Assembly: GCA_041495285.1 (NCBI GenBank)
Contig: JBGQCJ010000005.1
Coordinates: 15,374-79,373, forward strand
Direction of reading: 5' to 3'
Source of the DNA: Verrucomicrobiia bacterium
GTDB taxonomy: Bacteria; Verrucomicrobiota; Verrucomicrobiia; Palsa-1439
DNA length: 64,000 bases
Part shown: positions 1 through 64,000 of the stretch, in pieces
Position numbering within the stretch: the stretch's first letter is position 1
Layout: the number at the start of each line of letters is the position of its first letter
Made by a program: the position numbers and the translations under genes
Notes under the pieces: generated by a model
Database searches by the model: none
Seen by the model: only the letters and a program-made list of their open reading frames with translations
What the model was told of the DNA's origin: nothing

Positions 1-12
1 GGCGACGATCCG

Positions 13-1890
13 ATGAACACGGCCGCGCGGCAGATGGGCGCGTTCTGGCAACTTCAGCAAGTCGTCAACGACATGGCCGGACCACGACGCTACCGGAATC
101 AGCTTACGCCCGACGAAGGTCGGCTTCTCGGCCAATACAGTGCCGGCTACCAGAGCGCCGCGCAGCCATACGCCGAGATTCAGAAAACGCCTTCGCATCC
201 GGACAGACTGAAGTGGTATCAGATGCACACTCTTTACGAGAACGACCCTGAGTTTCTTGATGGACTGCTTCAACGATTCTGTTCAGCACAGTTTCGCACT
301 CAGTACTACCAAACGACCGGCAAGCAGCCGCCGCAAGCCGACGTGCAAACAGGTCCGCCGCCGGCCTATCTGCGCGAGATGCCGTCGGTTGAACGCGTGA
401 TGAGCGAGATTCAGGGCAGCGATCCGGCGGACACGGCCGTCAAGCAGATCGGCGCGTTCATGCAAATCATCAAACTCATGCCGATGGTTCGGGACGTAAC
501 CGGTCGCCTGACGCCCGCCGAAAAGAAACTCATTGCCGACTACAAGGCGGCTTATGCGCGTATCTGGGAATCTCGACCGGAATTGAAATCCAAATCCTCC
601 GTCGCCCCAACCGACCTCGGACTGGTTTGGAGTCCGCTGCGAGGTTACGACGTGGACAAACAATTTCGTGAAGAGTTGTTGCAGCGATTGTTTTCACCGG
701 CGTTGCGCGACCAATACGCCAAGGCCATGGCCGAAGAGGAGGCGCAAAAGCGGGCCAAGGACGCAGCGCGCGAGAAAGCTTGGAAGGAGCAAGACGCCAA
801 GAGAGAGGCGGCGTTGAAGGAACTCATCGAGCAAACACGTCCTCCCGAATGGAAACGACGGTTGGCTCGGTGCATTGCCTCCGGGAGGAGCGAAAGCGAG
901 TGTTTTGCGGAGGAATTAGGAAAAGGAGTCGGCGAGATACTTCCCATTGCCAAGAATAAGCCGAAGCCTGCCGGCCTTTCGATGAGCGGCGTGTACGCTG
1001 CTGAGAGCGGTTGCAGTGTGACGTTCGGACCGGGCGGCGCGTGGGTCGCGTGCAAAGCAGTGTCGGCGCAAGCCAATTACCGGATCGAGCGAGAGGGGAA
1101 TCAAGTTCACATCCGGCTGGTTCAACCATCAGCCGCGGATATGTTGGGATTCGGGTCTGAAGTCTTGGAAAAACTTATGCCCAAGACCGGCAATGCGAAT
1201 CCCAATGAGTGGCAAGGTCAACAAATCGTCTTCACCGTGCGCTCCGACGGGAAGTTGGCCGGTCCCGGCACGATCCAAGTGACGGGGTCGGTACCCGTGG
1301 GGACCCGGCAGGGAACGAGAACGATCACCGAAACCCAAGGTGGTTTCACAACGACGCGAACCGAGCCGACCACGGAAACAATTTATGAGGCGAGAACCGA
1401 GAGTTGCCAACTCGGAGTTCTGACCGCCACCGATAAGATGCCGTTGATCGGACCATCCATGAGCACAATCATGGCCACTGTTCTTGAGTTGGTGTCTGGC
1501 AACACCGACCCGGGCGCTGCCGTGAAAGTGCCGGCCCCGGGGTTGCGCATGAACGGTCAGTACGTAGGCGAGGCCGGCTTTGACATCGAGTTCCATGCCG
1601 ACTCCGCTGTGGTCGAATGCCGCGATGCCCTTGTCGCCCGCGAGTACAGCGTGGCGATCAAGGGCGATCAGATTCTGGTGACCATCCGGCACGAGCCAAA
1701 TCCCGTCGTCCTCGAACTCAAACCCGATGGCACTTTGGCCGGTTCGGGAACGATTCCGGTAAATGGGCGCGTATTCGTCGGGTCGAAGGAAAGAGTCGAG
1801 AATGCGCTGGTGATTCGCGACCCCGTTTTCCAACCCGTCACAGACACCTGCGCCTGCGGCGCCCTTAAACCCGCACAGCCAGCACCTTGA
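13..1890 (+). CDS. Large hypothetical protein with internal repeats. The reading frame is open to the window edge, so it may be 5'-partial.
   Basis: 625-aa ORF. N-terminal region has two similar segments (QMGAFWQLQQ... / KQIGAFMQIIK...), then a K/E/A-rich coiled-coil-like stretch. The beta-rich C-terminus repeats LAGPGTIQVTGSVPVG / LAGSGTIPVNGRVFVG. First gene of a tight co-directional cluster. Confidence 0.55.
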   Translation: MNTAARQMGAFWQLQQVVNDMAGPRRYRNQLTPDEGRLLGQYSAGYQSAAQPYAEIQKTPSHPDRLKWYQMHTLYENDPEFLDGLLQRFCSAQFRTQYYQTTGKQPPQADVQTGPPPAYLREMPSVERVMSEIQGSDPADTAVKQIGAFMQIIKLMPMVRDVTGRLTPAEKKLIADYKAAYARIWESRPELKSKSSVAPTDLGLVWSPLRGYDVDKQFREELLQRLFSPALRDQYAKAMAEEEAQKRAKDAAREKAWKEQDAKREAALKELIEQTRPPEWKRRLARCIASGRSESECFAEELGKGVGEILPIAKNKPKPAGLSMSGVYAAESGCSVTFGPGGAWVACKAVSAQANYRIEREGNQVHIRLVQPSAADMLGFGSEVLEKLMPKTGNANPNEWQGQQIVFTVRSDGKLAGPGTIQVTGSVPVGTRQGTRTITETQGGFTTTRTEPTTETIYEARTESCQLGVLTATDKMPLIGPSMSTIMATVLELVSGNTDPGAAVKVPAPGLRMNGQYVGEAGFDIEFHADSAVVECRDALVAREYSVAIKGDQILVTIRHEPNPVVLELKPDGTLAGSGTIPVNGRVFVGSKERVENALVIRDPVFQPVTDTCACGALKPAQPAP

Positions 1891-1902
1891 AGGGAAATCG
1901 AA

Positions 1903-2259
1903 ATGAAAACATTACAGATCCTTGTCTGCTCTGTCGTTGGTTTGACGCTGCTCGGCCTGACCGGCTGCGGCAAACAGCATGAGTCCGGGGCTGATCCCAA
2001 GCCGACCGTATCCGCGGCGGAGGGCAAATCGGGCATCGTCGGGGTTTACGCCGATGTGAAAAATCCTGAGCAAACCTTGCGATTGTTATCGGATGGAACG
2101 TGGATCATGGCCGGCATCGACACCGGTGGGAAGTACTCCATCGAGGGGAATACCATTGTGCTTTTATCGTCGGACATGTCCATGCAGGGAGAGATTAAGG
2201 GCGACACCATCGTCATCACCGATACAGACAAGACGGTCATCACCTACAAGAAGAAGTGA
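1903..2259 (+). CDS. Small lipoprotein
   Basis: MKTLQILVCSVVGLTLLGLTGCGKQ is a signal peptide with a lipobox Cys. It lies 13 nt after the upstream gene, and its stop overlaps the next ORF. Confidence 0.6.
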   Translation: MKTLQILVCSVVGLTLLGLTGCGKQHESGADPKPTVSAAEGKSGIVGVYADVKNPEQTLRLLSDGTWIMAGIDTGGKYSIEGNTIVLLSSDMSMQGEIKGDTIVITDTDKTVITYKKK

Positions 2260-2327
2260 ACTCAGAATCTGACAACGTCACTGCCCCAACCGGCCCGCGC
2301 GCTAACGCCCGCAAAAGGAGAAAGAGT

Positions 2328-4205
2328 ATGAGAACAACTGTATGGTCAATCGTAGGATGTGCCGCTTTGTGTGCGGCGTTGAACTGCAATGCGGAAGTGA
2401 AGGTCGAGGAGCAGGAGGTCGGGCCGGTGGGACAACCGCAGGACGTGAAATACGTCGTGAATCCGCACGGCGGGCACTTGGCGACAGTGGCTCACAAGGG
2501 CAGCCGGGTTGCCGTGATTTACGACGGCGTCGCGGGTCCGAAGTTCGATGAGATTGTCGCGCCGATTGTCAGCTATATCGATCCGCGTCCGTATCAGAAT
2601 GTAGACATCAACCTGATTCCTCGGAACCTCCCGGTGACGTTTAGCCGGGACGGCAAACGGTTCGCGTATGTCGCCCGCCAAGGTCAAGAATGGGTGGTGA
2701 TGGCGGACGCCAAGGAGATGTTGCGCATTCCAGCGGCAACGGGCCAAGACATTCGCCTCGAGTTCTCCGGCGACGACGGCAAGCATCTGTTCTTTGCCAA
2801 GTCCGGCTTCGCTGGCTACGAGCTGTGGGTGGACGGTCAGAAGATGCCCGGCTATTACGGCTCCGGCGGAGGAGGCACGGAGGGGACCATCGATCCCTTG
2901 ATCACTCGCGATGGGGCGCATTTCGCCTATGTTGCCTCCATGGGTACGCACCCGGGGGACAAGCGCACCGTGATCGTGGACGGCAAGGATGCCGGCTACC
3001 TCGGCGATAATCTGGCGTATACAGCCGATGGCACACACCTCTTTGCGATCGTTCGCCAGGGCGCGGTCGTGTGGTTGGCGGTGGACGGAAAGCCGAAGAT
3101 CAAGACGGACGGCATCACCCAAATCATCATGGCGCCGTCGGGCAATGGATTTGCGGCGGTGTTGCAGCGTCTTCAGCCGCCCGGCCAGTTTCTCATCGTC
3201 AATGGCAAGAAGGTCGAAGGCAGCGACTGCCAAAGCATCGACAAGGTAGTCATCAGTCCCGATGGCAAGCATTTTGCCACGGTTTGCACTGCATCGCCGC
3301 AAATCAAATTCGTGTTGGCCGACGGCAAGAAGGGACAGGAATACTTCTCCATCGATTCGTACTTGGAGTCGCTCTCAACCGGGCTGCAGTTCTCGGCTGA
3401 CTCGTCCAAGGTGGGCTATGTCGCCAACTCCAACGGCAAGAAGTTCATCGTGATCAACGACGACGAGTCGGATGCCTTCGAGAACGTCGCCGGCTTCATG
3501 TTCAGTCCCGACGGCAAGCACGTGGTGATGTCGGGAATGCAGAACACTCGCAGTCCGCAATCTCCCGGCGGCGTCACCCAAAGCTGGCCGGTTTTCATTG
3601 ACGGCAAGGCCGAACGGCTCTGGCGCGGGGGAAACCTCGATACTTTCACGTTCAGCCCCGATATGACGCGCCACGCGTACTTCGCCGGTGCGTCCACTTG
3701 GATGGGTAACGGCACCGGCCCGGTATTCCTCGACGGCAAAGAAACGGGGATTGACGGCAACTTCACCTTCAGCCCCGACTCCAAGCATATCGTCATCGCC
3801 GGCTACCGGGCCGCCGAAAACAAGCGAGGGCTGTTCCTGGACGGGAAACAAGTTTACTCGAACGAACGTAATGTTAACTACCGGGCGTTCACACCGGACG
3901 GGCAACATCTGTTCTGGATGGCGTTGGAGGAGGCGAAAAGCAAGGAACCCGGCGCGTTCGAGAGTGTGACCTACCTCGACGGTAAGCCTGTCGCGCGCTG
4001 CGACAGGATAGATTCTGGGGCAGTTGTGCAGATTTACAGCGCGAGTAGTAGCAGCGCGTTCATGAAAACGCCACCCGCGTGGAACGTAGGATCCGACGGC
4101 GTACTCACCATGCTCGCCCCGGTGGGCGATGTGATCAAACGCTACCGCGTCACGCCGTCGTCCGACACCAGCATCACGACTATGCTCGCCGGCACAGCGA
4201 AGTAA
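2328..4205 (+). CDS. Secreted PD40/WD40-like beta-propeller repeat protein
   Basis: Start at ATG 2328, preceded by an AAAAGGAG SD. N-terminal signal peptide. At least 8 repeats of FSPDGKH / FSRDGKRFAYVA type (TolB-like PD40 repeat consensus). Confidence 0.7.
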   Translation: MRTTVWSIVGCAALCAALNCNAEVKVEEQEVGPVGQPQDVKYVVNPHGGHLATVAHKGSRVAVIYDGVAGPKFDEIVAPIVSYIDPRPYQNVDINLIPRNLPVTFSRDGKRFAYVARQGQEWVVMADAKEMLRIPAATGQDIRLEFSGDDGKHLFFAKSGFAGYELWVDGQKMPGYYGSGGGGTEGTIDPLITRDGAHFAYVASMGTHPGDKRTVIVDGKDAGYLGDNLAYTADGTHLFAIVRQGAVVWLAVDGKPKIKTDGITQIIMAPSGNGFAAVLQRLQPPGQFLIVNGKKVEGSDCQSIDKVVISPDGKHFATVCTASPQIKFVLADGKKGQEYFSIDSYLESLSTGLQFSADSSKVGYVANSNGKKFIVINDDESDAFENVAGFMFSPDGKHVVMSGMQNTRSPQSPGGVTQSWPVFIDGKAERLWRGGNLDTFTFSPDMTRHAYFAGASTWMGNGTGPVFLDGKETGIDGNFTFSPDSKHIVIAGYRAAENKRGLFLDGKQVYSNERNVNYRAFTPDGQHLFWMALEEAKSKEPGAFESVTYLDGKPVARCDRIDSGAVVQIYSASSSSAFMKTPPAWNVGSDGVLTMLAPVGDVIKRYRVTPSSDTSITTMLAGTAK

Positions 4206-4223
4206 AAGCAAAGGAGAACACCT

Positions 4224-5321
4224 ATGAAAGCCACTCTGATATTTCTGTTTGCAGCAGTCGGTTTGCTGGCCGCGCACGATGCGTCCGCTGCCGGTGATTT
4301 GACCTGGCAGGAGTTGGCGCGCCGTCCCGAACTGTGGCCGGCACAAGTCACCGTGAAGGTGGCGATGAAATTCCAAGGCGGGGCAACCGTGCAACCCGGT
4401 CAGAAGGCGAATGTCGTCGAAGTCAAAGCCAACGAGATTGATTTGGTCACGACCGACGGGAAAGTGAACTTCGCCGCCGACCCTGACGAGACTGACGTGC
4501 TGGCCTTGGCTGGCGAAGCATACGCAAAACTCACCCCGAAACAGCGCGAATTGACCTACGCTTCGATCGTTCAACAAAAGGACCTGTGGCCTTACCGGGT
4601 CACCATCACCCGGAGTTTCAGTTTAGCTCCCGGGAAAGACGTGCCGGTTGGCGATCAGGTATTGGTGAAAGACATCCAGCCCGGCAAGGTGGATGTCGTG
4701 TCGGAAAAGCTTAACGCTCGCTTCGCAGTCGCGATGCCGGCCACCGACCTGATGGCGCAAGCCCGGCGGTTTGTTGAAGATGCCCAAGCTGGGCCGCGGC
4801 TACTGGCCATGCAAAAACTGGCCGAGGAGAAAGTGGCCGCAGAGCAAAAAGCTTTGGGAGACAAAATCAAAGCGGGGGGCCGCGTCGTGGCGGAGTTGGA
4901 GGGCAAACTTATCAATTCGCAGACCGGCCAACCCGAACCGCTCGACACCAAGTCCCTGCCCCGGTACCTCGTGTTCTTACGGGGCCAGAGCTCGTGCCCG
5001 ATCACGCGACGATTCGCCCCGACATTTATCAAGTACTGCGCGGAGATGAAGCCGAAGCACCCCGAGTTCGAGGTGATCTACCTGACGATCGAAGATATGC
5101 CCGAGACGGAGAAGTTTGCGAAGGAACTGGGCTTTAGCTGGCGGACTGTGACTTACGAAAACACCACCATGCCCAGCGTCAACCCCTCCATTGATGGGCG
5201 CATCCCGCAGCTCATCGTCATGGATCGCAACGGACGGATCCTGGCCAATGGCGTGCAGAACGACGCACCGACCGCTCTCAAACAGCTCGATGTGCTGCTG
5301 AAACAACCGGCCATGCCGTAG
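4224..5321 (+). CDS. Secreted protein with C-terminal thioredoxin-like (redoxin-like) domain
   Basis: Signal peptide MKATLIFLFAAVGLLAAHDASA; AAAGGAG SD. C-terminal ~130 aa resemble a Trx/redoxin fold around LVFLRGQSSCPITRRFAPTF (SxxC/SCP in place of CxxC). Confidence 0.5.
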   Translation: MKATLIFLFAAVGLLAAHDASAAGDLTWQELARRPELWPAQVTVKVAMKFQGGATVQPGQKANVVEVKANEIDLVTTDGKVNFAADPDETDVLALAGEAYAKLTPKQRELTYASIVQQKDLWPYRVTITRSFSLAPGKDVPVGDQVLVKDIQPGKVDVVSEKLNARFAVAMPATDLMAQARRFVEDAQAGPRLLAMQKLAEEKVAAEQKALGDKIKAGGRVVAELEGKLINSQTGQPEPLDTKSLPRYLVFLRGQSSCPITRRFAPTFIKYCAEMKPKHPEFEVIYLTIEDMPETEKFAKELGFSWRTVTYENTTMPSVNPSIDGRIPQLIVMDRNGRILANGVQNDAPTALKQLDVLLKQPAMP

Positions 5322-5334
5322 AAGGAGAAACCGT

Positions 5335-7251
5335 ATGAGTACCGTCAATACGCTGTTGGTGGGGGTCGCCGTGCTGGTCGCTGCGGCGAATTGCCAGGCC
5401 GAAATCAAAATCGAGGAGAAGATTGTCGGCCCCGCTTTTACACCGGGCGTGGTGTACACACTCAGTCCGAGAGGCATGCACGTCGCAACCGTGCACGGGC
5501 GCGATGGGAAAACCCTCGTCACCGTGGATGGCGCGGAAGGCCCGTTGATGGACAGCATCTTCCCCGGCGCGGCTTTCGGCATCGTGACGAAGATTTCCGA
5601 AGACGGTTACTACACGCGCACGGAACAGAAGTGGACTGGGCCGGTCGCGTTCAGTCCGAACGGCGAGCGCCACGCCTATGCCGGACAGATGGGCAAGGAT
5701 GTGGTCGTCATCCTCGACGGCAAGGAGGTCTTTCGCGGGATGAACGCCGTGGAGAGCCTGCACTTCTCGCCGGACAGCAAGCATCTGTTTTTCCTCAATC
5801 GGACGACGGATTCCACCCAGTCCTACCGGCTGATGATGGATGGCCAGCCGGTGACGCCGGCGTTTGAACCGGCGACGTTGCCGGTGTTCAGCGCGGACGG
5901 TTCCCGGTGGGCGTTGTCCGCCGGCAAGCCGAAGATGTGGACGGTGAAACAGCTTGTAGTGGATGGGAAGGATCCCGGCTACGTCGGCGAACAACCGCAG
6001 TTCACGCGGGACGGAAAGCACGTGGTCTGTATTGCCGGCCAGATGCCCAAGTTCACGTTGTTGGTGGACGGCAAGGAAATGGTCAGCGGTCAAGGCATTG
6101 ACAAGTTCGTCATCAGTCCCACCGGCGACATCGGTGCGATTGTGATCCCCGGCAGTGATGGGCGCAGGAAGTTGTTTCTCAACGGCAAGCCGGCAGTGGA
6201 TGATGCCGGTGATGTGGTGTTCAGCCCCGACGGCAAACGCATGGCGGTGCTCGGCGGGCTGAACCAGAAGGCGTGGGTCATTCTCGATGGACAGAAACAC
6301 AAGGAGTATTGGCCCATCCAGAATGTCGCGTTCACGCCCGACTCGTCGAAGTGCATCTATGTCGCCGGCATTGGCGAGAAGAGTTACGTGGTCGTCAACG
6401 GCAAGGAAAACGACGAAGGCAACGTCCTGCTGCATTACCGGCCGATCTACTCCGCGACCGGCAACAGCATCATCTACGAGTCGGGTTTTATGATGAAGCG
6501 ACTCAGCGTCTACTACAACGACCACATCGAGCCGCAAAGCCTGGCGAACTTCAACCTCACGCTCAGCCCGGACGGAGAGCATTACAAGTATTACCGTTCG
6601 GACCCGGACAATCTCGTTCGATTGATCGAGGACGGCGCAACGAACGCGCCATCGTCCATGCAGATGGGCGGCGCGATTCTCTACAGCCCGGACTCGAAAC
6701 ATTTCGTCGCACCTCTGTTCCAGTCCTTTTGGTGCGACGGGCAAAAGATTGTCATTTTCACCACGCCCATCGGTTTCATGCCCGACAGTCAGCATCTGAT
6801 TCTGAAAGGCCGGGATTCCACTCCCGACGGCGTGATGCTCAACACTTACTACGTCAACGGTGATCTCGTCGCAAAATTCTCCGCGCGCGGCTCGACATGG
6901 GCCGGCTACGGCATTCCGAAAGCGTGGGAACAGCAACCCGATGGAACGATCGTCTTCGTCGGCCCGACCACCGGCGTACAGTATGGTCTCGGCCCGATCA
7001 AACGCATCACCGTCACGCCCGACCCCACTCGCAACTACGTCGCGTGGCTCGCCGACCTCAAAACCGGCGAAGCCAAAGCTGCCGCCGACGCGGAAACCGC
7101 CAAGAAGAAAGCCACCGAAGATGCTGCAGCCGCCGTCGCCGCCAAACAGAAGGCCCGGCAAGATGCGCTCAACGCACAAAAGCTGAAAGGCTTGAACGCT
7201 CAACGCGCCAAGAAGGGGCTACCGCCTCTTACGGAATTGCCGGACAAATGA
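5335..7251 (+). CDS. Secreted PD40/WD40-like beta-propeller repeat protein, paralogue of 2328-4205, with a Lys/Ala-rich C-terminal tail
   Basis: GAAGGAG SD. Signal peptide plus AEIKIEEK motif parallel to AEVKVEEQ in the paralogue. Repeats FSPNGERHAYAG, FSPDSKHLFFL, FSPDGKRMAVLG, YSPDSKHFVA. Low-complexity K/A tail. Confidence 0.7.
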   Translation: MSTVNTLLVGVAVLVAAANCQAEIKIEEKIVGPAFTPGVVYTLSPRGMHVATVHGRDGKTLVTVDGAEGPLMDSIFPGAAFGIVTKISEDGYYTRTEQKWTGPVAFSPNGERHAYAGQMGKDVVVILDGKEVFRGMNAVESLHFSPDSKHLFFLNRTTDSTQSYRLMMDGQPVTPAFEPATLPVFSADGSRWALSAGKPKMWTVKQLVVDGKDPGYVGEQPQFTRDGKHVVCIAGQMPKFTLLVDGKEMVSGQGIDKFVISPTGDIGAIVIPGSDGRRKLFLNGKPAVDDAGDVVFSPDGKRMAVLGGLNQKAWVILDGQKHKEYWPIQNVAFTPDSSKCIYVAGIGEKSYVVVNGKENDEGNVLLHYRPIYSATGNSIIYESGFMMKRLSVYYNDHIEPQSLANFNLTLSPDGEHYKYYRSDPDNLVRLIEDGATNAPSSMQMGGAILYSPDSKHFVAPLFQSFWCDGQKIVIFTTPIGFMPDSQHLILKGRDSTPDGVMLNTYYVNGDLVAKFSARGSTWAGYGIPKAWEQQPDGTIVFVGPTTGVQYGLGPIKRITVTPDPTRNYVAWLADLKTGEAKAAADAETAKKKATEDAAAAVAAKQKARQDALNAQKLKGLNAQRAKKGLPPLTELPDK

Positions 7252-7283
7252 AATGGAACAGTAAACCCTAAAAGGAGATCATC

Positions 7284-7670
7284 ATGAAAGCGTCACAAAT
7301 CGTTGCCTGCACTATCGGATTGATGGTGCTTGGACTGGCCGCCTGTGGTGGCAGCAAGCAAGAACAGGCTCAGCACAAGATGGTCAGTGCGACAGACGAA
7401 ATGGCCAATGTCTTGGCGAGCATCAAGAGCAACGCGGACCTGGCCGGCGCCAAACCCCGGCTGCAGAAGGCCGTTGCCAAGATGAACGAAGCGATGCAGG
7501 AAGCGATGGCGATGTCCGACCAGCAAAAGGCACCGGACGCCAAGATCGAAGCCGCGATCAACAGGGCCGATCAGCGCGTCCAACAGGAAATCGCGCGTCT
7601 GGAAAGTGCCGGCATCGCCATCGGCCCGCTGTTCAGCTCGATCGGCGCGCCTGTGGGCATGTTCCGATAA
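7284..7670 (+). CDS. Small lipoprotein
   Basis: MKASQIVACTIGLMVLGLAACGG lipobox; AAAAGGAG SD. Last gene of the cluster. Confidence 0.55.
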   Translation: MKASQIVACTIGLMVLGLAACGGSKQEQAQHKMVSATDEMANVLASIKSNADLAGAKPRLQKAVAKMNEAMQEAMAMSDQQKAPDAKIEAAINRADQRVQQEIARLESAGIAIGPLFSSIGAPVGMFR

Positions 7671-7878
7671 CCGGCAGCATCAGCGGATTGTAGGGCAGGC
7701 ACGCCCCACGGGCTGCCCGCCACACGATCTGCCAACGACTTCTGTTCGGCGCCGGTCTCCTGACCGCGCCGCTCCGCGTGACCGCAAGGTCTCCTCGTCC
7801 GGTATGAAGCGGGAAACCTTCGGTCGAATCCCGTGCGGGGTCGAGAGACCCTCGCACAACTGCGGGAGTTGAGCGCGG

Positions 7879-8163
7879 TCAGACGGCTTCGCCGAAGTTG
7901 ATCGTGTTGCCATCCAAATCCGCAATCATGAACTCTTTCATGCCGTATTCCTCCATCCGCAACGGATGAAGGATTTCAACTCCCTTCTGCTGATAATCCG
8001 CATACAACGACTCGACCCCGGTAAGCTTCACATAGCACCCATGCTTGCCCGGCGCGCCGCCGAGACGTTGCGTCTGTAAACTAATCTCGACGGCATCCCG
8101 TCTCATGATGGCAAAGCAAATCGGCTCTGCGAGATGTTTGCCGCACTTAATGGTTGATTCCAT
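7879..8163 (-). CDS. VOC (glyoxalase / bleomycin-resistance) family protein, short and possibly N-terminally truncated
   Basis: 94 aa. The C-terminal half matches the VOC beta-alpha-beta-beta-beta module (...GCYVKLTGVESLYADYQQKGVEIL...EYGMKEFMIADLDGNTINFGE). An in-frame stop lies immediately upstream of the start. Confidence 0.45.
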   Translation of the reverse strand: MESTIKCGKHLAEPICFAIMRRDAVEISLQTQRLGGAPGKHGCYVKLTGVESLYADYQQKGVEILHPLRMEEYGMKEFMIADLDGNTINFGEAV

Positions 8164-8317
8164 ATCCCTCCCAGTTTCGCCAGCGTTGCGGCAAGTCTAG
8201 GGCGGAGTGAATCGCCCGTCAACTCGTCCGAGATGGAACTCTATATGGTCTTCAGCACCGCACGAAGAATTTTACACTCTTAACCGCGGTCAGGATCGAA
8301 TATAAAGTCCGTCGCGG

Positions 8318-8878
8318 ATGCCCACAAAAGTAAAGAAGGAACGCGATTATCGTCCGCACGCTGAAGTACTGTTCAGCGCGCGAATGCTCATTAAAATGGG
8401 TGAGGTGCACCGTGAGAATTGTAGTCATCTGTGGCTGGCGTCGTTGGTCCTAACAGCATTCGCTTTCGAAGGTTATCTTAATTATCTCGGTAGAAGACTG
8501 TTCAGAACGTGGGAGGATTTTGAACGCAAATTGAATTGGGATATGAAGGCTTCTCTAATTGCTGACCGAATCGACCTCACGCTGGACAGAGGTAAGCCAC
8601 CGCTCCAAACCATTTGTGAGTTATTCCACTTTCGGAACAATGTCGCACATCTGAAACCTCCGCTGAAGCCCCTCGTGGAAGAATACGAAACTGATAACCT
8701 TGATCTCTCGACTTTTTACAGACCGATCGAATCCAAAGTCGAAAAATTCTGCACGGAAGCAAATGCAAAGCTCTGCATTGAGGATGTCCAAAAAATGATG
8801 TCGATTTTTTATGAGCATGCCAAAATTGGCGGAGAGCCAACTATTCTAGGTAGTCAATCTGGCACCGCGAGCGGATAG
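8318..8878 (+). CDS. Hypothetical protein with a HEPN-like Rx4H motif, in a low-GC islet
   Basis: 186-aa ORF, visibly lower GC than its flanks. Motif FRNNVAH (R-x4-H), as in HEPN/HepT/Abi-type RNase domains. No other recognisable domain. Confidence 0.4.
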   Translation: MPTKVKKERDYRPHAEVLFSARMLIKMGEVHRENCSHLWLASLVLTAFAFEGYLNYLGRRLFRTWEDFERKLNWDMKASLIADRIDLTLDRGKPPLQTICELFHFRNNVAHLKPPLKPLVEEYETDNLDLSTFYRPIESKVEKFCTEANAKLCIEDVQKMMSIFYEHAKIGGEPTILGSQSGTASG

Positions 8879-9067
8879 CCCAAACCTCCTCGACAAATTC
8901 ACGATGACAGACAAGTGGAACCGGCAACATGGCCGGTAAGACTATGCTGCGTTGCACGCGGTGGTTAAACCTTCGGTTCTCATTCCCGACTCTCAAACTT
9001 GCCGGCACGTTCTCAGGAGGATGGTCGTCGTGTGAATCAGGATGACGATCCTGCGGCGTTGGCCCGG

Positions 9068-9283
9068 TCACTTCTTCGGTTCGCTGGGCGTGGCGCCGGG
9101 AGGAATCCACTTGATCGCCACGGTGCGTTCTTTCTCGGATTCAACGACGGGAGCGGCCGGCTTTTCGAGTTTGGGAACTTTCGCGTCGGCACCGCACTTG
9201 GGACATTGCACGATCATGCCGGCACCCGCTTCGTCAATGACCATGTGATGCTCGCACTTCGGGCAGCTAAAACGAATATCCAT
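9068..9283 (-). CDS. Small zinc-ribbon protein
   Basis: 71 aa with CPKC...(x17)...CPKC, then a Pro/Lys-rich tail. Confidence 0.5.
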   Translation of the reverse strand: MDIRFSCPKCEHHMVIDEAGAGMIVQCPKCGADAKVPKLEKPAAPVVESEKERTVAIKWIPPGATPSEPKK

Positions 9284-9364
9284 AATGCGTGCTTCTCCTG
9301 ACGACGAGCTGTGATTGAATGTTACGCCCGCGCCGGTATCGGCGGCAAGAAATTTCTCAGCGGG

Positions 9365-9766
9365 CTATTTGAGAACGTGCGTGGCGTCGATGCTACAGGT
9401 GGTGTTGGTGAAGTCGGTGCCCGCGTAGAGCAGCAGGATGTCGTCGTAATCTTTGGTTGCCGATGCGGGGCATTCGAACGCGCCCCGGTGGTTCACGTAA
9501 CCGGCATTCAGCAGCGTGTCGCGAATGGCGACGCCGTCGTTCTTGATGGAACTCAGCGTGGTGTTGCTATCCATCTCATAACGTTGGACCGCCTGATAAA
9601 CGAGGCGTTGATTGGCGATGCACTTCTGTGCGATGGAGGTTTTTCTGGCTTTCGCGAAGGACGGGAGGGCGAGGACGGCCAGCAGGGCGATGACGGCCAC
9701 GACAATCATGATCTCCACGAGCGTGAAGCCGCGCCGGCCGTCATCGGGCTTAAGAATGAAGTTCAT
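9365..9766 (-). CDS. Prepilin-type N-terminal cleavage/methylation domain protein (type II secretion / type IV pilin-like)
   Basis: MNFILKPDDGRRGFTLVEIMIVVAVIALLAVLALP is the classical G-F-T-L-V-E prepilin motif plus a hydrophobic helix. The ORF track begins at TTG 9775; ATG 9766 is the more likely start. Confidence 0.7.
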   Translation of the reverse strand: MNFILKPDDGRRGFTLVEIMIVVAVIALLAVLALPSFAKARKTSIAQKCIANQRLVYQAVQRYEMDSNTTLSSIKNDGVAIRDTLLNAGYVNHRGAFECPASATKDYDDILLLYAGTDFTNTTCSIDATHVLK

Positions 9767-9967
9767 GCTCTCCAACTCTTACCAGCCAATAAGCACCGCT
9801 CGTGCCGTGACGTTTGAGTCGAACCTTGAATGACAACTCTTTGCCGAGAGGCGAGTTGCGACCTGCCACGTTTCAGCTCAGGAAGCGCGCAAAATCGAAA
9901 TTGACTTGACCGGGGCGAGCGAAGATGATGTTTTGAACGTTACCCAGCGGAGGACGCGGATTTAACC

Positions 9968-10474
9968 ATGGCCAAATTGCACATCCTGTCGGGCGTTCTG
10001 GAAGGCAAATCGTTCGAACTCATCGAGGAACGCATCACGATCGGACGGGCGTTGGACAACATGATCCGCCTCGAAGACGGCACGATCTCGCACCATCACG
10101 CGATGCTCTTGCTGGAGGGCCACGACTACAAGCTGCGCGACCTCAATTCCACCAACGGCACGCGCGTCAACGGCCTGCGCGTCGTGGAAACCAAAATCAG
10201 CAACGGCGACCAGATCCGGCTCGGTTCGGTGGAGATGCGGTTTGACCAGGATGTGAGGAAAGCCAGCCAGCCGTTGCCGCCGACGCACACGGGCATCCAT
10301 CTAGAGCAACTCGGTCGCGGCAGCGCGCCGCCGCCCACCTTCGGCTCGGCCTCGCCGTTCAGCAAAAAGGCGGGCGGACAGATCGGCGGACTGCAATGGG
10401 GCGTGATTGGCTTGGGATTAGTTGCCGCCGCGACACTCGGCTGGTTCGTTTACAAATACTTCATAGGCCATTAG
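9968..10474 (+). CDS. FHA domain protein with C-terminal transmembrane helix
   Basis: [25 protein letters not shown]...[14 protein letters not shown] is an FHA signature. C-terminal [19 protein letters not shown] is a TM segment. Confidence 0.7.
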
Positions 10475-11460
10475 GCCGCCGCCAGCCAGCCGGCTGCGTC
10501 TTTTGCCCAGTACGTCAGGATGATATCGGCACCGGCGCGCTTGAAGCCGGTCAGAATCTCCAGCACCACCTGCCGCTCATCAAGCCAGCCGTTTTGCGCG
10601 GCGGCCTTGATCATCGCGTATTCGCCGCTGACGTTGTACACGGCAACCGGATAATGAAACTTGTCCTTCACGCGCCAGATCAAGTCCTGATAGCCGAGAG
10701 CCGGCTTCACCATCACGATGTCCGCGCCTTCCTTGATGTCGAGCGCCACTTCGCGCAATGCTTCGTCGCCGTTGGCGTAATCCATTTGATACGTCTTCCG
10801 GTCGCCAAACCGCGGCGGTGACTCGGCGGCTTCCCGGAACGGACCGTAAAACGCCGACGCAAACTTCGCCGCGTAACTCATAATCGGTGTGTCAGCAAAC
10901 CAGGTCTCATCCAACGTCGCGCGGATGGCGGCCACCCGGCCATCCATCATGTCGCTCGGCGCAACGATGTCCGCACCGGCCTCGGCGTGGGCCAACGCCG
11001 CTTTCGAGAGCAAGCCGAGCGTGGCGTCGTTGTCGATCCGGTACTCGCGTCCCGTTTTGCGCACGATGCCGCAATGACCGTGGCTCATGTATTCGCACAG
11101 GCACACGTCGGTGATGACGACCAATTCCGGCAACGCTTTCTTCAGCGCGCGCACCGCTTTCGGCACGATACCGTTCGCCGCGTACGCGCCGGACGCCTTT
11201 TCGTCCTTCTTGTCCGGTATCCCGAACAGAATCACCGCCGGTACGCCGAGTTTCATGAGCGTACCGGCTTCCTTCACGGCTTCATCCACGGAAAGCTGGA
11301 ACTGGCCCGGCATCGAACCGATGGGGCGACGTACGCGCGTGCCTTCGCGCACGAACAGCGGCATGACGAGTTGCCGGACGGACAACTCCGTTTCGCGCAC
11401 GAGCGCACGCAAGGCCGGGTTCTGCCGCAGACGACGGGAGCGATAAATGGGGAAACGCAT
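10471..11460 (-). CDS. hemB: Porphobilinogen synthase (delta-aminolevulinic acid dehydratase)
   Basis: 329 aa. Conserved over full length ([32 protein letters not shown]..., active-site region ...[15 protein letters not shown]...). Confidence 0.9.
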
Positions 11461-11464
11461 CGGT

Positions 11465-12157
11465 TCAGCTTGGGAAACCGTGTTCGGCCTCGCGGATCAG
11501 CGCGATGACTTCTTTGGGTTGCTGCGCGGCGGCGAGTTTCGCGCGGAAATCAATATTCTTCACCAGCCGCGCCAGCCGCGCCAACAATTGCAAATGCTCG
11601 CGCACGTTGGGCGCGCACAGCAGGAAGAAATGATGAACAGGCTTGCCGTCGAGCGCACCGAAGTCCACACCTGCGCGGTGCCGGCCGTAGGCGAGCACGG
11701 GATGATCCACGAGGCCGACCAGCGCGTTGCGCGCGTGCGGAATGGCCACGCCTTCGTCCACGCAGGTCGAGCAGAGGTCTTCGCGGACCTTGAGCGCGCG
11801 GAACAATGTTTCGGCGCGTTCTGCTTCTTCAGGAGCGATGACTAAGTGAACCAGCTCGCGCAGCACGTCGTCGCGCGCCGCGGCCCGCAGATTCAACTGG
11901 ATGCGGCTGGGACTCATCACGCCGGCAATGGTCAGCGGTTGCGGCAGGCCGGTGGCCTCGGTGGGAAGCTGCTGCTCCGTCACGGGGCCGGCGTTGCGCC
12001 CCACCATCCACGCGTCAATGGTGGCCCGGTCAAACCGCCAATGCCGCCCGGCCTTCAGCGCGGGGATTTCGCCTTTCTGGGCGAGGCGACTGACGGTCTT
12101 TTCGTTGAGCCGAATGTACTCGGCCACTTCTTTCAAAGTCATGAGTTCAGGTTTCAT
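11465..12157 (-). CDS. Fusion of an HTH (excisionase/MerR-like) DNA-binding domain to a PTS EIIA type-2 (PtsN-like) domain
   Basis: N-terminus [37 protein letters not shown] is an HTH_17-like domain. C-terminal ~150 aa are IIA(Ntr/Fru)-like (...GVAIPHAR...[10 protein letters not shown]...). Lies 4 nt upstream of hemB. Confidence 0.65.
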
Positions 12158-12338
12158 GGGAATGTTGATTTCGCGGAAGGATACTAAGTCGAATTATCTG
12201 GTTGCGCAAGAAACGAAACGGCGGCGGGAGCCGCGGGACGCGAGCTTACCGGCGGGAATTATGTTGTTGAAATTGCCACGTAAATCAGTAAGAGGTTGCA
12301 GACCTTTGGGAGAGCGTTGCGAGAGGAAGATTGTCTGA

Positions 12339-13907
12339 ATGACATTCTGGAGAAGACTACTGCTTTTGTTCGTGTTGGGCGGCTGCGTGCACGCGATGGT
12401 CGCGCGCGCGGAAGACCCCACCCGGCCCACGTTCCGGACGTTGGGAGGCGCGCTGATCGGGGCAAGTCTGCACAATTACTTCGTCGAATCCGAAATGCGG
12501 TTGCCGCTGCTGCACATCGAGCCGGTCTCGGTGTATTACCGGTATCGGGAGACGACACCGTTTTTGGATCTGAATGGCAGCGGTCCGCAGGCCGAGCTGT
12601 TGTATACCCGGTACGAACTGCAGGTGGATTTCAAACTGAACGACTGGTTCCGCCTGATCGGAGTCGGGGGTTATCACTCCACGTACTCGACTGATCGCAC
12701 CGGCAAGCTCAGCGCCTTCGTTCTCGGCGGCGGGATTGGTTCGCCGTTCCGCTCGAACGGCGAACGCGTGGCCTGGCACTTTGTGGGAGGCGGCTACCTC
12801 GACCGCAACAATTTCAACCAGGATTGGTGGAGCGACGGTTCATTCAGTTGGCGGGTGATTGACTTCGCTCAAGACCAGTACTTGGGCTCTGACTACCGGG
12901 CTTCGATCATTTTCGTGGCCGACGTCGAGTCGGCCAATAATGCCGATCGGTTTCAGGCGCTCTACAAAATTGGCCCGGAGGTTCAGCTTCACACGGCGTT
13001 TGGCAATCGCGCAAACCTGCAGCTCCGCTGGTATCACAACGATCATAATCCATCCCTTGGATTAAACGACAACGGATTCCTTTTCGGCCTGGAAGTCATG
13101 TCGTCCATGGATAGCAACCTCGTGTTTCATGCGCGCGATGACCGCCTCGCCGGTTGGCTGCCGCTCATCTGGGGCGGGTACGACGTGGGCGCGTCCGGTT
13201 CGCGCCGCGTTTCGCGATTCGAAATGAATGTCGAACTCGTGGATTTTCACGTTGCCGAACATCCCTTTACCGGCTTCATCTGGTACGAATCGCGTCAGGA
13301 GCATCGCATCGGCGACTTCGACAACATCGCCTACTCCGTCAGCCTCGGACTGCAAACACCGGTCGGCTTGGAATCGCCCTTGTCGCACGGTGATCCGCTT
13401 GTGTTCGGCGCGGACTTCGTCCACCGCAGCGATCACTCGCTCAATCCCGGCGCGTCGCGGACGGCGGTTATCGGCACGCCCACGGTGATCGGTGACACAA
13501 CCCAGAATCTCATCGACCACGGCAGCCTGAATATGTTGCCGCGCCTCCGACTGCAAACGTTGGGCTGGGACTTGCCTTACCGCGACCCGACGATGTACGA
13601 GCGACGGACGGATTGGTTGAATTTCGTTGACTGGCGCGTGACCGCCGGTCTGACGGTGAGATCGTCTCGTCATCGTGGCGATTTCTCTGGTCAACTCGGC
13701 GCGAATTGGGACATCGCCACCGTGCAGGGTTACGTAGTGTACCTGCGCGCCCTCGGCTCGGTCGGCAATGAGACGCCTGACTGGCAGGGAGAAGCGGGTG
13801 TGCGCCGTCCCGCCGGCAAGGTATTCGCGCGCTACGAGAGCTACCACATGAAAGCGACTCTCGCGCAGGGCGACGCCTTCATCGTCGGCGTCGGTGTCTA
13901 TCTGTAG
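12339..13907 (+). CDS. Putative outer-membrane beta-barrel protein (hypothetical)
   Basis: Signal peptide MTFWRRLLLLFVLGGCVHAMVARA. Aromatic/Gly-rich alternating pattern throughout. No recognised catalytic motif. Confidence 0.45.
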   Translation: MTFWRRLLLLFVLGGCVHAMVARAEDPTRPTFRTLGGALIGASLHNYFVESEMRLPLLHIEPVSVYYRYRETTPFLDLNGSGPQAELLYTRYELQVDFKLNDWFRLIGVGGYHSTYSTDRTGKLSAFVLGGGIGSPFRSNGERVAWHFVGGGYLDRNNFNQDWWSDGSFSWRVIDFAQDQYLGSDYRASIIFVADVESANNADRFQALYKIGPEVQLHTAFGNRANLQLRWYHNDHNPSLGLNDNGFLFGLEVMSSMDSNLVFHARDDRLAGWLPLIWGGYDVGASGSRRVSRFEMNVELVDFHVAEHPFTGFIWYESRQEHRIGDFDNIAYSVSLGLQTPVGLESPLSHGDPLVFGADFVHRSDHSLNPGASRTAVIGTPTVIGDTTQNLIDHGSLNMLPRLRLQTLGWDLPYRDPTMYERRTDWLNFVDWRVTAGLTVRSSRHRGDFSGQLGANWDIATVQGYVVYLRALGSVGNETPDWQGEAGVRRPAGKVFARYESYHMKATLAQGDAFIVGVGVYL

Positions 13908-13913
13908 CGCCGG

Positions 13914-14555
13914 TCAGAATCTTCGTTCGTAACTGCGGATGACGCCGATGACTTTGCCCACAATTCGCGTGTCGTCCGCGACCGGGATTGGTTGGTAGCG
14001 TGGATTGGCCGGTTGCAGCCAGAGTTTCCCGTGGCGTCGCGCCAATTTTTTCACCGTCGCCTCGCCGTCCACCAGCGCGACGACAATCTCACCGGCTTGC
14101 GCGCCTTCCTGCGTGCGGACGACGACGAGGTCGTCTTCACAGATACCGGCTTCCACCATCGAATCGCCATGCACTTTCAGCGCGAACACCTTTTCGCCGC
14201 CGAACTCCTGCGATAAATCGAGCGCGCCTTCCACGTTTTCCTCGGCGAGCAACGGACCGCCCGCCGGCACGCGGCCGAGAATGGGCAACGCGCGCAGCCA
14301 TGGTTGCGGAAACAACCCGCGCGACTTGCCGCGCATCGTGCGCACGTACCCTTTGTTCTCCAGCGCGCGCACGTGATCGCGCACCGTGCCGGTGGAGCGA
14401 AACCCGAAGGCGCGCCCGATCTCGCGAATGGTGGGCGGATGACCCTTGCCGCGAATGTGGTCGAGTATGAACTTCAGCAGCTTCTGCTGCTGCGCGGTCA
14501 GAGGTTCTTTCACGCCAAACCCGATACCACACGTTTGTATGGTTGGGCGATGCAA
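13914..14555 (-). CDS. lexA: LexA SOS repressor (S24 peptidase)
   Basis: N-terminal wHTH (LTAQQQKLLKFILDHIRGKGHPPTIREIGRAFGFRSTGTVRDHVRALENKGYV), Ala-Gly cleavage region, Ser/Lys dyad region (HGDSM...KKLAR). Start ambiguous: TTG 14555 or GTG about 14513. Lies 15 nt downstream of a response-regulator gene. Confidence 0.85.
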   Translation of the reverse strand: MHRPTIQTCGIGFGVKEPLTAQQQKLLKFILDHIRGKGHPPTIREIGRAFGFRSTGTVRDHVRALENKGYVRTMRGKSRGLFPQPWLRALPILGRVPAGGPLLAEENVEGALDLSQEFGGEKVFALKVHGDSMVEAGICEDDLVVVRTQEGAQAGEIVVALVDGEATVKKLARRHGKLWLQPANPRYQPIPVADDTRIVGKVIGVIRSYERRF

Positions 14556-14570
14556 AAACTGGCGGCGGGA

Positions 14571-14924
14571 TCAGGCGGCGGCGGAGGCGTGGATCGCCTC
14601 CTGCAATTCCGTCACGCCGAACGGTTTCTCAACGAAGCCGCACGCGCCGGCCTCGCGGGCCTCACCCGCAGTGACACGGCCGGCCGTGACGATGAGAACC
14701 TTCGCGCCCGGATCGCGCTTCGCCAACAGCGACGTGCACGTCAGCCCGTCCATGCGCGGCATCCGCACGTCCATCAGGACGAGTTCCGGCCGCACGAGCT
14801 CGTATTTTTCGAGCGCGTCCTCGCCATCCGCCGCGAGGCCGACGACCTCGTGGCCGAGGTATTCCATCACCATGCGCAACGCGCAGCGAACCGATTCAGT
14901 GTCCTCAGCAATCAATATTTTCAT
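14571..14924 (-). CDS. Stand-alone response-regulator receiver domain (CheY-like)
   Basis: 117 aa. MKILIAEDTESVR...LVLMDVRMPRMDG...VTAGEAREAGACGFVEKP has the Asp-pocket residues. Confidence 0.8.
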   Translation of the reverse strand: MKILIAEDTESVRCALRMVMEYLGHEVVGLAADGEDALEKYELVRPELVLMDVRMPRMDGLTCTSLLAKRDPGAKVLIVTAGRVTAGEAREAGACGFVEKPFGVTELQEAIHASAAA

Positions 14925-15053
14925 GGCCTACAGGTTAGTTTAGCAGTGCCCGTGCCACAGAAATCTCCGCATATCCTCACGAAAACGGATGAATCACCAT
15001 GAGAATCGTCAGATCAATAGTGTCCGACCTCCTTTTCTTGCCGGTGAAGAAAC

Positions 15054-15129
15054 TGGCGGCCCCAACGGGATTCGAACCCGTGTACCCAGATTGAGAATCT
15101 GATGTCCTAGGCCTCTAGACGATGGGGCC
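15054..15129 (-). tRNA. tRNA-Glu(CTC): tRNA-Glu, anticodon CUC, CCA encoded
   Basis: Reverse complement folds as GGCCCCA|TC|GTC TAGAGGCCTAG GAC|A|TCAGA TTCTCAA TCTGG|GTACA|CGGGT TCGAATC CCCGT|TGGGGCC|G|CCA. The D-arm is identical in style to E. coli tRNA-Glu; T-loop is TTCGAAT; 7-bp acceptor stem. Confidence 0.85.
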
Positions 15130-15177
15130 GCTCAACGTCGCGATGCGACACAGAGAATACGGAAGGCGTGCCGAAAA

Positions 15178-16515
15178 TCAAGCGCTTTGCAGCAGCCGTG
15201 ACAGCAATTTGTCGTGGATGCCGTCGAACTTGCCGTTGGAGAAAACCGCGACCACGTCATGCTCTTTCAATCGAGGCAACAGATCAGTCAGGATTTGCTC
15301 GGAGTTGGCCGAGTACTCGGCAAACTTGCCGCGTTGTTGCAGTGTGGCCACGATTTGCTCGGGTTTCAAACGCTCGTTCTCCGCCAGTTCGTTCAAGCGA
15401 TCCACACGCGCGATGAACACGCCGTCGGCCAACCCCAGCGACTCCGCCAGCTCGCTCTGAAAAACGTTGCGCCGCGTCGTGTTGCTGCGCGGCTCGAACA
15501 ACGCCCAGAGCCGGCGCTGCGGATATTTTTCCCGAATGGCGCGGATCGTTTCGGCAATCGCCGTCGGATGATGCGCGAAATCATCGAGCACGGTGACACC
15601 GTGCGCTTCACCGCGCACTTCCATGCGGCGTTTCACGCCGGTGAAGGTCGTAAACCCGCGTTGAATCTGTTCGCGCGAAAGCCCGAGTTCGCTTGCGCAA
15701 ACAACAACGGCGGCTGCATTCCGCGCGTTGTGTTCTCCCGGCAACGGGACCACAAAGCCGTCGGAGCACGATTTGACGAAGAACTGGACGCGGCACGGCG
15801 CGTCGGCGACCACCTCCCGCACATGGGCATCTTCGCAGTTGGCGATGAGCAACCCGCGACGGGGAATGATGGCGACGAGTTGCCGGAAGGCGCGCTTGAC
15901 GGCGGCGAGATCGGGGAAAATATCGGCGTGGTCGAATTCAATATTGTTGATGATGACCGTGTCCGGCAGGTAATGCACAAACTTGCTGCGCTTGTCGAAG
16001 AACGCCGTGTCGTACTCGTCGCCTTCAACGACAAAGTATTTCCCCTGGCCCACGCGAGCACCGCCGGCAAAGTTGTTGGGCATGCCGCCGATGAGAAACC
16101 CCGGCGACAACCCCGCCTCTTCGAGCACCCACGCGAGCAGTGAGGTCGTGGTCGTCTTACCGTGCGTGCCGGCGACGACGACGGAGTGCTTGCCACGAAT
16201 AAAAAATTCGCGCACCAAGTCCGGCAGCGAACAAAAATTCCAGCGCTCATCGAGCAGTCGCTCGATTTCCGGGTTGCCGCGTTTCATGGCGTTGCCGACG
16301 ACCACGAGTTCCGGTTGGTGGTCGAGATTGGACGCGCGGTAGCCGGACAGGACACGAATGCCACGCGCTTCGAGGAACGTGGACATCGGCGGATAGATGT
16401 TTTCGTCGCTGCCGGTAACGGTGTAGTCGAGGTCCCGGCACATCGCCGCGACCGAAGCCATGGCGGTGCCGCACACGCCCACAAAGTGGATCGAGTTGAC
16501 CTCCTTACGCAACAT
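15178..16515 (-). CDS. mpl: UDP-N-acetylmuramate:L-alanyl-gamma-D-glutamyl-meso-diaminopimelate ligase (murein peptide ligase)
   Basis: 445 aa, collinear with E. coli Mpl: IHFVGVCGTAMASVA, YPPMSTFLE, AGTHGKTTTTSLLAWVLE, FFDKRSKFVHY, IEFDHADIF. Shorter than MurC. Confidence 0.85.
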   Translation of the reverse strand: MLRKEVNSIHFVGVCGTAMASVAAMCRDLDYTVTGSDENIYPPMSTFLEARGIRVLSGYRASNLDHQPELVVVGNAMKRGNPEIERLLDERWNFCSLPDLVREFFIRGKHSVVVAGTHGKTTTTSLLAWVLEEAGLSPGFLIGGMPNNFAGGARVGQGKYFVVEGDEYDTAFFDKRSKFVHYLPDTVIINNIEFDHADIFPDLAAVKRAFRQLVAIIPRRGLLIANCEDAHVREVVADAPCRVQFFVKSCSDGFVVPLPGEHNARNAAAVVVCASELGLSREQIQRGFTTFTGVKRRMEVRGEAHGVTVLDDFAHHPTAIAETIRAIREKYPQRRLWALFEPRSNTTRRNVFQSELAESLGLADGVFIARVDRLNELAENERLKPEQIVATLQQRGKFAEYSANSEQILTDLLPRLKEHDVVAVFSNGKFDGIHDKLLSRLLQSA

Positions 16516-16548
16516 CCTTTAGGGTTCCCCGCAAGTCTTCTAACACGA

Positions 16549-17427
16549 ATGCGCCAGAGAATCAACGTTTCTGATTTCGATCTCGCCGGAACGCTGGAAT
16601 GCGGCCAGGCGTTTCGTTGGCGGCGCGACGCCGACGGTTGGTTTACCGGCGTCGTCGGCAAGGAGGTCTGGCGACTGCAGCAAGCCGACACCGAACTTGA
16701 ATGGAGTTGTAGCCACGAGCCTGCTCGCGGCGTCATACCGTCGTCAGGAGAACCGCGAGCAGGCTCGCGGCTACAACATTACCTCGCCCTCGACGTTCCG
16801 CTCCGAGAAGTCGTCGCCACGTTCCCGGACGACGAGCCGTTGCACGCAGCGGTGCGAAAACATTGGGGCTTGCGCGTGCTCCGGCAAGAGCCATGGGAGA
16901 CGCTCGCCTCGTTCATCGCCAGTTCGACCAAACAGATCGTCCAAATCCGGCAGATCGTCGCCGCGCTCGCCGACCGGTTCGGCGAAAACAACGCGTTTCC
17001 AACGGTTGATGTGATTGCGCGCGCCACGCACCGGCAACTCCTCGACTGTAAGCTGGGATTTCGCGCGAAGTACCTGCTGGCGGCCGCGCAGATGATTGAC
17101 CGGGGTGAAGTTTGGTTAGACAAGTTACCGGCGATGGAGTACGAGCGCGCGCTCGAAGAACTGATGAAGCTGCCGGGCGTCGGTGAAAAAATCGCCGCGT
17201 GCACGTTGTTGTTTTCCTGCGGCCACGACGAGGCGTTTCCGATTGACGTGTGGGTCGAGCGGTCGCTGCGCCGGCTTTACTTCATCGGCCAGAAGGTCAC
17301 GAGGAAGAAACTCCGGGACTTCACGCACTCGCACTTCGGTCCGTACGCCGGTTGGGCGCAGCAGTATTTATTTTTCAGCGAGCGCGCGCGCGGCCGCCAG
17401 CCGTTGTTGGATGTTGGTGCGCAGTGA
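16549..17427 (+). CDS. 8-oxoguanine DNA glycosylase (OGG1-type N-domain plus HhH-GPD)
   Basis: Start ATG 16549, divergent from mpl. DFDLAGTLECGQAFRW is the Ogg N-terminal signature. LMKLPGVGEKIAACTLLFSCGHDEAFPIDVWVER is the HhH-GPD motif with catalytic Lys/Asp region. Confidence 0.75.
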   Translation: MRQRINVSDFDLAGTLECGQAFRWRRDADGWFTGVVGKEVWRLQQADTELEWSCSHEPARGVIPSSGEPRAGSRLQHYLALDVPLREVVATFPDDEPLHAAVRKHWGLRVLRQEPWETLASFIASSTKQIVQIRQIVAALADRFGENNAFPTVDVIARATHRQLLDCKLGFRAKYLLAAAQMIDRGEVWLDKLPAMEYERALEELMKLPGVGEKIAACTLLFSCGHDEAFPIDVWVERSLRRLYFIGQKVTRKKLRDFTHSHFGPYAGWAQQYLFFSERARGRQPLLDVGAQ

Positions 17428-18477
17428 GGATTGCCGGTCGGTCGTGGCGGCCAGCGCTTCTTCGAAGGCGCCGACTGCGTCCTTCGGTTTGCCCAGCTTG
17501 AGCAACACGCTGCCGAGCGTGTCGAGGTAGTACGCACGGTGTGACGGTCGCAACTCCGCAGCCTTCCGGCTGAGAAGTGCCGCTTTGTCGAGGTTCTCGC
17601 CGAGTTCCAAGTAAACGCAGGCGAGGTTGTTGAGCGCATCGGCGTTTTGCGGGTCGGTCGCGACCGCGCGGGCAAACGCGTTCACCGCTTCCGGCAAGCG
17701 GCGTTGCTTGAGCAGCACGTTGCCGAGGTTCATGTGAAAGTAGGAATTGTCCGGGCGCAGCGCGACTGCTGCCCGGAAATGCGCCTCGGCGTCCGCCCAG
17801 TGATCCGCTCGCTCCCAGTACACGCCCAAATCGTTGTGTTCGTCGGCGGACAGTTTCCAGTGGACGCGCTCCACCGGACAAATCAACAACGTCCAGCGCT
17901 CGGCGCGGTCCCAGAATCGCTGAAATTGCTCCTGCCCGATCGTGAGCAGCGGGCGCGTGTCGGAATGAACGGTGACTGTCTGGTGAAAATCATCCACGTC
18001 GAGCACGAGGAAGTAATGGTATTGCGCGCCGAGTTTGCCGAGCACGAGGAGCGGGATGCCGGCGGCAAGTTTCTGGCGCAAATCCGCCGGTGAGCCGCGA
18101 TACGGACGGACCCAAAGGTTGAACCGGTGAGCGTAGTCGGCAAGTTCGGTGGTCAGCGTGCCGCGAATCTCCGGCAGGTAAATGGCGCCGGCGATGTCGT
18201 CCTGCGAACCGTTGTGGCCGTAGAAATTCGCCAACATCGCCAGCGCCGCCGGGCCGCAGTAGTTGGGCTTCTGCGCGATGAAGGGAACGGAGAGCGTGGA
18301 GCGTTCCGCCTTCGCCGAGGCTTCGGCGGACAAGGGAGCGTGAAGCGTGGAGCGTGGAGCGGCGCACCCCGCAAGCAGGAGCAACACCGCTACGCTTGTC
18401 ACCCTGAGCAAAGCGAACGGTCTTGCCGCAAGCCAGCCAGATTCTTCGCTTCGCTCAGAATGACAGACTGACGGCAT
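17368..18477 (-). CDS. Lipoprotein with papain-like C39-type peptidase domain and C-terminal TPR repeats
   Basis: Peptidase_C39-like block VPFIAQKPNYCGPAALAMLANFYG...YHYFLVLD. At least 3 TPR units (AEAHFRAAVALRPDNSYFHMNLGNVLLK...). Signal/lipobox LRVTSVAVLLLLAGC. Start is either ATG 18477 (overlapping ATGA with the upstream stop) or an internal TTG near 18420. Confidence 0.6.
   Translation of the reverse strand: MPSVCHSERSEESGWLAARPFALLRVTSVAVLLLLAGCAAPRSTLHAPLSAEASAKAERSTLSVPFIAQKPNYCGPAALAMLANFYGHNGSQDDIAGAIYLPEIRGTLTTELADYAHRFNLWVRPYRGSPADLRQKLAAGIPLLVLGKLGAQYHYFLVLDVDDFHQTVTVHSDTRPLLTIGQEQFQRFWDRAERWTLLICPVERVHWKLSADEHNDLGVYWERADHWADAEAHFRAAVALRPDNSYFHMNLGNVLLKQRRLPEAVNAFARAVATDPQNADALNNLACVYLELGENLDKAALLSRKAAELRPSHRAYYLDTLGSVLLKLGKPKDAVGAFEEALAATTDRQSSLRTNIQQRLAAARALAEK
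18404..18458. promoter_or_regulatory. Long imperfect inverted repeat (14-bp arms, 27-nt spacer) at the 5' end of the C39-TPR lipoprotein gene
   Basis: CTGAGCAAAGCGAA ...27 nt... TTCGCTTCGCTCAG. It lies between the DUF721 stop (18477) and the lipobox-encoding segment. Could be an mRNA hairpin or just coding sequence. Confidence 0.25.
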
Positions 18478-18728
18478 CAGCCGATGCGGAAGACGATGTC
18501 GCGAACCGTTTTTTGACCGACGGTGGCGCGGACTTTTTGGAGGAGAAGTGCCTTGTGGTAGCGCGAAAGTTCCTGCAGCCAGACCGGATGATCCACGGCA
18601 ACGACGAGCAGACCATTGCGCAGGCTGACCGGCTGCGCATGGCGCGCGATGTCGGCCCCCACGATCTGCGGCCAGAAGTAGAAGACTTGCGATTGCTGCA
18701 GGCGTTGTTCGAGGCCCAGCCTCTTCAT
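18477..18728 (-). CDS. DUF721-family small protein
   Basis: MKRLGLEQRLQQSQVFYFWPQIVGADIARHAQPVSLRNGLLVVAVDHPVWLQELS...VRDIVFRIG matches the DUF721 consensus (W.eivG...L.v.v.ss.W.qEL...i.fr.g). The true start may lie a few codons upstream. Confidence 0.55.
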   Translation of the reverse strand: MKRLGLEQRLQQSQVFYFWPQIVGADIARHAQPVSLRNGLLVVAVDHPVWLQELSRYHKALLLQKVRATVGQKTVRDIVFRIG

Positions 18729-18835
18729 GACGCCGGGAATGAGTTTGTTGAGTGAGGCGGTGGTCTGTGCCCCACTTGGTTCGGCGGTTATGCCGGGCCT
18801 CCATTCGCGCAGGACTCGGGCTCGCAACGCGGGCG

Positions 18836-19114
18836 TCACTGGGATTGTTGCTGAGATTGTTCGGCGGGGGCAGATTGGTTTTGATCGCCATCGTTTCCGA
18901 TGGCCTCGACTGGGCAACCTTCCATCGCCTCTTTGCAGAGCGCCTCCTCGTCCGGCGAGGTCGGTTGCTTGTACACATAGCTGTAGCCACCATCTTCGTT
19001 GCGGGTAAAATTGTCGGGCGCAGTTTCGCGGCACAAATCGCAGTCAATGCACTGGTCATCGACGTAGAACTTGCCGGGCACGTTGTCCGGATATTTGTTG
19101 GTGAATACAGCCAT
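18836..19114 (-). CDS. Ferredoxin (single 4Fe-4S type)
   Basis: MAVFTNKYPDNVPGKFYVDDQCIDCDLCRETAP...EGCPVEAI has the CxxCxxC...CP motif. Acidic C-terminal tail. Start taken as ATG 19114; the ORF track gives GTG 19123. Confidence 0.7.
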   Translation of the reverse strand: MAVFTNKYPDNVPGKFYVDDQCIDCDLCRETAPDNFTRNEDGGYSYVYKQPTSPDEEALCKEAMEGCPVEAIGNDGDQNQSAPAEQSQQQSQ

Positions 19115-19194
19115 CCCCCACACTCCATCAGCAGCGTCAGTATAACCACCCGGAATATCGCCGCAACTGAATTCTCACCGGGCCCTGGAGAATC

Positions 19195-20337
19195 TCACGC
19201 CTGATACCGCAGAAGCGCGCCCATCCGGCCCGCATCCCGCAACGACGTGCGGCCGCGCACGTGTTCGATTTGGCAGTTCTTGAGCAACGCCACCTCGATG
19301 GCTTCATCCACGATGTCGGGGCACGGCTCCATCGGCTTGCGGCATTGCGGGCAATCCTGCTCCACCAAACTGCTGAGGTGGCACGCGTAGCAGACGTAGC
19401 CGGGCATCTCGAAACCGTCTTCCACCAACAGCGTTTGCGCCTCGCCGCGGGCCAGCGCGTTCAACGTGGCGCTGACGCCGCTGACCGCCAAGTTGCCGGC
19501 TTCGGCCTTCTGCACCAATTCATTCGTCAGTCGTTGCTCGTGCTCCCACTCGACGCGCTCTTCAATTTCCACCGCGCAACTCAACACTTCCGGCACGGTG
19601 ATCTTGCCGGGCTCGGCGAAGAAATCCCCCACCCAGCGCTGACGCAGGTACGGATGGAGATGATGTTTGAATTCCCGCAACAGGTCGCGATGACCGCCGA
19701 GAATCAGCCAGTCGAACTTGTCCCGCTTGAACAATTCAAATGCAGCGTCGGCGAGGTGCTGCAGATGATGATGCACGGCCCGGTCGTGCCGTCGTTCGAT
19801 GCCGCGTTCTTCGCGGCCGCCGAAACCGGCTTCGCGTACGCGGCGCGGCACCTGATCGATCACCTCCGGACGTTCGATGATTTCGCCCATGTACACTTCG
19901 AAGATTTGCCCGCGTTCCCGGTCCACGATGACGGTGCCGTAGCGGTGGTACTCGGCCAGAATCGCCGCCAGCGGCCGGATGTACGCGTCATGGTCGGCAA
20001 TCAGAATGTTGCGCACCATGCGCGGCAGCCGGTAGGCCTGCCAAAACTCCCGGCCCGTGCACGAGAACAGCGCCACGCCTCGCGCCCGACCGGAAACGAT
20101 CTCTCGCATCACGTACTCCTCGATGTGCTCGAAGTCGCCGCGCAACGATTCGCGTTGGTCATGGCTGCCGGTCTTGCCGGCCAGTTCCTGGTGCGCGGAT
20201 TGCAACAGGTCTTTCACGCGAATCTTCAACATCTGCGGCGGCATCTTCGCGCGGTCCAGGTTCAGGTAGCAGCTCGTGATGAGGAAGTCGCCGTTGCGAA
20301 ACTCCAAGAGACAGTCAATCTGTGTGCGGGTGATCAT
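19195..20337 (-). CDS. eRF1/Pelota-like (bacterial aeRF1-family) protein with C-terminal zinc ribbon
   Basis: 380 aa, three-domain layout. C-terminus CYACH...CPQCRKPMEPCP is a zinc ribbon. No GGQ motif. The family assignment is pattern-based inference. Confidence 0.35.
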   Translation of the reverse strand: MITRTQIDCLLEFRNGDFLITSCYLNLDRAKMPPQMLKIRVKDLLQSAHQELAGKTGSHDQRESLRGDFEHIEEYVMREIVSGRARGVALFSCTGREFWQAYRLPRMVRNILIADHDAYIRPLAAILAEYHRYGTVIVDRERGQIFEVYMGEIIERPEVIDQVPRRVREAGFGGREERGIERRHDRAVHHHLQHLADAAFELFKRDKFDWLILGGHRDLLREFKHHLHPYLRQRWVGDFFAEPGKITVPEVLSCAVEIEERVEWEHEQRLTNELVQKAEAGNLAVSGVSATLNALARGEAQTLLVEDGFEMPGYVCYACHLSSLVEQDCPQCRKPMEPCPDIVDEAIEVALLKNCQIEHVRGRTSLRDAGRMGALLRYQA

Positions 20338-20585
20338 GGGAGAAACCTCCGGGAGAATAGTGTTTCGGGACGTGCCGGCTGCGCGCTCGGTTGGTTCTGC
20401 GTCTAGCGGCCGTTTTCATCATGGAAGAACGCGCTTGCGAAGCCTTGCTAAACTATGCCAAAAAGCTTCGGAAATTCCAAATTCTTTTTTACCGGAGCAG
20501 GTGCTTCCGTCCGGCGATTCGTTGAACACATCCGGCGGATTGCGTGTCGCAATCATTGGTAGCGAGTATGTTGAAAGGACAATGA

Positions 20586-22103
20586 GTGATGAATGCGAAG
20601 AAACTGCAGGCCATCGGCATCGTGCTAGGCGTGGCGTTGTTTGTGGCGACAGGATTGCTCATTCTGACCGGGACCGACCGCCCCCCGCCCGCGTCTGCGC
20701 CTTCACTCAGATCGGTTTCGACCGCCAGCACCGCCTCGTTGCGTCAGTTGAGCGACACGTTCGCCGAGGTGGCCGAGCACATCAAGCCCTGCGTCGTCAG
20801 CGTGCACTCCGAGAAAGTGACGAAGTTTCGGCAACCCGATTGGTCGTCCCCGTTCGGTGACGATTCTCCGTTCCGCTGGTTTTTTCAGGACCCGCGCAAC
20901 CCGCGCTCGCCGCAACCGCGCGAACGCCAGTTTCGCCAGCAGGGACTCGGCTCCGGCATCGTGATCGACAGAGACGGAGATATTTTGACCAACTATCACG
21001 TCGTGAAGGACGTGGACGAAATCAGCGTCACGCTGGCCGATAAACGCACCTTCAAAGCGGAAATCGTCGGCACCGATCCGAAGACCGATTTGGCGGTCAT
21101 TAAAATCAAAGACAAGGTGGCGCGTGACTTGCCGGCGGCTGAACTCGGCGATTCGGATTCGTTGCGCGTGGGCGATTGGGTGCTCGCCGTGGGTGCGCCG
21201 TTCGGCTACGAGCAGACGGTCACCGCCGGCATCGTCAGCGCCAAAGGCCGCACCAACGTCCTTGAGCCGGAGATGTACCAGGATTTCATCCAGACCGACG
21301 CCGCCATCAATCCCGGCAACTCCGGCGGCCCGCTCGTTGATTTGCACGGCAAGGTCATCGGCATCAATACCGCCATCGCCACCAGCGTTGGGCAGTACGC
21401 CGGCGTCGGGTTCGCCATTCCGATCAACATGGTGCGCGACATCATGCCGACACTCATCAAAGGTGGCAAAATCAGCCGCGGCATGTTGGGCGTGATCATC
21501 CAAGATATTGATGACGATCTCGCCAAACAGTTCAACCTGCCCAACTCGCAGGGCGTCCTCGTCGCGCAGGTCAACAAGGATTCCGCCGCTGAGAAAGCCG
21601 GCATCAAGGTCGGCGACGTGATTCTACGCTACAACGGCAAGAAGGCCGAGGGCGTCCGGCAACTGCGTAACATGGTGGCCGCCACCGCGCCCGGCGCGAA
21701 AGTGGAAATCGTCCTCCTGCGCAACGGCAAGGAGCGCACGGTCACAGCGCAAATCGGCGAATTGGCAACGGAGAAGGGCGAGGCCGGCACGGGCGAGGAA
21801 GGCGGAGAAAATGAGACGACGTCCGACTTCGGTTTGACCGTCGCGCCGCTCACGCCGGACAGCGCCAAGCAATACGGTTACGAAAAAGAGGAAGGCGTCC
21901 TCGTCACGGCGGTGGAGCAAGGCAGCCCGGCCGCCGACGCGGGTTTGCAGGTCGGCGATCTCATCACCGAAGTCGCCCGCCAGAAGGTTGCCGGCGTGGA
22001 TGAATACCGGGACGCACTCGCCAAAGCGAAGGGCAAAGATTCCGTGCTCATGCTCATCAAACACGAGGGCACCAGCCGCTTCGTCATCGTGAAACTCAAG
22101 TGA
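20586..22103 (+). CDS. HtrA/DegP-family periplasmic serine protease with two PDZ domains
   Basis: Signal anchor. Catalytic triad motifs GSGIVIDRDGDILTNYHVV, ...D..., GNSGGPLVDLHGKVIGINTAI. Two PDZ domains (GVLVAQV..., GVLVTAVEQGSPAADAGL). Confidence 0.9.
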   Translation: MMNAKKLQAIGIVLGVALFVATGLLILTGTDRPPPASAPSLRSVSTASTASLRQLSDTFAEVAEHIKPCVVSVHSEKVTKFRQPDWSSPFGDDSPFRWFFQDPRNPRSPQPRERQFRQQGLGSGIVIDRDGDILTNYHVVKDVDEISVTLADKRTFKAEIVGTDPKTDLAVIKIKDKVARDLPAAELGDSDSLRVGDWVLAVGAPFGYEQTVTAGIVSAKGRTNVLEPEMYQDFIQTDAAINPGNSGGPLVDLHGKVIGINTAIATSVGQYAGVGFAIPINMVRDIMPTLIKGGKISRGMLGVIIQDIDDDLAKQFNLPNSQGVLVAQVNKDSAAEKAGIKVGDVILRYNGKKAEGVRQLRNMVAATAPGAKVEIVLLRNGKERTVTAQIGELATEKGEAGTGEEGGENETTSDFGLTVAPLTPDSAKQYGYEKEEGVLVTAVEQGSPAADAGLQVGDLITEVARQKVAGVDEYRDALAKAKGKDSVLMLIKHEGTSRFVIVKLK

Positions 22104-22110
22104 ATGTTGT

Positions 22111-22132
22111 AGCGGCGGTCTATGACCGCCGT
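22111..22132 (+). terminator. Hairpin immediately after htrA stop (putative terminator)
   Basis: GCGGCGGTC-TAT-GACCGCCG is a 9-bp GC-rich stem starting 8 nt after the TGA. The following tract is A-rich rather than U-rich on this strand. Confidence 0.4.
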
Positions 22133-22148
22133 ATCAACGCAAATCCCA

Positions 22149-22169
22149 CTCGGCGCTCATAGAGCGCCG
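22149..22169 (-). terminator. Hairpin after waaA stop on the minus strand (putative terminator)
   Basis: On the minus strand: GCGGCGCTC-TAT-GAGCGCCG followed by AGTGGGATTT. Together with the 22111-22132 hairpin it forms a convergent terminator pair. Confidence 0.4.
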
Positions 22170-22175
22170 CTACAG

Positions 22176-23486
22176 TCATTTCAACTCCCGCGCAATCCGT
22201 TCCACGCTGCGCTCGGTGGCGCCGACGTTCCTCTCGATGACCCGGCGGGCCGCCGCGGCAATTTTCTCGCGGCGACCGGCGTCTTGCAGCAATTCCTGCA
22301 ACGCGCGGCGCAGTTCTTCGGCGTCCTGCACTTGCACGCAGGCGCCTTCCGCTACAAACTGTGCGGCGATCGCCTTGAAGTTCTGCATCTGCGGGCCGAA
22401 CACGACCGGATGACCGCTCACCGCGGCCTCGACGATGTTCTGTCCGCCCTGACCGACGAGGCTTTTGCCGACGAAGATCACGGTGGCGATCTTGTAGAGC
22501 CACTTGAGTTCGCCGGTCGTGTTGACCAGCAGACAATCGTACGGCCGGGCGGTGGAGAGAAGCTGCGAGTTGATGTCCGAGCGCAACACGAACTTGATCT
22601 GCTTGCGCTTGGCCAGCTCGACCACTTCGCGCGTGCGCTCGACGTGCCGGGGCGCAATTACGAGGAAGAGATGGGGAAACTTCCGGCGCAGTTCCTTGAA
22701 GATGTCGAACAGGATTTCCTCCTCGCCGGGATGGGTGCTGCCCGCCAACAAAATTGGTTGAGAAGGCGACACGCTGATCTGCTTGAGCAATTGCACCGGG
22801 TCAACCTTCTGCACGTCGGCATGCGGTAGCGACGCGTCGTACTTCATGTTGCCGGTCACCAGCACGCGCTCGGGCACGGCGCCCAACGCGACGAAATGTT
22901 CCGCGTCCTCCGGACTCTGCGCGCACACCAGCGCCAGTTGCCCGAACGCCCTCCGAAACAACCATCGCAGTCGGCGATACCATTTCGCTGACCGGGGCGA
23001 CATCCGGCCGTTCACCAGAAAGATCGGCACACCGCGCCGCGCACCGGCCCAGATGTGATTCGGCCAGAGTTCAGACTCCATCAATACGATGAAGTCCGGT
23101 TGCATCAAGTGATACGCCCGCCGCACGCACCACGGAAAATCCTGCGGGAAATACAGCAGATCCACATCCTGCGGCAACCGCTCGTAGGCCAGCGCGTAGC
23201 CGGTTGACGTCGTCGTCGTGAGAATGATCCGCAGCTTCGGGAACCGGTGCTGCAACGCGCTGATGAACGCCAACGCCACATTCACCTCGCCGACGCTCAC
23301 GGCCTGAATCCAACAACGTTGCTCAGTCTTCTCCGCGAGACTGGCGCGCGACTCAGCGGCGTAGAATCCAAATCGCTGGAGAAAGTTTTCCCGGTACTTC
23401 CCGCGCCGCCACATCTTGTAGAGGAACACCGGGATCAACAACACGAAGCCCAGCGAATAGACAATCGTGTACAAGAGCCGAATCAC
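22176..23486 (-). CDS. waaA: 3-deoxy-D-manno-octulosonic acid (Kdo) transferase
   Basis: N-terminal TM helix LLYTIVYSLGFVLLIPVFL. CWIQAVSVGEVNVALAFISAL and ESELWPN match KdtA/WaaA. Start approximate (GTG about 23486). The first ~80 aa of the 514-aa track ORF look non-coding. Confidence 0.8.
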   Translation of the reverse strand: MIRLLYTIVYSLGFVLLIPVFLYKMWRRGKYRENFLQRFGFYAAESRASLAEKTEQRCWIQAVSVGEVNVALAFISALQHRFPKLRIILTTTTSTGYALAYERLPQDVDLLYFPQDFPWCVRRAYHLMQPDFIVLMESELWPNHIWAGARRGVPIFLVNGRMSPRSAKWYRRLRWLFRRAFGQLALVCAQSPEDAEHFVALGAVPERVLVTGNMKYDASLPHADVQKVDPVQLLKQISVSPSQPILLAGSTHPGEEEILFDIFKELRRKFPHLFLVIAPRHVERTREVVELAKRKQIKFVLRSDINSQLLSTARPYDCLLVNTTGELKWLYKIATVIFVGKSLVGQGGQNIVEAAVSGHPVVFGPQMQNFKAIAAQFVAEGACVQVQDAEELRRALQELLQDAGRREKIAAAARRVIERNVGATERSVERIARELK

Positions 23487-23532
23487 GCCGCGACAATAGC
23501 GAAATCGTTTACCCGATGCGAAGCGTTTTTCA

Positions 23533-26500
23533 GTGCCAGTATCGCGTCTTACTGGCACACGACTTGCGCCTTCAAGCTCCCAAATGAACGATGAGCCGTC
23601 CTCCAACGAAGTTTGCCCTTCCAGCACTCGCTCCCGGACGCACACCCGCGCGTTTCGGGACCTGTTGGTTCTCCTGTTTGTCGCGGGAGTTGCACTCATT
23701 CTGACACTGAAGTTCAACATTGCCGAAGTGTTGCACGGTTGGACGCGTCAGCATGAGAACAACTTCCTGCAACCGGACGAAGTGATTGTCGTGCTCGCCA
23801 TCACCGCGTTCGCGTTCGCCATCTTCGCGTTGCGCCGGTGGAGAGAATTGAGGGTCGAGATGACCGAGCGCACCCACGCGGAAACAGCGTTGAAACGGCA
23901 GGAGCGCTATTCCCAGTCGTTGATCGAGAACACCTCCGACATCGTCTCCGTCATTAATGCCGAAGGCATCATCCGCTACGAAAACCCATCCATCGAGCGC
24001 ACGCTCGGATACAAACCCGATGAGTTGATTGGGAAGAACGCCTTTGATTTCGTCCACCCGGACGATGTCGCTGGCTTAAAGGCGCTCTTCGTCGCGGGCT
24101 TGAAGACGCCGGGACAAATCAGCACGGGACAATACCGGTTCCTGCACAAAGACGGTTCGTGGCGTGCTCTCGATGGCGTGGGGACGAACCTTCTTGATGT
24201 CGAAGGCGTCAACGGCGTGCTCATCACGTCCCGTGAAGTCACAGAACGCCGATTGATGGAGCAAATTTTGCGCGACAGCGAGCAGCGGCTCAAAGAAGCG
24301 CAGGCCGCAGCCAAAGTCGGCGATTGGGAATTCGACTTCGCGACCCAGCGCATAACGTGGTCAGACCAAATTTACGTGCTGTTCGAGCGCAACCCGGAGC
24401 TCGGTCCGCCAACCTATGAGGAACTCCTCGGCCATTTTCTCCCTGCGGATTCAGTGCGACTCCAGAAGCTCGTGCAGCACGCTATCCAAACAGGACATGA
24501 ATTCGAGACGGATCTGCGTCTGAAACTGCCAAGCGGCAAGGAACGCTACATGTTAAGCGTCGGTATCCCGGTCAAGGACAGCGACGGCAAGGTCACGAAG
24601 CTCCGCGGCATCGGCCAGGACATCACCGAACGCAAGCGGACCGAGACCGCGCTCGCCGAAAGCGAACGCAAATACCGGGTCTTGGTCGAGCAATCCGCCG
24701 ATGCGATCATCGCTTGCGACGACCACTGGAACATTCGCTTCGCCAATTCGGCAGCCTGCGACATGACCGGCTACGCGCCGGAAGAGTTCCAACAACTCAG
24801 CGTCCTGGACACGTATGCCCCGGAAGATCGCGTTGACGCAATCCGCCGCTGGCAGGCATTACACGTCGGCCAGACCGTGCGCTTCGAGCGCAACGTCCGC
24901 CAAAAAACCGGCTCCCACTTTCCCGCCGAAGTCATCCTCCGCCGGGTTGAGGAAGGCCGGTTTCAGGGAATCATCCGCGACATTACCGAACGCAAGCGGG
25001 CCGAGGAGAGCCTCCGATTACAGAGCACGGCCCTGGAAGCTGCCGCCAACGGTATTGTCATCACCGACCGCAACGGCACCATTCTCTGGGTTAATGCCGC
25101 ATTCACCACGCTTTCCGGCTACGCCGCCGAAGAGGTAATCGGCCAAAACCCGCGCATTCTGAAGTCCGGCCAGCACGACGCCGCGTTCTACCGCAAGATG
25201 CACGACACGATTCAGTCCGGCCAAGTCTGGCACGGCGAGATCGTCAACCGGCGCAAAGACGGCAGCCTTTACACCGAAGAAATGACCATCACGCCGGTTC
25301 GCGATGACAAAGGCGAAATCTCGCGCTTCGTCGCCATCAAGCAAGACGTCACAGAGCGCAAACACGCCGAGCAATCGCTGCGCGAACTCCAGCGCCAACA
25401 ACGCGCCCTCCTCGACAACATTCCGGACATCGTCTGTGTGAAGGACAAAGAAAGTCGTTATGTCGCAGTCAATGAGGCCCTAAGCAAAGCTTATGGACAC
25501 AAGCCGGAGGAGATCGTCGGCAAAAGCGATTTCGATATGGTGCCGCGTGAACTGGCCGAGCGGTACCGCGCTGACGACAAGCGCGTCATGGAATCACGCC
25601 AGCGCGAGCGTATCGAAGAACCATTCGAGGACGCGGCCGGCAGCCGCACGTGGATCGATACGATCAAAAGCCCGATCATCAACGATCGCGGCGAGGTCAT
25701 AGGCACCGCCGGCATCGCCCGCGACTTCACCGCGCGCAAGAATATGGAGGAAGCCCTGCGCGCCAGTGAAGAGCGATACCGCAGTTTGTTCGAAACGATG
25801 CGGGAAGGACTCGCCCTCTGCGAGATCATTTGTGACGACGCGGGCAAACCGTGCGATTTCCGGTATCTGGAGGTCAACGCCGCGTTTGAGGAGATCATTG
25901 GCATCAGGCGAAACGAGGCGATCAACAAGACGGCGCGCGAACTCTTCCCGCAGATTGAAGGCTACTGGATCGACATCTACGGCAAAGTAGCCCTCACCGG
26001 CGCACCCGCGCACTTCGAGAATTACCTGCAGGCCCTGAACAAACATTTCGCAGTAGCTGCGTTCAGCCCGAGGCCCGGGCAATTTGCCGCCATCTTCGTC
26101 GACATCACCGAGCGCAAACGCACGGACGAAACGCTGCGAGAAACCAATCGCCGGCTCGAAAACGCCCTCGCCGAGTTGAAGGCGGCCGAGCAACAAGTCA
26201 TCCAACAAGAACGTCTCCGCGCGCTCGGCACGATGGCCAGCGGCGTCGCCCACGACTTCAACAACGCTTTGGCCGCCATTCTCGGCTTCACCGAACTGTT
26301 GCTCCATAAGCCCGAAGTCCTCGACAACAAAGAGAAGGCGCGCCGCTACATCGAAATGATGAACGTCGCCGCGCAAGATGCCGGCAAGGTCGTGGATCGT
26401 CTCCGCGAATTCTACCGCCACCGTGACGAAGCCGAGGTCTTTGCGTCCGTGGACATTAACCGGCTTGTCAACGAAGCCGCTGCGCTCACACAGCCGAAGT

Positions 26501-27321
26501 GGAAGCCCGAAGCCGAAATCAAAGGCATCTCGATCAATGTCCGCACCGAGTTGCAGGGCGTTCCTCCAGTCGCCGGCAACGCCCAAGAGTTGCGCGAAGT
26601 GCTCACGAATCTCATTTTCAATGCCGTGGACGCCATGCCGCGCGGTGGCACGATCACCATTCGCACCCGGCGCGACGACGGCCACATCGTGCTGGAAATT
26701 GCCGACACCGGTACCGGCATGACCGAGGAAGTCCGCCGCCGCTGCCTCGAACCATTCTTCACCACCAAAGGCGAGCGCGGCACCGGCCTCGGCCTGTCCA
26801 TGGTCTACGGCATCCTGCAACGCCACGAGGGCACAATCGACATCCAAACCGAACTCGGCAAGGGCACGACGTTCATCATTCGCCTGCCGCATCACGAACC
26901 CAAGCCGCAAGCACAACAGCCCGACTGCAAGACGCAACCCGGTAATCCGGCGCTCTCGCTTCACGTTCTCATCGTGGACGACGAAGCCGTCGTGCGCAAG
27001 ATTGTTGGCGAATATCTCAAGATCGACGGTCATACCGTGGAAGCTGCCAACAGCGGTCGTGATGGACTGGAAAAATTCCGCCATGGCCAGTTCGATCTCG
27101 TTTTGGTGGATCGCGCCATGCCGGACATGAACGGCGATCAAGTGGCGGCCGCCATCAAGTCCGCCAACCCCACCGTCCCGGTCGTCATGCTCACCGGCTT
27201 CGGCACGATGATGGACGCCGCCGCCGAGAAGCCTGCCGGCGTCGATCTCATCGTGGGTAAACCCGTGACGATTGCCGGCCTGCGCACCGCCTTGTCCAAG
27301 GTCGTCGCTTCGGCAAACTGA
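23533..27321 (+). CDS. Multi-PAS hybrid sensor histidine kinase with C-terminal receiver domain
   Basis: N-terminal TM helices. At least 6 PAS/PAC-like segments, each followed by (D/N)ITERK. HisKA H-box LGTMASGVAHDFNNAL. HATPase_c N/G boxes (NLIFNAVDA, DTGTGM, GTGLGLS). Receiver VLIVDDEAVVRKI...LVLVDRAMPDMNG. True start may be MNDEPSS (about 23584). Confidence 0.85.
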   Translation: MPVSRLTGTRLAPSSSQMNDEPSSNEVCPSSTRSRTHTRAFRDLLVLLFVAGVALILTLKFNIAEVLHGWTRQHENNFLQPDEVIVVLAITAFAFAIFALRRWRELRVEMTERTHAETALKRQERYSQSLIENTSDIVSVINAEGIIRYENPSIERTLGYKPDELIGKNAFDFVHPDDVAGLKALFVAGLKTPGQISTGQYRFLHKDGSWRALDGVGTNLLDVEGVNGVLITSREVTERRLMEQILRDSEQRLKEAQAAAKVGDWEFDFATQRITWSDQIYVLFERNPELGPPTYEELLGHFLPADSVRLQKLVQHAIQTGHEFETDLRLKLPSGKERYMLSVGIPVKDSDGKVTKLRGIGQDITERKRTETALAESERKYRVLVEQSADAIIACDDHWNIRFANSAACDMTGYAPEEFQQLSVLDTYAPEDRVDAIRRWQALHVGQTVRFERNVRQKTGSHFPAEVILRRVEEGRFQGIIRDITERKRAEESLRLQSTALEAAANGIVITDRNGTILWVNAAFTTLSGYAAEEVIGQNPRILKSGQHDAAFYRKMHDTIQSGQVWHGEIVNRRKDGSLYTEEMTITPVRDDKGEISRFVAIKQDVTERKHAEQSLRELQRQQRALLDNIPDIVCVKDKESRYVAVNEALSKAYGHKPEEIVGKSDFDMVPRELAERYRADDKRVMESRQRERIEEPFEDAAGSRTWIDTIKSPIINDRGEVIGTAGIARDFTARKNMEEALRASEERYRSLFETMREGLALCEIICDDAGKPCDFRYLEVNAAFEEIIGIRRNEAINKTARELFPQIEGYWIDIYGKVALTGAPAHFENYLQALNKHFAVAAFSPRPGQFAAIFVDITERKRTDETLRETNRRLENALAELKAAEQQVIQQERLRALGTMASGVAHDFNNALAAILGFTELLLHKPEVLDNKEKARRYIEMMNVAAQDAGKVVDRLREFYRHRDEAEVFASVDINRLVNEAAALTQPKWKPEAEIKGISINVRTELQGVPPVAGNAQELREVLTNLIFNAVDAMPRGGTITIRTRRDDGHIVLEIADTGTGMTEEVRRRCLEPFFTTKGERGTGLGLSMVYGILQRHEGTIDIQTELGKGTTFIIRLPHHEPKPQAQQPDCKTQPGNPALSLHVLIVDDEAVVRKIVGEYLKIDGHTVEAANSGRDGLEKFRHGQFDLVLVDRAMPDMNGDQVAAAIKSANPTVPVVMLTGFGTMMDAAAEKPAGVDLIVGKPVTIAGLRTALSKVVASAN

Positions 27322-27374
27322 CCGGGTCGTTCGCGCCGCAAGACTCTTGATTTGGAGCCGGGCGGTGGCTTACC

Positions 27375-28901
27375 ATGACCGGGCCCATGAGAGCATCCCG
27401 TCTCCTCTTAATCGTAAGCGCTGTCCTCACGTTCGCACTCCCAGAAACACGGGCCGACTCCGGCATCGATCTCGCCCAAGTGCCGAAGTGGACGCAAGCG
27501 GACTTGGATTTCTTCCTGCACGGCTCGATGGGCACCGAGGTCGTACCCGAGCGCGTGCTGTGGGCGTTCATGGCGACGTACCCCGATCTGTTTCCGAAGA
27601 AGGATCTATCCAACTTCGGACTGCTCCCCGACGCAGCGACGGGATTGCCGGTCGGCGTCAGCCGCCGGGAAGTGCCGCACTTGGGTCGCATGCGTTCGAT
27701 CGGCATCAACTGCGCGTCCTGCCACATCGGTGAAATCAATCTGGGCGCCGGCACGAAGCCCGTGCGGGTTCTTGGCATGACCGCTCATTTTGATCCGGAG
27801 GCGTTCTTCGGAGCGGTCATCGTGGCGACGTTCCGCACGTCCGACCCGGCGAACATGAAACGCTACTTGGAGAAGTATCTCACAAAGGAATTGGACGGCC
27901 GGGACGAAGAGATCGCCGCAGCAATCGCGGCTGATCCGCTTGGCTCAAAGGACATCGCGCCGGGAGTACTCCATGAGATTTCGCCGGCAGATGTGGATGG
28001 CACGGCGGACATCGCATCGGTTGTTCGTTCGCAATTGAAGCTGTTCCACAACATGCGCGCCGCGTTGCACGTTCCCGATCAACCGCCGCCGGCATCGCCG
28101 CCGAACGGCCCGGGCCGCAACGATCCGTGGCGCATCCTTTCATATTCGTTGCTCGGCATCCAGACCAAGCCCGCCCAGATCAAGTTTGGCATCGTCTGGA
28201 ACGAAGACCAGCGAACGTGGGTTCATGTTGACGGCAACACGCGTTCGCCCATCATCCGCAACCTTGCCGCCTCACTCGGACTCGGCGCTCCGTTGATCGG
28301 CCATACCGGCGTCCTGGATTTCGCGGCCCTCGAACGTCATACCGCGCTCTCGGAAGTAATCCTTCCGCCGCGCTATCCATTGTCGATTGACCGCAAGAGC
28401 GCCGAGCGTGGCGCGAAGACTTACCGGGCAAACTGCGCCTCATGCCACGATGGTCCGGCAAGCGACAAGCGACTTCACGCCGTCACCGAAATCAAGACCG
28501 ACCCGAATCGCGCCGAGATTTTTGCCCCGGACATCGCGGAAGGATTCAACAAGTTCTTCGCCGAACTCCAAATCCCCGGTTACCATTCGCCTGAAAAACC
28601 AATTCGGAGCACGCAAAAGTATTGGGCGCCGAGTCTTGCCGGTGTTTGGGCGCGCTCGCCCTACCTGCACAACGGCACTGTCCGCACGATGACCGAACTA
28701 CTCACGCCGCCGGACGCCCGCGCCAAAAGTTTCCACCGCGGCTCGCACGTTTACGATCCGGCACAGATGGGCTACACCGACGAAGGCACCTACGTTCTCG
28801 ACACCACGATTCCGGGAAGTTCCAACTCCGGCCACACCTACGGCACCACTCTCTCTGACGCCGAGAAACGCGAACTGATCGAATACCTCAAGACACTCTA
28901 G
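27375..28901 (+). CDS. Secreted di-haem c-type cytochrome, cytochrome-c-peroxidase-like oxidoreductase
   Basis: Signal peptide. Two CxxCH haem-binding motifs, both as CASCH (INCASCHIGE, ANCASCHDGP). The CASCH form is typical of the di-haem CCP/MauG superfamily. The 508-aa length fits DUF1111-type di-haem oxidoreductases. Confidence 0.6.
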   Translation: MTGPMRASRLLLIVSAVLTFALPETRADSGIDLAQVPKWTQADLDFFLHGSMGTEVVPERVLWAFMATYPDLFPKKDLSNFGLLPDAATGLPVGVSRREVPHLGRMRSIGINCASCHIGEINLGAGTKPVRVLGMTAHFDPEAFFGAVIVATFRTSDPANMKRYLEKYLTKELDGRDEEIAAAIAADPLGSKDIAPGVLHEISPADVDGTADIASVVRSQLKLFHNMRAALHVPDQPPPASPPNGPGRNDPWRILSYSLLGIQTKPAQIKFGIVWNEDQRTWVHVDGNTRSPIIRNLAASLGLGAPLIGHTGVLDFAALERHTALSEVILPPRYPLSIDRKSAERGAKTYRANCASCHDGPASDKRLHAVTEIKTDPNRAEIFAPDIAEGFNKFFAELQIPGYHSPEKPIRSTQKYWAPSLAGVWARSPYLHNGTVRTMTELLTPPDARAKSFHRGSHVYDPAQMGYTDEGTYVLDTTIPGSSNSGHTYGTTLSDAEKRELIEYLKTL

Positions 28902-29055
28902 GCTCGGTAAGCTTTCGTCACAGCCATTTGTAGCAATAGCATCGTGATCAAACCAGAAAGCTTGATTAGACTCCTTGGCACCGGCTTCGACTGGCTCATA
29001 CCGCGCAGTGTAGGCAGCGCAAGATTCCTCGACAAGCTCGGAATGATAAACCAGC

Positions 29056-30636
29056 CTACGCGTAGTAGTGGTAGTTGACGTCGGGGAAGATGTTGTCGCG
29101 CCACTCGATGGAGGAAAGCCACGGTTCGTCAATGTGACCGGACTTGATCTGTTCGTAGAGACGCGCGAAACGCAGGATGTGGTCTTTGGTGCGTTTGACG
29201 GCGTACGGCACCATCGTGCCGGTCTTCATGATGAACGCCCAGTCGCTGGATTGCGCGAGAAGGAGCTCGCGAGCGGCCTGTTTGAGACCGCGCTGGACGA
29301 GGTGGTCGCCGTGCTTGTAGTTGCGTGCGAGTTCGGTCATCCGGTCGGCAGCCACGTGCAAATGCTGATAAATCCACGCGTTCGAGCCTTCGAGCCAGAC
29401 TTCCCAATAACCTTTGTTGCCCCAGCTTGAGGCACTTGGCTGGGTAATCTGCTGCGTCGGGAACATCCGCAGATACTCGGTCGGCGTCGTCAGCTTGAAG
29501 ACGTTCTGGTCGAAGCAAACTTTGCGCATGAAGTAGTTGAGGAACTCCGGCCCCTCGAACCACCAGTGGCCGTACAACTCGGCGTCGTAGGGTGAGATGA
29601 TGAGCGGTTCGCGTTTCATGACGCCGTGGAGATGCTCGACCTGCTTCTCGCGGTTGAACATGAAGTTGCCGGCGTGGCTCGCCGTCTTCTCCACAGCGGC
29701 ATGTCGGTTGTACGGCTCTTTGTGTGGCGTGCGACCGGTGATCTTGTGGTATTTGATGCCGGTAAAACAACGAATGCCGTCGGGATGGATGTACGGTTTG
29801 ATGTAGTCGTATTCGAGGTCGAAGCCAACGTCCCGGTAAAAGTCGCGGTACTCGAAGTCGCCGGGATAACCTTCCTCGGAACTCCAAACCTGCTTCGAGG
29901 AATCCATGTCGCGGCTGAATGCGGCGACGCCCGCTTGAGTGAACACCGGCGCGAACACGCCGTACCGGGGGCGCGGGTGACCGAAGAGAATCCCGTGCGT
30001 GTCCATGATGAACCACCGGATCTCGGCTTCCTGCAAAAAGTTCTCGACACCCGGTACGTACGCACATTCCGGCAGCCAAATGCCACGCGGGTCGCAGCCG
30101 AAACATTGCCGGTAATGATCGCGGGCGATCATGATTTGCGCACGGATGGATTCGGGATGCTCGGCCATCAACGGCAGAAAACCGTGCGTCGCGCCGCAGG
30201 TGATGATTTCGAGCTTGCCCATTTCCTGGAATTTGCGGAACGCGCCGACGAGGTTGCGACCGTAACTGTCGCAGAACGTAGCGCGGGCTTCTTGGAACCG
30301 GTGGTGATAGAACCACGCGAGTTCGTGGTAGGCGTGATCCCACTTCGTCCGGTCAATTTCCTTCTCGGTCAACTCGATCAGGGCCGAAATGTGTTTGACG
30401 TAGCGTTCTTGCAGCAGCGGGTCGAGGAGCATTGAGCAGAGCGGCGGCGTGAGCGACATCGTGAGACGGAAATCCACGTTGTCGCGGACGAGACCTTCCA
30501 TCACCTTGATGAGCGGGATGTAGGTCTCGGTGATTGCCTCGTAGAACCAGTCTTCCTCGAGGAAATCCTCGTACTCCGGATGACGCACGAACGGCAGGTG
30601 CGCGTGCAAAATGAGCGCTACGTAACCTTGCGGCAC
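29056..30636 (-). CDS. Glycoside hydrolase family 57 alpha-glucan branching-enzyme-like protein
   Basis: N-terminus YVALILHAHLPFVRHPEYEDF with GH57 catalytic-region conservation (…WLPECAY…, …DGIRCFTGIKYHKITG…). Confidence 0.8.
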   Translation of the reverse strand: MPQGYVALILHAHLPFVRHPEYEDFLEEDWFYEAITETYIPLIKVMEGLVRDNVDFRLTMSLTPPLCSMLLDPLLQERYVKHISALIELTEKEIDRTKWDHAYHELAWFYHHRFQEARATFCDSYGRNLVGAFRKFQEMGKLEIITCGATHGFLPLMAEHPESIRAQIMIARDHYRQCFGCDPRGIWLPECAYVPGVENFLQEAEIRWFIMDTHGILFGHPRPRYGVFAPVFTQAGVAAFSRDMDSSKQVWSSEEGYPGDFEYRDFYRDVGFDLEYDYIKPYIHPDGIRCFTGIKYHKITGRTPHKEPYNRHAAVEKTASHAGNFMFNREKQVEHLHGVMKREPLIISPYDAELYGHWWFEGPEFLNYFMRKVCFDQNVFKLTTPTEYLRMFPTQQITQPSASSWGNKGYWEVWLEGSNAWIYQHLHVAADRMTELARNYKHGDHLVQRGLKQAARELLLAQSSDWAFIMKTGTMVPYAVKRTKDHILRFARLYEQIKSGHIDEPWLSSIEWRDNIFPDVNYHYYA

Positions 30637-30672
30637 GAATTTTCTCCTTGAAGCTTGTGTCGGTGCAGCAGC

Positions 30673-32055
30673 CTACGCCGCTGCCGGTGACTTGAGGTGC
30701 GCAGGTTGTTTGACCTTGCCCACGTCACCTTTCGTCTTGGTCTTGCGTTCGAACGCCAGTTCCACGGCCCGCTTGTCATCCTTCGCGGCCGACACGGCCA
30801 CGACCGGCAATTTGTACTGACCGTCCGGGAACGTGTGATGAAACGAGAATGTCCCGTCGCTGCGCAGTTTAATCGGCTTGCCGTCAACGGTGACCTGCGC
30901 ATTCGGCTCGGTCGCACCGTAGATGATGAGTTCAGCGTTGACGGCGAACCAGAAACCTTTCGGCGGTTGCGCCTGCCAGCTCGCGCCGGCCGGACTGAAC
31001 GCGCTGAACATGCCGGAGCTGAGTTCTTCCTGTAGCCGGCGGCGCAGCCATTCGCTGATTTCGAAAGAGCCCATCTGGATGCGACGGAAAATGTCGCCGC
31101 CCAAGAGGCGCTCCAATTCTCCGGCCTGTTCCGCCGACCAAGGGCCGAGATCCAACCCGACTTTGAACGGAAACTTGAACCCGGCCAGTTGCAGACGGTG
31201 CAACGCGTCGGCCAGCGCCTCGCCATCTTTCATGTGACCCCGAATGATATTCAGGAGTTCGCGGAACGAAAAATCGATCGGGATCGTGACGAAGCGTGCG
31301 GTCGTGTCCGTCGAAACGGTGTCGGCCGGCGTGATCGCTTCGCGGGAATGACTAATGACATGGAATTTTCCGTCGTGACGCCAGAAGCCGAGTTGCGCGC
31401 TGTAAGTGGTCGCCGCCTTGTTGACCGGGATGTACCAGTTGCGCGAGTCGTGCCCGAGTGTGAATTCCTGAATCGGTTTTGCGTGACTCTTCTCGAACAC
31501 GCGCAAGAGCAGGCGTCCATCGGATGATTGGCCGCGGTAATCGGCCATCTGTTGCCCACTCAAATCCCAGTAGGCATACAGCCAATGTGGATCGCGCGCC
31601 GTGAGGAACAGCCGGCCGGTGCCGTACGCTTCCGGCAATTCACCGAGATGCTCCTCGCGGAAAATCTGTGTCGGCGGAGGCGGCACGGGGGTGACGTCGA
31701 ATTTGTGTGCGGAAAGTTCTTCGGATGGGACGTTCGCCTGTTCGTCGGCCGGCGCCGAGGTTGCGACGGCGCGAGAGGCCCGCGACGGTACCGGTTTGAC
31801 GGGCGCGGTGATGGGCGAGTCTTGGTGGGTGCGTTTGCGGATGGCGCGGCGTTTGACAGCGGCGGCCACTCGTTGGGCAACAGCGGCAACGCCCATGGGT
31901 TGTTTCGGCATGGAGCCGGTGGTCTTCTGTTGCGCCAGATGAATCCGGTCGGCCAACTCCTCTTTCTTGAGGGTGGATACGCCCCGCAAGCCGAGGCGTT
32001 GGGCAATTCTTAACAGGTCTGCCTTGGTTTTCGACAATAGGTCTGTCTTACTCAT
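30673..32055 (-). CDS. DUF4912-family protein with N-terminal Rho_N-like domain
   Basis: N-terminus LLSKTKADLLRIAQRLGLRGVSTLKKEELADRI resembles the Rho termination-factor N-terminal fold. The rest is the conserved partner of GH57 enzymes (DUF4912-like). Confidence 0.55.
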   Translation of the reverse strand: MSKTDLLSKTKADLLRIAQRLGLRGVSTLKKEELADRIHLAQQKTTGSMPKQPMGVAAVAQRVAAAVKRRAIRKRTHQDSPITAPVKPVPSRASRAVATSAPADEQANVPSEELSAHKFDVTPVPPPPTQIFREEHLGELPEAYGTGRLFLTARDPHWLYAYWDLSGQQMADYRGQSSDGRLLLRVFEKSHAKPIQEFTLGHDSRNWYIPVNKAATTYSAQLGFWRHDGKFHVISHSREAITPADTVSTDTTARFVTIPIDFSFRELLNIIRGHMKDGEALADALHRLQLAGFKFPFKVGLDLGPWSAEQAGELERLLGGDIFRRIQMGSFEISEWLRRRLQEELSSGMFSAFSPAGASWQAQPPKGFWFAVNAELIIYGATEPNAQVTVDGKPIKLRSDGTFSFHHTFPDGQYKLPVVAVSAAKDDKRAVELAFERKTKTKGDVGKVKQPAHLKSPAAA

Positions 32056-32204
32056 GACGGTACTTCCTCCTGACTCCCTCGCAATGCGCGGGGCACGTCT
32101 TCTCCAAGTGGGAGTAGCTTAGAACAAAGGCGGACTGAATGTAAACCGTTTATTTGCGGAGCGCGGTCCGCCTACGGCTAACTGTCTGCACGGCAGGTTG
32201 TTTA

Positions 32205-32714
32205 CTAGTAGTAGTACCGGCGCGGAGGAGGCGGATACAGGCTTGGGGTGTTGATCATAAAATCAATCACCTTCTCGCTGACGCCCGAATCCTTCAGGTC
32301 AATGATCTCCGCCGTAGTGAGACGGTAGACGACCCGGGAGTTGCGGATTTGGCTGATGATGACTTCGTCGCTCACGCCCGCTTTGGCCAGCGCCTTGATG
32401 TCGGCCAGTCCGAGCGGCTGGCCCTGTTCGACGCGTTGCAGCGTGGCCGGACTTTGTTCTTGGAGTGACTCGCGCTGGGCTTGGTCAATTGAGCGGCCAA
32501 TAATTCCGCCGGTGAGCGCGCCGAGCGCGCCGCCGATGGCTGCGCCTGCACCGGCATTGCCGGTGGCGCTACCGATGATCGCCCCCGTACCGGCGCCCAA
32601 GATCCCGCCTCCCAGCGCGCCGGATGCGGTGCGGTCGGTCCTGCCTTCCGGAGTTTGGCAGCCAGTGACCAACAGGGCTGCAGTGAGCAATCCTAAAGTA
32701 ATCTGCCTTTTCAT
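32205..32714 (-). CDS. Lipoprotein with glycine-zipper domain and tandem C-terminal repeats
   Basis: Lipobox LLVTGC. GALGGGILGAGTGAIIGSATGNAGAGAAIGGALGALTGGIIG glycine zipper. Two repeats (LADIKALAKAGVSDEVIISQI / TAEIIDLKDSGVSEKVIDFMI). Confidence 0.5.
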   Translation of the reverse strand: MKRQITLGLLTAALLVTGCQTPEGRTDRTASGALGGGILGAGTGAIIGSATGNAGAGAAIGGALGALTGGIIGRSIDQAQRESLQEQSPATLQRVEQGQPLGLADIKALAKAGVSDEVIISQIRNSRVVYRLTTAEIIDLKDSGVSEKVIDFMINTPSLYPPPPRRYYY

Positions 32715-32810
32715 GTAAGTTCTCCCTTTTTCAACCTATGCGGCCATCGTCTGAGACGAAACATAGACCATCCCTATTCAGCCGGCAAGATTGGTCCATC
32801 AAACCGAATG

Positions 32811-34043
32811 TTAGAACGTGTAGGTGAGGTTCGCGGTGATGCGATTCGCGTCGTAGCTGCTGGAGGGGAGGTTTGAGGTGCGGCTTTGGTGAAGATACTG
32901 GATGACGCCACTGAGATGTCTTGTGAAAGTGCGCTGCAAACTGAAACCAAAACCAAGAAGATCGGCGGTTTCCGCGGGCGTCCCCGACAACGACTGCAGA
33001 TGTGTCCATTGGATCGACGGTGACAGGGTCAGACGAGCGTTAAGCCGGTGTGAGATTGTGTAAGCGACGCCCGTTACCTCGGTGATGTTGGCATTTTGAA
33101 GTGCTGCCGTGATGCCGGGGCTGCGGAAAACTGAGATGGTGTGGCTGGTGTTAGGCCGGAGACCCTGGGCGTAGGTAACCGCCATCGTTGAGCTAATCCC
33201 GTCGATGTTCTGCGCAGTATTCGTCCCGACCGCGTCGATCGTGGAATGTGCATACCCCACGCTGATTGAGCCAAACAGGTTTGGCGTAATCTGGCCCGCG
33301 ACACCAATCGAGGAACTGTACCCCGATGAACTCGCTTTGGCTGGGTCTGACGGATAATACAACCCATAGGTGTTGGCGAGGAAGACTGAGAAACCCTCGC
33401 GCAAGTAAAAGGACGGCGTGATGGAAAATGAATACGTCGTCTGCTCCAAGAAAGGGTCATCGGGATATATCTGATCCCCGCGACTCGCCCCTAGGGCTAG
33501 GCCAGTCTGACCGAACCGGCGTGAGACGTTCAAGCTGGCGGTATTATTGTACTGGGGAACCTTCGTTCTATTCACGGCAAAAGAACTTTCCAGCGGGTCG
33601 TTTGTGAAACTGAAGCTGTCATTTAAGTCGACATCCCACCCGATGACATAGAAGGGGAGATCCAATGAAGCTGCTATCGGTGCGCCGAATGTGTCGCCCT
33701 TGTTGCCGGTGAGCGATTTTTCGTAACTGACGGCGAGCGACAGCGTGAACCGTTGACCTCCCGAGAATAGAACCGGCATGTCCGCACCGCCGGAGATCGT
33801 GGGACCGAGGGTTAATGAAATGTCCGACTTCGGATTGTTTTGGCTCGCGTTGACGTTGTCGGTGTATTCAACACCCGCCTGAAAACCCAAGTTCATGCGA
33901 AACGGTCCCCACCGGACCGTCTGAGCTTGGCTGGCCGAACCCACCCCGAGTCCAAGAACCAAGAGAAGCCATTGCCTGCAGTGCCTATGCGGTACGAATC
34001 GCCGTTTCATCCCAATTCTCGAGCGCGCTTGAGAAAACCTCAC
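32811..34043 (-). CDS. Putative outer-membrane beta-barrel protein
   Basis: Signal peptide. Alternating hydrophobic pattern. C-terminal ...ANLTYTF with terminal Phe, typical of OMP beta-barrels. Confidence 0.5.
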   Translation of the reverse strand: MRFSQARSRIGMKRRFVPHRHCRQWLLLVLGLGVGSASQAQTVRWGPFRMNLGFQAGVEYTDNVNASQNNPKSDISLTLGPTISGGADMPVLFSGGQRFTLSLAVSYEKSLTGNKGDTFGAPIAASLDLPFYVIGWDVDLNDSFSFTNDPLESSFAVNRTKVPQYNNTASLNVSRRFGQTGLALGASRGDQIYPDDPFLEQTTYSFSITPSFYLREGFSVFLANTYGLYYPSDPAKASSSGYSSSIGVAGQITPNLFGSISVGYAHSTIDAVGTNTAQNIDGISSTMAVTYAQGLRPNTSHTISVFRSPGITAALQNANITEVTGVAYTISHRLNARLTLSPSIQWTHLQSLSGTPAETADLLGFGFSLQRTFTRHLSGVIQYLHQSRTSNLPSSSYDANRITANLTYTF

Positions 34044-34156
34044 ATACCCTTTCGCTACCCTCTCGGCGAGAATAGACTGCAGCCCATGTTAAATGTCTTT
34101 GCGCTGGCTGTAAATTAAAAAAGATGGCCAATTCACACGAGAAAAGCGGTTGAACT

Positions 34157-35173
34157 TCACTTCGCGGTACGCCGGGGAGGCACGGGAAGCGGCACCTCTT
34201 CCCGCGTCCACCGATGGATCAACTCACGGTAGTGAACGTTCAACGAGGCACCCAGCCCGATCATGCACAAGATCGCCAAGCTGAAGAAGATGTATCCCGA
34301 ATAGTCGTGATAGATCCGCATGGCCAAATCCTGGCCAAATCCCTGTGCCACGAACGCGATCGTGGTGATTCTGGCGAGATTGCCCAGCACCGCCAGCGGA
34401 ATACTGGAGAAAAACAACAGCCACTTCTTCCATGTCTTATCCATCGTCACAAACCCGTACAACGACGTCAGCGCCATCAGCGCCACCATGGACCGAATCC
34501 CGCTGCACGGGTCCTCAACCCCCAGCGGCTGGAACCGCCCGAGCCGGGAGATGATGCTCGTACCATTCTGATAAACGTCCATCCCAAACAAATTCAGGAA
34601 GCCGGTGGAGAGCGTCGTCGCAAACATCCGCAACGGAAACGCCAATCGTTCGTCGAGGAAGTTGACCGGGATCATGAACAGCAGAAATGCGCACGGAAAC
34701 CAGAGCGCCCGCGCCCAACGCCATCCCGCGAGGTAAAGAACCAACCCGAAAACCAACACGACCAGCGAGCCGGCCAAGAGACGCGGGTTGGCCGCCTTCG
34801 CGCCGACCCAGTAGATCAGCACTGCCAGCACGACCGTCCCCAACCCCACCCACGATGTCCGCATCGGCACCGAGCGCAATTTCTTCTTCCAAATCCAAAT
34901 CCCCAATCCAAGCGACACTAGCGGTGCGAACGGCCCGTGCGCGTAATCCTCCCCGGTAAACCAGTATCCCGCCAGCCAGCCGAAAACCGAAACCGGCACG
35001 GCTCGCTGTTCACACGTCTTGCTGACGAAATACGCGTAGAAAACTAGTAAGAAACCGATACCGGCCAAGATCAGGCGCTTGTTCGTCTCGGGATCGTTGG
35101 ACAGATGCAGCCCCGAAAGCCGGGAGAAGGCCGACGGCGGGCCGGAAGCCTGTGGTGAATCGCTGCCCCTCAT
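34157..35173 (-). CDS. Exosortase (EpsH/XrtA family)
   Basis: Eight-TM architecture. Conserved exosortase active-site motifs DPCSGIRS (Cys) and ...LGNLARIT... (Arg). Start ATG 35173 (MRGSDSPQ...). Confidence 0.75.
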   Translation of the reverse strand: MRGSDSPQASGPPSAFSRLSGLHLSNDPETNKRLILAGIGFLLVFYAYFVSKTCEQRAVPVSVFGWLAGYWFTGEDYAHGPFAPLVSLGLGIWIWKKKLRSVPMRTSWVGLGTVVLAVLIYWVGAKAANPRLLAGSLVVLVFGLVLYLAGWRWARALWFPCAFLLFMIPVNFLDERLAFPLRMFATTLSTGFLNLFGMDVYQNGTSIISRLGRFQPLGVEDPCSGIRSMVALMALTSLYGFVTMDKTWKKWLLFFSSIPLAVLGNLARITTIAFVAQGFGQDLAMRIYHDYSGYIFFSLAILCMIGLGASLNVHYRELIHRWTREEVPLPVPPRRTAK

Positions 35174-35241
35174 CAACTGCACCCGCTTATCATTGGCCAC
35201 AACAAGCCAAAAGTCAAACCTGCCGGTACGACGCCGGCCCC

Positions 35242-37017
35242 CTACCGGTGGCGCGTGCTGATGAGCACCTGGATTCCCCGCACCGTCAACCACCCATCCT
35301 TGACTTTCAGTGGCAGATTGGCCGGTGGATCGTAGAAAAACATCCCCATCCAGAACCGGTCATGGGCGCTCATCATTTCCGCCGGATTGTGCTCCAGTAT
35401 GGCTTGCGTCAGATAGATTCCCGCGATGGGATGCACGTTATCGTTGATGGCGAAGAAATCCTTCTCGCCCGGGTGCCCCTCGGCATCAAACGGCAACCAG
35501 ATCGCCGTCCGATCCGCATACCATGCCACCGCCCACGGAGCATCGCTCATGAGCGCCTCGTCTTCTCGAAACGTGCCGGCGACGTGCTCGACGATGGTCG
35601 CCGGATCCGGCCCGAAATACACAACGCCCGGTGGTAAAATTGTGAAGATGAACGGCACCGCGTTCAGCGCCACAAACAGCCCCACCATTCCCGTCCGCAA
35701 GAGTCGCGTCCGAAACTGTAACCGCTCGAACAGCACATAGAAAAACGCCGCCGCATAGATAATCACCAGCGGCATGAACACATTCAGGAAATTCCGCTGG
35801 AGCAGACCGGCCACCGCCAGCCAGACCATGCTGATCAACATGCTCCAAAACACCAGCCGCCGCAGCCGAAACACTTCCACGCGCCGGAACCGATGCAGCA
35901 AGGCCGCCAGAAAAAATGCGATGAGATAATTTGAACCAACCTCCTTCAGCACATTCTCGTACAATTCCCGCCCGTTCAGCAACGCCTTGCGTATCACCGG
36001 CCAGACCTTGAACCGTGGCAAATCCACCTCAAACGCGCGCTGCAACTGTCCCGGCTTGATCTCCGTCGCGGTGCCCTTCCCGACACCCTCCAGCACCTCG
36101 AACGGCGCGAGTCCGAACGGGGTTTGCGCCACCCCCACATTGCGCACCACCCACGGCGTCAGCACCAACAGAAACACACCGAGGCACAAACCCACCTTCA
36201 TGTGCCATTGTTTGGGAAACGACACCGCAATGTACACCAACAACGGCACCAGCACCGACGCGAACGCGTATTGCGTCAGCGTCCCCAGTCCCACCGCCAA
36301 CGCGCTGGCCGCCAGCGCACCGTTCACCCACCACGCCGACCGGCCCGCCTCCTGCCATTTCTCCGCCTTCAACACTCCGTGGGCCGCCGTCAAAAACAAC
36401 ACGCTCAACAATCCCATCGGCAGTCCGGACATCCCCATATCCAGCAGCGAATCGCAGAACAAATACAGAAATGCGCTCAACACCGCCACGCGGTGATCAA
36501 ACATCTCCCGCGCCAGCATGTACATCAACACCATCCCGACCAGATAAAACAGCCACGACACGACCATCAACAACCGATCCGCCCGGACCGTTTGCATTCC
36601 GACCTTCATCTGAAAATCCGGTTGCACGACGCGAAACACGGTGGAAAGAAGCAACGGATAAAACGGCGGCGTCCACAACTCCGGCTGCGTCCCCAGCTTC
36701 GCGTCCAGCAGCGGCTTGCCGATCGAGTTCAGATAACCCAGCGCCATGGGGCGGATGTCTTCCGTCACGTAGCCCCGGCCGCGCCAGAGATTGCGGCCGA
36801 GTTGTCCCATATCCATCGCTTCAGGATCCCGCAAACCAACAAACTGCGTGCCGGTGTACAGCAGGATGATCATCAGCACCAGCAGGCAAAACAACCCCAG
36901 CCGAAACCATTGCACGCCGAGGCCCACATCCAACTTGAAAATCCAATCCTGGATGCGCTCAAACAGTGGTTGTTGCGGAGTTGGTTGTTCGGTTTTCTTG
37001 CCGAGGATCAAGGGCAT
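35242..37017 (-). CDS. Polytopic membrane protein, GT-C (ArnT/PMT-like) glycosyltransferase-like
   Basis: 591 aa, about 13 predicted TM helices and a C-terminal soluble domain. N-terminal loop ...GQLGRNLWRGRGYVTEDIRP... resembles the GT-C first periplasmic loop. Weak assignment. Confidence 0.35.
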   Translation of the reverse strand: MPLILGKKTEQPTPQQPLFERIQDWIFKLDVGLGVQWFRLGLFCLLVLMIILLYTGTQFVGLRDPEAMDMGQLGRNLWRGRGYVTEDIRPMALGYLNSIGKPLLDAKLGTQPELWTPPFYPLLLSTVFRVVQPDFQMKVGMQTVRADRLLMVVSWLFYLVGMVLMYMLAREMFDHRVAVLSAFLYLFCDSLLDMGMSGLPMGLLSVLFLTAAHGVLKAEKWQEAGRSAWWVNGALAASALAVGLGTLTQYAFASVLVPLLVYIAVSFPKQWHMKVGLCLGVFLLVLTPWVVRNVGVAQTPFGLAPFEVLEGVGKGTATEIKPGQLQRAFEVDLPRFKVWPVIRKALLNGRELYENVLKEVGSNYLIAFFLAALLHRFRRVEVFRLRRLVFWSMLISMVWLAVAGLLQRNFLNVFMPLVIIYAAAFFYVLFERLQFRTRLLRTGMVGLFVALNAVPFIFTILPPGVVYFGPDPATIVEHVAGTFREDEALMSDAPWAVAWYADRTAIWLPFDAEGHPGEKDFFAINDNVHPIAGIYLTQAILEHNPAEMMSAHDRFWMGMFFYDPPANLPLKVKDGWLTVRGIQVLISTRHR

Positions 37018-37107
37018 GGCGACAAACGTGAGCTTATCCTACGCCAGCAGGCCGTTCAAGGACATTGCTCCCGCCAGAGTTTGAGACGAGCAACCGGGCT
37101 GCAGCGT

Positions 37108-38526
37108 TCAGGATTTTCGCCGCGAATACGCGTGCGTCGAAGTGCCGTAGAAAACTTCCGCGCACTCCATCAACGTCTCCGAAAGTGTCGGATGTGGATG
37201 AACCGACTCGGCCAAGTCTCTTGCCGTCGCGCCCATCTCCACCGCCAACACGCCTTCGCCAATGAGTTCGCTGGCCCCGTGGCCAACAATTCCCACGCCG
37301 AGCACGCGTTCCGTCTCCGGTTCGATGATCAATTTGGTAAGCCCGTCGGTCCGGTCGAAACTCAGCGCCCTACCGGACGCCGTCCACGGAAACTTCGCGA
37401 CCTGCACTTCAATTCCTTTCGCGCGCGCCTCCGCTTCCGTCAGACCACACCACGCCACTTCGGGATCGGTAAACACGACCGCCGGTATGATCGGCGCATC
37501 GGCACCGTCCGCCTCGCCGACAATCGCATCCACGGCAATCCTCGCTTCCCGGGACGCTTTGTGCGCGAGCAACACACCACCGGCCACGTCGCCAATCGCG
37601 TAGATGGCCGGGTCAGCGGTCTGCTGATTCGCGTTCACGTCAATGAAACCCTTATCGTCGCGCTCGACCTTCGTGTTCTCCAAACCCAAATCACCGCAGT
37701 TCGGCGCGCGGCCAACCGACACGAGCACCCGGTCGTACAATTCTTCTTTCTGTTGTCCATCTATTTCGAACACGACCTTGATCTGCTTACCGACTGTCGC
37801 CATTTTCAAGACCTTCACACCCAACCGCACTTCACGGAACGCCTTCTCCGCGTATCGCATCACCGGGCGTACCAAGTCCGGATCCGCGCCGGTCAGAATC
37901 GAATTCAACGCCTCAACGACCACCACCTTGCTACCGAGCGCCGCGTACACCGTTCCCAATTCCATACCGATGTAACCGCCGCCAACCACCAGCAAGTTCT
38001 CCGGTATCTCTTCAACCTCCAGCGCCTCGCGCGAAGTCATCACGCGCGGATTACCGAGGTCGAACGCCTTCGGCATCGCCGACTTCGAACCGACCGCGAT
38101 AATCACCTGATCGTACGTGACGAACTTCTGTCCTCCGCTCGTCTCGACGCGCAACGTCTTCGAATCCTCGAAGTACCCGCGCCCGTGCATCACCTCGACG
38201 CCACGCTTCTGCGCCAAGCCGGTAATCCCGCCGCCAAGCTTGTCGAGAATTGAATTCTTCCACACCCGGAGTTTATCGAGATCAACCTTCGGCGGCTGAA
38301 AGCTGATACCCCGACGCTCCGATTCTTTCGCTTCCGCGATCAACTTTGCCGCGTGCAGCAGCGCCTTCGACGGGATGCAACCGCGATTCAAGCACACGCC
38401 GCCCAAGCGCTCATCGCGTTCGACGAGGATGACTTTCTTGCCCCGGTCGGCAGCATAAAACGCGGCAGCGTAACCGCCGGGCCCCGCGCCGAGCACCACA
38501 ATGTCTGTCTTGATCGCGTCCATCAA
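37108..38526 (-). CDS. lpdA: Dihydrolipoyl dehydrogenase (E3)
   Basis: IVVLGAGPGGYAAAFYAADRGKKVILVER...GGVCLNRGCIPSKALL has the FAD GxGxxG and redox-active CxxxxC. Full-length conservation. Confidence 0.9.
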   Translation of the reverse strand: MMDAIKTDIVVLGAGPGGYAAAFYAADRGKKVILVERDERLGGVCLNRGCIPSKALLHAAKLIAEAKESERRGISFQPPKVDLDKLRVWKNSILDKLGGGITGLAQKRGVEVMHGRGYFEDSKTLRVETSGGQKFVTYDQVIIAVGSKSAMPKAFDLGNPRVMTSREALEVEEIPENLLVVGGGYIGMELGTVYAALGSKVVVVEALNSILTGADPDLVRPVMRYAEKAFREVRLGVKVLKMATVGKQIKVVFEIDGQQKEELYDRVLVSVGRAPNCGDLGLENTKVERDDKGFIDVNANQQTADPAIYAIGDVAGGVLLAHKASREARIAVDAIVGEADGADAPIIPAVVFTDPEVAWCGLTEAEARAKGIEVQVAKFPWTASGRALSFDRTDGLTKLIIEPETERVLGVGIVGHGASELIGEGVLAVEMGATARDLAESVHPHPTLSETLMECAEVFYGTSTHAYSRRKS

Positions 38527-39776
38527 ATCCTTACGTTCTTCTCGTCAAACTGCTGAAAAGCCTGCACGAGATCGACCATGAACCGCGCCGCATTCGCGCC
38601 ATCGGCCACGCGATGGTCGTACGACAACCCGAGCGGCAACATCAGCCGCGATTCCACATTGCCATCAATCACCACCGGCTTCAACGCGCCCCGTCCCATC
38701 CCGAGAATCGCCACTTCCGGTTTGTTCACAATCGGTGTGAACGCTCCGCTGCCGATGCCGCCCTGATTCGAAATCGTGAACGTGCCGCCTTTCATCTGCT
38801 CGCCGGTGACTTTGCGCTCGCGCGTCTTTGTCGCCAACGCATCCAGTTCCTTCGCCAGATCGAGCATGCTCTTCTTGTCTACATCGCGAATGACCGGCAC
38901 GATCAACCCGTGCTCGGTGTCCACCGCGATACCGATGTGATAGTACTCCTTGAAGATGACCTCCTCGGCGACCTCGTCGAGGCTCGTGTTGAAAATCGGA
39001 TGCTTCTGCAACGTGGCGACCACCGCCTTCAACGCCAAGCCGGTCAGAGTCAACCGCGCGCCCTTCGCCTCGTACGCCTTCGCGTACTTCTTCCGCAACG
39101 CATCGAGCCCGGTAATGTCCGCTTCGTCAAACTGCGTGACGCGCGGCACCGCCGTCCACGATTCGCCCATCCGCCGCGCAATCGTCTTGCGCAATGACGA
39201 CATCGGCTTCTTCGTAATCGGTCCCCACTGCGAGAAATCAATCTGCTCCGCAACGTGCTTCGCGGGCATCGCACCTTCGGGCCGGTGCTCGAACGCGAGA
39301 CGTTGCAGGTTCTCCACGTACGCGCGCAGATCGCCCAGCGTGATTCGTCCGCCCGGATCGCTCCCGCGAATCTTCGTCAGATCAATACCGAGTTGATTCG
39401 CCATTTTACGAACCGACGGAGGTGCCGGCGGCGGAAAGCCAGGAATTACCGGCGCCGCAATGGCCGCGACGGGTGTCGTTGTAGCAACGGCTGTCTCAGC
39501 CGCAGAGGCACGCGGCGCTACCGGTGTAGTGGCCGCCGTCCCGGCGGCTTCCGCCACCGAAACAATGACTTGGCCTGCGGAAATTTTATCGCCCACTTTC
39601 ACACGAACGTCCGTCACCGTGCCGGCAGCGGTGGACGGAATGGTGCCGACCGCCTTCTCCGTCTCCAACTCAAGAATCGGCTGATCCTTTTGAATCTGAT
39701 CGCCCTTCTTGACGAGAATGTTGACGACCGTCCCGGAGTCAGCGCCTTCGCCCAGACTCGGTAGCCTAATGTCCAT
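38523..39776 (-). CDS. aceF: Dihydrolipoamide acetyltransferase (E2) of the pyruvate dehydrogenase complex
   Basis: Lipoyl domain (ILELETEKAVGTIPSTAAGTVTDVRVKVGD), E3-binding domain, catalytic domain (LSYDHRVADGANAARF). Stop overlaps lpdA start (ATGA). Confidence 0.85.
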   Translation of the reverse strand: MDIRLPSLGEGADSGTVVNILVKKGDQIQKDQPILELETEKAVGTIPSTAAGTVTDVRVKVGDKISAGQVIVSVAEAAGTAATTPVAPRASAAETAVATTTPVAAIAAPVIPGFPPPAPPSVRKMANQLGIDLTKIRGSDPGGRITLGDLRAYVENLQRLAFEHRPEGAMPAKHVAEQIDFSQWGPITKKPMSSLRKTIARRMGESWTAVPRVTQFDEADITGLDALRKKYAKAYEAKGARLTLTGLALKAVVATLQKHPIFNTSLDEVAEEVIFKEYYHIGIAVDTEHGLIVPVIRDVDKKSMLDLAKELDALATKTRERKVTGEQMKGGTFTISNQGGIGSGAFTPIVNKPEVAILGMGRGALKPVVIDGNVESRLMLPLGLSYDHRVADGANAARFMVDLVQAFQQFDEKNVRI

Positions 39777-39986
39777 GTGCGTTGCCTTTCATGATGCCTG
39801 AAACCCGCAACGTTTTATCGTTCTCAAAGCAATAACACAAGCATCCAGAAATGCAAAACGGCGGAGGCGAGCTGGAGCAGTTAGCCCTCAGCGATTAGCT
39901 TTCGGCTTGTTCGGCAATACTGAAATCGGCATAATACGGTGCTGAACATCAGTTTCATGCCTTTTGCGTTTTGAGGCGCGAACATA

Positions 39987-40508
39987 GTGCGCTGGAAGCC
40001 AATAGCGTTGGTGGTTCTTCTTACCGCGGTTGTTGTCGCAACGGCCATCAAGAATTTTCTGAATCAACTTGGCGATAAGGGGCCGGTGTCTACACCTTGC
40101 ACGTCTTCAGCAGAATCGAAAAGGTGGAGAACATACGTTTGTCTAGCTAAGTTTGAGCCGGGAGTGTTCAACTACCGCACTCATGAGATTGTCATACGGG
40201 AAGCGTGGGTAGAGCGGACTAGCAAAGAATTGTACTTTCTCGTTTGGTTTCCATACCGCAAAAACATAGGCGGTTATCAGCTTTGTTTCACACTCAGAAG
40301 CGGAAATGAGGTTTTCACGTCATCTTCTTTTGAACCACCGTTCTTCGTGATAGGGAAGAGAGGGAATGGCTTTGCAACTGTCAACCTAGATGAACTGTTC
40401 TATGACACTTTAGATGAGTTGCCTCCTACAGTTCGCGTCAGTCTGTTAAGCGACTGGAAAGAAGAACGGTTGACCAACATTGTGGTAAGAATCGACAAGA
40501 CCCATTGA
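39987..40508 (+). CDS. Hypothetical membrane-anchored protein, low-GC, opposite strand inside the PDH operon
   Basis: 173-aa ORF with N-terminal hydrophobic helix (IALVVLLTAVVVATAI). GC about 45% versus about 62% in the flanks. No recognisable domain. Confidence 0.45.
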   Translation: MRWKPIALVVLLTAVVVATAIKNFLNQLGDKGPVSTPCTSSAESKRWRTYVCLAKFEPGVFNYRTHEIVIREAWVERTSKELYFLVWFPYRKNIGGYQLCFTLRSGNEVFTSSSFEPPFFVIGKRGNGFATVNLDELFYDTLDELPPTVRVSLLSDWKEERLTNIVVRIDKTH

Positions 40509-40546
40509 TCCATTCCGGCGAATGAAACGCGAGACTAACTTCAAAA

Positions 40547-43258
40547 TCAGACGCAGAACGGGTAGGCTTTTTCGGGATCGACGTTGAGGTCGCGGATGGC
40601 GCGGGCAACGGTGTCGCGGGGGATCTCGCCTTTGCGGGCGAGTTCGTAGAGGATGGCGATGGTGACACATTCGGCGTCCACCTCAAAAAAGCGGCGGAGG
40701 TTTTCGCGCGTGTCGCTGCGACCAAAGCCGTCGGTGCCAAGCGTGGCCAAGTGGCCCGGTACCCACGGCGAGATTTGGTCCGGCACGAGTTTCATGTAAT
40801 CGGACACGGCAACGAACACACCTTTCTCTCCTTCGAGCACCTGCTCCAGATACGCTTTGCGCGGCGGCTCGGTCGGGTGCAGCATGTTCCAGCGGCTGAC
40901 GCGTTGAAGGTCGGTCTTGAGCAGCTTGTAGCTCGTGGCGCTCCAGACGTCGGCGGATACGTCGTAGCGTTCAGCAAGAATCTCCTGCGCGCGTAACGCT
41001 TCGCGGATGATCGGGCCGCTGCCGAGAATCTGCGCCTTGTGCTTCTTGTTCTCCTCGCCCTTTCGGAATTTGTAGAGCCCCTTGAGAATTCCTTCCTCGA
41101 CGCCTGCCGGCATCGGCGGCATGGCGTAGTTCTCGTTGTGCAACGTGAGGTAATAGAAAATGTCTTCGCCTTCCTGATACATCCGGCGCATGCCGTCCTG
41201 AATGATCACGGCAATCTCGTACGAGAATGCCGGGTCGTAGGTCACCAGCGTCGGAATCGTGGACGCGAGCAAATGGCTGTGACCGTCCTGATGTTGTAGG
41301 CCCTCGCCGTTCAACGTGGTGCGTCCGGCAGTCGCGCCAAGCAGGAAACCTTTGGCGCGGATGTCGCCGGCCAGCCACATCAAGTCGCCGATGCGTTGGA
41401 AGCCGAACATCGAATAATAAATGTAGAACGGCACCATGTACGTCCCGTGACTCGCGTACGCGGTAGCGGCGGCGATCCACGACGACATCGAGCCGGCTTC
41501 GGTGATGCCTTCCTCCAGAATCTGCCCGTCCTTCGTCTCATGATAATAAAGCAGCGATGCGCGATCCACCGGCTCGTAGAGCTGGCCTTTGAACGAGTAA
41601 ATGCCGAACTCGCGGAACAGCGCGTCCATGCCGAACGTCCGCGCTTCGTCCGGGATGATCGGCACCACCTTGCGACCGAATTCCTTGTTGCGCAGCAAGC
41701 TGGTCAGGACGCGCACGAAACCCATCGTCGTGGACATTTCGAGCGTGGCGGAACCCTTCAGCACATCAGCGAACGAATCCAGCGTCGGCACCTTCAACCG
41801 TTCGGCTTTGACCTGCCGATTCGGCAGAAATCCACCCAACTTCTGCCGGCGTTCGAGCAGGTATTGAATCTCCGGGCTGTTCGACGGCGGCCGGTAAAAT
41901 GGCGCCTCGGCGATCACTTCGTCACTGATCGGAATGTCGAACCGCTCACGAAACTCGCGCAGTTCTTTTTCGTTCAGCTTCTTTTGTTGGTGGGAGATGT
42001 TTCGACCTTCGCCGCCTTCACCCAAACCGTAACCTTTGACGGTTTTCGCCAAGATGACCGACGGCCCGCCCTTGTGTTCGACGGCGGCCTTGTACGCCGC
42101 GTAAACCTTCTGCGGATCGTGACCGCCGCGGACGAGCTTTTGGATTTGCTCGTCGCTGAGATGATTGACCAACGGCAGCAGCTCCGGGTACTTGCCGAAG
42201 AAATGTTTGCGCGTGTAGCTACCCGGCTCGACGGAATACTTCTGGTAATCGCCGTCCACCGCTTCTTCCATGCGCTTGAGCAAAAGCCCGGTATGGTCGG
42301 TGGCCAGAAGCGGATCCCAATTTGAACCCCAGATGACTTTGATGACATTCCAACCAGCACCGCGAAACGCCGCTTCGAGTTCTTGGATGATCTTGCCGTT
42401 GCCGCGTACCGGGCCGTCGAGCCGCTGCAGGTTGCAGTTCACGATCCACGTGAGATTGTCCAAACCTTCCCTCGATGCCAAGGTCAACGCGCCGAGCGAC
42501 TCCGGCTCGTCAATCTCGCCGTCGCCGACGAAACACCACACGCGCGGTTCTTCGCCTTGAACGAAACCGCGCGCCTTCAAGTACCGGTTAAACCGCGCTT
42601 GATAGATCGACATGATCGGGCCGAGACCCATCGAGACGGTCGGGAACTGCCAGAAATCCGGCATCAAATAGGGATGCGGATACGACGAAAGTCCGCCGCC
42701 CTCGGCCAGCTCCTGCCGGAAGTGCTGCAAGTGATGTTCTGCGAGCCGGCCTTCGAGAAACGCGCGGGCGTAGTTGCCGGGCGAGGCGTGCCCCTGAAAA
42801 TAAACCAAGTCGGCGGGATGACCGTCTTCGCCGCCGCGGAAGAAATGATTGAATCCCACTTCGTACAGCGTGGCCGCCGACGCGTACGTCGAAATGTGCC
42901 CGCCGATGCCACTGTGAATCCGGTTGGCGTTGACGACCATCGCCATCGCGTTCCAGCGGATGTAACTCTTGATGCGCCGCTCCACGTCGCGGTCGCCGGG
43001 ATACTTCGGTTCTCTGTCCGGCGGGATCGTGTTCACGTACGGTGTGCTGACCGTGTACGGAATCGGGATGCCGGTCTCGCGCAGCCGATCCATCAATTCA
43101 TCCAACAACAAGCCGGCGCGCTCCGAGCCGGTGTTCTTCAACACACTTTCGAGAATGTACTCCACCGACTCGAGCCACCGATTCGTCTCGCTGTTGTTCG
43201 ACTCGTGCTGTGGGGGTGACAATTCTTCCATGGTTTTTGGTTTGGACTTCACTCTCAC
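40547..43258 (-). CDS. aceE: Pyruvate dehydrogenase E1 component (homodimeric AceE type)
   Basis: About 890 aa, collinear with AceE (ThDP-binding region ...GDGEIDEPESLGAL..., C-terminal transketolase-like region). Start is GTG 43258 or ATG 43231. Confidence 0.9.
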   Translation of the reverse strand: MRVKSKPKTMEELSPPQHESNNSETNRWLESVEYILESVLKNTGSERAGLLLDELMDRLRETGIPIPYTVSTPYVNTIPPDREPKYPGDRDVERRIKSYIRWNAMAMVVNANRIHSGIGGHISTYASAATLYEVGFNHFFRGGEDGHPADLVYFQGHASPGNYARAFLEGRLAEHHLQHFRQELAEGGGLSSYPHPYLMPDFWQFPTVSMGLGPIMSIYQARFNRYLKARGFVQGEEPRVWCFVGDGEIDEPESLGALTLASREGLDNLTWIVNCNLQRLDGPVRGNGKIIQELEAAFRGAGWNVIKVIWGSNWDPLLATDHTGLLLKRMEEAVDGDYQKYSVEPGSYTRKHFFGKYPELLPLVNHLSDEQIQKLVRGGHDPQKVYAAYKAAVEHKGGPSVILAKTVKGYGLGEGGEGRNISHQQKKLNEKELREFRERFDIPISDEVIAEAPFYRPPSNSPEIQYLLERRQKLGGFLPNRQVKAERLKVPTLDSFADVLKGSATLEMSTTMGFVRVLTSLLRNKEFGRKVVPIIPDEARTFGMDALFREFGIYSFKGQLYEPVDRASLLYYHETKDGQILEEGITEAGSMSSWIAAATAYASHGTYMVPFYIYYSMFGFQRIGDLMWLAGDIRAKGFLLGATAGRTTLNGEGLQHQDGHSHLLASTIPTLVTYDPAFSYEIAVIIQDGMRRMYQEGEDIFYYLTLHNENYAMPPMPAGVEEGILKGLYKFRKGEENKKHKAQILGSGPIIREALRAQEILAERYDVSADVWSATSYKLLKTDLQRVSRWNMLHPTEPPRKAYLEQVLEGEKGVFVAVSDYMKLVPDQISPWVPGHLATLGTDGFGRSDTRENLRRFFEVDAECVTIAILYELARKGEIPRDTVARAIRDLNVDPEKAYPFCV

Positions 43259-43298
43259 GCTCGCTTATTGAATACAGGATAATCGATTTCGGCGCAAA

Positions 43299-44018
43299 AT
43301 GAAATACATAGACCTAACCCTTCCGACGCCGCAAGCCAATCTCGCGGCTGACGAGGCGCTGCTCGACTTCTGCGAGGAAGGCCACCCGGACGAAATCCTG
43401 CGCTTCTGGGAATCTCCCCAGCGTTTCGCCGTGCTCGGTTACTCGAACAAGACGCAGTCGGAAGTCAACGCTTCTGCCTGCCGGACCGACGGCCTGCCGG
43501 TGCTCCGTCGCTGCACCGGCGGCGGTGCCGTCGTCCAAGGCCCCGGTTGCCTCAACTTCTCTCTGATTCTCCGAATCCCCGACTCCGGTCCGCTCGCGAA
43601 GATTACCGAGACCAACGCCTTTATCATGACGCGGCACCAGCAAGCCCTTGAACCGGTCTTCGGCTCGCAAATCGACATTCAAGGCTCAAGCGACCTCGCC
43701 ATCGGCACCATGAAATTCTCCGGCAACGCCCAACGTCGCAAACGCCGGTACCTTCTGTTTCACGGCACCTTCCTGCTCGACTTCGATATTCCGGTGCTTG
43801 AGCGACTGCTGCCACTGCCTTCGCGTCAGCCAGCGTACCGGCAGAACCGCGCCCATTCGGATTTTCTCGTAAACATCAACGCCGCGCGGTCGTTGGTGAA
43901 GGAAACCCTTACATCGCTTTGGGGCGCGACGGAAACGCTGAACGACGTTCCGCTGGAGCGGATTGAAGCGCTGGCAACCGACCGGTACTCGTCCGACGAG
44001 TGGAACTTCCGGTGTTGA
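43299..44018 (+). CDS. Lipoate-protein ligase / octanoyltransferase family protein (BPL/LPL catalytic domain)
   Basis: ...EILRFWESPQRFAVLGYSNK...PVLRRCTGGGAVVQGPGCLNFSLIL...KFSGNAQRRKRRYLLFHGTFLLDFD is a BPL_LplA_LipB domain. Sits beside the PDH operon. Confidence 0.7.
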   Translation: MKYIDLTLPTPQANLAADEALLDFCEEGHPDEILRFWESPQRFAVLGYSNKTQSEVNASACRTDGLPVLRRCTGGGAVVQGPGCLNFSLILRIPDSGPLAKITETNAFIMTRHQQALEPVFGSQIDIQGSSDLAIGTMKFSGNAQRRKRRYLLFHGTFLLDFDIPVLERLLPLPSRQPAYRQNRAHSDFLVNINAARSLVKETLTSLWGATETLNDVPLERIEALATDRYSSDEWNFRC

Positions 44019-44096
44019 GTTCGCTTTGCCTTGACCATTCCGTCAGCCGCGCTACAATCTGCCTGTCCAACCACGCGAGGGAAAGGAGCAGTGATT

Positions 44097-44942
44097 ATGA
44101 AACGCCTGACCGCCCTTCTTGTTGTCTTGCTGAGTTTGTTCGGACTTGCCGCCGACCTGATTACCGAGACCGTTACCATCAAAGGATCGAACACGTTCGG
44201 CGAGGAGCTTGCGCCCAATCTCATCGCCGCATACCGCAAACTGCATTCTGAGATTTTGGTCGATCTGGAATCCAAAGGCACCGCCACCGGCTTCGCAGCC
44301 CTGCTGGACGGCAACTGCGAAATCGCCGCCGCCTCGCGCCCGATCAACGAGGATGAACTGCGCCTCGCCCACTCGCGCGGCATCACACTGGATGATTACG
44401 TCATCGGCTACTACGGCGTGGCGGTCATCGTCAACGAAACGAACACCGTGCGCGCGTTGACCGACACGCAAGTGCGCGACATTTTCACCGGCACCATCCG
44501 CAACTGGAAGGCGCTGGGCGGCCCCGATGCGCCCATCCATCTCTACATCCGCGATGCCGTGTCCGGCACGCACCTCGGGTTTCAGGAATTGGCGATGTCG
44601 AGCCGGCCGTACGCCACCGACGCGAAACCATTGAAGAGCTACGCCGAAATCGCTGATGCGGTCGGCCCCGACCCGCTTGGCGTCGGCTATGTCGGCATCA
44701 ACCTGACCTCGCGCGCCAAGGTGCTGGCGGTCAGCATCAACCGCATCCTGCCCACCGCCGTGTCCGTCAACGACAGCTCGTATCTCTACGCGCGACAACT
44801 GCGGCTGTATGTCAACCACGACAAGGTGTCGCCCGCCGCCCGGGAGTTCATCCGCTTTGTTCAATCGAGCAACGGACAACGTCTGCTTGATCAGATTGGG
44901 TTCGTCCGCCGCACGGAAACTCGCGTCTGGCCGCCGCAGTGA
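44097..44942 (+). CDS. Periplasmic phosphate-binding-protein-like (PstS/PBP-like_2) solute-binding protein
   Basis: AAGGAG SD then ATG 44097. Signal peptide. ...IKGSNTFGEELAP...CEIAAASRP... and ...YIRDAVSGTHLGFQE... match the PBP_like_2 fold. No adjacent ABC permease genes. Confidence 0.55.
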   Translation: MKRLTALLVVLLSLFGLAADLITETVTIKGSNTFGEELAPNLIAAYRKLHSEILVDLESKGTATGFAALLDGNCEIAAASRPINEDELRLAHSRGITLDDYVIGYYGVAVIVNETNTVRALTDTQVRDIFTGTIRNWKALGGPDAPIHLYIRDAVSGTHLGFQELAMSSRPYATDAKPLKSYAEIADAVGPDPLGVGYVGINLTSRAKVLAVSINRILPTAVSVNDSSYLYARQLRLYVNHDKVSPAAREFIRFVQSSNGQRLLDQIGFVRRTETRVWPPQ

Positions 44943-44967
44943 TCACCATCGCGCGCCGGTCGCCTGT

Positions 44968-46428
44968 CTATTCGTTGTGCGGGATCTTGACGGTGCTGGC
45001 GCCGATGAACTCGCGGATGACAGCGTCGCCGGGAATGATGTCGTAGGTCTTGGTCTGCTCGCGCGTGAGGCCCTCCACTGATTCCAGCAGATTCTTCACG
45101 CGTTCGTACCGGATGCGCGCATCGAGAAAACCCCGGTACTGCTCGAAGTCCTCGGGACGCGGCAAGTAACCGCCCTCGCCGATGAAGAACGGCTTGAGCG
45201 CCGCCAAATCAAACGGCAGTCCGCCGTTGACCACGTGATCGGCAATGCCCATCAGCGGGATGATGCTGAACAGCTCACCGGCGCGGACGTAGTGCCAGTG
45301 CAGGATCGTCGAGAGCGGACTGTGATTGCGATGCTGCACGTCGCGCAACATCCGGCGGATCAACCGCACGTCGGTAAACTTCGTCAGCCGGTTCGATTTG
45401 CCGTCGCCCTCGTAAAGCACGTTCATCGTTTCGATGTACACGCGGAATTGCGTGGACTGGTCAATGCCCTCGGTGATCGGCGGATATAGCCCGTGCAGGC
45501 AATCGAGCAGAAGAATCTCGTCCTTCGCGAGCTTGACCGGCTTCGAGGAGATGCGGCGGCCTTCCTTGAAACTGTAGACCGGCTTCTCAATCGTCTTGCC
45601 GTCGAGCAACTCTTTCAGATGTTGATTCAACAACTGGATGTCCAACGCCTCCGGTGTCTCGAAATTCCGGTCGTTGATCCAGTCGGTGGGATGTTCGATC
45701 AACGCCCAGAAATAGTCGTCCAGATTCAGCATCAAAAACTTCAGGCCATGTTTCTGCAACCGCTCTGTCAGCTTCACCGTCGTCGTCGTCTTGCCGGACG
45801 AACTTGGCCCGCTCACCCACATCATGCGAATGTTGTCGCCCGCGTTCAGCCGCGCCATGACCTTCTTGGCCGCCTCGTCCAACGACGCTTCGTACACCGC
45901 CAGCGATTCGTCCACCAGCGGCTTGAGTTTCCCGCGGCGCACGATCTCATTCAGCCCGGCCACTGTGTCGCAACCGCGCTGGCGATTCCACTCCAGTGTC
46001 TTCTCCATGCGCTTCTTCGGAAAACCGTTGCCGACAAACTGTGCGTCGTTGATCGCGCCCTCGCGCAACCAGTGCCGGCCCCAGCGGTAGCATTCGTACG
46101 CGTCGGCGGTGTTCTGGAAACCGTAGCTCCGCAGCGCGTGCAGCACTTCAACCTGAATGTCTTCAATGGTCGGCGGAAAATTCGCAATCAGATGATGCTG
46201 ATCAGAGTTCAGGCAAAGCACGACCGTGTCCGCGAGAAACCCGGCCACCGCCTCGTCCGAGCCGTGCGCCTCGAAAATCTTTTCGTTGATGCCCGGCAGA
46301 AAATCCTGCTGGAATCCGCCGATGGATTGAGCCGCGTGCAGGATGGCCTCGCGGATGCGGCCTTCATCGAACGTGACGAGCGCCCGGTTGCGCTTCTGCA
46401 CTTTGACGATCTGATTTTGAATGGCCAT
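44968..46428 (-). CDS. ATP-cone domain fused to a uridine-kinase/phosphoribulokinase-family P-loop kinase
   Basis: N-terminus IVKVQKRNRALVTFDEGRIREAILHA is ATP-cone-like. Walker A VSGPSSSGKTTTTVKL and LNLDDYF are Udk/PRK-like. Start taken as ATG 46428. Confidence 0.6.
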   Translation of the reverse strand: MAIQNQIVKVQKRNRALVTFDEGRIREAILHAAQSIGGFQQDFLPGINEKIFEAHGSDEAVAGFLADTVVLCLNSDQHHLIANFPPTIEDIQVEVLHALRSYGFQNTADAYECYRWGRHWLREGAINDAQFVGNGFPKKRMEKTLEWNRQRGCDTVAGLNEIVRRGKLKPLVDESLAVYEASLDEAAKKVMARLNAGDNIRMMWVSGPSSSGKTTTTVKLTERLQKHGLKFLMLNLDDYFWALIEHPTDWINDRNFETPEALDIQLLNQHLKELLDGKTIEKPVYSFKEGRRISSKPVKLAKDEILLLDCLHGLYPPITEGIDQSTQFRVYIETMNVLYEGDGKSNRLTKFTDVRLIRRMLRDVQHRNHSPLSTILHWHYVRAGELFSIIPLMGIADHVVNGGLPFDLAALKPFFIGEGGYLPRPEDFEQYRGFLDARIRYERVKNLLESVEGLTREQTKTYDIIPGDAVIREFIGASTVKIPHNE

Positions 46429-46541
46429 CGGTTTAACCCGTGCGGTGCGCTGACTATAACACAGCCGCCCCGCCGCCGACAATATCCTTGACGCATACCA
46501 GCGAGTTTGTTACCGACGGCCCCAACACAAGGAGGCCCGGC

Positions 46542-47189
46542 ATGGAGAAACTTCGTCCCTGCATCGCGGAAGCCATCGGCACGTTTTCGCTCATCTTCGT
46601 CGGCATCGGCGCCATCAAAGCGGCCGGTAACGATCTTCTCGCCGTCGCCCTCGCCCACGGGCTGACCATTGCCGTCTTCGTGTCGGCGACCGGCCACATC
46701 TCCGGCGGGCATCTCAATCCGGCCGTCACCTTCGGCGCGCTCGTCGGCGGCAAGATCAGCCTCAACGACGCCGTGCTCTATTGGATTTCACAACTCGTCG
46801 GCGCGACGCTCGCCGCCTTCGTCTGCCTCGGCCTGTTCACCCGCAGCGTCATCATCGACGGCACCCCGCAACTCGCCGGCGGCACGAACGCGTTCCAAGG
46901 CATCGTCATCGAAGCCATCGTCACCTTCTTCCTCGTGTTCGTTGTGTACGGCACCGCGATTGACCAACGCGGCCCAAAAATCGGCGGACTCGCCATCGGC
47001 CTGACCATCACCATCGGCATCTTGTTTGCCGGACCGCTGACCGGCGGCGCGATCAATCCGGCCCGCGTCTTCGGCCCCGCGCTGGCCGTCAGCTTCTGGA
47101 CCTATCATTACGTCTATTGGCTCGGCCCCATGATCGGCGGCGCGCTGGCCGGCTTGGTTTACAAGAACTGCTTCCTAAGCAAAAGTTGA
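46542..47189 (+). CDS. aqpZ: Aquaporin (MIP family, AqpZ-like)
   Basis: AAGGAGG SD. Two NPA boxes (SGGHLNPAVTFG; [11 protein letters not shown]). Six TM helices. Confidence 0.85.
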   Translation: MEKLRPCIAEAIGTFSLIFVGIGAIKAAGNDLLAVALAHGLTIAVFVSATGHISGGHLNPAVTFGALVGGKISLNDAVLYWISQLVGATLAAFVCLGLFTRSVIIDGTPQLAGGTNAFQGIVIEAIVTFFLVFVVYGTAIDQRGPKIGGLAIGLTITIGILFAGPLTGGAINPARVFGPALAVSFWTYHYVYWLGPMIGGALAGLVYKNCFLSKS

Positions 47190-47213
47190 TTCGTGGTGCC
47201 ACCGAGGTCGCGG

Positions 47214-48506
47214 CTATCTGGTGATGGTAGGGGCGGAGGCGACTGCTTGACTGTAACTGGGCGGCCTAAGCTGCGCTTGAGGAACCGGTGGCTGACTCAC
47301 GGTGAGTCGTGTCGTGTCGCCGGCCCAGCGTTGCAGACACGGCTGCAGAGCCGAGCGGCGTCGGCGTAGGTCTTTGATCATAGCGGCTTGGACGAACTCC
47401 TCCAAATCTGGTGGAGCGTTGGGACAGCGTTCCCGCAAAGGCGGTGGGGTTTCTTCCCGGTGTACCCTGGCCCACGCGTCCTCAGTCTCGGCGGGGAACG
47501 GTAATTGTCCGGTCAACAATTCGTACACCGTCATGCCCAAACTGTAAAAGTCCGCTTCCGGGCTGCCGCGTGAGCCGGCAAATCGCTCCGGCGCGGCATA
47601 GCCGGGCGTCATGCCGGTTTCGATGGCGGCCGCGTCCACCAACGACCCGGCAATGCCGAAATCCACCAGTTTGATCAGGCCGTCCGTGCTGATCATGATG
47701 TTGCTGGGTTTGATATCACAGTGGACCACCGATCGCGCGTGCGCCGCCTGCAGCCCACGCACGACCGCGAGCGTCACGCTGCGTACGTCCGTCGCCTTGA
47801 GCGGACCGCGCTGGATCATCCCTTCCTGTCCATTGCCGCCACGGACGTATTCGAGCACGAGAAACGCGGTGCCGTACAGTTCGATGAGATCACAGAGGTT
47901 GACGATGTTCTCGTGGTGCAACTGCCGCAGCAAGTACGCCTCCTGCCGGTAGCGTTCGAGAAAACGCGGCTGTTGAACGAGCGGGTGCGGGAGCATCTTC
48001 AACGCGAATTCCTCCGGGCCGCGCACGGCACGGAACACCCAGCCCATGTTGCCAGCGCCGAGTTGCTCGACGACTTCATACGAGCCGATGCGCCGCGCCA
48101 GCACGTCGGCACCCGACCAGCTCAGCCGATGCGCCACGAGCCGGGTCAAAATGATTTTCAGGTTGGGCAACTGCCGACAGAGTTCGTCGAAATCATCGGC
48201 GGCCAGACGGGACAGCGTGCAATCGGTGATGGCCGCCACATCGGCGTTGCGCGGTTCGCGGTTCAGCAGCGCCATTTCGCCAACGACGTGGCCCACGCCG
48301 AAGCGGGCGAGCGGCTGACCGGCCCGGCGCACTTCGACTTCGCCCTGACGGACGAGGTACAGACAATCGCCCGGCCCGCCTTCGCGAATGAACACCTCGC
48401 CCGCAGAGAAACGTTGATCCACGAGGCGGGTTCGCAGGAGGGCGGCCTCCTTTTCGGCGAGCTTCGCCCAAAGATCGAAGGCCGGAGCTGACGGAGTCGC
48501 CACCAT
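47214..48506 (-). CDS. Ser/Thr protein kinase with N-terminal cyclic-nucleotide-binding domain
   Basis: cNMP-binding region (FSAGEVFIREGGPGDCLYLVRQGEV...GEMALL). Hanks kinase motifs (GAGNMGWVFRA, ALK, HCDIKPSNIM, DFGIA, APE). Confidence 0.8.
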   Translation of the reverse strand: MVATPSAPAFDLWAKLAEKEAALLRTRLVDQRFSAGEVFIREGGPGDCLYLVRQGEVEVRRAGQPLARFGVGHVVGEMALLNREPRNADVAAITDCTLSRLAADDFDELCRQLPNLKIILTRLVAHRLSWSGADVLARRIGSYEVVEQLGAGNMGWVFRAVRGPEEFALKMLPHPLVQQPRFLERYRQEAYLLRQLHHENIVNLCDLIELYGTAFLVLEYVRGGNGQEGMIQRGPLKATDVRSVTLAVVRGLQAAHARSVVHCDIKPSNIMISTDGLIKLVDFGIAGSLVDAAAIETGMTPGYAAPERFAGSRGSPEADFYSLGMTVYELLTGQLPFPAETEDAWARVHREETPPPLRERCPNAPPDLEEFVQAAMIKDLRRRRSALQPCLQRWAGDTTRLTVSQPPVPQAQLRPPSYSQAVASAPTITR

Positions 48507-48669
48507 GTACCTGATTATCGGCGTCCCGCGCGATGCAATCAACACAACAATCAAATGGGAAAACTGCCGCTTGCTTCACAGAATCGTTTTGGCTAGCATG
48601 ACCGGAGCGTGAGGCAACACGAGGCGTGGCCCGCTGGCGGCGGCGCCAGTCGGAGAAACGGAGAAGAAT

Positions 48670-49044
48670 ATGCCCTACTTGGTCCATAAAGATCGCGACG
48701 GTTCGGTCATTCAATTCTGGAATCTTCACGAAGGACCGACGACCGTTGGCCGCGGGAACGAGGCGAACGCCAAAGTCGAAGACAACCTCTTGTCGAAAAC
48801 ACATTTCCGCATCACCCATGAATCCACCGGCTTCACCCTCAAGGATTTGGGGTCAAAGAATGGCACGCTCGTCAACGGTCAGGGCGTGACGGAACAACTC
48901 CTGAAGTCCAACGACAAAATCCGGGCGGGCGACTCCACGTTCTTCTTTGTGGAAGGACTCACCACCATGGCCGGCAAGATTGACCAAGACATCGACGAGT
49001 TGGGTGGACACGCACCCGGCTCGACGCCTTCACCCAAAAAGTAG
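48670..49044 (+). CDS. FHA domain protein
   Basis: [28 protein letters not shown]...[15 protein letters not shown] is an FHA signature. Divergent from the kinase gene. Confidence 0.7.
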
Positions 49045-49081
49045 CCGCCGCCGGTCCAACTATTCGTGTAGTACCCGCCGC

Positions 49082-49237
49082 CCGCTGACCGGCGGCGCGA
49101 TCAACCCGGCCCGTGTGTTCGGCCCCGCGCTCGCCGTCAGCTTTTGGAACGCCCACTACGTTTACTGGCTCGGCCCGCTGATCGGCGGCGCGCTGGCCGG
49201 CTTGGTTTACAAGAACTGCTTCCTAAGCAAGAGTTGA
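49082..49237 (+). pseudogene. Orphan 3' fragment of an aquaporin gene (last ~51 codons plus stop)
   Basis: 156 bp about 90% identical to aqpZ 47034-47189. Encodes ...[50 protein letters not shown]. No upstream aquaporin body. Confidence 0.6.
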
Positions 49238-49825
49238 AGGCGGGAAACTGGCAACGTTGTTGGGAGAGGGAGCGCAGACGGTGGTGAGCTTGTCCGCCAG
49301 GACGGGCAAGCCGTGCGTCGGCGGGGCAAGGCCGTCTTTTAGAAGCGCATTGATTGTCCCGATTAGATCCGCGCCCTTGACAGGCTTCGTGACGAGCCCT
49401 TGCACGCCCTCGCGGAAACTGACCGGCAAACTATCGATGTCCACGTCAATAACGGCAATGACCTTGATTTGCGGATTGAGTCTGCGTGCGTACTTCAGGG
49501 TCTCCGCTCCGTTCAACCGCGGCATACTGTAATCCAGCAGCACTACCTGGAGATCGCCTTGGTAGTAACGCATGATGTCCAGCCCTTTCGCCCCGCTGGT
49601 GGAAGTCAACACGTCAAACCCAGTCCCGACCAGAAGTTCGCGGACAGTCTCCAGATACTCCCTGTCATCATCAATGACCAACACAGTCGGCGTTGATCTC
49701 TGGACCGGCAGATCTTTTTTCTGTGCCTTGACCCGGGAGGCTTCAGTCAAGAAAGAGCCGAAGAACCCCTTCAACAGTGTGAAAGCTGCAAGTCCACCCA
49801 TCTTAATCACGCCCTTCTCCCTCAT
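49223..49825 (-). CDS. Response-regulator receiver domain protein
   Basis: [27 protein letters not shown]...[13 protein letters not shown]...IKVIAVI... is a REC domain. Start uncertain (M1 or M9). 3' end overlaps the aquaporin fragment. Confidence 0.6.
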
Positions 49826-49930
49826 GATTCTGTCCCATACACACCGCGAGAAAACGTCGAGCCCGCAACCAACCTTCTCCGAGACTGGCAGTTAAATACC
49901 ATGTTAGCGAACGGACATGCAAGCCTTATT

Positions 49931-50155
49931 TTATATGGCGTTCGAGGCCTCTATCTGTGGTGGGCTGAAAACCACAGGGCACGTGGTGCGTTTCAATGGG
50001 GGATTCGGGACGGGCAACGTGATGTGGTCGCCCTCGGCGTACACCTGTACCCGCGTACCCTCATCGATTTCGAACTCCTTACGCAACCAGCGCGGGATCA
50101 CCACCTGACCCTTCACTGTAAAGTAGATCGTGTCTGTTCTGGTAGTTGGCTTCAT
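49931..50155 (-). CDS. AbrB/MazE/SpoVT-family (swapped-hairpin) small DNA-binding protein
   Basis: 74 aa. TIYFTVKGQVVIPRWLRKEFEIDEGTRVQVYAEGDHITL matches the SpoVT-AbrB fold. Local GC is lower. No cognate toxin gene adjacent. Confidence 0.5.
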   Translation of the reverse strand: MKPTTRTDTIYFTVKGQVVIPRWLRKEFEIDEGTRVQVYAEGDHITLPVPNPPLKRTTCPVVFSPPQIEASNAI

Positions 50156-50319
50156 ATAGAAACATCCTACATGCTTCCACAAAGTTAGGTAACATCTAAT
50201 CCAGTAGGAAGTTTTTCCATGTGATGCACTCTGGCCAACCATTACGACGGCGATGCGCCTGCCGGCATGCCTTCGTCGTCCGCTACGGTTGCCGCAAACA
50301 CAACATCGCGGCCTCTCAT

Positions 50320-52992
50320 CTAACTCGGCTTCGGCTTTTGCCCGAACAGATACATCTGCGGCGGCTCTTGAATTTCTGACTTCTGACTCCTGTCTCCTGA
50401 CTTCTGCTTCCGCTCCGCCAGCTTCGGCTGCCCTTCGGCAGACAGTTCGGCTTCTTCGAGGTTGGCGAGGACTTCCTTCGCGCGGGTGATGACTTCTTTC
50501 GGCAAGCCGGCAAGACGGGCGACCTGGATGCCGTAGCTCTTGTCGGTGCCGCCGGGGAGAATCTTGTGGAGGAAAATCACTTGATCGTGCCATTCGCGGA
50601 CGGCGACGTTGTAGTTCTTCACGCGCGGCAACGTCGCGGCAAGTTCGGTCAACTCGTGATAGTGCGTCGCGAACAGCGTTTTCGCGCCGACTGCGTTGTG
50701 GAGGTGTTCGGCCACCGCCCACGCGATGCTCAAGCCGTCGAACGTGCTCGTGCCGCGTCCAATCTCATCGAGTACAACCAGACTCTTCGGCGTCGCGTTG
50801 TTCAAGATGTTCGCCGTCTCGTTCATCTCGACCATGAACGTGCTTTGCCCGCGCGCCAAATCGTCGTTCGCGCCGACGCGCGTGAAGATGCGATCCACCA
50901 AACCGACAGTCGCGCTCTTTGCCGGGATGAACGAGCCGACCTGCGCCATCAACACCAGCAACGCAACTTGCCGGATATACGTGCTCTTGCCCGCCATGTT
51001 CGGGCCGGTAATGATGAGAATCTGTTGCTCCGTGTTATCGAGCAGCGTGTCGTTGGGCACGAACCGCTCCTCGATGAGGGTTTGTTCCAATACCGGATGC
51101 CGTCCGTCCGTAATCTCGATTCGATCGGCATCGTTCACAGCCGGTCGGCAATAATTCTGGTGCCGCGCCAGCTCTGCGAATCCCGCCAGCACATCGAGCG
51201 CGGCAATCGCGGACGCTGATTGCTGGACAGCAACGGACTCATCCAGCACCGCATCGCGCACTTGCTGGAAGATTTCGTACTCCAGCGCCGCCGCGCGTTC
51301 CTCGGCCCCGAGAATCCTGCCCTCCATCTCCTTCAACTCGGGCGTGTAAAAACGTTCGCCACCGGCAATGGTCTGCTTGCGGATGTAGTCGCTCGGCACT
51401 TTGTCGAGATTGGCCTTCGTCACTTCGATGTAATAGCCGAATACGGAATTGAACCGTACCTTGAGTGACGCAATGCCGGTCCGCTCGATCTCACGTTGCT
51501 GGAGCGCAGCAATCCATTCCTTGCCTTCGCGCGAGCCGCCCCGGAGTTCGTCGAGTTCCGCGCTGTAGCCGGCCTTGATGATTCCGCCTTCTTTCAACGC
51601 CAGCGGCGGCGCATCTTCAATGGCGCGCGCAACGAGATCGACGACGTCCGGAAGCTCGGTGATTTGCGAGACGAGAATTTGTAGGAGCGGCCTGCCGGCC
51701 GCGACCGGGTTGGCGACCGGTGGTTCGGAGGATCGCGGCCGGGAGGCCGCTCCTACGACGGCACCAAGTGCCTTCTTCAACTTCGGCAATGCCGCTAGAG
51801 ATTCCTTGAGCGCGACGAGATCACGAGCGTTACCGGAGCCGACGCTTAACCGGCCAAGCGTGCGTTCCATGTCGCGCACGTCGCGCAACCGTTCGCGAAA
51901 CTCGGCCAGCACGTGTGGCGCTTCACAAAACGACGCTATTACGCCTTGACGCTCCACGATCTTCTCCACGTCCTTCAACGGATGCGTCAGCCATTCGCGG
52001 AGCAACCGCGCGCCCATCGGTGTGAGCGTGCGATCCATGCAACCAATGAGTGTGTGTTTCCGGTCGGTGCGCGGTGATTCGAGCAATTCGAGATTTCGCT
52101 GCGTCACGGCGTCGAGCACCATGAAGTCAGCGATGCTGTACACTTGCAGCCCGTGGATGTGCGCGGTGTTGCGCCGGAGCGATTGTGTGAGGTAGTGCAA
52201 CGCGGCACCCGCCGCGCCGATGCCAACGGTCAGATTGGCGGCACCGAAGCCGTCGAGCGATTGCGTCTTGAAGTGGTCCCGCAGCGTGAAGAACGCCGTC
52301 TCGCGCTCGAACGTCCAACCGTCGTGCGGCGTCGCACTGATGCCGAGGGCTTTCGCTTCGTCGAACCATTCCGCCGGTACGATGATCTCTGCCGGTCGGA
52401 CGCGCGCCAATTCGTTTTGGAGTTGTTCGGCGGTCACCAACTCCGTGACCTTAAAGTCGCCGGTCGTGAGATCAACCAGCGCGAGGCCGAAGCGAGCCGA
52501 TTCGGGACGAGGTGTAGTAGCGCCTGTCTCAGGCGCTGAGGACATTGATTTGCCGCTGGGGACAGCGGCTACTACACCGGCAACCGGACAAATCGCCGCG
52601 AGGAAGTTGTTGCGTTCGGCGTGGAGGATATGCGCGTCGAAGTGCGTGCCGGGGCTGAGGATTTGCGTGACGTCGCGGTTGACGAGCTTGCCGGGTTTGG
52701 CTTCCTCGAGCTGATCGCACACGGCAACTTTGCGGCCGGCGCGAAGGATTTTGCCGATGTAGGTCTCGGCGGCGTGGTGCGGGATGCCGCACATCGGGAC
52801 GCCGTTGCGGTGTGTGAGCGCGAGATTGAGTAGTTGCGAGCCGGTCTTGGCGTCGTCGAAGAACATTTCGTAGAAATCGCCGAGCCGAAAGAGGAGCAGC
52901 GCGTCCGGTGGGATTTCGTGTTTGATGCGCCGGTACTGCTGCATCATTGGAGACAGTCCGCTGGCCGGCTTCTGGGTTTTGTCACTCGCCAT
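50320..52992 (-). CDS. mutS: DNA mismatch repair protein MutS
   Basis: 890 aa. N-terminal mismatch-binding MMQQY..IK...LLFRLGDFYEMF. Walker A ITGPNMAGKSTYIRQ. Walker B/ABC region. Confidence 0.9.
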   Translation of the reverse strand: MASDKTQKPASGLSPMMQQYRRIKHEIPPDALLLFRLGDFYEMFFDDAKTGSQLLNLALTHRNGVPMCGIPHHAAETYIGKILRAGRKVAVCDQLEEAKPGKLVNRDVTQILSPGTHFDAHILHAERNNFLAAICPVAGVVAAVPSGKSMSSAPETGATTPRPESARFGLALVDLTTGDFKVTELVTAEQLQNELARVRPAEIIVPAEWFDEAKALGISATPHDGWTFERETAFFTLRDHFKTQSLDGFGAANLTVGIGAAGAALHYLTQSLRRNTAHIHGLQVYSIADFMVLDAVTQRNLELLESPRTDRKHTLIGCMDRTLTPMGARLLREWLTHPLKDVEKIVERQGVIASFCEAPHVLAEFRERLRDVRDMERTLGRLSVGSGNARDLVALKESLAALPKLKKALGAVVGAASRPRSSEPPVANPVAAGRPLLQILVSQITELPDVVDLVARAIEDAPPLALKEGGIIKAGYSAELDELRGGSREGKEWIAALQQREIERTGIASLKVRFNSVFGYYIEVTKANLDKVPSDYIRKQTIAGGERFYTPELKEMEGRILGAEERAAALEYEIFQQVRDAVLDESVAVQQSASAIAALDVLAGFAELARHQNYCRPAVNDADRIEITDGRHPVLEQTLIEERFVPNDTLLDNTEQQILIITGPNMAGKSTYIRQVALLVLMAQVGSFIPAKSATVGLVDRIFTRVGANDDLARGQSTFMVEMNETANILNNATPKSLVVLDEIGRGTSTFDGLSIAWAVAEHLHNAVGAKTLFATHYHELTELAATLPRVKNYNVAVREWHDQVIFLHKILPGGTDKSYGIQVARLAGLPKEVITRAKEVLANLEEAELSAEGQPKLAERKQKSGDRSQKSEIQEPPQMYLFGQKPKPS

Positions 52993-53287
52993 GACGCGGG
53001 CATTATAGCGGCGAGTCCGGCGTGGTCACGCCCGAAAACACGTTGGCCGAGTTTCCGCACGTTGGGAAACTCGGCCCCGCGTTTGCAGCTTCGATCGCTC
53101 TGTTGGCGGTCGTCGATCGTTCAACAACTGCGTCCCAGCGCGATCTTTGATTTTTCCGTACGTGAGCCGCAGAGCGTTCCGCAGCTTCGTCACGGCGGGG
53201 TCGCCTCCTTGCACGCTTGCGCGTTCATCGAGCATCCCCCAGCCCGATGCCGGACTGTTGAGCTTGGGTCGTGCCAGCGCAAAAACC

Positions 53288-53308
53288 GTGGAGCGTGGAG
53301 CGTGGAGC
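53288..53308. repeat. (GTGGAGC)x3 heptamer tandem repeat in the mutS-proximal intergenic region
   Basis: GTGGAGCGTGGAGCGTGGAGC. A near-identical GTGAAGCGTGGAGCGTGGAGC occurs at 18340-18360, inside coding sequence. Confidence 0.6.
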
Positions 53309-53376
53309 GGAGAACGAACCGACAAAGACGGCCAGTCCGAGCGCCCAAATTGGTCCGACACGACACAAAAATGGCC

Positions 53377-53775
53377 TCAGCGTGCGAAAAGCTCTTTGAG
53401 CGCGGTGCGAAGTTGTTCCATCTCGAAGGGTTTTTCGAGCAGCGTGTTGCCGGTGCGATAAATGAAGTCGGCCAGCCCGGCGCGGCGGCCGGGATTGCCG
53501 GTGATGAAGATGAATTTCTCGGCCAGATAGGGATATTGCCGGATGACCTCGTTATAGAGCGACTCGCCGTCCACGCGGGGCATCATCAGGTCGCAGATCA
53601 CCGCCTCGTAATCCGCGCCGCGCAACATATCCATGGCTTCCATCCCGTTGGCGGCGATGTCCGCGATGCAATTTTCGTAGGTGAGCACTTCGGAAAGCAA
53701 TTCGGCAAGCTGGTAGTCGTCCTCGACCACCAACACGCGATGGACGTACTCGACGGGACGCTTGGACTCGGTCAC
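53377..53775 (-). CDS. Stand-alone response-regulator receiver domain (CheY-like)
   Basis: VLVVEDDYQLAELLSEVL...AVICDLMMPRVDG...FIFITG... ; GTG start. Confidence 0.75.
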   Translation of the reverse strand: MTESKRPVEYVHRVLVVEDDYQLAELLSEVLTYENCIADIAANGMEAMDMLRGADYEAVICDLMMPRVDGESLYNEVIRQYPYLAEKFIFITGNPGRRAGLADFIYRTGNTLLEKPFEMEQLRTALKELFAR

Positions 53776-53796
53776 TTGAAGTTCCTCACCGAAAAC

Positions 53797-53840
53797 TGGA
53801 GCCGGCGATCAGACTTGAACTGATAACCTGCTGATTACAA
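53797..53840 (-). other. tRNA 3'-half-like sequence (T-arm, acceptor 3' strand, CCA), candidate att/direct-repeat remnant at the element boundary
   Basis: Minus strand reads ATCAG-TTCAAGT-CTGAT-CGCCGGC-T-CCA: a perfect 5-bp T-stem, T-loop of TTCRANT type, 7-nt acceptor strand, discriminator, CCA. No matching 5' acceptor, D-arm or anticodon arm upstream. Confidence 0.35.
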
Positions 53841-53950
53841 ATTGCACTAGGTGTGTTTCAGCCCGTGTCAGCTTGCGCTGCATTGTGCACGCCATCATGC
53901 TCCACTGCAAGGGCTTTTCTGTTTCATGCTCGCTGGTGAAACACCGCGAA

Positions 53951-55213
53951 TCATCCCGTCACCGGAAGCGCCGTGTGACTAGCCTTCGCGTCTACTTCGA
54001 CCGCCTTCCCGGTCACTGTCAGCCGAATTCGCCGGGCCTGCGCCAACAGATGGTCGGGACGCACGTCACCGTAGGTGTGCGCGATCAGGGCGGGGCCGGA
54101 CTTATCACCAAGCAGCGCCGCAATCTCGCTGTCTGTCAGCCCGGATTCTCGCGCTTGCGTGACGTAGAAACTTCGCAACCCGTGCGGGGTGACGTGCCCG
54201 ATCTTCAATTTCCGGCAAGCCGCCGTCAGCCGATGCCGGACGGCAGCCGCATCGCGGGGTTTGCTGGGGTCAAAGGGTGACGCGAACAGCAACGGGCTTG
54301 TTGCCCGTTCCTGCATAGCGCTCAGCAAGGCTTCCAGTTCAGGCGTGATTGCCACCCACGGCGTCACGCCCTTCTTCTCGCGTATCACATTCACAAGTCC
54401 TTCGGCCAGATTCACCATGCCCCACCGCAGCGGCAGCGCCTCGCCAATCCGCAAGCCGCTGTAGGCGAGAAATGCCACAAGGTCAGCAATCGCAATTTCG
54501 TTACGCCGGCGCAGCCAGCCGATGATTGCCTGCAAGCCTTCGGGTGTCGGCGCAACTTCCCGGCAGTGCCGCACGTCGGCGGCGCTAGTGTACGTGGTGC
54601 GGTCGCGCATCGGATTGGATTTCAACAGGTCGCGCCGGACGGCAAAGCGCAACACGTTGCCGAAGACGCCAAGCTCTAGGTCAACCGCGCGGTCGCCGCC
54701 CGTCGTGCGTTTGGTCCTTTCGTGCCCGCGCAGCTTATAGGTGACAACGTAACCGCCGCTCTTGCGCCAGGCGTGGTAACGGTCGCAATCGGCGTTCGTC
54801 ACCGACGCGGCAGGGTGCTCGCCGAAGTAGGCCAGCAATGGGCGCAGATGCCGCCGCTCGTTGTAGATCGTGCGGGGCAATTTCCGCCCCTTCGTCTTGC
54901 GTGGGTAGCCTGCCGTTTCGTATTCCGTTGCCAGTTCGCGCACCGTCACGCGCCCGCGCTGCAAGACAACGCCTTCGGGTTCAATCCCGTTTCGTATCAG
55001 CCAATGGTCACGCTTCCACTTCCGCAACCATTTGCGGGCGTCACTAGCATTGTCGGTTTCAGTGCTCTTCCAAGTCAACTTGCGATTGTCGCGCACGCGG
55101 GCGTAAATCTTCTTCCCTTCATAACGGAAGTGCTTCCCGCTTTCGTCCACGCCCTCGCGGACTTGCCGCGCCAAGCACGGGCCAATTATCTCGAAGCGTG
55201 TTTTGCTGGTCAT
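53951..55213 (-). CDS. Tyrosine-type site-specific integrase
   Basis: C-terminal catalytic domain with R...HGLRSFYVTQ...(H-x-x-R)...Y (LIAHTYG) tetrad. N-terminal SAM-like/arm-binding region. Confidence 0.85.
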   Translation of the reverse strand: MTSKTRFEIIGPCLARQVREGVDESGKHFRYEGKKIYARVRDNRKLTWKSTETDNASDARKWLRKWKRDHWLIRNGIEPEGVVLQRGRVTVRELATEYETAGYPRKTKGRKLPRTIYNERRHLRPLLAYFGEHPAASVTNADCDRYHAWRKSGGYVVTYKLRGHERTKRTTGGDRAVDLELGVFGNVLRFAVRRDLLKSNPMRDRTTYTSAADVRHCREVAPTPEGLQAIIGWLRRRNEIAIADLVAFLAYSGLRIGEALPLRWGMVNLAEGLVNVIREKKGVTPWVAITPELEALLSAMQERATSPLLFASPFDPSKPRDAAAVRHRLTAACRKLKIGHVTPHGLRSFYVTQARESGLTDSEIAALLGDKSGPALIAHTYGDVRPDHLLAQARRIRLTVTGKAVEVDAKASHTALPVTG

Positions 55214-55374
55214 GGCAGTTTCTCCAAGTAACGGGCGATCAGTTGGTCAATCACCCAACTTCTTTGCCGGTCCTTCTTGTCGCAGTACGTCTCCATCTTC
55301 GCTGCTGATTCGGGCGACACCGTTATGGACCATTTCACAGTTACGCCTTTGGGACTATTTGTTGGTCTGACCAT
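55210..55374 (-). CDS. Possible small ribbon-helix-helix (CopG-like) protein, stop overlapping the integrase start
   Basis: 54-aa ORF ...VKWSITVSPESAAKMETYCDKKDRQRSWVIDQLIARYLEKLP* has a beta-strand then two helices, typical of RHH. ATGA overlap with int. Its 5' end overlaps the recombinase 3' end by about 20 nt. Confidence 0.3.
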   Translation of the reverse strand: MVRPTNSPKGVTVKWSITVSPESAAKMETYCDKKDRQRSWVIDQLIARYLEKLP

Positions 55375-56095
55375 TGCGTATCTCCTTCTTGGTTGTGGCG
55401 CTCAAGGGATTTGTCCGCGCCAGGATTCTTAGAACTTGGATCGGTGTCCATTCAGTATGCCCGCGCTTCGTTGTCGCGCCGATCTTTTGCAGCTTGGCTG
55501 CGATCTTACGCAACGAAAAGCCGCGCTGACGCTGCTTACGGACAATGCCAATTACGCGTTGCTCGGTGTCGTTAGGCACCAGTTTTCCATCCACCGCCAC
55601 AAATCCAAACGGCACATCACCGCCGAGCTTCTCGCTGCGCTGCCGCTTGTATTGCATCGCACGCAGTGTTTTCTCGCTGATTTCCTTTCGGTAAACTTCA
55701 GCGAGGAGTGCCTTCAGCGTCAAATCCATCGTGCCGCTCACGGTCTTGTTTTCAACGAAGCCTTTATCCAGCGTGAAGAGCCGCGCCTTCGCCGGGCCGC
55801 AGACATCCTCCAAAAAAATCAGGGTATCCTTCTGCGAGCGGGACAATCGCGACAAGTCCGCAACAACGACGATGTTTGCCGCCTTCGCTTTCACCATCGC
55901 AACGAGCGCAGCAAATCCAGGCCGCTTGCTGGCGGGTTTTCCGCCACTGACGCCTTCGTCGCGCAACACCGCAATCAGTTCCCAGCTTTGCCGCGCGGCC
56001 TCGGCACAAATCAGCGCTTCTTGCCGTTGCAAGCTCTCGCCGTCTTTGACCTGCTCCTCTGTGCTTACGCGAATGTAACCGACTGACTTTATCAT
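55355..56095 (-). CDS. Serine recombinase (resolvase/invertase family) with C-terminal HTH
   Basis: SVGYIRVSTEEQ...GESLQRQ has the catalytic Ser motif. About 246 aa with C-terminal DNA-binding region. Confidence 0.85.
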   Translation of the reverse strand: MIKSVGYIRVSTEEQVKDGESLQRQEALICAEAARQSWELIAVLRDEGVSGGKPASKRPGFAALVAMVKAKAANIVVVADLSRLSRSQKDTLIFLEDVCGPAKARLFTLDKGFVENKTVSGTMDLTLKALLAEVYRKEISEKTLRAMQYKRQRSEKLGGDVPFGFVAVDGKLVPNDTEQRVIGIVRKQRQRGFSLRKIAAKLQKIGATTKRGHTEWTPIQVLRILARTNPLSATTKKEIRNGQTNK

Positions 56096-56199
56096 CTTGA
56101 CCCCTAATGAGGGGTTTTATACTACTAATCCTACCAAATGGCAAGCGGATGCTGTTACAGATGGTGCCAAGTGTTACGGATCTCACCGCAAATTCCACG

Positions 56200-56523
56200 T
56201 CAGTGGGCGCTTCCGCCGCAGGTCGGCAAGGCTTGGGATTCATCGGTTACTCCTCCTTCTCCGTTTCGATGACCGCACATCGCCGGTGTCTCAGTGGCCG
56301 GTGCAGTGGGCTCAGTCAAATCGCACTCGCAGTTTGCTTCGGTGTGCCGTTCGAGGAATCGCAGCCAATCGGATTCCTTTACGCGGACAATGCCGCCGAC
56401 CCGCACAACGCGCAAACCGCGCTCCTTTCGCCAACGATAAACAGTAGCGCGACTTGCCTTGCCAACCTCGCGGATCTCATCCAATGTGTAGAGTCTTTCA
56501 ATTGGTTCCGGGTTTGTGGTCAT
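56200..56523 (-). CDS. AlpA/excisionase-like HTH DNA-binding protein
   Basis: LYTLDEIREVGKASRATVYRWRKERGLRVVRVGGIVRVKESDWLRFLE is an HTH_17/Xis-like domain. The C-terminal 40 aa of the ORF are low-complexity and may not be translated. Confidence 0.55.
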   Translation of the reverse strand: MTTNPEPIERLYTLDEIREVGKASRATVYRWRKERGLRVVRVGGIVRVKESDWLRFLERHTEANCECDLTEPTAPATETPAMCGHRNGEGGVTDESQALPTCGGSAH

Positions 56524-56670
56524 TGTTGTCCTCGCATTGGCGCCTTCGATCGCATTTTTTACCGCTCAGTATCGTTGCCACCAGTAAAGACGACTGAAAC
56601 AGCTTTGTTGCCGGGGGGTCACCCTTTGCCAGCGGGTAGTGCCGTGCAGGATTTGAAGCGGGTGCGGTGG

Positions 56671-57505
56671 TCATGGCTTCGTCGAGCCGGCCAGCAGTTT
56701 CACCAGCCGGGTGCGTTCCTTCGTCTCCAATTGCCTTACCCGGGCCAACGCCTCCAAGTCCATGCGTTGCTCGACCTCGCTTCGGATCCGATGCCGCAAC
56801 ACGTCCACCGGGAGCGCGTCCAGTTCCACGCAGCGGTCGCCATGCTCGGCGATAAAAGCGGCGCGGCGCGTATCGGTGCGTTTGGTCGGGTCGGGCGGCA
56901 AGTGGTAGCGCTCGATGTCCTCGGCGGTCAGGGCGCACTTGACAATTTCTGGACAAAGCCTCGAAAAACGCCAGCCGCTCGCGCAGACTGCGCACCATGT
57001 CCTCGCCGCTGGGGTCGAAGTCGCCGAAGTAGAGCACGCTCGCATTGTCGCCACCGCCATAGCGATCAGCGGCATTGTGGATACTCGCCCAACCATCGTA
57101 ACCACGGCCCACGTTGAGCGTGACGCCATACGATTCGAGCACGTCCTCGAAAATGCCGGACAGTGCGTCCTTCTCGAGCCAGACCTCGACGTAACCCGGC
57201 TGGCTTGCCCACACGTCGCGACGGTATGCCTGACGCGCGGTTTCGCTGAAGTCAGCTAGGTCAGCCCACATGCTGACGGTTCGGGGTCGGCGCAACCGGT
57301 CTTCGATCCAAGCCCACGGGATCGTTCCGTCCTGGCGGGCGCGCACGAGCACATTACTGACTGCCTGATATTGGCTCCGGTTGTTTTCTATGACTTGTCT
57401 GGAAACGAGTTGGTAGTACACCTGCCGCACCGTCATCGGATGGTGTTCAGACAAAACCTCGACGGCGACTTCCAGCAACTGCTGCGTTTTCGCATGCCTA
57501 CCCAT
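56671..57505 (-). pseudogene. Topo VI-A/Spo11-like 'mini-A' protein (winged-helix with YY, toprim with DxD), interrupted by a frameshift
   Basis: AAGGAG SD then ATG 57505. MTVRQVYYQLV (R-x-V-Y-Y, as in the Spo11/TopVIA catalytic Tyr region), YVEVWLEKDALSGIF (toprim E), LYFGDFDPSGEDM (toprim DxDPxG). The frame breaks near a T5 run at about 56960-56975. A second frame continues ...PEIVKCALTAEDIERYHL...LAGSTKP to stop 56671. Confidence 0.5.
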
Positions 57506-57897
57506 CAGACCGCAGTCTCCTTGCCGGCAAGCCGTAGGACATACGCGCAAGAGTCACGGCCCTTGTCGTTGCCGCTCTGTTCACTAGTGCTCGATCTCAC
57601 ACCCGGTAAAGACGACAGCGGCCCATATTTGCACCGAGATCGTGAAAGATTTCTTTGGTGGCCCGACATCTTCCGGCTGCTGTCCGCGATGCTGTTCAAC
57701 GAATCGGGCGTCATGGTGAAATCGGAGGCAGTTGCTGCGCATGCGGGGTGCCGTCACTGTGTCCTACTTAACCGCATCCTCTGGCGAGAAGCTGGCCGAC
57801 GGTAAGCAAAAGGCCGTGGCGAGCTACCCATCGAGTTCACGGCCGCAGGACTTATCAAATCAAGTCGTGTTTCTGTCGATCCTTGGCCATCCACGCC

Positions 57898-58509
57898 TCA
57901 GTTCAGTTGATTCGGCCACTCGGGACAGAAGAAAGGCGTCAGAAACCTTGCTTTGTCAAACGGAACCCGAAACGGCAAGTTCGCCCCAGCGAATGGGACG
58001 TTGAACACTCGTCGTTCGGACTGCATGGTTTCAACCCAAAACTGTCCGTCCTCTATGTGCATGATACAGACGCACTCGCTGAGGAACTCCTGACAAAAGC
58101 GTTCCGGTGAGGCGAACTTCGTCTCGACTTCGAGCAAATCGGGAGCACCATCAGCCCTTAAGAGTCCTTCCACTTTTTTCAGCCCTCCCGCCTCCTGTAG
58201 ATCCCACAGCCTCTCCAAGAGCTCGTCACTTGCGGCAAAAAAACTTGTCGCGTCGGGAACCAGATGAGCGATCGTGTCGGGCTGACAGAACCGCAAGAAC
58301 TCCACGGCTCTCCGTCTTCTTGGTTCTTCATGGTTGTAGACGGCGGATACGATCCAGATTTGACCACGGTGTGGGGCTGTCCGTGCGGTCTTTCTGTATG
58401 GTCTTGGCGCGAGATTTTGCAGCACCAGCCGAAACTCCTCGGCTAATCGCATGTGAACTGTTCCGAGCTTGATCACTTTATCACTGTTATGGCGTGTGCT
58501 TCTTAACAT
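57898..58509 (-). CDS. Hypothetical protein (element cargo)
   Basis: 203-aa ORF with slightly lower GC. No recognisable motif; the start could be at internal Met-20. Confidence 0.4.
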   Translation of the reverse strand: MLRSTRHNSDKVIKLGTVHMRLAEEFRLVLQNLAPRPYRKTARTAPHRGQIWIVSAVYNHEEPRRRRAVEFLRFCQPDTIAHLVPDATSFFAASDELLERLWDLQEAGGLKKVEGLLRADGAPDLLEVETKFASPERFCQEFLSECVCIMHIEDGQFWVETMQSERRVFNVPFAGANLPFRVPFDKARFLTPFFCPEWPNQLN

Positions 58510-58530
58510 TGGTTACTCTCCTATATGGAT

Positions 58531-59472
58531 CTAGTTGTTCTTTCTAATGGACTCCACTCCCTGCTTCTCATCGAGTAGGTGACGGCTGATGAAGTCAACG
58601 AGGCTGTTGAGCGTCCTCCGAACCTTCTTGGACAGTGGCGCGCCCTTGGCGACGAGATCGGCAATGCGCTTGACGGTGGTCTCGATCATGTTCACCTCTG
58701 TCTCCAGCGTAGACAACGGCGTGGCGTCCCGTACATCCGCCTCCGTGGGCGTAGCCGCGCTCAACTCGCGGCGCTCGCACTCGCCCGCCTTGCGATGCAG
58801 CTCCACCAGAGGACGCAGTGCCTCCGCCCACCCGTGTAGCAACACGGTGTCCTTGCAGCCCTCAAGGTCCCAGTAGGTCGGGAGTTTGTCAGTGAACCGC
58901 CGGATGACTACCGCCCCTGAGACCTTGTCCACGCCTCCGTCGATGTCTTCGACCTTCAGGCGGGTCGGCGTCCCGTAATCCTTGAGTTCCCAGTTGTAGA
59001 TCACCTTGCCCCGCTTGATGGACCGGCGCAACGCAGCGCGCGTCAACTTGTGCTTCTCCGCCTCGTTGAGCCAACGATCTTGCTCCTCGGGCTCAAGGTG
59101 CGCGACCTCGCGGTGATGCTCCCACGACAGTTTGTCGCGCCGGCGCGACGGATCCACGCTCCCCGCTACCCAGTTTAAGTCGCGCAAAGTGGCCTGCCGA
59201 TATTCCATCGCCGCTGGAAGTTTTGAGTACTCCTCGCCCCATTCATGCTCGCCGTACCGTAACCAATCGCCGATCCACCACCTCAACGCGCCGCCGGCAC
59301 GGCAGAGCTTCGCACCAATGTCCTGCCACTCCTTTTCGGTGATCTTTCTGGTGACGAGCAACGAGGTCTTGGTGAACTCGATCCCAGGCAGGATCAAACC
59401 ACTCTCGAGTTTCATCGGCTCATTCCCGCAGTTTACCGCGGTGGTTTCCGCATTCTGTAACTTGTTCTTCAT
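58531..59472 (-). CDS. Hypothetical protein with W-W-I-G-D-W-L / L-S-W-E-H-H motif (DUF3102-like, phage/plasmid-associated)
   Basis: 313 aa. ALRWWIGDWLRYGEHEWGEEY ... LSWEHHREVAHL resembles DUF3102-type proteins; this is recalled pattern only. Confidence 0.4.
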   Translation of the reverse strand: MKNKLQNAETTAVNCGNEPMKLESGLILPGIEFTKTSLLVTRKITEKEWQDIGAKLCRAGGALRWWIGDWLRYGEHEWGEEYSKLPAAMEYRQATLRDLNWVAGSVDPSRRRDKLSWEHHREVAHLEPEEQDRWLNEAEKHKLTRAALRRSIKRGKVIYNWELKDYGTPTRLKVEDIDGGVDKVSGAVVIRRFTDKLPTYWDLEGCKDTVLLHGWAEALRPLVELHRKAGECERRELSAATPTEADVRDATPLSTLETEVNMIETTVKRIADLVAKGAPLSKKVRRTLNSLVDFISRHLLDEKQGVESIRKNN

Positions 59473-59906
59473 ATTCGTTCCTCCTTTTCACCCTGTAAAG
59501 ACGCCGCGCGGGGGGTCTGTTGCAGAGGGGTGCGGCGGTTTTCTTTGATAGCCCGATCCCGTGCGGCTCCCGTTTCGCCTCGGTCGGAGACACCTCGTCG
59601 CTCTTGACCTGCTCGAACAGCTCCGGCTTCTCCGCCGCCCACCCCGCCAGGAACTTGGCCTGGCCACTATCCTTCTTGCTGATGTCGAGTTTGTCGAGCG
59701 TGGGCGGCGCGTCTGGTTGGGGTTCCTTCCGGGAACTCCGAGTGCCTCCGCCCTTGCGTCCCCGCGCTCCAGCTTGCTTCGGCTTCTTCCTCAGGAACTC
59801 GCCTATGACCCGCACGCCTCGATCTCGATGGCGTGGGCCTACCTTGGACTTCTTAGCCGCCTTACTGCCGAGGACATCGGGATGATTTGACAAAAGCATC
59901 GGTAAA

Positions 59907-61172
59907 TTGATAGCTCTCGACCTGCTGGAAACAGCGGGCATGGCACGGAAGCGATCCAAACTGACGATGAGCAGGACGCAACTGACTGAAGTGCGGCAAC
60001 GGCTGCGTCAGGCGGAGCAACAAGAGCGTGAGGCGCGTAAGCGGGGTGAAACGAGTGTGGCGAACGTCGCATGGGAACATGTGCAACGTCTGAAGGCTGT
60101 GCTAATGGCCACGAGCGGTAAACACACTTTGGACGAGATCGCCTTAGAGTGTGGGTGTGCGCGCTCGACGGCGCACATCTGGCTGGAAAAGTTCACTCGC
60201 GTAGGGCTGCCCGCCCTTTTGCTCAGCAGCGCGACGGGCAGACCGAGCCGCATCGCCGATCCGACCGTGCAGGCGGAACTGCGGGCGGGCTTGCGGGAAG
60301 GCGAGTTGTACACGGCCGACGAAGTGGTAGCGTGGTTGCGCTTGACTTACGGCATCGAGTGCCCGGCTCAATCTTTGTACTACTGGATGAGAAAACTCGA
60401 CCCAGCGAGTCTGCCGGTTGACCAGACCATACTCGGTGACGCGATAGAGGTCATGGCTCCGTGGCTCGACCAGTGTGTGGATGCGGTCATCTCAGACTTT
60501 CCCGCCGGGTTGACGAACGCCCCGCACGACAAGTCGCCGCCCCTCGAGCGCCTCTGGCCGCTGCTTCACCGGCTCAGTCGGGGCGTCGTCATTACGACTG
60601 CGAGCCAACCGTTCGCCTCGCTGTGTGTCGCCAGCAATCTGAAGAATTTCAGGCATGACTGGGTAATGCGGAAGAACCGCGGGTCGAACTTCGCCTGCAC
60701 GGTGCGCCAGCCGATGCGGGACCATGAGCATGTCTTGGTTTTCTGCGCCAAAACCAATTGGACATTTAACCCGCAACGCGAGCAACGCCGAGGCAGTGGC
60801 ATGCACATGGCGGGACGAATGACGACCTGGATGTCGCGGAGCACCAACTACCGAGAGAGCGGCGACGAGTTCAAGCCTCGCACCGGCATCGTCACCGAAG
60901 ATCGCGTGCCTTCATCCGTGCAGGACATCCAGGTCGAGACCGGTCTTCACCCCCAGCAGAAGAGTTTGAATTTTTTTCGCTATTTGGTGCGGACGTACAG
61001 TAATCCGGGAGACATTATTCTCGACCCATACTGCGGTTCAGCTACGACCTGCCGCGCCGCGCAACTTGAAGGCCGACACTTCGTAGGAATAGAGATTGAC
61101 CCCGAGCGTTTCCGTGTTGCCCAGAAACGTGTGGCTGAACCATTCCTGCCTGACTATTCCGGACGCAGATAA
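59907..61172 (+). CDS. DNA methyltransferase (N6-adenine / N4-cytosine, PF01555-like, permuted beta-class) with N-terminal HTH
   Basis: C-terminal motif I IILDPYCGSATTCRAAQLEGRHFVGIEID. Upstream candidate motif IV region DAVISDFPAG (degenerate DPPY). N-terminal ALECGCARSTAHIWLEKF is HTH-like. No adjacent restriction endonuclease gene. Confidence 0.65.
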   Translation: MIALDLLETAGMARKRSKLTMSRTQLTEVRQRLRQAEQQEREARKRGETSVANVAWEHVQRLKAVLMATSGKHTLDEIALECGCARSTAHIWLEKFTRVGLPALLLSSATGRPSRIADPTVQAELRAGLREGELYTADEVVAWLRLTYGIECPAQSLYYWMRKLDPASLPVDQTILGDAIEVMAPWLDQCVDAVISDFPAGLTNAPHDKSPPLERLWPLLHRLSRGVVITTASQPFASLCVASNLKNFRHDWVMRKNRGSNFACTVRQPMRDHEHVLVFCAKTNWTFNPQREQRRGSGMHMAGRMTTWMSRSTNYRESGDEFKPRTGIVTEDRVPSSVQDIQVETGLHPQQKSLNFFRYLVRTYSNPGDIILDPYCGSATTCRAAQLEGRHFVGIEIDPERFRVAQKRVAEPFLPDYSGRR

Positions 61173-61536
61173 TCGGTCGCGAGGCGCTCTCAGGCCGGGC
61201 TCGACTGTCTCAAAAAAAGCTGCGGTGCCAAGCGAAACCCAACTGTTGACGCGCCGCGGGTGTCCACGGCGGTATTCAGTGGGTCACGCGTCGTGGCGGT
61301 CTCCCGTTGCCGTCGCCGCTCGCCCCTCAGCCTGCCAGCGCGCAGTCGTGCTCTTTTCGGGCAGCCACTCCGAAACAAAACGCAGCAGCCAAGCCTTGAC
61401 CTCTGCCTTGTGCGTAGTCAGGTCGGCGCGTTCCTCGTCAGATACTAGCGCCGGCCAGACGCAGAGCTTGTCCCGATCACGGTCGTACCAGACCGACACG
61501 CCGCGCTCGCGGAGCTTGCCGATCAGAAAGCCAGCG

Positions 61537-63384
61537 TCAAATTTCGAGGGTTTCAGCATAGGCTTTTGCGGTTGGTTGCGGGGTTTGCGGGCTTTCATCC
61601 AAGGATTTGGCAAAAGTCCCTATGTAATCTTCTTGTGAGGATTTTCCTGAAATCGTTGCGGCAAACCCCGCAAACCCCGCAGTAGATCCGCTGCGGATGC
61701 GAAAGTTAGCAATACCGTTCCGATTCTTCTCTCGTGTTGCGTCAAAGAGGCTTTCTATATGAAGCCAGAGCGATGTTAGTCGTTTGCCCAATCGTTTCGA
61801 CGACCAGAGCCGCTTGCCATGATTTCCCTTGGCATCATCTCCGAAGTCGGCGTCGTATTTGGCAAACTTGTCCAACAGTTCCGCCGCCGTCCCGGCAAAG
61901 CCGTCAGGCTCGTTCGTCATCATGTCCAGTAAAGCCTTGCCGACGGGGTCGTTTTCCAAACAGAACCGGGACTTGTCAGCTTCGGCGGCTGACATGGCGG
62001 CGATAGCTTCGACTTCGGCGTTCATTGCCCTGCCAAGTTTGATCGCCAGCGTGCCGAAGTCCGGATGCCGCAAGTTGAGTCCCTTCGGCGTGGGCAGTTC
62101 ATCCGCCAGTGCCGCCGACAACGTCCGGGCAACCCACGATAGCCCGGCGGAGCGAGCCGCCGAAATTTCGGCGAGCAGCGCAGCATCATCTGTTTCGCCC
62201 ATTCGTCTATTCATGCGAACAAGTAAGAGCCTGTCCGCTGTTGCAGAGTCAGAGGCGAACAAGGGGTTAGCCGTGGTGACGGCAAGCCATGCCTTCGGCA
62301 GTAACTTGGTTTGTTGATCGTTGGTGTAGAGCTGCCGCTCTTGTTTCCCGCCGCCCGTTGCCGCCGCAGACAACGCTGACGGCAACCATTTAATCCAATT
62401 ATCTACGTTGTCGGGGATCACCAAGCCGCCGCCATTGATCGCGACCCAAAAGTCGTGTTGGCTCTTGTCCGTTTTGTCCAGTTCGGCCGGTTCGCTGGGC
62501 AGTCCAAACAGTCGGGCAATGCCGATGGCTGTCTTGGTCTTACCGCTGCGTATTTCGCCCGAAAAAATGATCGGCGGTTTACAGTTCGGATTTGTCGGCA
62601 AGCTCGTTACCCATAGCTTCAACAGCAACTTCCCGTGCGGATCGGCATAAGCGGCGTCCCGAAATAACCGGCAGGACTCAAACGGATCTTGCGGCTCGGT
62701 CAATTCCCATGTTGGCAATGTCATGCCTACTGGGAACAAAACACCGTCAGTCCCGTTGTCCACCGCCTCGACGTTGGACGCCGTGATCTTCGCACTCTGC
62801 CCGTCACCGTTGGATAGGTAAATCGCCTTGTCTCGGCTCGCCCAATAGGTTTCTGGGATGATGCCCGTGCCGTGCAACGCCGCAACCTCGACAGCGGCGG
62901 CAATGTACTGGAAAACCGGGTTGCCCATGTTGATCGCCGTAAGTTGAGCAACGTCGGATAGAAACTCGTCTGATTGGACTCGCAGCAACCGCTTGGTTTG
63001 ACTGTCGAAAAACATGGCGGTTGCAAAGTCCCGGTGTTGGGAATGAAAGTAGAACAGCCCCCGCTGGTTCAGAAATTCGACGGCAACATTTGCAACGGCT
63101 TCGTGCTTTTCCGTTGCTGGCAGGCGGGTTGACAGAATGCCGACAATCGCCGCCCGTAGCTCCTCGACGTTGGTAGTCGCCCCGGTGTTGATAGTCAGTC
63201 GAGCTTCACGCTTGCGGCTGTGTGCGTCAGGTTCAAAGTGTTTGCGAAACTCTCGCCAGCGCTTACCGCTGCAACCATCATGGTGACATTTGAAGCCAAG
63301 TCTGCCATCTGCGTTTTCAAAAACTGCAACCTCACCATGAACTCCATGCTCCGGGTTAAACGGGCACGATGCTAATTCGTACAC
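61537..63384 (-). CDS. Phage/plasmid P4-type primase-helicase (zinc-binding N-domain plus SF3-like P-loop)
   Basis: CPFNPEHGVHGEVAVFENADGRLGFKCHHDGC is a zinc-binding motif. Walker A-like FSGEIRSGKTKTAIGIA. Overall about 615 aa. GTG start; upstream frame open without ATG. Confidence 0.7.
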   Translation of the reverse strand: MYELASCPFNPEHGVHGEVAVFENADGRLGFKCHHDGCSGKRWREFRKHFEPDAHSRKREARLTINTGATTNVEELRAAIVGILSTRLPATEKHEAVANVAVEFLNQRGLFYFHSQHRDFATAMFFDSQTKRLLRVQSDEFLSDVAQLTAINMGNPVFQYIAAAVEVAALHGTGIIPETYWASRDKAIYLSNGDGQSAKITASNVEAVDNGTDGVLFPVGMTLPTWELTEPQDPFESCRLFRDAAYADPHGKLLLKLWVTSLPTNPNCKPPIIFSGEIRSGKTKTAIGIARLFGLPSEPAELDKTDKSQHDFWVAINGGGLVIPDNVDNWIKWLPSALSAAATGGGKQERQLYTNDQQTKLLPKAWLAVTTANPLFASDSATADRLLLVRMNRRMGETDDAALLAEISAARSAGLSWVARTLSAALADELPTPKGLNLRHPDFGTLAIKLGRAMNAEVEAIAAMSAAEADKSRFCLENDPVGKALLDMMTNEPDGFAGTAAELLDKFAKYDADFGDDAKGNHGKRLWSSKRLGKRLTSLWLHIESLFDATREKNRNGIANFRIRSGSTAGFAGFAATISGKSSQEDYIGTFAKSLDESPQTPQPTAKAYAETLEI

Positions 63385-63467
63385 GGTCCCGCCGCCCTTA
63401 ACCTTTGTGTTTTTGATCTCGATGTTGTGCCGCCTAAAAAATCCAGAAAGGTCAAAGTTTTCACTGA

Positions 63468-64000
63468 CGGGCCGAATCTATCTGCATTTTTGGCCCTAGC
63501 ACAATTAGCCCGCCGGCGATGGGCTTGTGCTGGGAACACGGCGTCGCCGTCAATTTCCTCTCTGAGAACGGTTACTTCCAAGCGCGCGTGACGGGCGTCG
63601 CCGATACCAGCGTGACATTGCGCCGCACCCAATTCCGCGCCGCTGATGATCCCGTGAAATCCGCCGCCATTGCCCGTCAGATCGTCGCGGGCAAAATCCA
63701 GAACGCGCGCAACAGTCTTTTGCGCGCGGGGCGCGAGACCGGGAACGCCGACGAACAAGCCAGGGTCGCCGCCGCTACCGACGCGCTCGCCCGCAGTCTG
63801 CGCGAGTTGGAGACGATCCGCGACCTCGAAGCTGTGCGCGGCAGCGAAGGCATAGCGGCGCAGATTTACTTTGCCGTGTTCACATTGTTGCTCAAGCAAC
63901 AGCGCGACGAATTTGTGTTTACCACGCGCACCCGTCGTCCGCCGCGCGACCGGATCAATTGCCTGCTCTCCTTTCTCTACGCCTTGGTGCGGCATGATTG
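63468..64000 (+). CDS. cas1: CRISPR-associated Cas1 integrase, 5'-truncated and running off the window
   Basis: Collinear with type I-C Cas1 from about residue 60: ESICIFGPSTISPPAMGLCWEHGVAVNFLSENGYFQARVTG...VTLRRTQF...AVRGSEGIAAQIYFAVFTLLLKQ...FTTRTRRPPRDRINCLLSFLYALV. An in-frame stop at 63465-63467 sits immediately upstream. None of the three upstream frames encodes the N-terminal domain. Confidence 0.85.

Follow-up and report, generated by a model that had tools for sequence, protein, structure and literature searches.

The locus and its direct repeat

The analysed window is a stretch of 64,000 nucleotides from a Verrucomicrobiia bacterium, and all coordinates below refer to it. The genes and features considered here lie between a kinase-like gene and mutS, which are the conserved flanks of a variable interval, as follows.

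44968-46428, minus strand: PRK/uridine-kinase-like gene with ATP-cone domain (Pfam PRK and ATP-cone); conserved left flank of the variable interval
46542-47189, plus strand: intact aquaporin gene (MIP family), 215 aa, start ATG at 46542 (Pfam MIP profile positions 6-222 of 222)
47034-47189, plus strand: repeat copy A, the last 51 codons and stop of the aquaporin gene (direct-repeat alignment)
47131-47182, plus strand: 52-nt tract of copy A, identical to copy B (repeat positions 98-149)
47190-49081, no strand: cargo between the repeats, 1892 nt
47214-48506, minus strand: Ser/Thr protein kinase with N-terminal cyclic-nucleotide-binding domain, 430 aa (Pfam cNMP_binding and Pkinase)
48670-49044, plus strand: FHA-domain protein, 124 aa, divergent from the kinase gene (Pfam FHA)
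49082-49237, plus strand: repeat copy B, orphan aquaporin 3' end without the 5' part, 51 intact codons and stop (alignment, Pfam MIP)
49179-49230, plus strand: 52-nt tract of copy B, identical to copy A
49223-49825, minus strand: receiver-domain response regulator (Pfam Response_reg, residues 48-158)
49931-50155, minus strand: small AbrB/MazE-like protein, 74 aa (Pfam MazE_antitoxin at threshold); lineage-specific interval content
50320-52992, minus strand: mutS (MutS domains I-V); conserved right flank of the variable interval

Copies A and B were aligned without gaps over 156 nt, of which 141 are identical (90.4%; 15 mismatches), and the pair, with a spacing of 2048 nt, ranked first among the direct repeats of the surrounding 9 kb. 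The repeat comprises the final 51 codons and the stop codon of the intact aquaporin gene, and its homology ends sharply at both edges (left, at CCGCTGACC; right, at the TGA stop). At the right junction (49081/49082) the homology begins abruptly at CCGCTGACC, and on the left side the aquaporin gene runs on uninterrupted. GC-rich CGGCGGCGCG motifs are present at repeat positions 9-18 and 102-111. The initial annotation had described a 156-bp aquaporin end recurring at about 90% identity, with a cNMP-binding Ser/Thr kinase gene and a divergent FHA gene between the copies; the repeat was confirmed at exactly these coordinates, and the identity of both genes was borne out by the Pfam matches.

Short-read assemblies break at the repeat (Logan contigs L003 and L176 terminate within it), which would fit a chimeric metagenome assembly that joined two strains at the aquaporin tail. 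However, an 8.4-kb contig of a non-identical genome, NCBI MAG GCA_041488115.1 (98-99.7% identity in the neighbouring proteins), has the same gene order, as has a 77-kb JGI contig, and an independent Logan contig extends across the kinase-FHA-orphan junction. Since the arrangement recurs in GCA_041488115.1 and the FHA-orphan junction in an independent Logan assembly, we regard an assembly accident as extremely improbable.

The orphan aquaporin end and its neighbours

Copy B matches the MIP profile at positions 179-222 only; its reading frame is unbroken and its stop codon preserved. At 49004-49237, the gene call for a 77-aa "MIP" protein denotes a relic and no real gene. The response-regulator gene overlaps the orphan by 15 nt, as expected from the initial annotation of the downstream copy as an orphan fragment overlapping that gene; its last five codons and stop codon are inside copy B, and the C-terminal tail and stop codon of the response regulator are by-products of the junction. 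The response-regulator gene had no DNA match in any related locus, the AbrB/MazE-like gene was absent from the relatives examined, and the region formed by the two showed no similarity to any other locus.

The same locus in related genomes

The PRK/ATP-cone gene, which is 72-89% identical across about 80 related loci, was used as the anchor for finding these loci. In the relatives, mutS adjoins the aquaporin gene or an aquaporin relic, and the aquaporin orthologues are 74-92% identical. The interval between PRK and mutS is hypervariable, with at least eight different contents among the related Verrucomicrobiia loci, including the following.

L004: PRK, aquaporin and mutS, with nothing between
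L172: aquaporin, 54-aa ORF and GntR/aminotransferase
L094, L092 and L104: other small cargo
L084: without aquaporin
L096: a different MIP gene
L086, L087, L091 and L093: catalase-peroxidase fused directly to a short aquaporin 3' relic
L101: catalase-peroxidase between an aquaporin 5' piece and a 3' fragment
L102: catalase-peroxidase with a detached aquaporin tail relic
L095: catalase-peroxidase, with no aquaporin relic detected
L005: intact aquaporin and orphan tail, with an unrelated insert of about 510 nt
L177: intact aquaporin and orphan tail, with an unrelated insert of 96 nt

The tree of the flanking gene shows the locus types interleaved. Conserved flanks that enclose differing gene content in relatives are what is looked for in a gene-transfer hotspot, and the PRK/ATP-cone-mutS interval, judged from these comparisons, appears to be such a hotspot in this Verrucomicrobiia clade. 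The breakpoints in the aquaporin gene vary by lineage; the catalase-peroxidase loci break the gene elsewhere.

Two of the loci, L005 and L177, resemble the window in having an intact aquaporin gene followed by an insert and an orphan tail. By manual alignment, the L005 orphan seems to start at the same base as that of the window (with 8 matches in the first 12 nt), and an identical tract lies at the same place in the window and in L005 (positions 98/102-149), followed by differences at the very end; the L005 insert has a 111-aa ORF without Pfam match and is not similar to any other locus. The L177 orphan and the intact tail of the same genome are different alleles (79% identical) with no long identical core in common; this orphan is closer to copy B of the window, including 7 nt of the downstream flank of B, and starts about 100 nt later.

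When the relatives were checked for a kinase-FHA pair between the aquaporin and the response regulator, as the initial annotation had suggested, the pair was absent from the locus. Because the relatives have a single aquaporin at the locus, none of them has the pair there, and the pair occurs elsewhere in other genomes, we take the pair to be an addition. Of the insertion into the aquaporin 3' end that had been proposed, the addition of the pair stood, with the gene left intact and the orphan keeping its native downstream context; an island that targets gene termini and brings a replacement end was not supported (see below). No donor genome with an aquaporin directly followed by the kinase-FHA pair was found, nor was a same-species empty site in which the aquaporin runs into the response regulator; a protein search with the response regulator returned the same arrangement and a contig ending in the repeat.

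The kinase-FHA cargo

The domains of the cargo match their Pfam models (Pkinase, profile positions 1-262 of 263; FHA, 1-67 of 67; in addition to cNMP_binding), and kinase and FHA protein are encoded together, as in a signalling pair. Kinase orthologues are 60-79% identical, and more distant homologues (about 50% identity) are FHA-cNMP-kinase fusions. The pair is kept in L164, L167, L169 and L170 and is a conserved two-gene module that occurs elsewhere. The stretch 47204-49044 of the window matches L164 at 81% DNA identity, the match being limited to that stretch and the flanks being unrelated; the FHA protein is 86% identical to the partner gene product in L164. In L164 and L167-L170 the kinase gene or the pair is located near large surface-protein genes, and in L166 the kinase gene is in another context, followed by genes for a CarboxypepD_reg-like protein and a HAMP/guanylate cyclase; in none of these genomes (L164, L166-L170) do the kinase-FHA homologues lie beside an aquaporin gene. 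In L164, the pair has on either side a copy of a 55-nt repeat made up of another gene's 3' end; bracketing repeats were searched for around the pair in L167-L170, and none were found. A candidate aquaporin-tail relic after the FHA gene of L164 was rejected, as the local alignment was no better than those of shuffled sequences (p = 0.17).

Only one kinase ORF is present in the 64-kb window, which has no second copy of the kinase-FHA pair. The kinase domain matches the PADLOC models of the PD-T4-6 anti-phage kinase (E 6e-59) over residues 139-412 only, and the cNMP domain and the FHA partner are outside these models. The insert is not distinguished by base composition (GC 0.62-0.66 vs about 0.60 in the neighbours).

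Divergence and mosaic structure of the two copies

By the method of Nei and Gojobori, copies A and B have 11 synonymous and 4 non-synonymous differences (dS, 0.36; dN, 0.036; dN/dS, about 0.10). The initial annotation was therefore correct that the differences are almost all synonymous, and its proposed dN/dS comparison gave a ratio of 0.10; the H/A amino-acid difference that it listed was misread, the actual differences being T/N, Y/A and M/L. Since the differences are so strongly synonymous, which is a signature of purifying selection, the orphan probably derives from an allele that was functional until recently. An in-place duplication with subsequent neutral decay of copy B was rejected (p about 0.005), and on the branch of copy B itself there were 4 synonymous and 1 non-synonymous changes. 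Compared with copy B and with L171, an intact allele, copy A has 10 changes of its own, including a WTYH patch, and the intact P0121 protein has the WNAH residues of copy B. Over its first 97 nt, copy B is 91.8% identical to L171, which is from another organism, vs 85.6% to copy A. Taken together (dS of 0.36, dN/dS of 0.10, and B nearer to L171 than to A at positions 1-97), the incoming and resident copies have the character of diverged alleles of one gene.

The low dN/dS would also be expected if the kinase-FHA pair had formerly lain between two full aquaporin genes, of which the downstream one had lost its 5' 492 nt, so that copy B was once part of a functional gene, and a remnant of a second, deleted paralogue had been offered as an alternative in the initial annotation. 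However, no locus with two full aquaporins was found among 80 genome loci and 80 metagenome loci, and two full ones in tandem are absent from all of the roughly 25 related loci in which aquaporin sequence persists; convergent with the aquaporin in the relatives lies mutS or other cargo, and in no case another aquaporin. Furthermore, A and B are far closer to each other (90%) than either is to other aquaporin tails, the exception being that of the near relative L171 (87-90%), and the 64-kb window has no further aquaporin paralogue. Two tandem aquaporins in relatives, which were to decide for this alternative, are lacking, so it is not supported, and we consider it very unlikely.

The divergence is not evenly distributed. 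Over the first 97 nt of the repeat the copies diverge by 14%, and over the following 52 nt they do not differ at all, with 1 difference in the whole of positions 98-156; an identical run of 52 nt would arise by chance with a probability of about 0.02. The closest intact allele, L171, differs at 6 sites inside this tract, and hence the identity is not attributable to sequence constraint. A target-site duplication of the transposon type was rejected, as there is no transposase and the copies, given the signature of selection, were not identical at the outset. In addition, 156 nt far exceeds the known target-site duplications of transposons.

The mosaic structure could be accounted for by in-place duplication through template switching in the course of replication or repair. 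Synthesis would have reached the aquaporin end, taken in a copy of the kinase-FHA pair from another place in the genome and then restarted 156 nt further upstream, leaving an insertion with a duplication, at first identical, on its two sides; afterwards, allelic homologous recombination from an insert-free strain would have replaced the aquaporin to about position 97 of copy A. Near-identity at positions 98-156 (1 difference) alongside 14% divergence at 1-97 would follow, as would the fact that the outlier is copy A and not B. Since incoming alleles are homologous only as far as the aquaporin stop, crossovers must resolve within the 3' end of the gene, and the GC-rich motifs at repeat positions 9-18 and 102-111 also suit this route. 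Yet two events are required, the window offers no second kinase-FHA pair as a template, and L177, in which orphan and intact tail are different alleles, is left unexplained. We therefore judge this history to be unlikely.

Exchange of cassettes without an integrase was also considered: circles of cargo and one hybrid tail would pop out via tail-tail recombination and re-enter by a single RecA-dependent crossover, the tail being a reusable landing pad. The order tail-cargo-tail is found in three genomes with differing cargo, the identical tracts are co-located in two of the three, and pop-out would leave a single copy, as is seen in the relatives; moreover, variable crossover points would let A and B trade roles, which would explain the selected appearance of copy B. 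Against this, the circles are hypothetical and an initial duplicating event is still required, 52 nt of identity is short for efficient RecA-dependent integration, and the cargo of L177 is merely 96 nt. This route is quite unlikely in our estimation, and we are equally doubtful of its wider form, in which the aquaporin tail would be a recombinase-free landing pad that circles re-enter via a preferred crossover tract of roughly 50 nt, with unrelated cassettes (the kinase-FHA pair, the 111-aa ORF and the 96-nt remnant) traded at one gene end across species. If this were true, the 55-nt repeat of L164 would hint at gene-tail duplication as a general mode of cassette movement.

Searches for recombinases, RNA genes and mobile elements

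No recombinase, tRNA or known RNA was detected in or beside the 1.9-kb insert (Pfam, tRNA search and Rfam), and scans of 46-50.5 kb with Rfam at a permissive threshold and for tRNA, promoters and terminators gave nothing beyond chance. Searches of IMG/VR and of phage and plasmid collections, with the aquaporin clade, the kinase and the whole segment as queries, returned nothing relevant. There is no recombinase between the repeats in the window, L005 or L177 (inserts of 1892, about 510 and 96 nt, respectively), as would be sought in an island, where its gene usually adjoins one att site; the nearest tyrosine integrase and serine resolvase are 4.7 kb away, beyond mutS.

The direct repeats do have an identical core (52 nt within 156 nt) of the kind sought in att sites. 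On this basis, the aquaporin 3' end may be the att site of an integrase-mediated island that inserted site-specifically within the 52-nt tract, with A as attL, B as attR and the recombinase later lost or acting in trans. The succession of a diverged arm, an identical tract and an end difference agrees with this, as do its recurrence, around other cargo, at the corresponding place in L005, the apparently shared left edge of the two orphans, and the integrase and resolvase 4.7 kb away. However, the recombinase is lacking between the repeats in all three genomes, the L177 orphan has no long identical core with its own intact tail, the aquaporin is broken at other positions in other lineages, the same cargo is found in L164 without any aquaporin sequence, and relatives are missing from the viral and plasmid collections searched. 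In addition, the part of an attP left of the crossover would stay untranslated, yet the left part of copy B looks selected. An island that targets the termini of protein genes and carries its own replacement end, as the initial annotation put forward, also sits poorly with the fact that only the last 7 nt would be replaceable. Because the identical 52-nt tract resembles an att core, we treat the island as weakened rather than dismissed, and rate it as unlikely.

A probable recombination scar at a hotspot

Copy B is, in our view, somewhat more probably than otherwise the stranded 3' end of a recently intact aquaporin allele in its native downstream context. It would be the scar left when DNA was inserted or replaced by way of a homologous anchor at a gene-transfer hotspot, and the copies would later have exchanged sequence; we give less credence to an integrase-borne island or to paralogue decay. 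We infer the following order of events, in which a homologous and an illegitimate joint are combined. The conserved flanks would act as homology arms, between which the contents of the interval are swapped. An incoming segment, made up of the cNMP-kinase/FHA pair preceded by an aquaporin gene or a part of one that included the 3' end, would have been joined into the resident gene, on the aquaporin side by homologous recombination and on the other by an illegitimate, GC-rich joint at codon 165 of the resident gene. The product would be a complete working aquaporin, two new genes and then the old tail, which would have ceased to be translated. Over roughly the final 55 nt, the copies may later have been homogenised by gene conversion, or this stretch may mark the crossover. 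No dedicated recombinase would be required.

Several observations count against such a scar. Neither the donor arrangement nor the same-species empty site was found, as noted above. The apparent common orphan start in the window and L005 is unexpected for two independent illegitimate joints, and the co-located identical tract of these two loci resembles a core of the att type or a favoured site of crossover, so that the scar model needs the conversion as an extra step. If the recurrent 50-nt identical tract is a preferred crossover site, cassettes could be exchanged without a dedicated recombinase.

The locus would be an example of a hotspot whose edge lies inside a working gene without destroying it, since the incoming DNA would supply or preserve a complete gene end and leave the old one behind. 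Stranded tails may then be small fossils of earlier alleles, from which the order of exchanges could be reconstructed in uncultured soil Verrucomicrobia, for which there are no genetic tools.

Comparison with known systems

Campbell-type integration of a circle by a single crossover in a gene fragment is known chiefly from laboratory suicide vectors. It likewise yields a full gene, an insert and a truncated copy, both copies being chimeric at the crossover; unlike there, a natural source of circles at this locus is hypothetical.

Islands and prophages at gene 3' ends (tRNA/tmRNA and some protein genes), and the tycheposon hotspots with partial tRNA arrays (bioRxiv 10.1101/2020.12.28.424599), share with the window the 3'-end direct repeats that bracket cargo and leave the gene intact, the identical stretch in the repeats, and the recurrence of orphan gene ends at one locus. 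In contrast, the segment in the window has no integrase or other recombinase, its repeats are 10% diverged, 97 nt to the left of the putative crossover are gene-like, and the breakpoints are not fixed across lineages.

In homology-facilitated illegitimate recombination, described for naturally transformable bacteria and for conjugation in E. coli, DNA is joined by one homologous and one illegitimate junction (PMC3240628). The window would be similar in this pairing, in the foreign DNA beside the anchor and in the GC-rich junctions, but the outcome here is a 156-nt duplication and not a deletion, because the illegitimate joint would lie upstream of the anchor end.

Transferred genes cluster in hotspots between core genes (Oliveira, Touchon and Rocha 2017, PMC5635113), and the short PRK/ATP-cone-mutS interval is like these in its fast turnover of cargo, in flanks that may serve as homology arms, and in having no mobile-element genes between the two flanks in the window; the comparison here is drawn across MAGs and metagenome contigs of different species, unlike a within-species pangenome. 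The structure in the window is most likely an ordinary recombination scar at a locus whose contents change often in these soil Verrucomicrobia. It differs from the described hotspots (PMC5635113) in that its edge lies within a gene, the aquaporin, so that turnover leaves gene-end relics.

Structure of the repeated aquaporin 3' end

The 3' end of the aquaporin gene was found twice, as described in the initial annotation: copy A (47034-47189), which is the end of the intact gene, and copy B (49082-49237), an orphan tail, were aligned without gaps over 156 nt with 15 mismatches (90.4% identity). The pair is the top direct repeat within the surrounding 9 kb (start-to-start spacing, 2048 nt), with the left edge at CCGCTGACC and the right edge at the TGA stop codon; on extending the alignment, no homology was detected beyond either edge.

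Features around the repeat (window coordinates)
46542-47189, plus strand: aquaporin (MIP family), start ATG at 46542, 215 aa, Pfam MIP profile positions 6-222 of 222
47214-48506, minus strand: kinase with a cyclic-nucleotide-binding domain (Pfam), between A and B
48670-49044, plus strand: FHA protein (Pfam), between A and B, divergent from the kinase
49223-49825, minus strand: receiver-domain response regulator, its end lying 15 nt inside copy B

With the aquaporin start at 46542, the repeat spans codons 165-215 and the stop codon; the Pfam MIP match of copy B was limited to profile positions 179-222. The 77-aa "MIP" gene at 49004-49237 in the JGI public annotation, which shares bases with the FHA gene's end, consists of the orphan tail and of read-through sequence upstream of it and is not a plausible aquaporin. 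The response regulator carries a low-complexity C-terminal tail of about 35 residues past the receiver domain (49223-49330), in which intergenic DNA is read through and the stop codon TAG arises from an aquaporin CTA leucine codon; rather than being native, this extension probably arose as a side effect of the junction. Since a 77-kb JGI contig and an NCBI MAG contig (from a slightly different genome) both show this gene order, and the junction between the FHA gene and copy B was spanned by an independent assembly, the structure is real.

Signs of mobile elements

Neither the insert nor its surroundings showed any sign of a mobile element: the insert contains no recombinase gene and does not stand out in composition, tRNA genes are absent over 30 kb, Rfam gave no match in 46-50.5 kb, and promoter-like and terminator-like sites were not in excess. 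Searches of the IMG/VR, phage and plasmid collections with the aquaporin clade, the kinase and the segment yielded no relatives. Past mutS, and thus not between the repeats, there are a tyrosine integrase and a serine resolvase, at a distance of 4.7 kb from copy B. The broader proposal of the initial annotation, that DNA was inserted at the 3' end of the aquaporin gene, is supported; the specific island mechanism suggested with it is not.

The region beyond mutS (about 53377-56095) encodes a second small response regulator, the tyrosine integrase (420 aa), a 54-aa ORF and the serine resolvase (246 aa), and may be another island; different genes occupy this position in the related contig L172. 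Within the mutS frame, two inverted repeats (51681-51756 and 52511-52578; 24-nt arms 96% complementary and 25-nt arms 80% complementary, respectively) match the positions of two in-frame, lineage-specific insertions (about 18 and 29 amino acids); the MutS of L092 lacks them, and that of L172 lacks them wholly or in part. These repeats look like palindromic elements inserted in frame.

Content of the locus in relatives

Relatives were sought by scanning one genome per species with the aquaporin as query, and metagenome contigs with the PRK/ATP-cone protein of the left flank as query. About 25 loci from the same Verrucomicrobiia clade keep aquaporin sequence. In the presence/absence comparison proposed in the initial annotation, no kinase-FHA pair, response regulator or MazE-like gene was located at this place in any of these loci. 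Two complete aquaporins were likewise found in none of them, so the reading of copy B as the remnant of a deleted second aquaporin is not supported; of the four rival explanations considered here, decay of a tandem paralogue is the one most clearly opposed by the comparative data, and we regard it as very improbable.

What lies between PRK and mutS varies by lineage.

Content of the PRK-to-mutS interval in related loci (relic coordinates are those of each contig)
L004: mutS directly adjoining the aquaporin
L092, L088: aquaporin and a small aspartyl-protease-like ORF
L104: aquaporin and a 122-aa ORF
L172, L094: aquaporin and a GntR/aminotransferase regulator
L084: two surface proteins, without aquaporin
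L096: a different MIP gene
Catalase-peroxidase (two peroxidase domains) in place of the aquaporin, in sister lineages: L086 (aquaporin relic, 5260-5312), L087 (1-43), L091 (5790-5836), L093 (7464-7517, 9764-9904), L095, L101 (1996-2274, 5793-5920), L102 (6246-6303)

In L086, L087, L091 and L093, the catalase-peroxidase gene runs straight into a short aquaporin 3' relic, its stop codon lying within the aquaporin-derived sequence; the relic of L102 is separate and downstream, and none was detected in L095. The L086 relic (sequenced in full) has lost an internal stretch that lay between two CGGCGGCGC motifs. An aquaporin 5' relic is also kept on the opposite side of the catalase-peroxidase in L093 and L101; in the latter, a LysR/OxyR-like regulator and the catalase-peroxidase lie between aquaporin nt ~1-128 and 360-end. 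Loci of the aquaporin and catalase types were interleaved in a neighbour-joining tree built from the PRK protein, which indicates that the contents of the locus turn over faster than its flanks or pass between lineages.

Orphan tails in two further genomes

An orphan tail after an intact aquaporin was found in two further genomes, L005 and L177. The L005 aquaporin is 78% identical to that of the window, and its insert (about 510 nt) has one 111-aa ORF without family matches and is unrelated to every other locus compared. The L005 orphan is 93% identical to the L005 intact tail, with four non-synonymous changes and the stop codon lost. Mismatches are confined to repeat positions 16-101 and to four of the last seven bases, with 102-149 identical in between; this layout is the same as that of A and B. 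By manual alignment, eight of the first 12 nt match, so L005 and the window probably have the left edge in common. A specific attachment site or a preferred crossover site would also give such a shared edge and identical tract, which is a weak point of the scar reading preferred here; an integrase-mediated island, its recombinase lost or acting in trans, is considered distinctly unlikely.

The L177 aquaporin is 92% identical to that of the window and is followed by a 96-nt spacer. Its orphan begins at about repeat position 100, encodes the window-type tail and matches window 49184-49244, 7 nt into the flank of copy B; the intact tail (KTFFLSKS) is 79% identical to this orphan, clearly the remnant of a different and older allele. 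This arrangement (L177 547-705) is followed by a convergent surface-protein gene with an RFYR C-terminal motif. Repeat positions 9-18 and 102-111, near both orphan start points, carry the motif CGGCGGCGCG, and it is between these two motifs that the L086 relic has its internal deletion. Recombinase-free pop-out and pop-in of circles via the aquaporin tail is judged improbable; that the tail is a reusable, recombinase-free landing pad has a similarly low probability, and, if true, would be more interesting than an ordinary scar.

History of the two copies

As the initial annotation had stated, most differences between A and B are synonymous (11 synonymous and 4 non-synonymous; Nei-Gojobori dS 0.36, dN 0.036, ratio 0.10). 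For a copy B that was non-functional ever since its duplication, a non-synonymous share of about 62% would be expected, against the 4/15 seen (p ~0.005); the reading frame of copy B is unshifted and its stop codon is retained. The closest intact allele obtained by protein search (P0121 on contig L171; 92% identical to the window aquaporin) has WNAH in the C-terminal region, as does B, where A has WTYH.

Identity between A, B and the L171 allele
Repeat positions 1-97: A vs B 85.6%; B vs L171 91.8%; A vs L171 87.6%
Repeat positions 98-156: A vs B 98.3% (1 difference); B vs L171 86.4%; A vs L171 84.7%

The repeat is a mosaic at the DNA level. Positions 1-97 hold 14 sites of A/B difference, and positions 98-156 hold eight sites where A and B both depart from L171 (Fisher p = 0.01 for the contrast between the two parts; p ~0.02 by permutation for the 52-nt difference-free run). 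Because B is nearer to L171 at positions 1-97 and four of its five private changes there are synonymous, its left part is a recently functional, L171-type allele; the near-identity at positions 98-156 indicates a much more recent common history of both tails. Duplication in place by template switching, followed by allelic exchange, is a rival explanation considered unlikely.

The kinase-FHA pair

Kinase orthologues were 60-79% identical, and verrucomicrobial homologues of about 50% identity (P0035-P0061) have FHA, cNMP-binding and kinase domains fused in one protein, which as Rosetta-stone fusions support a functional link of the separate genes. As predicted from domain content only, the kinase is likely cNMP-regulated, with its phosphothreonine marks read by the FHA protein; it matches the PADLOC PD-T4-6 models solely via the generic catalytic domain. 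The closest homologous pair, on contig L164, shares 81% DNA identity with window 47204-49044, a span of exactly the two genes, with unrelated flanks. Large surface-protein genes lie near the kinase or the pair in L164 and L167-L170 (those of L164, L168 and L169 terminate in ...ATNxPxRFYRV...), and adenylate/guanylate cyclases are nearby in L166 and L169; the L166 kinase has neither an FHA partner nor a surface-protein neighbour. From these other chromosomal settings, the pair is an ordinary chromosomal signalling module, relocated in the lineage of the window.

In L164, the pair is itself bracketed by a direct repeat (841-895 and 2786-2840; 55 nt, 78% identical, 20-nt exact core), which is the 3' end of a surface-protein gene (...PSRFYRVRLV[P/R]*) with mostly synonymous differences. 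It could be a paralogous gene-end relic or a parallel to the aquaporin case.

Origin of copy B

The data fit copy B being a recombination scar at a gene-transfer hotspot. DNA with an aquaporin end followed by the kinase-FHA pair would have been joined to the resident aquaporin gene, and the old aquaporin tail would have stayed before its native neighbour; the last ~55 nt of A and B may have been homogenised later, or may mark a crossover. The genomes and contigs searched contained no donor arrangement and no same-species empty site. Transferred genes cluster in hotspots between conserved core genes (PMC5635113), and integration through a homologous junction on one side and an illegitimate one on the other has been documented (PMC3240628); the locus is a well-preserved case of a known kind of event.

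Follow-up and report, generated by a model that had tools for sequence, protein, structure and literature searches.

Gene content of the locus

The window analyzed here is a stretch of 64,000 nucleotides (64 kb) from a soil Verrucomicrobium, a Verrucomicrobiia (Limisphaerales-like) bacterium. Toward its right end lies a block of genes (53797-63456) that is a tRNA-targeting integrative element by origin and not a part of the core genome, and beside it stands the remnant of a type I-C cas1 gene. The following features were identified.

53797..53842, minus strand: attR-type remnant, 46-nt 3' part of a tRNA-Thr(UGU), matched to the tRNA-Thr(TGT) of relatives
53951..55213, minus strand: tyrosine integrase, 420 aa, apparently intact (PF00589, E = 1.5e-13)
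55210..55374, minus strand: 54-aa RHH-like open reading frame (ORF), conserved in L088-L093
55355..56095, minus strand: small serine recombinase of the resolvase type, 246 aa (PF00239, E = 7e-29)
56200..56523, minus strand: HTH_17 (AlpA/Xis-type) DNA-binding protein (PF12728)
56671..57505, minus strand: Topo IIB Mini-A, frameshifted pseudogene (phrog_6247, motifs)
57898..58509, minus strand: ORF of 203 aa, no family, called in the JGI and Logan assemblies
58531..59472, minus strand: ORF of 313 aa with an LmbU-like regulator domain (NF038070)
59420..59959, minus strand: ORF of about 160-179 aa, start uncertain, called in two assemblies
59907..61172, plus strand: orphan N6/N4 DNA methyltransferase with an N-terminal transposase-type wHTH (PF01555)
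61284..61613, minus strand: ORF of 104-109 aa, 3' of and overlapping the helicase gene, called in both assemblies
61537..63456, minus strand: 5'-truncated primase-helicase (homologues of 946-963 aa)
63457..63472, no strand: rearrangement junction of 16 nt, where primase-helicase homology ends and cas1 homology starts
63473..64000, continuing to 64382, plus strand: type I-C cas1 remnant (PF01867, TIGR03640)
64396-64686, beyond the window: cas2 (TIGR01573), seen in L001, L083 and L085
from 64872, beyond the window: CRISPR array of at least 22 repeats, seen in the same three contigs

The genes listed by the initial annotation exist, and the block is derived from a mobile element. Its integration module had been described there as a tyrosine integrase overlapped by an RHH-like ORF, a serine recombinase and an AlpA/Xis HTH protein, and all four assignments hold. 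The integrase scores 51.3 bits against PF00589 (cut-off 27.1), its translation shows the R...HxxR...Y residues, and the 3' end of its gene points toward the tRNA fragment. It has 473 homologues at E ≤ 1e-20, several of which adjoin tRNA 3' fragments themselves (L084, L088, L092, L094, L099, L109 and L114). The 54-aa ORF overlaps the integrase gene by 4 nt and recurs at the same place and with the same length upstream of the integrases in L088-L093, with 63-70% amino acid identity. It has no HMM match in Pfam or PHROGs and, read by eye, a strand-helix-helix pattern; it is a conserved partner of this integrase family and probably a recombination-directionality or regulatory factor. Similarly, the L092/L093 element has an 80% identical orthologue of the serine recombinase at the equivalent place. 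The HTH protein reaches 30.9 bits against PF12728 (cut-off 27) and matches phrog_66, "excisionase and transcriptional regulator" (E = 1.7e-7).

The next gene had been read as a Topo VI-A-like toprim protein. It does carry all motifs of a Mini-A, defined as a protein of about 300 aa with a 5Y-CAP RxxY/FY motif, Toprim E and DxDxxG, and an xWELDAL box (PMC7671362), but no uninterrupted Mini-A frame is present. The frame breaks near an A5 run at 56964-56968, past the DxD motif and before the VELDAL box, so that the N- and C-terminal halves sit in two different frames. Only the repaired reading (277 aa), with RQVYY, EKD...DFDPSG and VELDAL, matches phrog_6247 "DNA topoisomerase" in one continuous stretch (E = 1.8e-63). 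The sequence is identical, frameshift included, in the Logan assembly.

The orphan methyltransferase of the initial annotation was likewise recovered, as an N6/N4 type enzyme with an N-terminal HTH (HTH_29/HTH_23). Its PF01555 match (E = 3.9e-21) spans just profile positions 68-221, it also matches phrog_67 (E = 4.4e-44), and in place of the DPPY motif the translation shows, by eye, DFPA. No restriction gene was recognized in its vicinity. Among the remaining ORFs, the 313-aa product matches NF038070 (E = 6.2e-31) with 107.6 bits, under the cut-off of 125. The ORF at 59420..59959, called as 159 aa and as 173 aa in the two assemblies, and the 203-aa ORF have no match in Pfam, PHROGs or NCBIfam, and the ORF at 61284..61613 has none in Pfam or PHROGs. 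No capsid, terminase or redirection (helper-hijacking/packaging) genes were recognized in the element with Pfam, PHROGs and NCBIfam, three ORFs being left with no assigned function. Its computed GC content is close to that of the host, as annotated.

The left end is a tRNA-Thr integration site

A CCA-terminated, tRNA-3'-like sequence had been noticed at the left end of the block. It reproduces the 3' part of tRNA-Thr(UGU) exactly over 46 nt, spanning the anticodon loop to the CCA, and the 5' half of the tRNA is missing; ARAGORN called no intact tRNA at 53797-53842. The 46 nt are identical to the intact tRNA-Thr(TGT) genes of relatives L097 and L103, from which the upstream sequence diverges. 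The copy is unique in the window, and 0 matches are expected by chance.

The order mutS, response regulator gene, tRNA-Thr(UGU) is kept in relatives whose MutS is 72-79% identical. Four of these (L097, L103, L104 and L112) have the orthologous site empty, lacking an integrase of this family next to the tRNA, which bears out that the block is an element and not a set of vertically kept core genes. The far flank of the tRNA, examined in L097 and L103, consists of ordinary host genes, and no cas locus lies on the far side of tRNA-Thr in relatives. The tRNA-Thr gene is an integration hotspot, occupied by different elements in different relatives, and metagenomes yielded 17 intact tRNA-Thr genes whose 3' half is identical. 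At the other loci with a fragment only, an integrase homologue stands alongside in the same orientation (4/4).

What a complete element of this integrase family looks like is seen in L088, where an intact tRNA-Thr (2874-2949) is followed by the RHH-integrase pair and then by the tRNA fragment (approximately 11390-11437). A related integrase, 73% identical to ours, is found in an element of this layout, with the intact tRNA at the far end and the same fragment beside the integrase gene. Whereas L088 shows both the intact tRNA and its 3' copy, the window has the 3' copy alone. We searched the block boundaries for an att duplication and found just the left 46-nt copy, with none at the right end and no second att copy within the 64 kb; nor is there a tRNA-Thr in the window or in the next 2.4 kb, where the initial annotation had suggested looking for an intact one. 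Logan contig L001 begins at window position 53813, presumably because a second copy of the tRNA repeat in the sample broke the unitig there.

A single junction truncates the primase-helicase and cas1

At its other end the block closes with a primase-helicase gene. The window copy encodes 615 aa, compared with 946-963 aa in its nearest homologues; it starts at their residue ~270, so that about 265 N-terminal codons are gone, and keeps the D5/SaPI-like SF3 helicase part and a Zn-finger linker. The missing codons probably hold an AEP primase domain in the full-length homologues, and no primase catalytic domain is found in the polypeptide that remains. Of the P4-family primase initially proposed, the D5-like SF3 helicase fold with its Walker A motif stands, nearest to SaPI5 Pri-Rep and the D5 helicases. 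The family assignment does not: the protein has no match in Pfam, NCBIfam or PHROG families, the P4-family and D5 models (D5_N/Pox_D5-type, NCBIfam P4-family primase) included, and the D5-like helicase part of a full-length homologue (P0242) has none either. In L119, its closest full-length relative, the primase gene is preceded by at least two small genes, which the window lacks.

The primase-helicase frame is open and homologous ("FDLSGFF") until 63456. After 16 nt, homology to the full-length cas1 of L087 begins exactly at 63473 (89.4% nucleotide identity). One breakpoint (63457-63472) thus shortens two divergent genes, and therefore the block does not end at a natural element terminus about 80 bp from the cas1 break, as had been thought. 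No repeat, IS or att sequence was found at the junction. Because the junction cuts the element's own primase-helicase, the right boundary is a secondary rearrangement that harmed both partners. The Logan assembly has the identical junction, and the JGI assembly contains it too, differing from the window by a single mismatch (position not located) over the shared 10.5 kb; these two assemblies and that of NCBI may come from the same reads. The JGI contig stops within the CRISPR array, and the NCBI contig presumably does so as well.

The cas1 remnant begins at codon 59/60, with 58-59 codons lost and the first ATG at 63519, in agreement with the earlier estimate of about 60 codons. Its PF01867 match covers profile positions 50-201, and the Cas1c model TIGR03640 is matched with 389.6 bits (cut-off 385) at positions 55-338 of 340. 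Extending the sequence past 64 kb, as had been suggested, revealed cas2 and then the array, which shows at least 22 identical 37-nt repeats ending ATTGAAAC and spacers of 33-35 nt. Since all repeats are identical and all 21 visible spacers unique, the array has not degenerated. None of these spacers matches the 64-kb window, element included, and in IMG/VR no viral contig contains the exact repeat.

A partial Cas1c, Cas2 and the array are present, whereas a full-length cas1 and adjacent cas3, cas5c, cas8c, cas7 and cas4 are not. No effector cas genes lie in the 64-kb window, and when the cas1-upstream ORFs of L002 were searched against it by tblastn, Cas1 residues 60-234 alone matched. In L002 and L087, cas3 and cas4 are found directly upstream of cas1, full-length cas1 genes related at 95% amino acid identity are preceded by cas4 and cas3, and L002 has putative effector genes further upstream. 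Among 80 related cas1 loci, none has a tRNA-Thr within 10 kb or element genes nearby. With its 287-aa Cas1-delta, the locus should no longer acquire spacers.

Proposed history of the locus

Overall, the locus is a dead mobile element adjoining a crippled CRISPR locus, a case of plain genome decay and no novel kind of system. We favor, with a probability of roughly 60%, a normal integration at tRNA-Thr and, later, a secondary deletion by which element and cas locus became joined. An element of about 10 kb or more would have entered the 3' part of tRNA-Thr(UGU), beside the response regulator and mutS genes, through its tyrosine integrase helped by the small RHH partner. By the architecture of this integrase family, the product would have been intact tRNA, cargo, RHH gene, integrase gene and displaced 46-nt 3' fragment, of which fragment and integrase gene still remain in place (53797-55213). 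The cargo would have been a replication and maintenance module made up of a fusion of AEP primase and D5-like helicase, Topo Mini-A, the AlpA-type HTH protein, the small serine recombinase, the orphan methyltransferase and the LmbU-like regulator. Later, one illegitimate recombination would have joined codon ~265-270 of the primase-helicase gene to codon 59/60 of the divergent cas1. The simplest form of this event is a deletion. It would have taken out the catalytic domain of the primase and the genes preceding the primase gene, the second att site with its reconstituted tRNA, and all intervening DNA, cas4 among it; cas3/5/8c/7 would have gone too, provided that they were arranged upstream as they are in relatives. 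The element would then have been unable to replicate or excise, the Mini-A frameshift would have arisen since, and the CRISPR locus would have been left as cas1-delta, cas2 and array with no interference genes nearby. The order of events, the choice of deletion over inversion and the inactivity of Cas1-delta are our reconstruction.

A tRNA-Thr(UGU) gene is normally single-copy and required for reading ACA. A plain deletion also loses it, and therefore calls for a second copy, for a tRNA past the array, or for an inversion or translocation in place of the deletion. It also counts against the favored reading that relatives have no cas locus past tRNA-Thr and that no tRNA-Thr lies within 10 kb of the 80 related cas1 loci. 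An inversion or translocation with the same breakpoints is possible, if unlikely. Nothing would have been lost, both genes would have been broken, and a reciprocal junction elsewhere on the chromosome would have the primase 5' part, AEP domain, attL and tRNA-Thr included, fused in head-to-head orientation to codons 1-58 of cas1 along with cas4 and the effector genes. This would explain the retention of the essential tRNA, the divergence of the truncated genes is the geometry expected from inversion between oppositely oriented genes, and the start of L001 can be taken as a sign that the sample contains a further copy of this tRNA's 3' half. However, that copy may belong to co-occurring relatives, given the 17 intact genes with the same 3' half in metagenomes, and the window holds no reciprocal junction, cas gene of the lost part or tRNA-Thr.

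It is decidedly less plausible that cas1-delta, cas2 and the array lie inside a larger mobile region, as a tandem or nested element or captured cargo, with the intact tRNA-Thr past the array and the array perhaps serving the element through a host type I-C effector elsewhere. Such a region would correspond to the second possibility raised by the initial annotation, an element that itself carries a degenerate cas1. The undegenerated array and the tRNA-Thr hotspot with its differing elements fit such a composite, and the integrase family's architecture does put an intact tRNA somewhere to the right. But the joint runs through the replication gene of the element itself and is therefore no evolved cargo boundary; none of the visible spacers matches the window or the element in it, the repeat does not occur exactly in IMG/VR viral contigs, and the survey of 80 related cas1 loci offers no parallel.

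That CRISPR itself caused the rearrangement is speculative. We give little credence to the junction being an autoimmunity scar, in which a type I-C spacer against the neighboring element would have led to long-range degradation by Cas3 from that protospacer and to end-joining repair, so that a single deletion in a survivor would have taken the interference genes along with their target (the 5' region of the primase gene and what lies past it). If true, it would be a natural record of a conflict between CRISPR and an island in which both sides were destroyed.

The initial view of a "textbook" intact element or satellite, inserted site-specifically into the cas operon with its natural end at cas1, is scarcely tenable: the gene content does resemble small int-alpA-primase elements and the cas1 break adjoins the block, but on its left stands the conserved tRNA-Thr locus and not the other part of cas1, the primase-helicase is cut at the joint, Mini-A is frameshifted and the right att is missing. 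Finally, a chimera of two unrelated contigs at 63457-63472 is very improbable, for although the contig is metagenome-assembled and the assemblies may share reads, the junction recurs in the Logan and JGI contigs and holds no repeat able to mislead an assembler.

Comparison with known systems

The adaptation genes resemble the type I-C (Dvulg) module in a Cas1c above cut-off, Cas2 and 37-nt repeats ending ATTGAAAC with spacers of 33-35 nt; they differ in the N-terminal truncation of Cas1 and in the loss of cas4, cas3 and the putative effector genes. The topoisomerase gene agrees with Mini-A (Takahashi et al. 2019, PMC7671362) in its length of about 277 aa, RxxYY, Toprim E and DxDxxG, the (V/W)ELDAL box and its location on a mobile element. 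Mini-A is reported from viral or proviral contexts (PMC7671362), whereas the window gene is frameshifted and its element has no recognizable virion genes.

P4-like and SaPI/PICI-like tRNA islands share with the element a tyrosine integrase, an AlpA/Xis-type HTH protein and a primase-helicase, as well as an integration in the 3' part of a tRNA that leaves a displaced 3' fragment. In contrast to these islands, the integrase gene here adjoins the displaced fragment and not the intact tRNA (as seen in L088), the replication protein fits no P4/D5 sequence model, and the window copy is a remnant devoid of attL and primase domain. Lastly, chromosomal targeting selects cas mutations and large island deletions (Vercoe et al. 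2013, PMC3630108), and as in such degraded or orphan CRISPR loci, a cas operon remnant here lies beside an integrated island. Unlike that case, no self-targeting spacer is found among the 21 visible ones, and a single junction damages island and cas operon together.

A single junction truncates a primase-helicase gene and cas1

The 615-aa open reading frame at the right end of the block has closest homologues of 946–963 aa (54–64% identity), to which it aligns from residue ~294–300. The frame stays open 5' of the annotated GTG, and 'FDLSGFFRRHNIEIK' versus 'FDLQDFFQRHGIAVK' still aligns up to 63456. On the other side, cas1 homology begins at 63473, at codon 59/60 in alignments with two full-length relatives (L087, 95% aa identity; L002, 84%). 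From exactly this position the window and L087 cas1 are 89.4% identical in nucleotides, and the Cas1c model is matched over positions 55–338 of 340, in agreement with the initial annotation, which had reported a cas1 without its first ~60 codons. One junction within 63457–63472 thus truncates these two divergently transcribed genes. Neither repeats nor IS ends nor att-like sequences occur in this interval, and a scan for promoters and terminators at the junction found none. The block had initially been regarded as a textbook small integrative element abutting cas1, its end near the cas1 break being the element's own end; instead, a single junction cuts both genes and the block is a grounded remnant. 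The main value of the analysis is this corrected annotation, in which one event accounts for the truncation of both proteins called by the pipelines, the 'primase' (615 aa) and 'Cas1' (287 aa).

The sequence also occurs in two other assemblies, which may derive from the same reads: a Logan contig is identical over 10,188 shared nt, and a 77-kb JGI metagenome contig has one mismatch in 10,482. Cas1 relatives and flanking genes point to a Limisphaerales-like member of Verrucomicrobiia as the source organism. GC content of the block (0.56–0.64) matches the rest of the window, as first noted. Elsewhere, GC dips to 0.49 versus about 0.59 at 8318–8878 (plus strand), coinciding with a 186-aa open reading frame of unknown function, and a second, milder dip is found at 40–41 kb.

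Gene content of the block

Features of the block and its left flank (window coordinates)
50320–52992, minus strand: mutS, host gene
53377–53775, minus strand: response regulator, host gene
53797–53842, minus strand: 46-nt tRNA 3' fragment, tRNA-Thr copy
53951–55213, minus strand: tyrosine integrase (PF00589)
Overlapping the integrase by 4 nt, minus strand: 54-aa ORF, conserved in relatives
Minus strand: small serine recombinase (PF00239)
Minus strand: HTH_17/excisionase-like protein
Minus strand: Mini-A-like gene, frame broken near 56964–56968
Minus strand: ORFs of 203, 313 and ~170 aa, the 313-aa one LmbU-like (NF038070, below its cut-off)
59907–61172, plus strand: N6/N4 methyltransferase with transposase-type HTH
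Minus strand: ~105-aa ORF
Minus strand: 615-aa ORF, no sequence family matched

The tyrosine integrase, serine recombinase, HTH/Xis-type protein and methyltransferase named in the initial annotation were all recovered. Its RHH-like ORF is a real gene, since it recurs with equal length and equal overlap, at 63–70% identity, upstream of related integrases; its pattern, judged by eye, is strand-helix-helix. These integrase, RHH-like, serine recombinase and HTH genes look intact at the sequence level. The putative Topo VI-A-like toprim gene is divided over two frames near an A5 run (56964–56968). Once repaired, the 277-aa protein aligns with phrog_6247 'DNA topoisomerase' over a single stretch (E 1.8e-63) and bears the Mini-A-defining motifs RxxYY, E/DxDxxG and (V/W)ELDAL; the family assignment thus held and the single reading frame did not. 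The methyltransferase, which Pfam covers over profile positions 68–221 only, has a fused HTH of the IS630-type transposase kind and carries 'VISDFPAG' around residues 190–200, the site of the catalytic DPPY of beta-class N6/N4 methyltransferases; it may be inactive or atypical.

The 615-aa protein had been called a P4-family primase, an assignment that sequence families did not return. In full-length homologues, the N-terminal 245 aa carry DxD and SGNGGH motifs, and a model of this domain (pLDDT 64.7, moderate confidence) best matches mainly AEP/Prim-Pol proteins (LigD-pol 8.2, CAPP Prim-Pol 7.9, PriS 6.7). These matches come from the fold search only, Pfam and PDB profile searches being negative or spurious. 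Because this AEP-like domain is missing, the window copy is probably devoid of the primase catalytic domain. At least two small genes upstream of the primase in the closest relative (an HTH_3 regulator and a 64-aa ORF) are also absent from the window. Homologues P0249–P0360 show domain shuffling, in that their shared D5-like helicase module is joined to N-terminal domains of several kinds (Prim-Pol, Toprim_2/3, zf-CHC2, VirE_N, DnaB-type). This widespread family, AEP-like domain plus D5-like helicase, is not covered by current Pfam/NCBIfam models, the helicase part included. Viral contigs gave one weak partial match to the primase and none to the integrase; two phage-database records matched the helicase protein, in its Zn-finger linker only, and plasmid databases gave no match. 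Where the helicase gene ends and the ~105-aa ORF begins, there is a 43-nt imperfect inverted repeat (61577–61681, 74% complementary) that contains GCAAACCCC/TTGCGGGCT short tandem units and could have a regulatory or origin-like role.

The left end derives from a tRNA-Thr target

The CCA-terminated, tRNA-3'-like end described initially proved to be an exact copy of the intact tRNA-Thr(TGT) of relatives over 46 nt, from anticodon loop to CCA, and differs upstream. ARAGORN called no tRNA at 53797–53842, and an Rfam search of 52–64 kb returned no matches. The Logan contig begins at 53813; in our interpretation the unitig broke where the 46-nt repeat has its inner boundary, owing to another tRNA-half copy in the sample, and that copy could equally come from co-occurring relatives. 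An exact 45-mer scan of JGI metagenomes yielded 21 loci, 17 with intact tRNA-Thr and 4 with fragments, and all four fragments adjoin a homologue of the window integrase in the same orientation. Two of these four (L094 10723–10998; L109 8506–8781) retain only ~92 C-terminal integrase codons beside the fragment. Decayed copies of such elements seem common at the mutS-proximal tRNA-Thr(UGU) of peat and soil Verrucomicrobia, which is an integration hotspot.

The order MutS, response regulator, tRNA-Thr is kept in several relatives (MutS 72–79% identical). Comparison with relatives, proposed initially, yielded four such loci with no integrase of the window family beside the tRNA (L097, L103, L104, L112). 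L097 and L103 are empty sites, since ordinary genes (YjeF-type, ADH, glycosidase) occupy the other tRNA flank. Locus L088 has a complete element architecture: intact tRNA-Thr (2874–2949), ~8.5 kb of cargo, 54-aa ORF, integrase (73% identical to that of the window) and a same-type 3' fragment. Sister integrases (65–71% identical) lie beside tRNA-Lys(CTT)-like 3' fragments (L084 2085–2140; L092 11300–11345), and target specificity appears to switch between tRNA-Thr and tRNA-Lys within this family, to which a conserved 54-aa RHH-like partner can now be added. Together, the empty sites, fragment identity, L088 architecture and sister integrases show that the block originated as an integrative element, with 53797–53842 as the displaced-fragment end. 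By analogy within the integrase family, the intact tRNA is expected at the other end, past the 615-aa ORF on the right. The second att-like copy sought since the initial annotation was not found in 52.5–64 kb, where exact and 3-mismatch 23-mer searches and a repeat search gave chance-level repeats only.

The CRISPR side of the junction

The cas1 remnant (cas1-delta) encodes 287 aa from its first ATG at 63519 and ends at 64382, outside the window. As the initial annotation had anticipated checking, cas2 (64396–64686) and a CRISPR array follow; from 64872, 22 copies of a 37-nt repeat, all identical, alternate with 21 unique spacers up to the JGI contig end. The perfect uniformity of the repeats suggests that the junction event is recent. 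At the contig end (L085 12894–12904; window-equivalent 66412–66422), the final repeat is followed by 11 nt identical to the beginning of spacer 17, which suggests that the assembly looped within the array or that a spacer is duplicated; the true array length may therefore differ from the one seen. In relatives, cas3 and cas4 lie directly 5' of cas1; tblastn with the ORFs upstream of L002 cas1 found no further cas gene in the 64 kb. The best Cas1 match in the genome collection was 84%, none of 80 related cas1 loci had element genes, MutS or tRNA-Thr, and viral contigs gave no exact match to the CRISPR repeat or tRNA half. A casposon was rejected, since PolB is absent and the Cas1, followed by cas2 and an array, is typical of type I-C. 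The N-terminal beta-sandwich domain of Cas1 forms the dimer and Cas2 contacts. Spacer integration by Cas1-delta is unlikely because it is devoid of most of this domain.

Proposed history and comparison with known systems

The most economical history would be normal integration of the element at tRNA-Thr, followed by one illegitimate recombination event joining the primase-helicase interior to cas1 codon 59/60. Simple deletion fits the single junction, but would also remove the reconstituted tRNA-Thr(UGU), a tRNA that cells normally need. This tRNA could lie beyond the array in a composite island, an inversion could have placed the reciprocal junction elsewhere, or a second tRNA-Thr(UGU) copy could exist; the JGI contig ends inside the array, as the NCBI contig presumably does. 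That type I-C self-targeting of the element caused the deletion is improbable. The 21 spacers gave only 13–17-nt chance-level matches (E >= 0.09) to the window, element included, and to the other loci compared, and no evidence for such self-targeting.

After integration and illegitimate recombination, the element would be unable to excise without attL, and its replication is unlikely, given the missing primase domain and the broken Mini-A gene. Degraded CRISPR loci beside mobile elements and CRISPR-driven island remodelling are already known (PMC3630108); the findings leave current understanding as it is and add a natural example of CRISPR-Cas loci lost beside mobile elements. With no helper-hijacking genes visible, the element cannot be filed among phage satellites. 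Its primase-helicase protein fails the sequence models of P4/D5 primases but matches their fold, and the element works like int-alpA-primase/helicase islands of the P4-like and SaPI/PICI-like kinds.

Follow-up and report, generated by a model that had tools for sequence, protein, structure and literature searches.

A Topo mini-A gene on an integrated mobile element, probably knocked out recently by a one-base insertion

The window analysed here, the whole stretch of 64,000 nucleotides, carries on its minus strand a gene (56671–57505) whose coding sequence is divided between two reading frames, and it raises the questions of which family the gene belongs to, where exactly the frame breaks, and whether the break is real. 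On the reading that we prefer, with a probability of about 0.75, this is the Topo mini-A gene of an integrated mobile element, recently knocked out by a one-base insertion that turned TT into TTT. The locus is a broken member of an already described gene family.

The gene, delineated by translation and by profile and homolog matches, starts with an ATG at 57505–57503, preceded by AAGGAG, and ends with a TGA at 56673–56671; its span of 835 nt equals 3n+1. Frame A reads MGRHAKTQQ...RSLRERLAFFEA, and its codons 1–183 (57505–56957) encode a winged-helix (5Y-CAP) domain followed by the Toprim domain through the DxD helix, as seen from the translation, the homolog alignment and the secondary structure of the model. 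Frame B, +1 relative to frame A, takes over from about 56955 with CPEIVKCALT, reads CPEIVKCALTAEDIERY...LLAGSTKP and then meets the stop; its codons 184–277 and the stop (56955–56671) cover the last Toprim strand, the T2BI box and the C-terminal helices according to translation and alignment. The product after frame correction has 277 aa, close to the about 280 aa given in an earlier note on this DNA, which had also followed the second frame to 56671. The product as written has 335 aa, comprising 183 native and 152 out-of-frame residues, since translation in frame A reads through out of frame from 56670 to 56498, overlapping the next gene.

More than 6300 database proteins match the corrected product at E≤1e-3, the best of them being single ORFs of about 275 aa with 70–78% identity, and an exhaustive search yielded 7426 clusters at 50% identity; with so many homologs and a best identity of 78%, the gene is not a chance ORF. 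Searches with Topo VI-A/Spo11/mini-A profiles, a check that the earlier note had suggested, gave a full-length match to PHROG 6247 “DNA topoisomerase” (E 7.6e-64) and two weak matches, to Pfam TP6A_N over the tyrosine region (E 0.013, 15.7 bits vs a cut-off of 26) and to NCBIfam Topo VI-A over the Toprim region (15.3 bits vs a threshold of 424), both correctly placed though under the curated family thresholds. Among phage genomes, 79 records matched in a translated search, one of them Pseudomonas phage NP1, whose Mini-A (34% identity, 96% coverage, E 4e-37) is a reference sequence in Takahashi et al. (PMC7671362, Fig. 2). The gene annotated as “Topo mini-A” on LC711084, an 8.8-kb plasmid of Asgard archaea, is 32% identical (E 7e-33). 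A search of PDB sequences with the single sequence gave no useful match and the family profile was required; its best match was the Topo VI-A chain 1d3y (E 0.0047), with the tyrosine and DxD segments aligned. The AlphaFold model (pLDDT 89, pTM 0.82) shows a winged-helix domain of three helices and, after it, a Toprim sheet, the fold that had been expected from the motifs, and Topo VI-A is the top match both by sequence profile and by fold. These results support the assignment of the gene to the Topo mini-A family with a winged-helix plus Toprim fold.

The R-x-V-Y-Y, WLEKDA and DFDPSG motifs named in the earlier note are all present. The tyrosine segment RQVYY (57427–57413), R27-Q-V-Y30-Y31, starts at residue 27 of 277 and aligns with the TLREAYY segment of 1d3y; neither R27 nor the putative catalytic Y31 varies among 113 sequences or the reference members. 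Alignments place the Toprim glutamate, E111, in WLEKDA (57181–57164) and the metal-binding DxDxxG motif in DFDPSG (57022–57005, D162 and D164), with E111 and D162-F-D164-P-S-G167 invariant. The glutamate had previously been sought within YVEVWLEKDA, and alignment to Topo VI-A and the reference Mini-A identifies it as the E of LEKDA and not that of YVEV. The T2BI box VELDAL (56829–56812) corresponds in the alignment to the Mini-A signature xWELDAL with V for W: ELDAL is invariant, V226 replaces W throughout the clade, and the Asgard plasmid member has C. Among 113 close homologs the invariant residues include R27, Q28, Y31, E111, K112, D162, D164, P165, G167 and E227–L231, and the same motif columns are invariant in a six-way alignment of distant members including NP1. 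A gene for a GHKL/Bergerat-fold B subunit was not found among the neighbours, and an adjacent B or TOPOVIBL partner is likewise missing from the window and from nine related contexts.

The frameshift itself had been placed in the T5 run (56968–56964), which misses the true site by about 10 nt. In frame A this run encodes A-F-F; the second Phe is common to 83 of 97 close homologs, and the Ser predicted by a correction in the T5 run occurs in none of the 97. The homolog P0005 has an identical local peptide, LAFFEACPEIVKC, and its DNA (locus L011) reads GAG GCT TGT CCG GAA ATA GTC AAG where the window has GAGGCTTTGTCCAGAAATTGTCAAG, which means that the window has one extra T, TT>TTT, at 56957–56955. 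Codons 183 (GCT) and 184 (TGT) flank this site, which is seven bases 3’ of T5. When every single-base deletion was scored in turn against an HMM of 120 homologs, the top deletion site was again 56957–56955 with 531.8 bits, as compared with 525.8 bits for the T5 run. A shift in the T5 run is thus ruled out by both the homolog DNA comparison and the profile scoring.

Is the extra T real? The lesion is a single-base homopolymer indel, and apart from the one insertion the gene looks undamaged: 3’ of the shift its identity to homologs is 67.7%, as compared with 67.8% in an intact control homolog. Both observations would suit a sequencing or consensus error in the short T run beside T5, with the gene intact in the organism. 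However, a run of three bases is a weak context for errors, and the same base was obtained by two different assemblers. The identical 335-aa broken product is present on the Logan contig SRR29604912_287521, which matches the window at 53813–64000 with 100% identity; on the JGI contig Ga0534156_0000054 the gene layout is as in the window, MutS is identical, and TBLASTN recovers the same split Mini-A match. The two assemblies may share reads, which weakens their agreement, but the Logan contig crosses the insertion site in an unbroken stretch of 11 kb, so that no common second allele is visible, and an assembler artefact is an unlikely source of the extra T. Exact-pattern scans of metagenome and genome contigs for the site with and without the extra T matched nothing, the window itself included, and would thus have missed an intact allele as well. 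Elsewhere the window consists of long, uninterrupted ORFs, with no other split-looking genes in the 64 kb, arguing against pervasive indel errors. True disruptions of Mini-A are frequent elsewhere: of 79 relatives in genome assemblies, eight carry disruptions of independent origin, indicating that loss of the gene is common in resident elements. A recent pseudogene is therefore favoured, and a sequencing error, although we keep it in mind, seems unlikely. Of the three explanations listed in the earlier note, the pseudogene has thus come out ahead of the sequencing error, and the third, a programmed frameshift, is unsupported (see below). The JGI annotation has at this locus a 336-aa ORF on the opposite strand and misses the broken gene; with automatic annotation overlooking such genes, broken Mini-A genes are probably under-counted.

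The Mini-A gene is carried by an integrated mobile element, as is evident from the integrase, resolvase, excisionase-like and methylase genes alongside it and from the adjoining chromosomal mutS, and the earlier proposal of a Topo mini-A architecture on a mobile element agrees with this context as well as with the PHROG match and the homology to NP1. Domain searches identified, downstream on the minus strand, an excisionase-like HTH_17 gene (56200–56523), a small serine recombinase of the resolvase/invertase type (55355–56095) and, at the element edge next to mutS, a tyrosine integrase (53951–55213). Upstream are two minus-strand ORFs of 203 and 313 aa without family matches (57898–59472), an N6/N4 DNA methylase with N-terminal HTH domains on the plus strand (59940–61172; domain searches) and, on the minus strand, a 615-aa ORF without a Pfam or PHROG match (61537–63384). 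Searches of the 203-, 313- and 615-aa neighbours against Pfam, PHROG and PADLOC gave nothing; the N-terminal Cys/His motif of the 615-aa ORF recurs beside Mini-A genes in five other loci, and by inference this ORF is a candidate replication protein. A search for att-marking direct repeats at 53000–64000 returned only short, chance-level matches.

A metagenome scan gave at least 521 confirmed relatives, and the clade is very abundant. Its Mini-A proteins are about 70% identical across distant phyla and their neighbouring genes are mostly unrelated; BLAST clustering of the neighbouring genes found no conserved partner. In relatives, Mini-A lies directly 3’ of a Prim-Pol gene (L213, L215), directly after a primase-helicase with DUF3987 and Toprim (L002), directly after DUF3631 (L005) or directly after DUF3854/DUF927 (L214), and is followed by a tyrosine integrase or a large serine recombinase. 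Mini-A is not required as the sole initiator in those close relatives that have a primase or Prim-Pol of their own. In phage NP1 Mini-A is found among primase/helicase, ligase, RecA-like and exonuclease genes, in nine circular 4.7-kb viral contigs it is the sole recognisable enzyme, and on a circular 15-kb Paenibacillus plasmid it accompanies a Zot-domain protein without an annotated Rep. Ktedonospora formicarum has two copies (L026 and L027). IMG/VR contains only a few close-clade copies.

The function of Mini-A is still called unknown or unexplored in the literature to 2024 (PMC7671362; PMC11894792). By analogy with the biochemistry of Topo VI-A/Spo11, intact Mini-A would be a homodimer whose subunits break DNA jointly, one supplying Y31 and the Toprim domain of its partner the Mg2+ site, presumably formed by E111, D162 and D164; the break would proceed via a 5’-phosphotyrosyl link to Y31 and would then be resealed without an ATPase partner. 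The genomic context suggests a role in element replication: the protein could initiate it by site-specific nicking or cleavage, or it could assist the element’s primase. In close relatives Mini-A comes immediately behind Prim-Pol or primase-helicase genes and ahead of the recombinase, in NP1 it belongs to a replication/recombination module, and in the 4.7-kb circular replicons it is the sole recognisable enzyme. A rolling-circle initiator has been proposed for the Mini-A of Asgard viruses (bioRxiv 10.1101/2021.07.29.453957). In the window, the frameshift puts out-of-frame residues in place of everything after residue 183; the last Toprim strand is lost, and so is the T2BI box, a part of the dimer interface in Topo VI-A (PMC7671362). 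Because of this loss, the frameshifted product should be inactive.

Codons were compared across 96 non-redundant intact genes. Residues 32–41 are the sole stretch with excess synonymous identity, the observed/expected ratio reaching 1.65 and z reaching 6.2, while nowhere else in these 96 genes does |z| exceed 2. Here lies a 24-nt motif, codons 34–41, with the consensus GTTTCCAGACAAGTCATAGAAAAC, of which the window has a perfect copy at 57406–57383 on the minus strand. The codons retained include GTT, AGA, CAA, GTC, ATA and GAA, several of which are expected to be rare in these GC-rich sequences, and the motif is constant at synonymous positions across more than 10 phyla. A reading as a near-dyad, GTTTC-CA-GAC-AA-GTC-ATA-GAAAC, is possible. 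Mini-A clades with less than about 55% identity lack the motif, and no locus has a second copy of the 24-mer within four mismatches. An RNA explanation was rejected, as the motif has neither an Rfam match nor a consensus RNA secondary structure on either strand.

The same stretch recurs as a site of independent lesions in relatives. Three of the five frameshifts in close-clade copies of the genome set fall within codons 35–38, and each is a distinct mutation: an A gained in CAA (L037), a G lost from CAAGTC (L042) and a C lost from TCCCGA (L050). By our own estimate, the binomial probability of three of five to six frameshifts in a 10-codon target is about 1e-3, a value based on small numbers. 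Two loci picked in a biased way have further lesions here, the loss of about 63 nt, which breaks the sequence at GTTTCCAG| (L219) and a frameshift between R36 and I39 (L221).

Taken together, synonymous conservation and lesions allow a tentative proposal, which we regard as possible but unlikely: the Mini-A gene of this clade may carry its own cis-acting target, which the protein would cut with a 2-nt stagger around AA, acting as a site-specific initiator of element replication or transfer. If true, imprecise repair would explain why copies die at the motif, and perhaps also the window frameshift, at a near-copy of the site. The extra T (56957–56955) is 1–3 nt from TCCAGAAATTGTCA (56953–56940), a sequence that resembles the motif core TCCAGACAAGTCA (57403–57391), and the pattern TCCAGAN{3,4}GTCA, which was set after both sites had been seen, occurs four times in the window as compared with 0.2 expected. 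One could therefore suppose that the frameshift was self-inflicted, with Mini-A cutting at a specific site, repair being imprecise and the near-copy lying beside the lesion; the excess synonymous conservation and the clustering of lesions at codons 35–38 would fit this idea. The pattern is, however, post hoc, it is not enriched off-position in relatives (2 in 932 kb vs 3.2 expected), the second site is neither conserved there nor under synonymous constraint, and the lesion lies beside the putative site and not at its centre. The resemblance of TCCAGAAATTGTCA to the motif core is possibly due to chance, and we consider a self-inflicted frameshift improbable.

The codon-level comparison also bears on a programmed +1 frameshift or transcriptional slippage that would yield the full-length protein. 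UUUUU lies 7 nt upstream of the shift and might permit a +1 slip of tRNA-Phe, a rare AGA codon follows in frame A, and low-level +1 slippage at this run could in principle restore some full-length protein. Against this, each listed homolog is encoded in one ORF, of about 275 aa, the DNA of P0005 encodes the same local peptide without the extra T, the shift site has normal synonymous variation (observed/expected 0.87–1.0), and the disrupted relatives break at other positions and with either sign. A T5 run is, moreover, too short for efficient polymerase slippage. Recoding is thus very improbable.

We return to the preferred reading of a recently knocked-out Topo mini-A gene. Taken alone, the locus adds one more dead copy to a described family and changes little. 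The gene of its clade, in turn, contains a short DNA motif under nucleotide-level selection which is also a lesion hotspot, and such a candidate DNA substrate would make the function of Mini-A testable by a simple cleavage assay.

Compared with known systems, the protein is closest to Topo mini-A as described by Takahashi et al. (2020, NAR Genom Bioinform, PMC7671362), with which it shares the length of about 280–300 aa, the Toprim E and DxDxxG, an ELDAL-type T2BI box, the lack of a B subunit nearby, carriage by mobile elements and direct homology to the NP1 member. It differs in that the T2BI box is VELDAL and not WELDAL, that small integrated elements with integrases and primases, and not recognisable viruses, are the usual carriers of its clade, and that the window copy is frameshifted. 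With Topo VI-A and Spo11 it shares the order of a winged-helix tyrosine domain and a Toprim domain and the same catalytic residues, whereas it has about 100 residues fewer and no B-subunit-binding N-terminal part (PMC7671362), is without a GHKL ATPase partner gene and falls under the Pfam and NCBIfam thresholds. Two marks of Topo VIII, a plasmid-borne type IIB enzyme, are missing from the window: a B (ATPase) moiety, fused or adjacent, and an RVELNAM box.

Membership in another Toprim nuclease family, such as JetD/MksG of the Wadjet type, OLD or primase, is hardly credible, and a JetD-like placement, named in the earlier note as an outcome that would overturn its reading, was rejected: the JetD match in PADLOC is marginal (E 0.0085, about 50 Toprim residues, 133–180) and far below that to PHROG 6247 (E 8e-64), the R-x-x-Y-Y segment with its invariant Tyr, which by the test of that note JetD-like families lack, is present, the top match by sequence profile and by fold is Topo VI-A, and SMC-like partner genes are missing, with no JetA, JetB or JetC found by PADLOC in five neighbouring ORFs or by Pfam.

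For the embedded motif alone, an analogy is offered by the rolling-circle initiators pT181 RepC and phiX174 gene A, whose origin lies inside their own gene. The folds are different, HUH in these initiators and winged-helix plus Toprim in Mini-A, whose close relatives also carry primase genes; the likeness, by analogy, would consist in a tyrosine-linked DNA-breaking protein whose own coding region contains a conserved, cis-like sequence.

Among 96 homologs of Mini-A, the short Topo VI-A/Spo11 relative encoded on the element, excess synonymous conservation was confined to one stretch of the gene, codons 34–41 (z up to 6.2). This 24-nt motif, GTTTCCAGACAAGTCATAGAAAAC, lies at window positions 57383–57406 on the minus strand and was compared across loci L015–L173. 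It is missing in distant Mini-A clades, no locus contains an additional copy, and no RNA structure or Rfam family that would account for it was found.

In relatives, five independent lesions fall at the motif, within codons 35–39 (L037, L042, L050, L219 and L221/L222), and comprise an inserted A, the loss of a G, the loss of a C, one deletion spanning roughly 63 nt and one frameshift; three of the five come from an unbiased genome scan. The motif looks like a mutational hotspot. In that scan of 79 related loci (genome contigs L015–L093), Mini-A was disrupted in eight, three of them at the motif. Elsewhere in the gene, disruptions were found at about codon 87 in a T run (L063), at about codon 209 in an A run (L065), directly 3’ of the ELDAL part of the T2BI box signature (a -1 shift, L056), past residue 233, where IS-like sequence follows (L058), and past residue 223, where the gene is truncated (L044).

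The pattern TCCAGAN{3,4}GTCA, which was defined after the fact, has four matches in the window versus 0.2 expected, and its enrichment was not seen in the relatives. Two matches are on the minus strand, at 56940–56953, abutting the Mini-A frameshift, and at 57391–57403; the other two are on the plus strand, at 35349–35362 and at 63442–63454, where an AT-rich gap separates the 615-aa ORF from cas1.

Proteins with 60–78% identity to the Mini-A protein of the window are encoded in metagenome-assembled genomes whose labels span more than ten phyla (L015–L062 and L094–L173), including Chloroflexota, Planctomycetota, Acidobacteriota, Verrucomicrobiota, Proteobacteria, Spirochaetota and Armatimonadota, and in one archaeon (Aenigmatarchaeota). 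Some of these loci are on contigs of 0.2–5 Mb, and homology between the flanking genes of different loci is mostly absent. The cultured Chloroflexota isolate Ktedonospora formicarum has two copies of a close Mini-A homolog (67% identity; L026 and L027) on a single 21-kb contig (NZ_BNJF01000014.1) and could serve as an experimental host.

In the JGI annotation of L013, a contig sharing the gene layout of the window, both Mini-A and the HTH_17 gene are uncalled, and a 336-aa ORF is annotated on the opposite strand (L013 1876–2886; window 56107–57117, plus strand). The methylase (59940–61172, plus strand) matches the N6_N4_Mtase profile over its C-terminal two-thirds only; transposase-like HTH domains are present at its N terminus, and SDFPAG occupies the position at which one might look for a DPPY-type motif. 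The 615-aa ORF (61537–63384, minus strand) has a Cys/His-rich motif (SCPFNPEHG...KCHHDGC) in its first 60 residues, which recur near Mini-A in five other loci (L020, L071, L080, L082 and L085); beyond them no family match was found. Just past this ORF, cas1 (287 aa) and cas2 (96 aa) on the plus strand run from about 63519 beyond the right edge of the window at 64000 (L001 216–1383). The Logan contig, which matches this part of the window at 100%, stops 216 nt past cas2, perhaps at a repeat array. Its other end falls exactly at window position 53813, 138 nt beyond the integrase gene; this position may be where the element ends or where the population varies. A search of 53000–64000 gave no convincing att repeats.

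Mini-A is also found on small replicons. Nine IMG/VR contigs of about 4.7 kb (L193, L195, L200, L202, L204, L206, L207, L209 and L211) have terminal direct repeats of 95–144 nt and are therefore probably circular genomes. In L195, the one contig of the nine whose ORFs were scanned, the 310-aa Mini-A is the only ORF confidently matching a protein family, and no Rep, primase or polymerase was detected. A 15-kb circular plasmid of Paenibacillus durus (NZ_CP009289.1, L218), whose annotation lists no replication protein, encodes a Mini-A (41% identity) and also a protein with a zonular-occludens-toxin domain, as filamentous phages do.

Follow-up and report, generated by a model that had tools for sequence, protein, structure and literature searches.

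To our knowledge, the LmbU regulator domain has so far been reported only in actinomycete antibiotic clusters. LmbU is by experiment a DNA-binding transcription regulator, and its helix-turn-helix has been modelled on Spo0J (PMC6510168). The family collected under NF038070, which includes LmbU of Streptomyces lincolnensis, SACE_5599 and HmtD, shares with one of the two proteins studied here, ORF313, both the DNA-binding domain and the signature WWIGDW, SRRR and LSWSHH. ORF313 differs from this family in falling under the curated cutoff and in a C-terminal half that is modelled as an unrelated coiled coil; its gene also lies on an integrative mobile element of a bacterium of ~59% GC rather than in an antibiotic cluster of an actinomycete, and the LmbU box is not enriched here, its count in the window being at chance. 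The closest relatives of ORF313 are phage methyltransferases in IMG/VR (MT-A70, N6_N4 or C5) with an N-terminal LmbU domain 35-46% identical to its own. These proteins carry the catalytic domain in the same chain, whereas ORF313 has no such domain and the neighbouring methyltransferase is encoded separately, in divergent orientation, with a helix-turn-helix of its own. ParB/Spo0J partition proteins are only 7-14% identical to ORF313, which lacks the ParB N-terminal (CTP-binding) domain and gives no Pfam ParBc match; ParB/Spo0J systems have a ParA partner, and there is none among the genes called for this element.

The second protein, ORF203, calls for a different comparison. Swarozyc/DUF4062 and ThsB-type TIR proteins, which are single-protein defence systems of TIR-like NADases, follow the same modular logic as the long relatives of ORF203, in which the TIR/NDT-like domain is accompanied by a variable, non-catalytic one. 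Swarozyc, a TIR-like NADase, is switched on by the phage portal and works only with an auxiliary domain (bioRxiv 10.64898/2026.05.01.722283). It has DUF4062 at its N-terminus, whereas the TIR/NDT-like domain of the ORF203 family is C-terminal and ORF203 consists of the non-catalytic domain only. The putative effector domain of the ORF203 family is nearer to PF05014/DNPH1-type N-glycosidases. The element that encodes ORF203 and ORF313 also carries a mini-A gene, and the Mini-A paper leaves open a hypothetical, undiscovered partner protein (PMC7671362).

Here, we analyse ORF203 and ORF313 in their setting within the window, by which we mean the whole 64-kb stretch of DNA that was analysed. With a probability of roughly 0.6, we read ORF313 as an LmbU-type DNA-binding regulator and ORF203 as an unrelated stand-alone domain, the two not forming a conserved pair.

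Results

Layout of the locus and coding potential

An earlier note on this DNA gave the coordinates and lengths of the 203- and 313-residue ORFs exactly, and the motif that it had picked out in the longer of them, W-W-I-G-D-W-L...L-S-W-E-H-H, is present, with WWIGDWL at residues 65-71 and LSWEHH at residues 115-120. Its placing of the pair between mini-A and the methyltransferase needs one amendment, in that a third ORF, ORF179, separates ORF313 from the methyltransferase (Table 1). ORF179, which is 159-173 residues long in other annotations, overlaps the start of ORF313 by 53 nt, is oriented divergently from the methyltransferase gene, and has neither homologues nor domains by Pfam, PHROGs, NCBIfam, PADLOC or homology search. 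ORF203 and ORF313 lie in a common frame with a spacing of 22 nt, and ~390 bp of non-coding DNA extend downstream of ORF203. The genes for ORF179, ORF313 and ORF203 are one same-strand cluster within a small integrative element (53.9-63.5 kb of the window), in which a scan for promoters and terminators gives results at chance level only.

Table 1. Features of the ORF179-ORF313-ORF203 cluster, in positions of the window
Feature	Position	Strand	Description
ORF203	57898..58509	-	203 aa; putative stand-alone alpha/beta domain
ORF313	58531..59472	-	313 aa; LmbU-family N-terminal domain and predicted coiled-coil C-terminus
ORF313 N-terminal domain, aa ~30-160	58993..59385	-	helical, LmbU/ParB-HTH-like; contains WWIGDWL and LSWEHH
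ORF313 C-terminal region, aa 207-312	58537..58854	-	long helices, coiled-coil-like in the model; follows a disordered linker (aa 163-209)
ORF313 ribosome-binding site AAGGAGG	59480..59486	-	7 nt upstream of ATG; read from sequence
ORF203 ribosome-binding site AGGAG	58518..58522	-	8 nt upstream of ATG; read from sequence
ORF179	59420..59959	-	179 aa; first gene of the minus-strand cluster; basic protein

ORF203 and ORF313 appear to be genuine protein-coding genes, as judged from their ribosome-binding sites, their GC content by codon position and their homologues elsewhere. ORF313 has a GC content of 0.59/0.42/0.79 at codon positions 1/2/3, and ORF203 one of 0.58/0.42/0.59; GC2 is high in overlapping spurious ORFs and low in these two, which are thus coding-like. 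Homologues that span the domain exist elsewhere for each protein. The two genes together turn up on no more than three contigs, which come from two samples and agree with the window exactly apart from 2 mismatches in one: a metagenome contig from JGI carries the same DNA with 2 mismatches in 15.5 kb, and a Logan assembly carries it without a mismatch.

ORF313 joins an LmbU-family domain to a predicted coiled coil

Residues 35-156 of ORF313 match NF038070, the LmbU family transcriptional regulator of NCBIfam, with an E-value of 6.2e-31; the score of 107.6 bits lies under the curated cutoff of 125 bits, and the match covers only positions 1-122 of the 171 in the profile. The view that the two ORFs have no confidently assignable domains thus survives for ORF203 in all four libraries (Pfam, PHROGs, NCBIfam and PADLOC) and for ORF313 in Pfam and PHROGs, which give no domain, and in PADLOC, which gives only noise at E 0.04-0.06; it fails for ORF313 in NCBIfam. 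Weak Pfam matches of ORF313 (DUF1016_N at 0.036, SRAP and GIT1_C) are not taken as evidence, DUF1016_N also matching two of the homologues.

Among 5.8 billion clusters, 34 homologues are detected, each of which aligns to the N-terminal 33-50% only. Nine residues are invariant over the 35 sequences that include ORF313 (W49, G53, I67, D69, W70, R111, L115, H120 and L135), and this invariance identifies WWIGDWL...LSWEHH as a signature of the LmbU family. The N-terminal fold is confidently modelled by AF2 as a Spo0J/ParB-like helix-turn-helix. The N-terminal ~130 residues of ORF313 are thus shown to be an LmbU-family domain, with a helix-turn-helix of the ParB/Spo0J type in the model. Searches of PDB sequences with two of our profiles, A1 and A2, give no match.

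The remainder of the protein is modelled by AF2 as a disordered linker followed by a coiled coil, and relatives of this C-terminal half are found nowhere in our searches; we predict that the tail is a coiled coil unique to ORF313. The possibility that it is a degenerate methyltransferase was tried and rejected, given the coiled-coil model and a phmmer --max comparison with the fused proteins that finds nothing. No methyltransferase domain is present in ORF313 according to Pfam, PADLOC or NCBIfam. In the window, the LmbU box, the palindrome CGCCGGCG, is found at chance frequency, with 7 copies where 7.2 are expected. The intergenic regions of the element contain no palindromes or iterons that convince, and a search for operators yields no candidate.

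The LmbU-like domain is linked to DNA methyltransferases in phages

The pattern [WF]WIGDW[LIV] leads to 62 loci in IMG/VR. Thirty of the viral homologues exceed 270 aa, and 26 of these are fused to a methyltransferase (21 MT-A70, 4 N6_N4_Mtase and 1 C5 methylase); all 30-31 long homologues match NF038070, the best at 2.6e-44. Across the viral loci, the domain is fused to a methylase in 28 of 62, stands alone with a separate methylase within 1 kb in 3, and has none nearby in ~28; methyltransferase domains are also present in 5 of the 34 database homologues. The viral proteins nearest to ORF313 (L016, L017 and L019; 43-46% identity) are themselves methyltransferase fusions. The link between the LmbU-like domain and DNA methyltransferases is real and recurrent in the viral homologues.

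Genes for viral LmbU-domain proteins have as neighbours either DNA-metabolism genes typical of phages (helicases, primases, ERF, PD-(D/E)XK nucleases and Mom) or that for the large terminase; the partner gene varies from locus to locus and none is constant. Three loci of ORF313 homologues were inspected, one of them a prophage replication module (Phage_rep_O, DnaB_C), another an early region (ERF, HTH_3), and the third an actinobacterial locus that is like a biosynthetic gene cluster. Among cultured phages, a weak match to the ORF313 domain is found in two Synechococcus phages only.

ORF203 resembles the N-terminal domain of a rare TIR/NDT-like family

A word-indexed search with ORF203 recovers ORF203 alone, and none of the 50,697 phage and 72,556 plasmid records contains a match. 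Exhaustive phmmer over 1.84 billion representatives yields six full-length relatives, P0037 (E 4e-28), P0038 (2e-27), P0039 (5e-14), P0042, P0043 and P0046, the first two being 36-40% identical to ORF203. A profile search widens the family to 21 clusters, mostly of 333-349 aa; known relatives number ~25 among billions of proteins. A BFVD fold search with ORF203, whose AF2 model rests on an alignment of only 7 sequences, gives nothing at E <= 0.001. We rejected a WD40 identity for residues 81-115: the similarity is confined to a single stretch of ~35 residues, which is modelled as a helix (H87-106) and has no Pfam WD40 match, and the phmmer scores are sums over 5-9 repeats in the WD40 targets.

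The long relatives extend by ~140 residues at the C-terminus. Near threshold, this extension is matched by PF05014 (Nuc_deoxyrib_tr), and the PADLOC model for TIR effectors, PDLC00733, matches it at 4e-13 to 5e-16. As a profile, this domain gives weak matches to DNPH1 and NDT structures, and one member of the family is named "TIR domain-containing protein" by NCBI. Alignment of 25 sequences reveals a sharp domain boundary, with ORF203, P0037, P0038 and P0042 all stopping just past the N-terminal domain. ORF203 is without the TIR/NDT-like domain (motif ERPNVYYELGYA), and neither tblastn (E <= 10) nor the family HMM detects such a sequence or a remnant of it, be it downstream of the gene or in any other part of the window. 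The three other stand-alone proteins are independent and 181-198 aa long. ORF203, P0037 and P0038 are 37-40% identical to one another compared with 19-32% to the fused forms, and the family-wide invariant residues E145, R166 and P183 are all present in ORF203. On sequence comparison, ORF203 is thus an alpha/beta domain of ~190 residues that stands by itself, whereas in most relatives the domain is N-terminal to a TIR/NDT-like one.

The long relatives of ORF203 occur in varied surroundings. That of Paenibacillus peoriae lies among SduA_C, Peptidase_C14, DUF5677 and RelA_SpoT genes, another adjoins NERD, ATPase_2 and Fic genes, a third has an ApeA-like gene following it, and one is beside genes of conjugation or replication type (FtsK/SpoIIIE, DnaD and a type IA topoisomerase); the other stand-alone forms are on short, uninformative contigs. 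None of these contexts has anything in common with the element studied here. The TIR/NDT-like module itself (NVYYELGY) is found in 240 stretches of GTDB genomes, mostly behind other N-termini, and an ORF203-like domain accompanies it in only 3 of the best 80 loci. Many different N-termini on one module are the pattern to be expected if the effector stays constant while the sensor varies, and from this architecture and the genomic contexts we infer that the N-terminal and TIR/NDT-like domains, found together in defence islands, are typical of a sensor joined to an effector.

The pairing of ORF203 and ORF313 is confined to this element

A reconstructed mini-A retrieves 25 viral loci, at up to 72% identity over its full length. 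ORF313-like, ORF203-like and ORF179-like genes are found in none of the 25, including the relatives at 60-72% identity; an N6_N4 methylase lies within 10 kb in 5. In the closest relatives, the slot upstream of mini-A is filled by a DnaB helicase in L087 and by recombination genes of phage type in L088, the upstream sequence of L086 being too short to tell. Conversely, ORF313-like genes occur at 68 other loci, and relatives of mini-A, ORF203, ORF179 and the primase are missing from all of these. The primase-like protein of the element has one partial relative, 52% identical, whose 5-kb contig breaks off within the gene and offers no informative context; no sister element was found. The earlier note had proposed examining whether the pair is conserved and travels with mini-A and the methyltransferase; we find the pair only in copies of this element. 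The pairing of ORF203 and ORF313 is unique to this element, and the two are unrelated genes, not a conserved functional pair.

The element shows signs of decay, in that its methyltransferase has a DFPA motif and its mini-A is frameshifted, apparently at the T5 run at 56964-56968, so that ORF203 or ORF313 could be non-functional. No spacer of the adjacent CRISPR array matches the element.

Discussion

We infer that ORF313, whose domain is of the LmbU/ParB-HTH type, acts on the element as a regulator that binds specific DNA sequences as a dimer. The coiled-coil tail would dimerise the protein, which would bind specific sites on the element and so control its replication or modification genes, much as characterised LmbU proteins act at promoters. 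Consistent with such a role, homologues of ORF313 occupy early and replication regions of phages. Set against it are the score under the curated cutoff, the coverage of only part of the profile and the lack of a candidate operator in our search; in addition, about half of the viral homologues are domains of methyltransferases, not regulators, and "regulator" is therefore not the sole role of an LmbU-like domain. The earlier note had weighed its defence proposal against homology to a regulatory phage protein, and this is the homology that ORF313 displays, to a DNA-binding regulator family found in phage DNA-metabolism regions. By itself, ORF313 is ordinary.

The same fusion statistics raise the alternative that ORF313 is a split version of the phage fusion proteins, which would target the neighbouring orphan methyltransferase to DNA, or regulate it, as a partner encoded by a gene of its own; the methyltransferase gene lies 435 bp away. 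The 26 fusions among 30 long viral homologues, the 28 fused loci of 62 with a methyltransferase gene within 1 kb in 3 more, the methyltransferase domains in 5 of 34 database homologues and the fused state of the closest viral relatives all argue for this arrangement. The methyltransferase, however, has an N-terminal helix-turn-helix of its own (HTH_29/HTH_23), is transcribed divergently with ORF179 intervening, and has DFPA rather than DPPY as catalytic motif IV, such that it may not methylate at all; moreover, ~28 stand-alone viral homologues have no methyltransferase nearby. We therefore regard cooperation of ORF313 with the neighbouring methylase as doubtful and as a weaker alternative than a regulator. 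A broader scheme, put forward in the earlier note, unites ORF203, ORF313, the orphan methyltransferase and mini-A, its Topo-like protein, in an undescribed accessory module, to which one might add that either ORF could be the missing "Mini-B". The adjacency of the genes in one element speaks for it, as does the room that the Mini-A paper leaves for a partner (PMC7671362), but no ORF313-like, ORF203-like or ORF179-like gene occurs at the 25 mini-A loci, no mini-A occurs at the 68 ORF313-like loci, and helicase or recombination genes take the slot upstream of mini-A in those of its closest relatives where this flank can be read. PADLOC matches neither ORF, and mini-A is frameshifted here. We consider this scheme very improbable; the four-gene accessory module does not stand.

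For ORF203, in turn, the suggestion that the cargo genes serve defence or anti-defence retains some force that it has lost for ORF313, which belongs to a regulator family: the relatives of ORF203 are mostly N-terminal parts of TIR/NDT-like proteins, of which several lie in defence islands, and such a role is plausible for ORF203 alone, as judged from its sequence relationships. ORF203 would bind the ligand or partner that its domain recognises in the long relatives, and might thereby act as a regulator or disturb an immune protein of the host. In its most specific form, ORF203 would be an anti-defence decoy, an effector-less mimic of a host TIR/NDT-like abortive-infection sensor that soaks up the trigger or poisons assembly. 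The predominance of TIR/NDT-like fusions from defence islands in the family, the presence of ORF203 on an integrative element with the effector missing, and the fact that ORF203, P0037 and P0038 are mutually closest, which suggests a maintained effector-less lineage, are all in keeping with a decoy. This reading is nonetheless unlikely, since the window contains no full-length member, the family comprises only a handful of sequences, and it is absent from all the phage and plasmid records searched, whereas the anti-defence genes known to date are as a rule common among phages. It is likewise improbable that ORF203 represents an undescribed class of effector-less sensor mimics that blunt immunity, with the full-length family as a new anti-phage system. 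Less probable again is that ORF203 is a functionless, decaying 5' remnant of a former full-length TIR/NDT-like gene. The degeneration of the element, with its frameshifted mini-A and a methyltransferase with a non-canonical catalytic motif, would fit a remnant, as would a GC3 lower than that of ORF313 (0.59 versus 0.79) and the ~390 bp of non-coding DNA after the gene; against this, no trace of a TIR/NDT-like sequence follows ORF203 or lies elsewhere in the window, three other independent stand-alone proteins are of like length, and the domain is complete, with E145, R166 and P183 kept.

Our preferred reading of ORF203, a stand-alone domain unrelated to ORF313, makes it a pointer to a rare, uncharacterised family of ~25 sequences in which a sensor-like domain precedes a putative TIR/NDT-like effector in defence-island contexts, and also to effector-less versions that are carried alone; both are leads for phage-defence biology. 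Were the decoy reading true, the full-length ORF203-type family would be a new anti-phage system, with a sensor fold that has no solved relative.

The methyltransferase link of the ORF313 domain family was absent from the predictions made in the earlier note, and a full-text literature search found no paper that describes an association between the LmbU domain and phage methyltransferases. The LmbU domain is a common phage domain, most often found as the N-terminus of DNA methyltransferases, and these phage fusions suggest that it is a general DNA-targeting module.

Homologues of ORF203 and of the LmbU-family domain

In most relatives, the ~190-aa domain that stands alone in ORF203 is followed by a TIR/NDT-like domain, and we find that proteins of this architecture, ~335 aa long and with ERPNVYYELGYA in the C-terminal domain, form an uncharacterised single-gene family. 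Their neighbourhoods are defence-island-like, PADLOC recognises the TIR part alone, and we consider the family a candidate anti-phage system. The LmbU-family domain of ORF313, so far known solely as a regulator in actinomycetes, forms the N-terminus of many phage DNA methyltransferases (IMG/VR loci L016-L077), with fusions to methyltransferases of the MT-A70, N6_N4 and C5 types accounting for 26 of the 30 long homologues. A full-text literature search returned no paper describing this domain on phage methyltransferases.

Coordinates of features in the window and in comparison loci (L-numbers; positions within each locus)
Feature	Location	Strand	Remarks
ORF203-like N-domain + TIR/NDT-like	L078:10001-11011; L080:10001-11011; L013:10001-11002		L078, Paenibacillus peoriae
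ORF203-like N-domain + TIR/NDT-like	L111:376-1350		Ferrovum myxofaciens
LmbU-domain examples (IMG/VR)	L016:606-1559; L017:2822-3763; L063:9983-11200		
Recombination genes	53951-56095	-	tyrosine integrase, serine resolvase-type recombinase
mini-A (Topo VI-A-like)	56671-57505	-	split by frameshift
ORF179	59420-59959	-	Lys/Arg-rich N-terminal half
Orphan N6_N4 methyltransferase, 421 aa	59907-61172	+	DFPA at aa 197-200 (60495-60506)
Primase-like protein, 615 aa	61537-63384	-	aa 2-60 widely conserved
CRISPR locus adjoining element	63519-64000 and beyond; L001:1-2904	+	cas1, cas2, array

Other genes of the integrative element

The element carries two kinds of recombinase, of 420 aa (tyrosine) and 246 aa (serine), separated by a gene for a small RHH protein and close to an HTH_17 (AlpA/excisionase-like) gene; a search for att repeats flanking the element found none. 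In mini-A, the frame that encodes the N-terminal 181 aa differs from that of the C-terminal part (~90 aa, CVELDAL box included), the switch falling between 56952 and 56963, directly after a T5 run at 56964-56968. Relatives at 60-72% identity have an unbroken reading frame, and the split gene is either a pseudogene or the product of a homopolymer sequencing error.

ORF179, for which no homologue or domain was detectable, shares 53 nt with the start of ORF313, overlaps the divergent methyltransferase ORF with its 5' end, and is 159-173 aa long in other annotators' calls. The methyltransferase has an IS630-type HTH at its N-terminus, and its DFPA aligns with catalytic motif IV, with VDAVISDFPAGL where DpnA has VDAIITDPPYNI (DPPY), a substitution that may impair catalysis.

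Within the primase-like protein, wide conservation across metagenomes (13 loci at 35-57% identity) is confined to the ~60 residues at the N-terminus, a Cys/His-rich stretch (CPFNPEHG...FKCHHDGC); the remainder has one partial relative. The spacers of the adjoining CRISPR array matched neither the window nor any fetched comparison locus. In this locus a gap of 135 bp separates the primase-like gene from the start of cas1, after which come cas2 and the array, with at least 22 repeats (GTTTCAATCCGCGCCGCGCCCTTGCGAGCGCGGCGAC) and spacers of 33-35 nt.
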